From positions 1 through 13,897 of the forward strand of contig CAZALK010000034.1 in the NCBI GenBank assembly GCA_964486045.1: DNA of 13,897 nt. Reading direction: 5' to 3'. The notes beneath the pieces are model-generated. The model was not told the origin of the DNA. It did no database searches and saw only the letters and a program-made list of their open reading frames with translations. Shown one piece after another: positions 1 through 13,897 of this stretch. This DNA comes from an uncultured archaeon (GTDB taxonomy: Archaea > Asgardarchaeota > Lokiarchaeia > Sigyniarchaeales > SOKP01). Position 1 is the first letter of the stretch. Each line of letters begins with the position of its first letter. The position numbers were made by a program, and so were the translations under genes.

Positions 1-111
1 ATATAAGAATAAGCTAAAAAAATAATAAAATTAAAAGTTAAAATTTAGTCAATTACTCATTACTTTTTTTAGAATAGAGAGAAATTTAAAAATTTAAAAA
101 ATTATTACTTT

Positions 112-996
112 ATGATAGACATGAATGATTCCTTAGATCAAGAAATTCTCTCTCAAGATTTCGAATACTGTCTAAGAGCATTTGAAATTGATAAATTCAC
201 CATGATGAATATTGCTGCTAATCGTCTGATGGAAAATAGTATTTTTCTTGAGAATAAAGAAATATTTCTGTTTGCTGTTATACTTAAGGATATTGCAAAT
301 GATTATATGGGAATATTTCAAAACAAAAGAAATATATTAAATTCTGCTAAGGTTTTTGGAAAGAAAGCAATTGAATTGATTAGAACTAACTTTTATAATG
401 GTATTAACCTTGGAAATCTTTGGCAAAGTTTTCAAGAGTTTACTATGAGTATTAATGAATTTCATAAAGATGAATTAGAATCTAAAGTTTATTCTAATAA
501 CACAAAATTTACCAGACTCGTTTTTGAAATAATACTAAAATTCTTTTCAGAAAATAAGGAGAGTTTAAAGAAGATAAACAATACATTATTCAATGGAATT
601 ATAGGTGTAATGGTAAGAATTATGAAAAATCATTCATGTACACTTAAGGAAACTATGGTGTACTTATATTTTAAGATGCTTGTTCTTGTTTACACTTATG
701 TAATTGAAAAAAATTATCCTGAAGAAGAAATTGAGGAAGCCGATTATCAAGAATATATAGAAGGTCATATTAGTTTCATCGTTGATAATTATCTTAATGA
801 TAGTATAGATTTCATAGAATATAATTCTGAACTTTGGGAGATTGGGAAGCAGTTCAGAGAATTATATTTCTTATTTAATCCTCCCAGAATAATTGCTAAA
901 ACATCGTTTCCTGAACAAATTCCAGCTCTTGTTCGAGTTCCTATAATACCTTCTAAGAATGGAATTGAAATTAAAGATAAAGAAGAAAAAAATTAA
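112..996 (+). CDS. Hypothetical, predicted mostly alpha-helical protein (294 aa)
   Basis: Long uninterrupted ORF in AT-rich DNA, first gene of a tight cluster (15 nt to next ORF). No motif recognised. Start could be ATG 112 or ATG 121. Confidence 0.8.
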   Translation: MIDMNDSLDQEILSQDFEYCLRAFEIDKFTMMNIAANRLMENSIFLENKEIFLFAVILKDIANDYMGIFQNKRNILNSAKVFGKKAIELIRTNFYNGINLGNLWQSFQEFTMSINEFHKDELESKVYSNNTKFTRLVFEIILKFFSENKESLKKINNTLFNGIIGVMVRIMKNHSCTLKETMVYLYFKMLVLVYTYVIEKNYPEEEIEEADYQEYIEGHISFIVDNYLNDSIDFIEYNSELWEIGKQFRELYFLFNPPRIIAKTSFPEQIPALVRVPIIPSKNGIEIKDKEEKN

Positions 997-1011
997 AACA
1001 TAAAAAGAAAA

Positions 1012-1569
1012 ATGGAATCTGTTGACATAAATCTTAAAACATCATTGGATGAGCCTAGAACTTATCATAATAATGATACTTCTAGTGTTAAATTAACATA
1101 TGGCACTAGTGATACGGGAATTATTGGTGCTTCACAAATAGGTATCGTAATTCCTGATATAGAAGAAAGTACTTATTTTTGGAAGGGATTTCGACATTCT
1201 GCTATGACACCGGTAAGACTATCACTGCAGTTCAGTAAAAAAGTAGAAAGATTAATTATTCATGATTATATTTTTAGGAAGTTTATAAGCCATATAGAGA
1301 GGGGATTAAACGAATTTATCAAAGAAGAAATTGTGTTTTTAGAGAATACGATTACTTTTGAGGAAGATTGGGAAGTTCCGAGTTATGAAAAACTTGTACT
1401 CTCTTTAAAATTTCAAGAAATCCCCTTTAATCAAGAAATGCGATATTGGAAAGAAATAAACACCATAGTATATGGAAAGATTAAATCGATGATTCTAAGC
1501 AGCTCAGAAGAAGATTCTAGAAGAATACAAAATTTAAAAAGAAAATTTTTCATTAAAATCAAGATGTGA
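1012..1569 (+). CDS. Hypothetical protein, possible antitoxin/partner of the downstream HEPN protein (185 aa)
   Basis: Ends 6 nt before the HEPN gene. C-terminal half (FEEDWEVPSYEKLVLSLKF...EMRYWKEI) resembles, from recall, small proteins found beside HEPN genes. No GS..G/DxD nucleotidyltransferase motif seen. Function is inference. Confidence 0.55.
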   Translation: MESVDINLKTSLDEPRTYHNNDTSSVKLTYGTSDTGIIGASQIGIVIPDIEESTYFWKGFRHSAMTPVRLSLQFSKKVERLIIHDYIFRKFISHIERGLNEFIKEEIVFLENTITFEEDWEVPSYEKLVLSLKFQEIPFNQEMRYWKEINTIVYGKIKSMILSSSEEDSRRIQNLKRKFFIKIKM

Positions 1570-1575
1570 CAAATT

Positions 1576-1944
1576 TTGGTGAGATCATTGTTTAATCCTC
1601 TAATTTTCCTGAGTCTTGCAAAAAAAATAAAAGATGACGGTAATATGGACGAACAAGGTAAATTTAGAACCGCAATAGGGCGAGCATACTATGCTGCTTT
1701 TTTAACAACAAGAGAATATTTGATAAGGCACAAAGCAAAAAAATTTGATAAAGATCACCAACATAAAGATGTTCTTGATGTTTTAGATGAACTTGATGCT
1801 AATATTCTAAAAAATATGTTAGATAGATTAAGAGATAATCGAGTTAAAGCAGACTACTACTTAAACACAATTTTAAATAAGGATTTATGTGAGAATAGTA
1901 TAGTTCTTTCTGAAGAAATAATAAATTCTATTGAGGGGATTTAA
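1576..1944 (+). CDS. HEPN domain protein (UPF0332-like), putative RNase toxin
   Basis: RTAIGRAYYAAF N-terminal signature, a His mid-protein (HQHKDV) and C-terminal R-x4-Y motif (RVKADY); 122 aa; TTG/GTG start. Confidence 0.85.
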   Translation: MVRSLFNPLIFLSLAKKIKDDGNMDEQGKFRTAIGRAYYAAFLTTREYLIRHKAKKFDKDHQHKDVLDVLDELDANILKNMLDRLRDNRVKADYYLNTILNKDLCENSIVLSEEIINSIEGI

Positions 1945-1983
1945 TTTACTACCTATTTAGAATAAAATTCTTTTTATATTACA

Positions 1984-2853
1984 ATGAGTCGAAAATATTT
2001 TATCTGTTATCAGAAAAAAAAGAATTGTTCTTTTAGAACTCTTGATGTTAAATTAGATATTTTCATATGCAATTTTCATAAGGAATATTGGGGTGTTTTC
2101 AATGATGGAAATTCTTTTGGAGTAAAAAATCTACTTAATAGAGCATGTGAGTGGATACAAAAAGAAGATGCACGATTGAAATTTATTAGTGAAAATGCTA
2201 GTAAAGAGACAATAGAGATGCTAAAGAGTATAGATGTAGGGGATACACTATTTTGGACGACTCAGTCAAAAGAGTTAAAACTCGCTGAAAAGCCTACTGA
2301 GTTTAGTTAAATTGCTAGGATTAAATGTCAAAGATCTGATAGTAAAATTATCAAGGTTCCAGCATATTTTCTTCGTAAGCTTTCAAAAGGCAATTATAGT
2401 AATGAATATTTAATTGAGGGGGCAGAGAATGGAAAGAGAGCTCAAGATCTGGAATATAAAGCAAAATATCATGGCTTTAAGGCTGAAATTGTGAAAAAAA
2501 ATAGTGGATATCTTTTAAGGATTTATGGAGATTCACAACAAGAAGTCGATGAGTTCGTAGATCTCCTCGCAGAATTAGGTAGAAAAAACAGAGAAAGAAA
2601 AGTTGAATTTGTAGAGAAAGAATATAAGGAAATTTACATGATATTCACAGAAATGTCAAAGTCTCAAAATATCCCAAACTTTGAAGAGTTTAAAAAAAAT
2701 GTGGATAAATTTATTGAAATAACATTTGATGCTTATATCTCTAATATGGGATCTAAGGATGAAGCTTACGAAAAATGGGTTAATTATATTGGTTCAAGAG
2801 TTATTGCTATTGACTACTTTAAAGCAGTTGACAGATGGCACGCTTATACATAA
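1984..2853 (+). pseudogene. Single ~289-codon hypothetical gene interrupted by one in-frame TAA (2308-2310)
   Basis: Track ORFs 1984..2310 and 2491..2853 share a frame (offset 507 nt). The 60 codons between them are open: ...KPTEFS*IARIKCQRSDSKIIKVPAYFLRKLSKG...GFKAEIVKKNSG... Confidence 0.75.
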
Positions 2854-3146
2854 GTATCAATTATCAAATCAATAATTTAATTCACTTTTGATTTTTACAT
2901 TAATCTTAATGATGTAATAAAGATTTTCATCTCTATCCGATTATATAAACATATTACATTCAATTTTTAAAAAGCTTAACTATACACTTTTTATACATAT
3001 AACTTTTAAACGTTAGAAGCCATAAAGAAAAAATAAAGTTAGAAAAACAAAATATAGGCTAAAAAAGGGATTATAATTTATTGCTCTATATTTTTATCAT
3101 ACTCTTGTTTGAAGTCTTCCGATTTCTGATTTCCGTTAACCTCCGC

Positions 3147-5402
3147 TTACTTAATCGGACGGCTGTTGGCCTGGAATATAGGACCTATAAACTGCGAGTA
3201 TAGCTTGGCATAACCTTCCTGATTAGAAACAACTGCTATCATATCCGCTTCTTTCTCCGTTGCAGGAGCAAGAATAACTTCTTCCGCATCTCGAGTAACA
3301 GCAAAAAACTCACCTTTGCTTTGTAATTGTCTAAATTGTACATTACCGAGTTGTTTCATCTTGTTTATGATCCCAGAGTATTGATCTAAAGGAAAATGAC
3401 TGGTTAACATAAACCTTACAGCTTTCTTCTGAAAAGCATATTCAGAGACAACCTGGAGGATTTCAGGAACCACATAAGGAGTAACTATAATGATCGAAGA
3501 TTTGACACGATAGATCGCATCTTTAATAACAGCAACCATCGCATCTTTTCCTATAACCTGCCAGGTCGTAACTTTAGATATTTCTGGAATTAAGCTAGAA
3601 GCTTTTTGTATATCCTTCAGTTTATCTTCATTAGTTTCAGCAAGCTCGGTTGCATCATCAATTGAGTTCATAAATTGAAGGGTAAAATCTGCGATTGCAT
3701 CCTTGAGATTTTGTGTGGTATCTTTAGAGGTATTTGATAGACTACTTTGAAGAGTTTTCGCATTTTGTTCATATTTTGTTTTATGATCAGAAAGCATATC
3801 AACTAATGAGTTATTCATATCCTTAGCTTCGGCATCCCATAATTGAATCTCACTATTAATTTTATCGGATGTTTCACGTTTTATTTCGGAGAATTGAGTA
3901 TCAACTTCTTTAGTCCAACTTTCATTTATATTTTTAATTTCAGTATCGAAATTAGTATAGTGTTTCAGACTGGCATCCTTATGGTTATTAATCGCCTCAT
4001 CATATTGCCTATGGTGTTGTTTTAACGAATTTTCTAATGAATCTTTTAATTTGATATTAGTATCAGTACAATCCTTTACTCCACTTTGTAATGTAGAGTC
4101 AACCTCCCCTGCTATATCCGTTGCTAAAGTTTCTAACTGCGCATCAATAGTTTCTTGAGCTTTATAGTCTAAGTCGTTTGTTATAGATGCTAAGCTTTCA
4201 TTCTCATTTCCCATTATATCAGTAACATCAGTCTTAATGGTATCTGTTGTTCTCCTTGTGTTATCAATATAATCATCACATGTTTTAGAAAATTCCTCTT
4301 TCATAGGTTTGGTGTATTGTAAAACATTTTGAATAGTAGTTTCGTGTCGTGCTTTATATTTTTTCTTTTTTCCAAGCCAAAGGAATCCTTTCTTCGCCAT
4401 ATCATTAGAGAAATCAGTAAACCTATTTGCATGTTCAAGCAAATTATCAATTAGGGTTAGAGTCATAGATTTAAAATCATTTGTACGATCGGTTAGATTT
4501 CTATGTCGTTCATCGACTGTAGCTTTTAAATTAGTCTGAAGTGTATCTGTAGTATTTTTTATATGATTTGTATGCTCTTTCAATAAATTTGAAATCCTTT
4601 CTTTCAAGTCAGCTATAATTTTATCCATACGTTCAAGATATTTCTCTAAGATTTGTTCTATCTTTGGTTTAAGCTGATTAGAAATTGTTTGATGTCTTTC
4701 AACATGTTCATCTAACTCCATCTTCAATTCTCTATCAAGGTTTTCTACCCGCGTTGAAAAATCATTTAAGAGATCTGTAATCAGATTAACTAAATTGTCC
4801 TTTGTATTATTTATTTCATTTTCGTTTTTATTAACTTGTGATGTGGAAGTATCTTTTAAATTAGAGTTTAAAGTATCTACCATTGAATGGACATTGCTTT
4901 CTAATGTTTTAGTTGTTTCAGTAAATCTATTTGTTGCCTTATCAATTTTATTTTTTTTGGTAGAATTTTTGGAATCTGAATCTTCAAAAAAGGTTTTAAC
5001 TTGAGAATCTACCGCGTTTTCTACTTCTGATATACTTTTATTTTGAATGCTTTCGAGTTTCTCAAAGCGATGTGATTGATCGGTTAAAATAGTATCTTTA
5101 ATTTTAGCAATTTCATTTCTGAGGGTTTCCGACTCATTTGTAAACAATTCAAAAAAAGGTTCTAAAGGAATGTATCTTGAGACGATTCCTTCAATCTTTT
5201 TTAAGAATCCTTTCTCTACAAGCCATTCAGTAATTTCCAGGACAGTTTGATAATCCAAACCTTCATGTTCTTCCCCTAATGTCATAAAAACTTCTGAAAT
5301 TGTAGCACGTGGTACTCTCAAGTAATTTAAATAGATATTGATGTGTTCTTCAGTGAACCCATATCGTGTAAACACTTCTTTAGTGAATTCTTTTAATGAC
5401 AT
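3147..5402 (-). CDS. TrmB-like protein: N-terminal winged helix, ~520-aa helical/coiled-coil insert, C-terminal non-catalytic PLD-like (TrmB effector-domain-like) domain (751 aa)
   Basis: N-terminus YGFTEEHINIYLNYL..ATISEV...WLVEKGFLKKIEGIVSRYIPLEP fits TrmB wHTH. Residues ~83-605 are E/K/Q/D/T-rich and Pro/Gly-poor. C-terminus WQVIGKDAMVAVIKDAIYRVKSSIIIVTPY...AVTRDAEEVILAP fits the PLD-like fold without HKD. GGAG SD-like sequence 8 nt upstream of ATG. Confidence 0.75.
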   Translation of the reverse strand: MSLKEFTKEVFTRYGFTEEHINIYLNYLRVPRATISEVFMTLGEEHEGLDYQTVLEITEWLVEKGFLKKIEGIVSRYIPLEPFFELFTNESETLRNEIAKIKDTILTDQSHRFEKLESIQNKSISEVENAVDSQVKTFFEDSDSKNSTKKNKIDKATNRFTETTKTLESNVHSMVDTLNSNLKDTSTSQVNKNENEINNTKDNLVNLITDLLNDFSTRVENLDRELKMELDEHVERHQTISNQLKPKIEQILEKYLERMDKIIADLKERISNLLKEHTNHIKNTTDTLQTNLKATVDERHRNLTDRTNDFKSMTLTLIDNLLEHANRFTDFSNDMAKKGFLWLGKKKKYKARHETTIQNVLQYTKPMKEEFSKTCDDYIDNTRRTTDTIKTDVTDIMGNENESLASITNDLDYKAQETIDAQLETLATDIAGEVDSTLQSGVKDCTDTNIKLKDSLENSLKQHHRQYDEAINNHKDASLKHYTNFDTEIKNINESWTKEVDTQFSEIKRETSDKINSEIQLWDAEAKDMNNSLVDMLSDHKTKYEQNAKTLQSSLSNTSKDTTQNLKDAIADFTLQFMNSIDDATELAETNEDKLKDIQKASSLIPEISKVTTWQVIGKDAMVAVIKDAIYRVKSSIIIVTPYVVPEILQVVSEYAFQKKAVRFMLTSHFPLDQYSGIINKMKQLGNVQFRQLQSKGEFFAVTRDAEEVILAPATEKEADMIAVVSNQEGYAKLYSQFIGPIFQANSRPIK

Positions 5403-5575
5403 AAATCTATCTCCATAATCGGTATAAAATTCGTTTTAAAATAATTTTAAGTTGAATTCTTTATAAATAGTTTAATTTGAATATGTTTAATAATATTTTC
5501 AAAATTGTAATATAAAAACTCATAGTTCATAAGATTTGAATTTCTCATGGACTTAAACGAATTTTGTAATTGAGC

Positions 5576-6094
5576 TTATTTATTACGAGATTCCTTCAAA
5601 ATGGTATTCTTCGCATAACTAACTAAACCACCTGCAGATATAATTTCTTGTAGAAAAGAAGGGATACTTCTTATTTGATATTTTGTTTTTGTGGAAATAT
5701 TTTTAATGATTCCTTTCGCAATTATTACTTCAAGATCATCATTCGTATTTATTAGTTTAATATTTTCAAATTTAATTATTGGTAACCCAATGTTTATAGC
5801 ATTACGAAAAAATATACGAGCAAATGAAGCTGCGATTATACAATTAATTCCTGCTGCTTTAAGAGCAATTGGTGCTTGTTCTCTGCTCGATCCACATCCA
5901 AAATTAGCTCCCGCCACCATTATTGAATAACCGAATTTTTTCTGATTTTGGATAAAATCTTCATCGAAGTCTTCCATACAATGTTTGCCGAGATAATCCG
6001 GGTCTATTAATGTCAAATACCTGGCGGGAATAATTAAATCTGTATTTATATCTTTTCTATCATACTTTATTACTTTTCCAATCAATTCTTCCAC
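5576..6094 (-). CDS. leuD: 3-isopropylmalate dehydratase small subunit
   Basis: DINTDLIIPARYL, NFGCGSSREQAP and SFARIFFRNAINIGLP motifs; GTG start 1 nt after the leuC stop. The specificity loop reads YLTL, not the YLRT of methanogen homoaconitase small subunits. Confidence 0.9.
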   Translation of the reverse strand: MEELIGKVIKYDRKDINTDLIIPARYLTLIDPDYLGKHCMEDFDEDFIQNQKKFGYSIMVAGANFGCGSSREQAPIALKAAGINCIIAASFARIFFRNAINIGLPIIKFENIKLINTNDDLEVIIAKGIIKNISTKTKYQIRSIPSFLQEIISAGGLVSYAKNTILKESRNK

Positions 6095-6095
6095 C

Positions 6096-7370
6096 TTAAA
6101 TGAAGTTTGGTGAAGTAATATATCCTTTTAAAGCCGAAGCAGCAGCAACTGCAGGATTTGATAAAAATACTTCACTTTCTTTATGTCCCATCCTTCCTGT
6201 AAAATTTCTATTTGTTGTTGATATAGCTTTTTCTCCCTCAGCAAGGATACCCATGTGACCTCCCAAACAAGGACCACAAGTTGGGGTTGAAACAATGGCT
6301 CCACTATTAATGAATATCTCAAGTAATCCTTCCCTTAACGCTGTAAGATAAATCATTTGAGTTCCTGGGATAACAATGCATCTAACCTTAGGATGAATCT
6401 TTTTATTTTTTAATATCTTAGCAGCAATTCTTAAATCCTCCATACGACCATTTGTACAAGAACCAATTATTGATTGATCAATCTCAACTCTCATACTATC
6501 AACTTCAGAAATTGGCTTTGCATTCTCAGGTAAAGAAGGTAAAGCAACTTGTGGTTCTATATCCGTACAATCAACTTCTATAGTATCAACATACTCTGCA
6601 TTTTTGTCACTTTCATATATTTTATATTTTGAATTACCACGGTTTTTAATATAATCTAATGTTATTTTGTCAGGAGCAATTATCCCATTTTTAGCTCCTG
6701 CTTCAACTACCATATTGCACATTGTAAATCTGCTATCCATCGATAAGCTTCTAATAACTTCCCCTTCAAGTTCCATAGCATTATAAGTAGCACCGTCAAC
6801 ACCTATTTCACCAATTGTATGCAAAATTAGATCTTTTCCTGAAACCCATTCATTTAAAGTTCCAGAATAAATAAACTTCAATGATTCTGGTATTTTAAAC
6901 CAACATTTTCCCAAAGCCATTGCTACTCCTAAATCTGTGGAACCTACACCTGTAGAAAAAGCACCCACGGCACCATAAGTGCAAGTATGCGAATCCGCAC
7001 CAATAAATACATCTCCAGGTTGTACTAATCCTTGTTCTGGAATAAGGCAATGTTCAATTCCTCCGCGACCTACTTCAAAATAATTCAAAATTTTATATTT
7101 ATGAGCAAATTTTCTGAGAATTTCACACTGTTTTGCTGAAGCGATGTCTTTGTTTGGTGTAAAATGATCAGGGGTTAAAATTACATTATTTATATTGAAG
7201 ATCTTTTTCTCTGTTCCTTCAATGACTTTTTCAAAAACATTTATTGCAATTGGAGCTGTAATATCATTTGCTAGACATTTACTAATCTTAGCTGAAATAA
7301 AATCTCCTGCACTAGCATTCTTATTTTCACAATGCTCTCTTAAGATTTTTTCCGTAATTGTCAGTTCCAT
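6096..7370 (-). CDS. leuC: 3-isopropylmalate dehydratase large subunit (archaeal LeuC/HacA type, 4Fe-4S)
   Basis: Aconitase-family motifs PDHF, GADSHTCTYGA, IGSCTNGR, CGPCLGG, STTNRNFTGRMG; 424 aa; lies between leuA and leuD. Confidence 0.92.
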   Translation of the reverse strand: MELTITEKILREHCENKNASAGDFISAKISKCLANDITAPIAINVFEKVIEGTEKKIFNINNVILTPDHFTPNKDIASAKQCEILRKFAHKYKILNYFEVGRGGIEHCLIPEQGLVQPGDVFIGADSHTCTYGAVGAFSTGVGSTDLGVAMALGKCWFKIPESLKFIYSGTLNEWVSGKDLILHTIGEIGVDGATYNAMELEGEVIRSLSMDSRFTMCNMVVEAGAKNGIIAPDKITLDYIKNRGNSKYKIYESDKNAEYVDTIEVDCTDIEPQVALPSLPENAKPISEVDSMRVEIDQSIIGSCTNGRMEDLRIAAKILKNKKIHPKVRCIVIPGTQMIYLTALREGLLEIFINSGAIVSTPTCGPCLGGHMGILAEGEKAISTTNRNFTGRMGHKESEVFLSNPAVAAASALKGYITSPNFI

Positions 7371-7401
7371 TTTCTTTTATTGAAATAAGTAATTTAATAT
7401 T

Positions 7402-9027
7402 TCATGAGTTTTTTTGTTTTACTAAAAGATTCAAACCTTTTATAAGCGAAAGCACTGAGCTCATTATAATATCTTCGTTTGTAGCACTCGCTTTTACAAT
7501 GTGATTAGTATCAATATCCATGATTTCAATTGTAGTTCTTCCTAACGCTTCAGTTCCCCCTGTAATTGCATCAATTTGATAATTCAATAATTTTACTTTG
7601 CTCATGGGTTCAAAACACTGGATAATTGCCTTAACACATGCATCAATGGGACCCACTCCTATGGATGAGGCGACTTTTTCAATAATATCTCCATTATTTA
7701 TAATTTTTAATCTTACAGTGGAAGAGGGGGTGACCGATCCCGTAATGACAGTCAATTCTTCAAGTTTTACAAATTGATCTTCCTCAGGTAATTCATCCAA
7801 AACATCTTTAAGTATCGCATAGAAATCTTCTTCTGTGACCTCATGTCCTTTATCTCCAAAATCTTTCACGTGGTCCATAATGGTAGTGAATTGTTCATTA
7901 GTGGCAACAATGCCCAATTCGTGCAATTTTGCTTTAAGGGAATGCCCTCCTGTATGTTTTCCTAATTTAATCGATTGTTTTATAATCTCTTCCACATCAT
8001 CGGAACGATTAATTCCAATTAATTCTGGTGTAATAGGCTCATATGCTCTTGCATGTTGAATCATTCCATGGGCATGTATACCTGATTCATGGGCGAAAGC
8101 ATTTTGACCTATTAAAGGACTTAAGCGGCCTATAGAAACTTTACCTCCACACAAGCTTTCAACTAATTTTGCAGTTGGAAATATCAATTTAGTATTTATT
8201 CGCATTGGAATTTGATACAAAGCGTAGAGAGACATAGCAGTTTCCGCAAATGAAGCATTTCCTGCGCGTTCGCCTAATCCCAAAATTGTTGTTTGCGCTT
8301 CAGAAGCTCCATTCTCAAAACCTGCTATTGTATTTGCTACAGCTAGCCCAAAATCATTATGGCAATGTACCGCAATCCTAATATTTTTTGGTAATGCTTC
8401 ATAATTTCTTCTTATAATATGTCCATATGCAGTTGGAGATATTGTTCCGACAGTATCTGGAATATTTATTCTAGTGACCCCACTTTCCACAGCAGCCTTA
8501 TTTACTTTAACTAGATAACCTAAATCTGACCGTGTGGCATCCTCAGCAGAAAACTGAATTATAGAAAAATGATCTTTAGCATAACTTACCATTTCTCTAA
8601 CAATATCAACAACTTCTTCTCTAGTCATTTTTAATTTTTTTTTTAAATGTAAATCTGAGGTTGCAATAAATAGATGAATTGAATCCATATCAGCTTCAAT
8701 AACTTTATCTATATCAATTTTTGTTGGTCTTGCTAATCCTATGATCTCTGAATCCAAACCTAACTTAGAAATTTCCTTGCAAGCATCAAAATCCCCTTGT
8801 GATATAACAGGAAATCCTGCTTCGATCACATCTACCCCTAAATTATTTAAGGTCTCGGAAATAGATATTTTTTCTTTAAGAGTAAAACTAATACCAGGGG
8901 TTTGTTCGCCATCGCGGAGTGTGGTATCAAAAAAATACGCTTGCTTAGGTAGAATTAAAGTTTCACGTATTTTCTCCATCATATCAGAAACCATAATATC
9001 GCTTTTCTCATTCATTTTTTTCCACAT
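7402..9027 (-). CDS. leuA: 2-isopropylmalate synthase (LeuA/CimA family) with C-terminal allosteric domain
   Basis: DTTLRDGEQTPG, PDTVG, HCHNDFGLAVAN, GLGERAGNA, AFAHESGIH and regulatory-domain GVGPIDA motifs. Citramalate synthase cannot be excluded. Start uncertain (ATG 9027 or 9015). Confidence 0.82.
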   Translation of the reverse strand: MWKKMNEKSDIMVSDMMEKIRETLILPKQAYFFDTTLRDGEQTPGISFTLKEKISISETLNNLGVDVIEAGFPVISQGDFDACKEISKLGLDSEIIGLARPTKIDIDKVIEADMDSIHLFIATSDLHLKKKLKMTREEVVDIVREMVSYAKDHFSIIQFSAEDATRSDLGYLVKVNKAAVESGVTRINIPDTVGTISPTAYGHIIRRNYEALPKNIRIAVHCHNDFGLAVANTIAGFENGASEAQTTILGLGERAGNASFAETAMSLYALYQIPMRINTKLIFPTAKLVESLCGGKVSIGRLSPLIGQNAFAHESGIHAHGMIQHARAYEPITPELIGINRSDDVEEIIKQSIKLGKHTGGHSLKAKLHELGIVATNEQFTTIMDHVKDFGDKGHEVTEEDFYAILKDVLDELPEEDQFVKLEELTVITGSVTPSSTVRLKIINNGDIIEKVASSIGVGPIDACVKAIIQCFEPMSKVKLLNYQIDAITGGTEALGRTTIEIMDIDTNHIVKASATNEDIIMSSVLSLIKGLNLLVKQKNS

Positions 9028-9052
9028 TTTTAAATTTGTTCAAGACATTACA

Positions 9053-9121
9053 ACCTTCTTATTATTATGAAAGAATCGATGAAACCTCTTTCAAGGATAA
9101 AGAAGGTCTACTATAATAATA
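9053..9121 (-). promoter_or_regulatory. Putative attenuator RNA structure upstream of leuA
   Basis: On the - strand mRNA: ACCUUCUU (9107-9100) is complementary to SD-like AAGAAGGU (9060-9053); inner stem UGAAAGAG (9093-9086)/UUCUUUCA (9075-9068); Leu-codon segment UAUUAUUAU (9121-9113) is complementary to AUAAUAAUA (9068-9060). Confidence 0.55.
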
Positions 9122-9176
9122 GTAAGTGTAATTCTAAAACACTTAAACTCAATTCTATTGAAGAAAAACACTTCAT
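9111..9176 (-). CDS. Putative leucine-rich leader peptide MKCFSSIELSLSVLELHLLLL (leuL-like)
   Basis: ATG 9176 to TTA CTA TTA TTA TAG (then a second TAG); 8 of 21 codons are Leu, the last four tandem; ends 83 nt upstream of leuA ATG 9027 on the same strand. In-frame upstream ATGs at 9221, 9236 and 9260 are alternative starts. Confidence 0.6.
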   Translation of the reverse strand: MKCFSSIELSLSVLELHLLLL

Positions 9177-9485
9177 GTAATTTTTAATGCAAGATTCAAA
9201 TGATTGGTGAAGTGTTCTCATATTTAATAATCTCATAGAATTGTATATTATAAAATACATTGATTGTAGTTTTAAAAATATTTCTATATCTTCTACTGTA
9301 GCTCCTAATTGATCCAAAGTAATTTCAAAGTAGTTATATTAAGGAAAAATAAATAAAATTAGTGTTAGTTTCTTGTTAACTTATCTAATATGCACTCTTT
9401 CTTTGGAATAGAAACCCGCAAACAAAAGAAATATTCCTAAAAGAAACTGAAACTTATTTAACTCAAAGAATAGGTCATAGTTCTT

Positions 9486-9548
9486 TCAAACCTGCAACTG
9501 GTGTAGTAATCCTATTATTAAACAAGAAATTAAAAGAATTACATTCAA
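9486..9548 (-). CDS. Possible second Ile/Leu/Val-rich leader peptide MNVILLISCLIIGLLHQLQV
   Basis: TTG 9548 to TGA 9488-9486; 12 of 20 residues are I/L/V; TATAAA 19 nt upstream of the TTG. AT-richness inflates I/L codons, so support is weak. Confidence 0.3.
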   Translation of the reverse strand: MNVILLISCLIIGLLHQLQV

Positions 9549-9648
9549 TTTTTAAAGTGAAAAATAATTTATAGGTTATTTCATAAGCAATTTTATTAAT
9601 TTATAGATTTTAATAAATATAGATTAGCTCTTATCGGTGTAGTTTAAA

Positions 9649-10152
9649 ATGGTTAACCCAGACGTGTTATTAAATTTTATTAAAGAAAGAAGAAGTATCA
9701 GAACATTCCAAGATAAACAAATTCCTGATGGGGAAATAGAAATGATTTTAGAGGCAGGAAGATGGGCACCTAGTGCTTCTAACCGTCAACCTTGGAAATT
9801 TATAGTAATTAAAAATAGAGATATCTTAAAAAAAATAGCAAGTGTTACTGGTTATGGTTGGTTTATCGGCGAAGCGTCATTTGCCGTAGCTATTGTTGGA
9901 AAACCGCGTACTAGTCGTAATTGGCATGTCATTGATACTTCCTTAGTTTCAATGAATATGATGTTAATGGCTTGGTCTTTAGGAATTGGAACTTGTTGGA
10001 TAGGTTCAATGAATAAAGAAAGGGCAAAGGAAATACTTGGTATACGCAGTAATGATTATCTTTTGACTGTTTTACCATTTGGATATATTCATGGGAGTAT
10101 CCCGGATCCTACTTATAGAAAACCTTTAAATAAAATAGTAAAGGAAATTTAA
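9649..10152 (+). CDS. Nitroreductase family flavoprotein
   Basis: RRSIRTF, WAPSASNRQPWKF and LGIGTCWIG FMN-binding motifs; 167 aa. Confidence 0.92.
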   Translation: MVNPDVLLNFIKERRSIRTFQDKQIPDGEIEMILEAGRWAPSASNRQPWKFIVIKNRDILKKIASVTGYGWFIGEASFAVAIVGKPRTSRNWHVIDTSLVSMNMMLMAWSLGIGTCWIGSMNKERAKEILGIRSNDYLLTVLPFGYIHGSIPDPTYRKPLNKIVKEI

Positions 10153-10164
10153 TGTCTTGACAGA

Positions 10165-10680
10165 ATGGTAGTTAAAATAGCAATTCTGGGAGATACTCAC
10201 ATAAATTCCTTTGAGGAATTACCTAAAGAAATATTGAATGAGTTAATAGATTCAGATTGGATTATTCATGTTGGAGATTATACTTCCAAAGATGTTGTAC
10301 ATGGTTTAATTAATCTAAAAAGGGCGCACTTCCGGGGGGTTTATGGTAATGCTGATCCTATTGATGTCAGAAATCTACTTAAATCGAAAGAAATTATACA
10401 AATTTCAGGAAAAAAAATAGGTATTATCCATCCCGCTATCGGTGGTCCAGATGAAAATTTAGAAGAAAAAATTTTAATTGAGTTTGCAAATGAAGATCTG
10501 GATATCATAACTTATGGTCATTCCCATGAGTCTAGGATAATTACAAAAAAAAACATAGTACTAGTTAATCCTGGAAAAGGGTATCTTGAAATAAATCACT
10601 TTGGTCCCCCAACTACAATTGTAGTACTTTTAATAGATAACGAAGAAATTCTGGGGGAAATAAAAGAAATCAAAACCTAA
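10165..10680 (+). CDS. Metallophosphoesterase, YfcE/MJ0936 family
   Basis: GDTH, HVGD, GNAD, IIHP, YGHSH and VNPG motifs in calcineurin-like order; 12 nt after the nitroreductase gene. Confidence 0.9.
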   Translation: MVVKIAILGDTHINSFEELPKEILNELIDSDWIIHVGDYTSKDVVHGLINLKRAHFRGVYGNADPIDVRNLLKSKEIIQISGKKIGIIHPAIGGPDENLEEKILIEFANEDLDIITYGHSHESRIITKKNIVLVNPGKGYLEINHFGPPTTIVVLLIDNEEILGEIKEIKT

Positions 10681-10683
10681 AAA

Positions 10684-11229
10684 TTAAGAAATAAATATCG
10701 CAGCGGTTAATACTGTTGCCCATTCTTCTTTAACAATTGCCATTTCAGTAATATTTTTGGTTTTAACACTTTTATCTCTAATCCTTAAAAGTTCCTTATT
10801 CTCATCAAAATTAGCTTTAGAGTTAAAGGGAATTCCAAGTGAAGTTGCTAGCATTTCTAAAGCGACATTTTCAGAAATTCTCCCTAATATTTCTGGTTTT
10901 TCATCTATAGCGTGTATCTCACTTAAATAACCATAAAGGTCTTGATCTGCAGGTTGAGCTACTCCAATTGAGGAGCAAATTATTTGGTTTTTGATATTTG
11001 AGCTGATTTTACTTAAAACGGCATAAACAATTTGACCAGTTTTAAGATTTTTCAATCCTTCATTTTTACTAACTTCTTTACAATACGGAGGAATAATCGA
11101 AGAAACACTGACAAGATTGAACTTTTCTATACCAGCTTTCCTTAAAGCTTGTTCGAAAGAAAGTAATTTTGAATTTGGGGAAATCCCCCATCCTTTTACG
11201 AAAAAAATCTTTTTAGGAACTAATGACAT
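10684..11229 (-). CDS. pdaD: Pyruvoyl-dependent arginine decarboxylase
   Basis: SFEQALRKAGIEKFNLVSVSSIIPP with the Ser-Ser autocleavage site, and GYLSE. Likely start is ATG 11229 (MSLVPKKIFFVKG), not 11316. Confidence 0.88.
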   Translation of the reverse strand: MSLVPKKIFFVKGWGISPNSKLLSFEQALRKAGIEKFNLVSVSSIIPPYCKEVSKNEGLKNLKTGQIVYAVLSKISSNIKNQIICSSIGVAQPADQDLYGYLSEIHAIDEKPEILGRISENVALEMLATSLGIPFNSKANFDENKELLRIRDKSVKTKNITEMAIVKEEWATVLTAAIFIS

Positions 11230-11464
11230 AGAATTGCATTTGTTTAATACTGATCTTTTTAACCTACTAACATAAATGACCAAGAATAATTTAAAATTTC
11301 TAGAATTTTGATGCATAAAGTCAAAGAAGTAGCTGTTATTATCAAAGTATAAAATGCGATTGATAAGGAAGGGACAAATCCCTAAGCAAGATTAACTATT
11401 ACAGAGGAAGATCTTTAATAAAATCTCAAAATATATAACAACCAATAACAAATAAACATACACC

Positions 11465-12364
11465 CTAGGTTAGAATATATCCATCATCTTTAATTGTTAT
11501 TAGATTTTCTTTTAGAAATTTTTCAAAATGCTTTTCGATCATCATTATTTCTGAAATTACTTCATAATTTTCATGGTTATACCGTCTGTAAATTAAATTT
11601 TTACCTTTGAGATCAGTGGGTTGAACTGGTTTCCTTTCACTTAAATTCGATAATATCCTTCCATCTCTTTTTTGTATAACTGATTTAAAATTGTCCAATT
11701 CATTTTTAATATTGGTATTACCAACTACAGGGTCTCTATGGCCTACGACCGCGATTTCAATATCATAAGTTTTTAGTCTTTCAATTGAATTTTCAAAGTC
11801 TATTAAATTTGCGTCAATGGTTGCGTAATATGGAAATCTTGTTAAATCCATATCTCCTAAAAATGCAATTTTTGTATTCATTTCATAAAATCCGCAATGT
11901 CCCGCTGTATGACCTGGAATATGAATGATCTTTAATTTAAGACTATTCTCAGTATAGATAATGTCATTATCTTTGAAGGACTTTGAGATCGGAGTATTTT
12001 CCATATCGTATAAACCAAATAAAGCGAGGAATTCTTTTCCAGCTACTGTGTTTTCAACATTATAATAGGTTAGCATTTTATCAATATTTTCTATTGGGAG
12101 TCGATCTTTTTCATGACACATGAATTTTGAATCATGTAGCAAGTGATTTCCAGAAATATGATCTTCATGCCAATGAGAAAGTAATACATGATTTATTGGA
12201 TATTGTTTTTTTAACTTTTTTATGTAAGTACTTGATATTCCAGTATCAATTAAATAATCTCCTACTAATAAGGAATTTGAATATGGGTAGTTCGCATTCC
12301 TTTCACCTTTCACAAAAAAAATGTTATTAAAATCACTTGAAAGCTGCTGAACAAACTCTAGCAT
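11465..12364 (-). CDS. Metallo-beta-lactamase fold hydrolase
   Basis: LIDTG, SHWHEDH (HxHxDH), PGHTAGH, FLGD and VGH motifs. Likely start is ATG 12364 (MLEFVQQ); the ORF is open back to 12442. Confidence 0.88.
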   Translation of the reverse strand: MLEFVQQLSSDFNNIFFVKGERNANYPYSNSLLVGDYLIDTGISSTYIKKLKKQYPINHVLLSHWHEDHISGNHLLHDSKFMCHEKDRLPIENIDKMLTYYNVENTVAGKEFLALFGLYDMENTPISKSFKDNDIIYTENSLKLKIIHIPGHTAGHCGFYEMNTKIAFLGDMDLTRFPYYATIDANLIDFENSIERLKTYDIEIAVVGHRDPVVGNTNIKNELDNFKSVIQKRDGRILSNLSERKPVQPTDLKGKNLIYRRYNHENYEVISEIMMIEKHFEKFLKENLITIKDDGYILT

Positions 12365-12550
12365 ATAATCCCTTTTTTTAAAAATTCTAAATTGGTAAAG
12401 GTTTAGCATCTCATAAATGTGTGGATTGTAAGATCCTTTCATTTAAAATTGTTAGAGTTTTTATTCCTTTTTCTAAATTTTTAATTAGATATGCATTATG
12501 ACAAAATATAAAATTAAACTTTCAATTTCAGTTGGATGAGGTAAAAAGAA

Positions 12551-12718
12551 TTGTATTATAGCTGTCCGGAATGTTCTTCAAAAAAAAAACCTAGAACGGT
12601 AAAATATTTCCCTCCTATAGCTGTGAAATGTTTAGATTGTGGATATACTAACCTAGAACCCAAATTCATAAATCAAAAAGATATAAAATCAGTTGAACTT
12701 AATTATTTACATCAATAG
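12551..12718 (+). CDS. Small zinc-ribbon protein (55 aa, CPxC-x18-CxxCG), not in ORF track
   Basis: TTG start preceded by SD-like GAGGT (12538-12542); translation MYYSCPECSSKKKPRTVKYFPPIAVKCLDCGYTNLEPKFINQKDIKSVELNYLHQ; stop TAG 12716-12718. Confidence 0.8.
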   Translation: MYYSCPECSSKKKPRTVKYFPPIAVKCLDCGYTNLEPKFINQKDIKSVELNYLHQ

Positions 12719-12828
12719 TTCCATATTTCTAATTATTTTTTAATTTAAGAATAGGTTTCTAAATTAAAATTATTGTAAAAGTTTAAAATAAATTTCTTTT
12801 TTATCATTCTTAAAAAAAAGTCTATAGA

Positions 12829-13897
12829 ATGCTTATTATGAGAAAATTAATTAAAAATAGGAAGTCAATAATTTTTGTATTAATCTTAATCAACATTTTG
12901 CTAATACCATTTATTTCACAAATCACAAATAATTTTATTCCTAAAAGTAAGCTTAATACCGAATTTAAACCAAAACTTAGTGCTCCCCCTTCAATTGTAA
13001 TAGATATCCCGAGTGGGAATGATCTTTTTGGAAGCACAGCACCCGATTATAATGTAACAACAATAGATGGAGGCGATGGAATAAATGAAACATGGTATAC
13101 TATTGATGCTGGGAGTACAAATATTACATTTTCAGGTAATGGAACCATAGACCAAAATGAATGGAACCTGCGCCCTAATGGAACAGTTACAATCACATTC
13201 TATGTAAATGATACTTTAGGAGTAGAATCTTCAGATTCTGTAAGTGTTTATAGAGATGTGTTAGCACCTTCAATTACAATTAATTCCCCTAACGATAATG
13301 ATGTGTTGAATTCCACAGCTCCTGTATTTGATGTTACCATAACCGACGGCAATCTCGATACCATGTGGTACTTTATCGCCGGATCATCAGTAAATCGAAC
13401 ATTTTTGGGGAACGGACAGTTTGATCAAAATGATTGGGATGGAATTGCGAATGGTACACTTACTACAATTACGTTCTATGCAAATGATACACTTGGCAAT
13501 GAAACCTCACAATCGGTAAGTTTCTACGTTGATAGATTAGCACCTTCAATCATAATTAATTCCCCTAACGATAATGATGTGTTGAACGCCACAGCTCCCG
13601 TATTTGATGTTACTATAACCGACGGTAATCTCGATACCATGTGGTACTTTATCACCGGATCATCGGTAAATCGAACGTTTTTGGGGAACGGGCAATTTAA
13701 CCAAAATGATTGGGACGGTATTGCGAACGGTACACTTACTACAATTACGTTCTATGCAAATGATACCTTTGGAAATGAAACCTCGCAATCAGTAAGCATC
13801 TATGTTGATAGATTAGGACCATCGATCGTAATTACCTCACCGAGTGATAATGATGTATTCAACGCAACGGCTCCTATATTTGATGTCACTATTACAG
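12829..13897 (+). CDS. Secreted/surface glycoprotein with tandem Ig-like repeats (3'-truncated by window), not in ORF track
   Basis: ATG 12829 (or 12838); basic then hydrophobic N-terminus RKLIKNRKSIIFVLILINILLIPFIS; frame open to window end; ~92-aa beta-rich repeats APSITINSP...DTMWY...ITFYANDTLGNE; many N-x-S/T sequons. Confidence 0.9.
   Translation, partial: MLIMRKLIKNRKSIIFVLILINILLIPFISQITNNFIPKSKLNTEFKPKLSAPPSIVIDIPSGNDLFGSTAPDYNVTTIDGGDGINETWYTIDAGSTNITFSGNGTIDQNEWNLRPNGTVTITFYVNDTLGVESSDSVSVYRDVLAPSITINSPNDNDVLNSTAPVFDVTITDGNLDTMWYFIAGSSVNRTFLGNGQFDQNDWDGIANGTLTTITFYANDTLGNETSQSVSFYVDRLAPSIIINSPNDNDVLNATAPVFDVTITDGNLDTMWYFITGSSVNRTFLGNGQFNQNDWDGIANGTLTTITFYANDTFGNETSQSVSIYVDRLGPSIVITSPSDNDVFNATAPIFDVTIT
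13261..13897 (+). repeat. Intragenic 276-nt tandem repeat (units start 13261, 13537, 13813; diverged unit from ~12982)
   Basis: Units 13261-13536 and 13537-13812 align without gaps. Hand count gives about 25 nt and 6 aa differences. Confidence 0.95.

Follow-up and report, generated by a model that had tools for sequence, protein, structure and literature searches.

A candidate ribosome-sensed leucine leader with a stop-adjacent hairpin upstream of leuA-leuC-leuD in Asgard archaea

Introduction

Leader-peptide attenuation is a textbook bacterial mechanism and needs ribosomes that read the transcript during or soon after its synthesis. In the enterobacterial attenuators (leuL, Rfam Leu_leader RF00512; trpL, hisL, and pheL), a short ORF containing a cognate-codon run lies upstream, a hairpin a few nucleotides past the leader stop folds according to ribosome position, and several pathways per genome share the device. 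The actinobacterial LEU element (Seliverstov et al. 2005, PMC1262725) likewise places a leader ORF with a Leu run before leuA and has no obvious terminator; SD-related pairing was proposed for it, in the form of a pseudoknot whose base stem joins the Leu codons and the leuA SD. Mycobacterial polycysteine short ORFs (Canestrari et al., bioRxiv 10.1101/834739) are regulon-like sensory short ORFs that require no terminator. Ribosomes stalled on their cognate codons block an RNA duplex, which sequesters the downstream RBS, and the short ORFs are leaderless. Literature searches found no report of leader-peptide attenuation in Archaea.

A locus resembling each of these systems was analyzed here in a window of 13,897 nt, the whole stretch of DNA examined. 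On its minus strand the order is leader ORF, hairpin, and leuA-leuC-leuD, and the same kind of device recurs in the genome for Leu, Trp, and Cys. The locus differs from the enterobacterial attenuators in its Asgard host, in the absence of an Rfam match (cmscan of positions 8800–9800 at E ≤ 10 returned no Leu_leader and only chance snoRNA/miRNA matches of 15–20 bits), and in having neither a U-tract terminator hairpin nor a conserved exclusive second structure; its Leu run adjoins the stop, its leader is longer (28–39 codons), and its downstream RBS is always open. In contrast to the LEU element, the pairings of the Asgard Leu codons are at shuffle level and the leuA SD is free. Compared with the mycobacterial ORFs, the Asgard RBS is free and the leader has an SD-like motif ∼26–30 nt 3′ of the predicted TSS, while a poly-Cys leader before a cysteine-synthase-like gene in the same genome is their direct analogue.

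Results

A leucine-rich leader ORF precedes leuA-leuC-leuD

The operon genes were assigned as leuA, 2-isopropylmalate synthase (7402..9015, minus strand; Pfam HMGL-like, HCS_D2, and LeuA_dimer; NCBIfam NF002085, 559 bits against a cut-off of 517), leuC, the large subunit of 3-isopropylmalate dehydratase (6096..7370, minus strand; Pfam Aconitase; TIGR02083, 661 bits, cut-off 611), and leuD, its small subunit (5576..6094, minus strand; Pfam Aconitase_C; TIGR02087 LEUD_arch, 177.5 bits, cut-off 109). G+C content is 31% in the genome and ∼24% in the intergenic region, and TTA is the commonest Leu codon of the genome (45% of Leu codons). No leaders were seen before the genome's three leuA/cimA-like paralogues.

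The first-pass annotation of this DNA had pointed to a short ORF before leuA that ends in LHLLLL and TAG TAG, and this ORF is indeed present. Its frame is open from 9338, and the conserved leader start is ATG 9221, giving an ORF of 36 codons (MRTLHQSFESCIKNYMKCFSSIELSLSVLELHLLLL) plus a TAG stop (9111..9221, minus strand). The terminal Leu run, L-H-L-L-L-L as read from the sequence (TTA CAC TTA CTA TTA TTA; 9114..9131, minus strand), extends from a first TTA at 9131–9129 to a last TTA at 9116–9114 and is followed by TAG 9113–9111 and a second in-frame TAG (9108..9110, minus strand), the last base of which is the first paired base of the hairpin. Such a tandem second stop is rare in relatives (4 of 52). 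The distance of 83 nt first given between leader stop and leuA is correct if leuA begins at the listed ATG 9027; relatives instead conserve ATG 9015–9013 as the start, 95 nt from the first leader stop.

Upstream of the leader, a promoter-like box (9269..9287, minus strand) comprises a purine-rich, BRE-like AGAAA followed by TATA-like ATTTTTAAAA, with the consensus GAAAAATTTTTAAAA at equal distance in an alignment of 52 upstream sequences. The usual archaeal TATA-to-TSS spacing would place the TSS of the leader transcript near 9250. An SD-like motif, UGAGAUU (9229..9235, minus strand), lies 7 nt 5′ of the leader ATG, and GGGAU, GAGAU, UGGAU, or GUGAU is kept at this position. Words of the GUGAU/GGUGA type are enriched 5′ of starts in the genome, the 16S rRNA of which ends in GGAUCACCUCCU at its 3′ end.

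The leader and its layout are conserved among Asgard relatives

Relatives of LeuA at 72–86% identity were all from Promethearchaeota/Promethearchaeia (Asgard) MAGs. The orthologous loci recovered by the relatives search carried the leader in 11 of 16 cases, and among the loci with enough upstream flank to be informative (n = 54; >50 species-level genomes), an upstream ORF ending in a Leu run was found 82–132 nt before leuA in all 54; as these counts come from related genomes, they are not independent samples. The ORF is kept open over 28–39 codons in every informative relative. All 54 loci share one layout, comprising a BRE/TATA-like box, SD-like motif, ATG, leader, hairpin, spacer, and leuA SD with ATG, and all have at least four Leu among the last eight sense codons of the leader. 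At most one codon (0–1) separates the Leu run from the stop, which adjoins the hairpin. The proposal of a leucine leader-peptide candidate 5′ of an archaeal leuA-leuC-leuD operon is thus borne out by an ORF, Leu run, signals, and hairpin that are conserved in more than 50 species-level genomes. A second small ORF of the window (9548–9486) and the inverted repeat after it are not kept in 14 close relatives.

A conserved terminal Leu run with synonymous variation had been suggested as a signature to look for in Asgard relatives, and it was found. The last eight sense codons of 52 leaders include 331 Leu codons among 416 (TTA 239, CTT 32, TTG 22, CTC 20, CTA 16, and CTG 2), such that all six Leu codons occur in the terminal runs. 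Residue purity of the run is 0.80 in frame as compared to 0.40 and 0.47 in the other two frames, and the CTT, CTC, CTA, and TTG substitutions preserve Leu in the leader frame only. The peptides share an MK.LQ N-terminal pattern and a hydrophobic, Leu-rich C-terminal half, with further Leu codons upstream of the run; the middle is barely conserved, and no Pfam match to the peptide was found. Nucleotide diversity at codon positions 1, 2, and 3 of the leader is nearly flat (0.43, 0.42, and 0.47), a weak coding signature, and a frame of such length would by our estimate be open by chance in roughly 4–6% of cases in such DNA. Conservation of the promoter-like box, SD-like motif, and ATG, together with the open frame and the in-frame purity of the Leu run, indicates that the leader is probably translated.

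A hairpin with SD- and anti-SD-like arms adjoins the leader stop

Folding with RNAfold placed a 57-nt hairpin directly after the leader stop (9052..9108, minus strand), with an outer helix (9108–9100/9060–9052) and an inner helix (9093–9086/9075–9068). The outer helix of eight pairs between ACCUUCUU (9107–9100) and AAGAAGGU (9060–9053), the inner stem, and a complementarity of the Leu codons, all noted earlier, exist in the window; RNAfold adds a G9108–U9052 pair to the outer helix. The hairpin has an MFE of −17.5 kcal/mol (z = −2.5), a stability matched by 3 of 200 shuffles. Gene ends in this genome are typically not hairpins, and comparable stability was reached by only 2.3% of the 75-nt stretches sampled downstream of gene stops. 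Relatives behave alike, with a hairpin in 58 of 58 folded sequences (median z −3.1; z < −2 in 45 of 58), a first paired base −3 to +5 nt from the end of the leader stop (58 sequences), and a length of 40–67 nt (52 measured).

The combination of ORF, Leu run, and hairpin is far beyond chance. The caveat originally raised, that UUA/CUA runs arise by chance in AT-rich DNA, is excluded as an explanation by the genome-wide count, in which the leuA leader alone among 2,885 small ORFs 5′ of long ORFs has at least six Leu in its last eight residues, by the 2.3% hairpin background, and by the recurrence in 54 of 54 loci.

The 5′ arm of the hairpin (GACCUUCUU; 9100..9108, minus strand) is pyrimidine-rich and anti-SD-like (core purine fraction 0.15 across 51 sequences), and the 3′ arm (AAGAAGGUU; 9052..9060, minus strand) is purine-rich and SD-like (purine fraction 0.89) but is not the leuA SD. 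This polarity is constant, with a higher purine content in the 3′ arm than in the 5′ arm in all 51 rows. Against the 16S 3′ tail, the best duplex of the 3′ arm averaged −6.4 kcal/mol, compared with −4.3 for that of the proximal leuA SD and a background of −2.8, and the anti-SD match of the 3′ arm was stronger than that of the proximal leuA SD in 38 of 52 cases. Beyond the purine/pyrimidine make-up of the arms, the primary sequence of the hairpin is unconserved among relatives.

The arms vary between genomes yet appear to covary. In a MAFFT alignment trimmed by each sequence's own fold, and for that reason not fully independent of structure, outer-helix cells were paired in 75.8% as compared to 71.5% in shuffles (0 of 500 shuffles reached this value), and 49 cells were changed on both sides as compared to 17.3 ± 3.9 (0 of 500). 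Compensatory change was seen in eight of nine outer-helix pairs, and slid registers were 45–68% paired. The covariation anticipated for the anti-SD/SD-like outer helix was therefore found, with no shuffle among 500 matching it. RNAalifold returned no consensus structure for the MAFFT alignment of 51 trimmed hairpins, and the window's whole structure, when transferred to the first MAFFT alignment, produced a weak signal (62.2% paired versus 59.1% in shuffles).

The Leu-codon stretch UAUUAUUAU (9121–9113) is complementary to AUAAUAAUA (9068–9060) in the window (duplex −4.8 kcal/mol, p = 0.03 versus shuffles), a pairing previously put forward as a switch or pseudoknot. Relatives do not sustain this proposal, as their pairing is at shuffle level (mean −2.60 versus −2.43; p ≤ 0.05 in 4 of 52). 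A search for mutually exclusive alternative hairpins of the 1:2, 2:3, and 3:4 kind found a single conserved hairpin and no such set.

The leuA initiation region is open and no terminator follows the hairpin

Between hairpin and leuA lies an unstructured, A-rich spacer of 36 nt (9016..9051, minus strand), which holds an A/U box, AAAUUUAAAAA (9037–9027; conserved, with consensus AAATTTAAAWAGGT), and the leuA SD-equivalent UGUGGA (9026–9021). The distance from hairpin to leuA ATG has a median of 36 nt (IQR 35–39). The spacer has an MFE of 0.0 in the window and a mean of −0.81 in relatives as compared to −1.21 for shuffles; composition is A 0.55 and T 0.28, with few T-runs. A conserved leuA SD (AGGU or similar) is found 7–9 nt 5′ of ATG 9015. 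Since the conserved start carries its own SD, AAGAAGGU (9060–9053), 37–45 nt 5′ of that start, is not the leuA SD; the anti-SD/SD look of the two arms stands, and the assignment of the purine-rich arm to leuA does not. With the arm this far away and an SD of its own, the leuA initiation region is therefore not sequestered by the hairpin, and because TGA 9042–9040 closes the frame 5′ of leuA, no start near the 3′ arm can serve leuA.

Computed accessibility agrees with this arrangement. The unpaired probability of the leuA RBS was 0.64–0.68 whether a ribosome occupied the Leu run or the stop, contrary to the first-pass suggestion that a stalled ribosome frees the leuA initiation region, and was 0.453 with the real leader as compared to 0.416 with shuffled leaders. 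Sequestration of the SD or RBS by the leader was accordingly rejected, as RBS accessibility is unaffected and the spacer with SD and ATG is unstructured. No duplex over the downstream RBS, as in the RBS-unmasking class (mycobacterial poly-Cys, erm-type), was found, the hairpin ending 36 nt short of the ATG. A further hairpin within the spacer, beside the SD, was likewise discarded, predicted structure being at shuffle level and the spacers of relatives less structured than shuffles.

The statement that no U-tract terminator follows the hairpin proved correct. No T-run longer than three occurs between leader stop and leuA in the window, and relatives lack a U-tract after the hairpin (longest U-run, median 3). 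T-runs are depleted, those of at least five being found after the leader stop in 5 of 52 sequences versus 22% of gene ends; for the spacer, the figures are 17% versus 36%. Neither a bacterial-type terminator nor an archaeal U-tract terminator is thus present after leader and hairpin. The A/U box and the TATA-like words of the hairpin were also considered as an internal leuA promoter, and this was rejected by reasoning: with such spacing transcription would begin within leuA, and G+C-richer relatives do not conserve these words.

Trp and Cys leaders occur in the same genome

A WxWxW leader precedes trpD in the same genome and is conserved across four families, and conservation of the poly-Cys leader before the cysteine-synthase-like gene extends across the genus. 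Each of the two places its last regulatory codons within the 5′ arm of a hairpin, which for Cys was identified by eye only. The same logic in these two leaders also supports the assignment of the Leu leader.

Discussion

The locus combines a conserved anatomy, a covarying hairpin, and cognate-codon logic, and has neither a terminator nor RBS sequestration. We propose, at a probability of roughly 70%, that it functions as a ribosome-sensed leucine leader, regulating Asgard leuA-leuC-leuD in cis in the manner of an attenuator and acting through the stop-adjacent hairpin. Transcription would start at the BRE/TATA-like box near 9280, and a ribosome would load at the SD-like motif and translate the 36-codon leader up to TAG TAG. 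With charged tRNA-Leu plentiful, the ribosome would reach the stop and leave, and the hairpin would close; with charged tRNA-Leu scarce, it would dwell on the Leu run. A ribosome on the last one or two Leu codons would have its front edge inside the hairpin base and could hold the outer helix open, freeing the SD-like 3′ arm 37–45 nt before the leuA start. We infer the control of dwell time by Leu-tRNA supply, the effector step, and the direction in which leuA responds.

Within this framework, we tentatively favor, at somewhat less than even odds, a closed hairpin as the negative state, such that its opening by a ribosome would raise leuA expression post-transcriptionally. The open 3′ arm might serve as a strong upstream 30S landing site beside the weak proximal leuA SD, or opening might spare a long duplex from cleavage. 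Two points argue against this preferred version. The leuA SD is itself conserved and the RBS open whatever the state of the hairpin, and to our knowledge no role has been established for an SD-like element 37–45 nt away from a start. Moreover, a starved ribosome on a run of 4–8 Leu codons would stall first too far upstream for hairpin contact. Footprint arithmetic suggests that the ribosome would enter the helix only at the final one or two Leu codons or at the stop.

Early stalling of this kind fits better than the steric reading with kinetic co-transcriptional attenuation in which the role of the hairpin is reversed, an alternative that we consider unlikely. An early stall would let the hairpin fold behind RNA polymerase and shield the untranslated spacer from, for instance, the factor-dependent termination that FttA/aCPSF1 brings about, such that leuA is transcribed; in plenty, a ribosome at the stop would cover the 5′ arm, leaving the hairpin unfolded and the nascent RNA exposed, and transcription or transcript would be cut short. 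Runs of 4–8 Leu, with further Leu codons upstream, would suit a delay timer, and the effect would run in the direction expected of a biosynthetic operon. The geometry also matches that of the E. coli trp leader, in which the 2:3 hairpin begins a few nucleotides past the leader stop. The termination factor invoked exists in archaea, and FttA/aCPSF1 acts on nascent RNA (PMC11616081, PMC7515710, and PMC8716108); archaeal transcription–translation coupling is discussed in PMC13681488. Weighing against this scheme, no conserved alternative structure or “region 4” was found, the Leu run adjoins stop and hairpin rather than lying a ribosome's reach away, and the hairpin would refold immediately once the ribosome leaves. 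The hairpin also has no U-tract (longest U-run, median 3), with T-runs depleted after the leader stop and in the spacer, and PMC8716108 reports aCPSF1 termination as correlated with U-tracts.

The model of the first-pass annotation, in which the hairpin sequesters the leuA SD and pairing of the Leu codons with 9068–9060, as pseudoknot or alternative pairing, provides the switch, is very improbable. It accounts for pairings that do exist in the window, including the Leu-codon duplex at p = 0.03, and for the anti-SD/SD resemblance of the arms. Comparative data nevertheless largely refute it, given the conserved ATG 9015 with its own SD, the distance of 37–45 nt to the 3′ arm, the frame closed by TGA 9042–9040, the chance-level alternative pairing in relatives, and the unaffected accessibility of the RBS.

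A similarly slight chance attaches to the ORF encoding a functional hydrophobic micro-protein co-transcribed with leuA, with the hairpin as an intercistronic stabilizer or processing signal and no sensing of Leu. Its length of 28–39 aa, MK.LQ N terminus, and hydrophobic Leu-rich C-terminal half are all conserved, as such a product would be. The peptide, however, lacks a Pfam match and is barely conserved in its middle, codon-position diversity is nearly flat, the ORF is always linked to leuA, and a membrane-peptide reading would leave the matching leaders before trpD and the cysteine-synthase-like gene unexplained. Least probable of all is an untranslated structured leader that binds a protein or ligand, with the UUA repeats as an RNA-level or compositional feature of AT-rich DNA: base composition (31% and ∼24% G+C), TTA usage (45% of Leu codons), and the protein-binding reading favored by the authors of the actinobacterial LEU study (PMC1262725) would suit it, but the frame, ATG, and SD-like motif are conserved with the ORF open in 54 loci, synonymous substitutions keep Leu in the leader frame only, the stop is fixed relative to the hairpin, and a hairpin unconserved in primary sequence beyond the purine/pyrimidine make-up of its arms argues against a ligand pocket.

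Taken together, the Leu, Trp, and Cys leaders indicate that archaea may sense amino-acid supply by ribosome dwell on sensory mini-ORFs. As the Leu element has neither a terminator nor RBS sequestration, its mode of action would probe translation feedback on transcription, initiation, or RNA stability, and it bears on the relation of archaeal leaders to eukaryotic uORF control. For annotators, the layout provides a rule for spotting unannotated regulatory ORFs in archaeal MAGs. A bolder and rather doubtful extension is that Asgard archaea possess a set of ribosome-sensed leaders of which the Leu member, having neither terminator or U-tract nor RBS sequestration, works by a mechanism unknown in bacteria, the leader ribosome opening or closing a hairpin with SD- and anti-SD-mimicking arms and thereby setting downstream expression by a new route. 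If true, this would place translational sensing of the uORF type in the archaeal lineage closest to eukaryotes. Candidate routes would be hand-over or standby loading of ribosomes across the base of the hairpin, which recalls the uORF-plus-hairpin shunting of eukaryotic viruses, trapping by a decoy SD, or duplex cleavage. An ORF with an RNase III domain is present in the same genome.

A leucine-rich leader ORF upstream of leuA

The minus strand of the window carries leuA (2-isopropylmalate synthase; Pfam HMGL-like, HCS_D2, and LeuA_dimer domains; NCBIfam score 559 bits, cut-off 517), followed by leuC (TIGR02083, 661 bits) and then leuD. The ORF list places the leuA start at ATG 9027; the start conserved among orthologs in the alignment is ATG 9015 (MNEKSDI...), which in relatives is preceded at 7 to 9 nt by AGGU, GAGG, or AGGAG. 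All LeuA relatives at 72 to 86% identity are labeled Promethearchaeota or Promethearchaeia, some with older Asgard labels, bearing out the Asgard host named in the first-pass annotation; the next matches are from other archaea (41–47% identity). In the host genome (5.18 Mb, 31% G+C), the 16S rRNA 3′ end is GGAUCACCUCCU and GAGGU, GGAGG, GGUGA, and GUGAU words are enriched 5′ of starts, indicating that Shine–Dalgarno (SD)-led initiation is used.

Upstream of leuA, a leader ORF (MRTLHQSFESCIKNYMKCFSSIELSLSVLELHLLLL, then TAG TAG) runs on the same strand from ATG 9221 to TAG 9113–9111; this is the portion conserved among relatives, the frame being open from 9338 down to the same stop. Among 2,885 small ORFs (10–70 codons) lying just 5′ of longer ORFs (≥150 aa) in the host genome, only the leuA leader has at least six Leu in its last eight residues. 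Across 56 Promethearchaeota leuA loci, fetched one per species, 54 exhibit an upstream ORF with at least four Leu in the last eight sense codons (at least five in 53), ending 82 to 132 nt, mostly 87 to 99 nt, before leuA; the two loci lacking a leader have only ∼130 nt of upstream flank. A search of relatives recovered the leader in 11 of 16 orthologous loci, the exceptions being one locus from a neighboring family and all four from two families further removed. In one relative (L009, G039:C95), ∼360 nt separate the leader (...LLLLLLNLGLLLLLL*) from leuA, an unusual distance that is probably a scaffolding artifact, since the 5′ region of leuA occurs in duplicate around an N run.

Alignment of the 200 nt 5′ of the leader stop in 52 sequences revealed a conserved order of GAAAAATTTTTAAAA (BRE/TATA-like), ∼60 nt, an SD-like GGGAU, GAGAU, or GUGAU, 7 to 9 nt, and ATG AAA .. 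CTT CAA. The leader frame, 28 to 39 codons long, is uninterrupted in every species; from base composition, only ∼4 to 6% of such frames are estimated to stay open by chance in AT-rich DNA of this kind. Leu accounts for 331 of 416 last-eight codons in the 52 leaders, with all six Leu codons present, and residue purity over these codons is 0.80 in the leader frame versus 0.40 and 0.47 in the others. TTA makes up 72% of Leu codons in leader ends as compared to 45% genome-wide. Diversity at leader codon positions 1, 2, and 3 is 0.43, 0.42, and 0.47; apart from its Leu run the peptide is weakly constrained, the pattern to be expected if it serves as a sensory leader and not as a functional protein. 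The window also contains, 5′ of the leader promoter, a 20-codon ORF with a TTG start (MNVILLISCLIIGLLHQLQV; 9486–9548, −) and, 3′ of it, an inverted repeat (UUCUUUG...CAAAGAA, inner AGGAAUA/UAUUCC; 9399–9472, −). Both are probably chance occurrences, because neither has a counterpart in 14 close relatives.

A conserved hairpin directly follows the leader stop

Directly after the stops, the RNA is predicted to fold into a hairpin (9108–9052, −) with an outer helix (9108–9100/9060–9052) and an inner helix (9093–9086/9075–9068). Its minimum free energy is −17.5 kcal/mol (z = −2.5; 3 of 200 shuffles equally stable), a value reached by 2.3% of sampled 75-nt stretches 3′ of gene stops in the host genome (mean −6.5). 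A large hairpin was found in all 58 folded sequences, its first paired base positioned −3 to +5 nt relative to the stop-codon end, with a median z of −3.1 (below −2 in 45 of 58). In relatives it is 40 to 67 nt long (median 56), and its 3′ end is separated from the leuA ATG by a median of 36 nt (interquartile range 35–39). The arm sequences vary widely (ACCUUCUU/AAGAAGGU, AUCCUUUU/AAAAGGAU, GCCUCCUCUCG/CGUGGAGAGGC, ACCCCUC/GGGGGGU, AUCUCUCUUU/AAAGAGAGAU, and others). Covariation was counted over nine outer pairs in a MAFFT alignment of hairpins trimmed by each sequence's own fold. Paired cells amounted to 75.8% versus 71.5% in shuffles (0 of 500 as high), and cells changed on both sides to 49 versus 17.3 ± 3.9 (0 of 500), with compensatory change in eight of nine pairs; slid registers paired 45 to 68% of cells. 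Because of this trimming, the relatedness of the genomes, which are not independent samples, and the lack of an RNAalifold consensus on the same alignment, we rest the case for conservation on the outer-pair count taken together with the z-score of each sequence and the constant hairpin position.

The 5′ arm is pyrimidine-rich and the 3′ arm purine-rich in 51 of 51 rows (purine fractions 0.15 and 0.89), a fixed polarity which indicates that the sequence of one arm matters and not the helix alone. The 3′ arm forms a mean best duplex with the 16S tail of −6.4 kcal/mol, as compared to −4.3 for the proximal leuA SD and −2.8 for background, and outperforms the proximal SD in 38 of 52 sequences. The Leu run adjoins the stop (0–1 codon gap), and the stop adjoins the helix. 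Four nucleotides 3′ of the SD-like arm, the window has a two-codon mini-ORF, AUG UCU UGA (9048–9040, −); AUG AAA UAA in one relative (L031) resembles it, and the mini-ORF is not general among relatives.

Trp and Cys leaders in the same genome

The same unbiased small-ORF scan also returned Trp and Cys leaders. A Trp leader (MILNMATVKSSAWRWQWPWR*; G000:C17:41737–41800, +; locus L112/L121) lies 170 nt 5′ of trpD (C17:41971–43032; TIGR01245, 408 bits). Seven further genomes, spread over four families of the order and including G+C-rich ones, have leaders of W-x-W-x-W type 5′ of trpD (e.g., ...TIAWSWRR* and ...HFWFWWAWRL*). The host Trp leader has a small hairpin across its last Trp codon and stop, followed by T5 tracts. 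A poly-Cys leader (MRINYEHKVRTSTSTCCCMCCCC*; G000:C25, −; locus L111/L131) lies 5′ of a cysteine-synthase-like PALP gene (C25:30963–31994, the start probably 27 nt further in; closest NCBIfam model cysKM, scoring below cut-off) and recurs in three congeneric genomes (...SCCCSFCCCC*, ...SCCCSTCCC*, and ...FRCCIFGCC*); its Cys codons are able to pair with ACRACAG just 3′ of the stop. Judged by eye, the last regulatory codons of Trp and Cys leaders lie in the 5′ arm of a small stop-spanning hairpin, which computed folds show in some Trp leaders only, the Cys hairpin being assigned by eye. It is difficult to account for three leaders in one genome, each matched to its product, without ribosome-based sensing.

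Candidate mechanisms of leuACD control

We estimate a probability of roughly 70% that ribosome dwell on the Leu run sets the fold of the stop-adjacent hairpin and thereby leuACD expression. Two models, steric and kinetic, both yield the right direction of effect. The steric model is preferred, tentatively and at somewhat less than even odds: the closed hairpin would be the low state, and a stalled ribosome would open the helix base. The front edge of a ribosome lies ∼9 to 13 nt beyond the A-site codon; one waiting at the last Leu codons would have this edge inside the helix base, holding it open and freeing the SD-like 3′ arm, and leuA output would rise post-transcriptionally, via 30S loading near the weak proximal SD or via a duplex spared cleavage. 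The host assembly, with estimated contamination of 7.8%, contains an RNase III-domain ORF (G000:C6:205521–205826, +; PF14622, 56.6 bits, above cut-off; open frame 249 aa), and a PF14622 search of control genomes gave matches in bacterial controls only. In favor of the steric model, run, stop, and helix are tightly packed, arm polarity is fixed, the Trp and Cys leaders have their codons within an arm, and termination signals are lacking; the facts that no target blocked by the closed hairpin was identified and that early Leu codons lie beyond reach of the helix count against it.

The kinetic model, which follows classical trp logic and which we consider unlikely, would have an early stall allow the hairpin to fold and shield the spacer (9051–9016, −), while a ribosome at the stop would prevent folding and leave nascent RNA exposed to termination or cutting, e.g., by FttA/aCPSF1. 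It would accommodate the length of the Leu codon runs, but the hairpin would refold at once after ribosome departure and U-tracts are depleted: 5 of 52 sequences have a run of at least five T in the 25 nt 3′ of the leader stop, versus 22% of gene ends, and 17% of spacers have a run of at least four T, versus 36% upstream of other genes. No terminator lies after the leader stop or the hairpin, the longest U-run after the hairpin having a median of 3. Mutations in the 5′ arm are predicted to have opposite effects under the steric and kinetic models.

The first-pass annotation had proposed a switch hiding the leuA SD, which does not hold, as the 3′ arm is 37 to 45 nt away from the leuA start, which is served by a separate SD. 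The unpaired probability of the leuA ribosome binding site (RBS) is 0.64 to 0.68 for either ribosome position, Leu run or stop, and the site gave 0.453 with the real leader versus 0.416 with dinucleotide-shuffled leaders, i.e., no extra pairing by the real leader. Folding of the spacer is weaker than that of shuffles (−0.81 versus −1.21 kcal/mol; 0.0 in the window). All pairings named for that switch are present in the window, including the A-U pairing 9121–9113/9068–9060; in relatives, this crossing Leu-codon pairing does not exceed chance. Directly 5′ of the leuA SD lies an A/U box, AAAUUUAAAWA (consensus AAATTTAAAWAGGT; 9027–9037, −), which in primary sequence is one of the most conserved blocks of this region; as a TATA box for leuA, it has the wrong spacing.

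The leuA leader would work like bacterial leader-peptide attenuators, but three of their defining features, the terminator, the alternative hairpins, and the Rfam match, are missing. The actinobacterial LEU element differs in its Leu-codon/SD base stem and pseudoknot (PMC1262725), and mycobacterial poly-Cys short ORFs, unlike the leuA leader, sequester the RBS (10.1101/834739). No archaeal leader-peptide attenuator was found in the literature searched; one paper describing a tool makes the general statement, with no example, that uORFs regulate in archaea as well.

Leu-run ORFs in other archaeal phyla

Leu-run ORFs also lie 5′ of leuA in two Altiarchaeota loci (L100:1248–1340, ...RLLLLLLRQRA*; L105:1179–1280, ...LQLLLLLRLRA*). 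In both, GCGRGC at the ORF end can pair with GCUCGC ∼25 nt past the stop, and the two loci differ there by an A-U to G-U change. A euryarchaeal metagenome-assembled genome (L103:1357–1416, ...FLLSLRLLLVG*) has a Leu-run ORF 5′ of leuA and, from the stop, a hairpin of reversed polarity (GAGGAGG...CCUCCUC), and is perhaps a further leuA case with a Leu-run ORF and stop-spanning hairpin.
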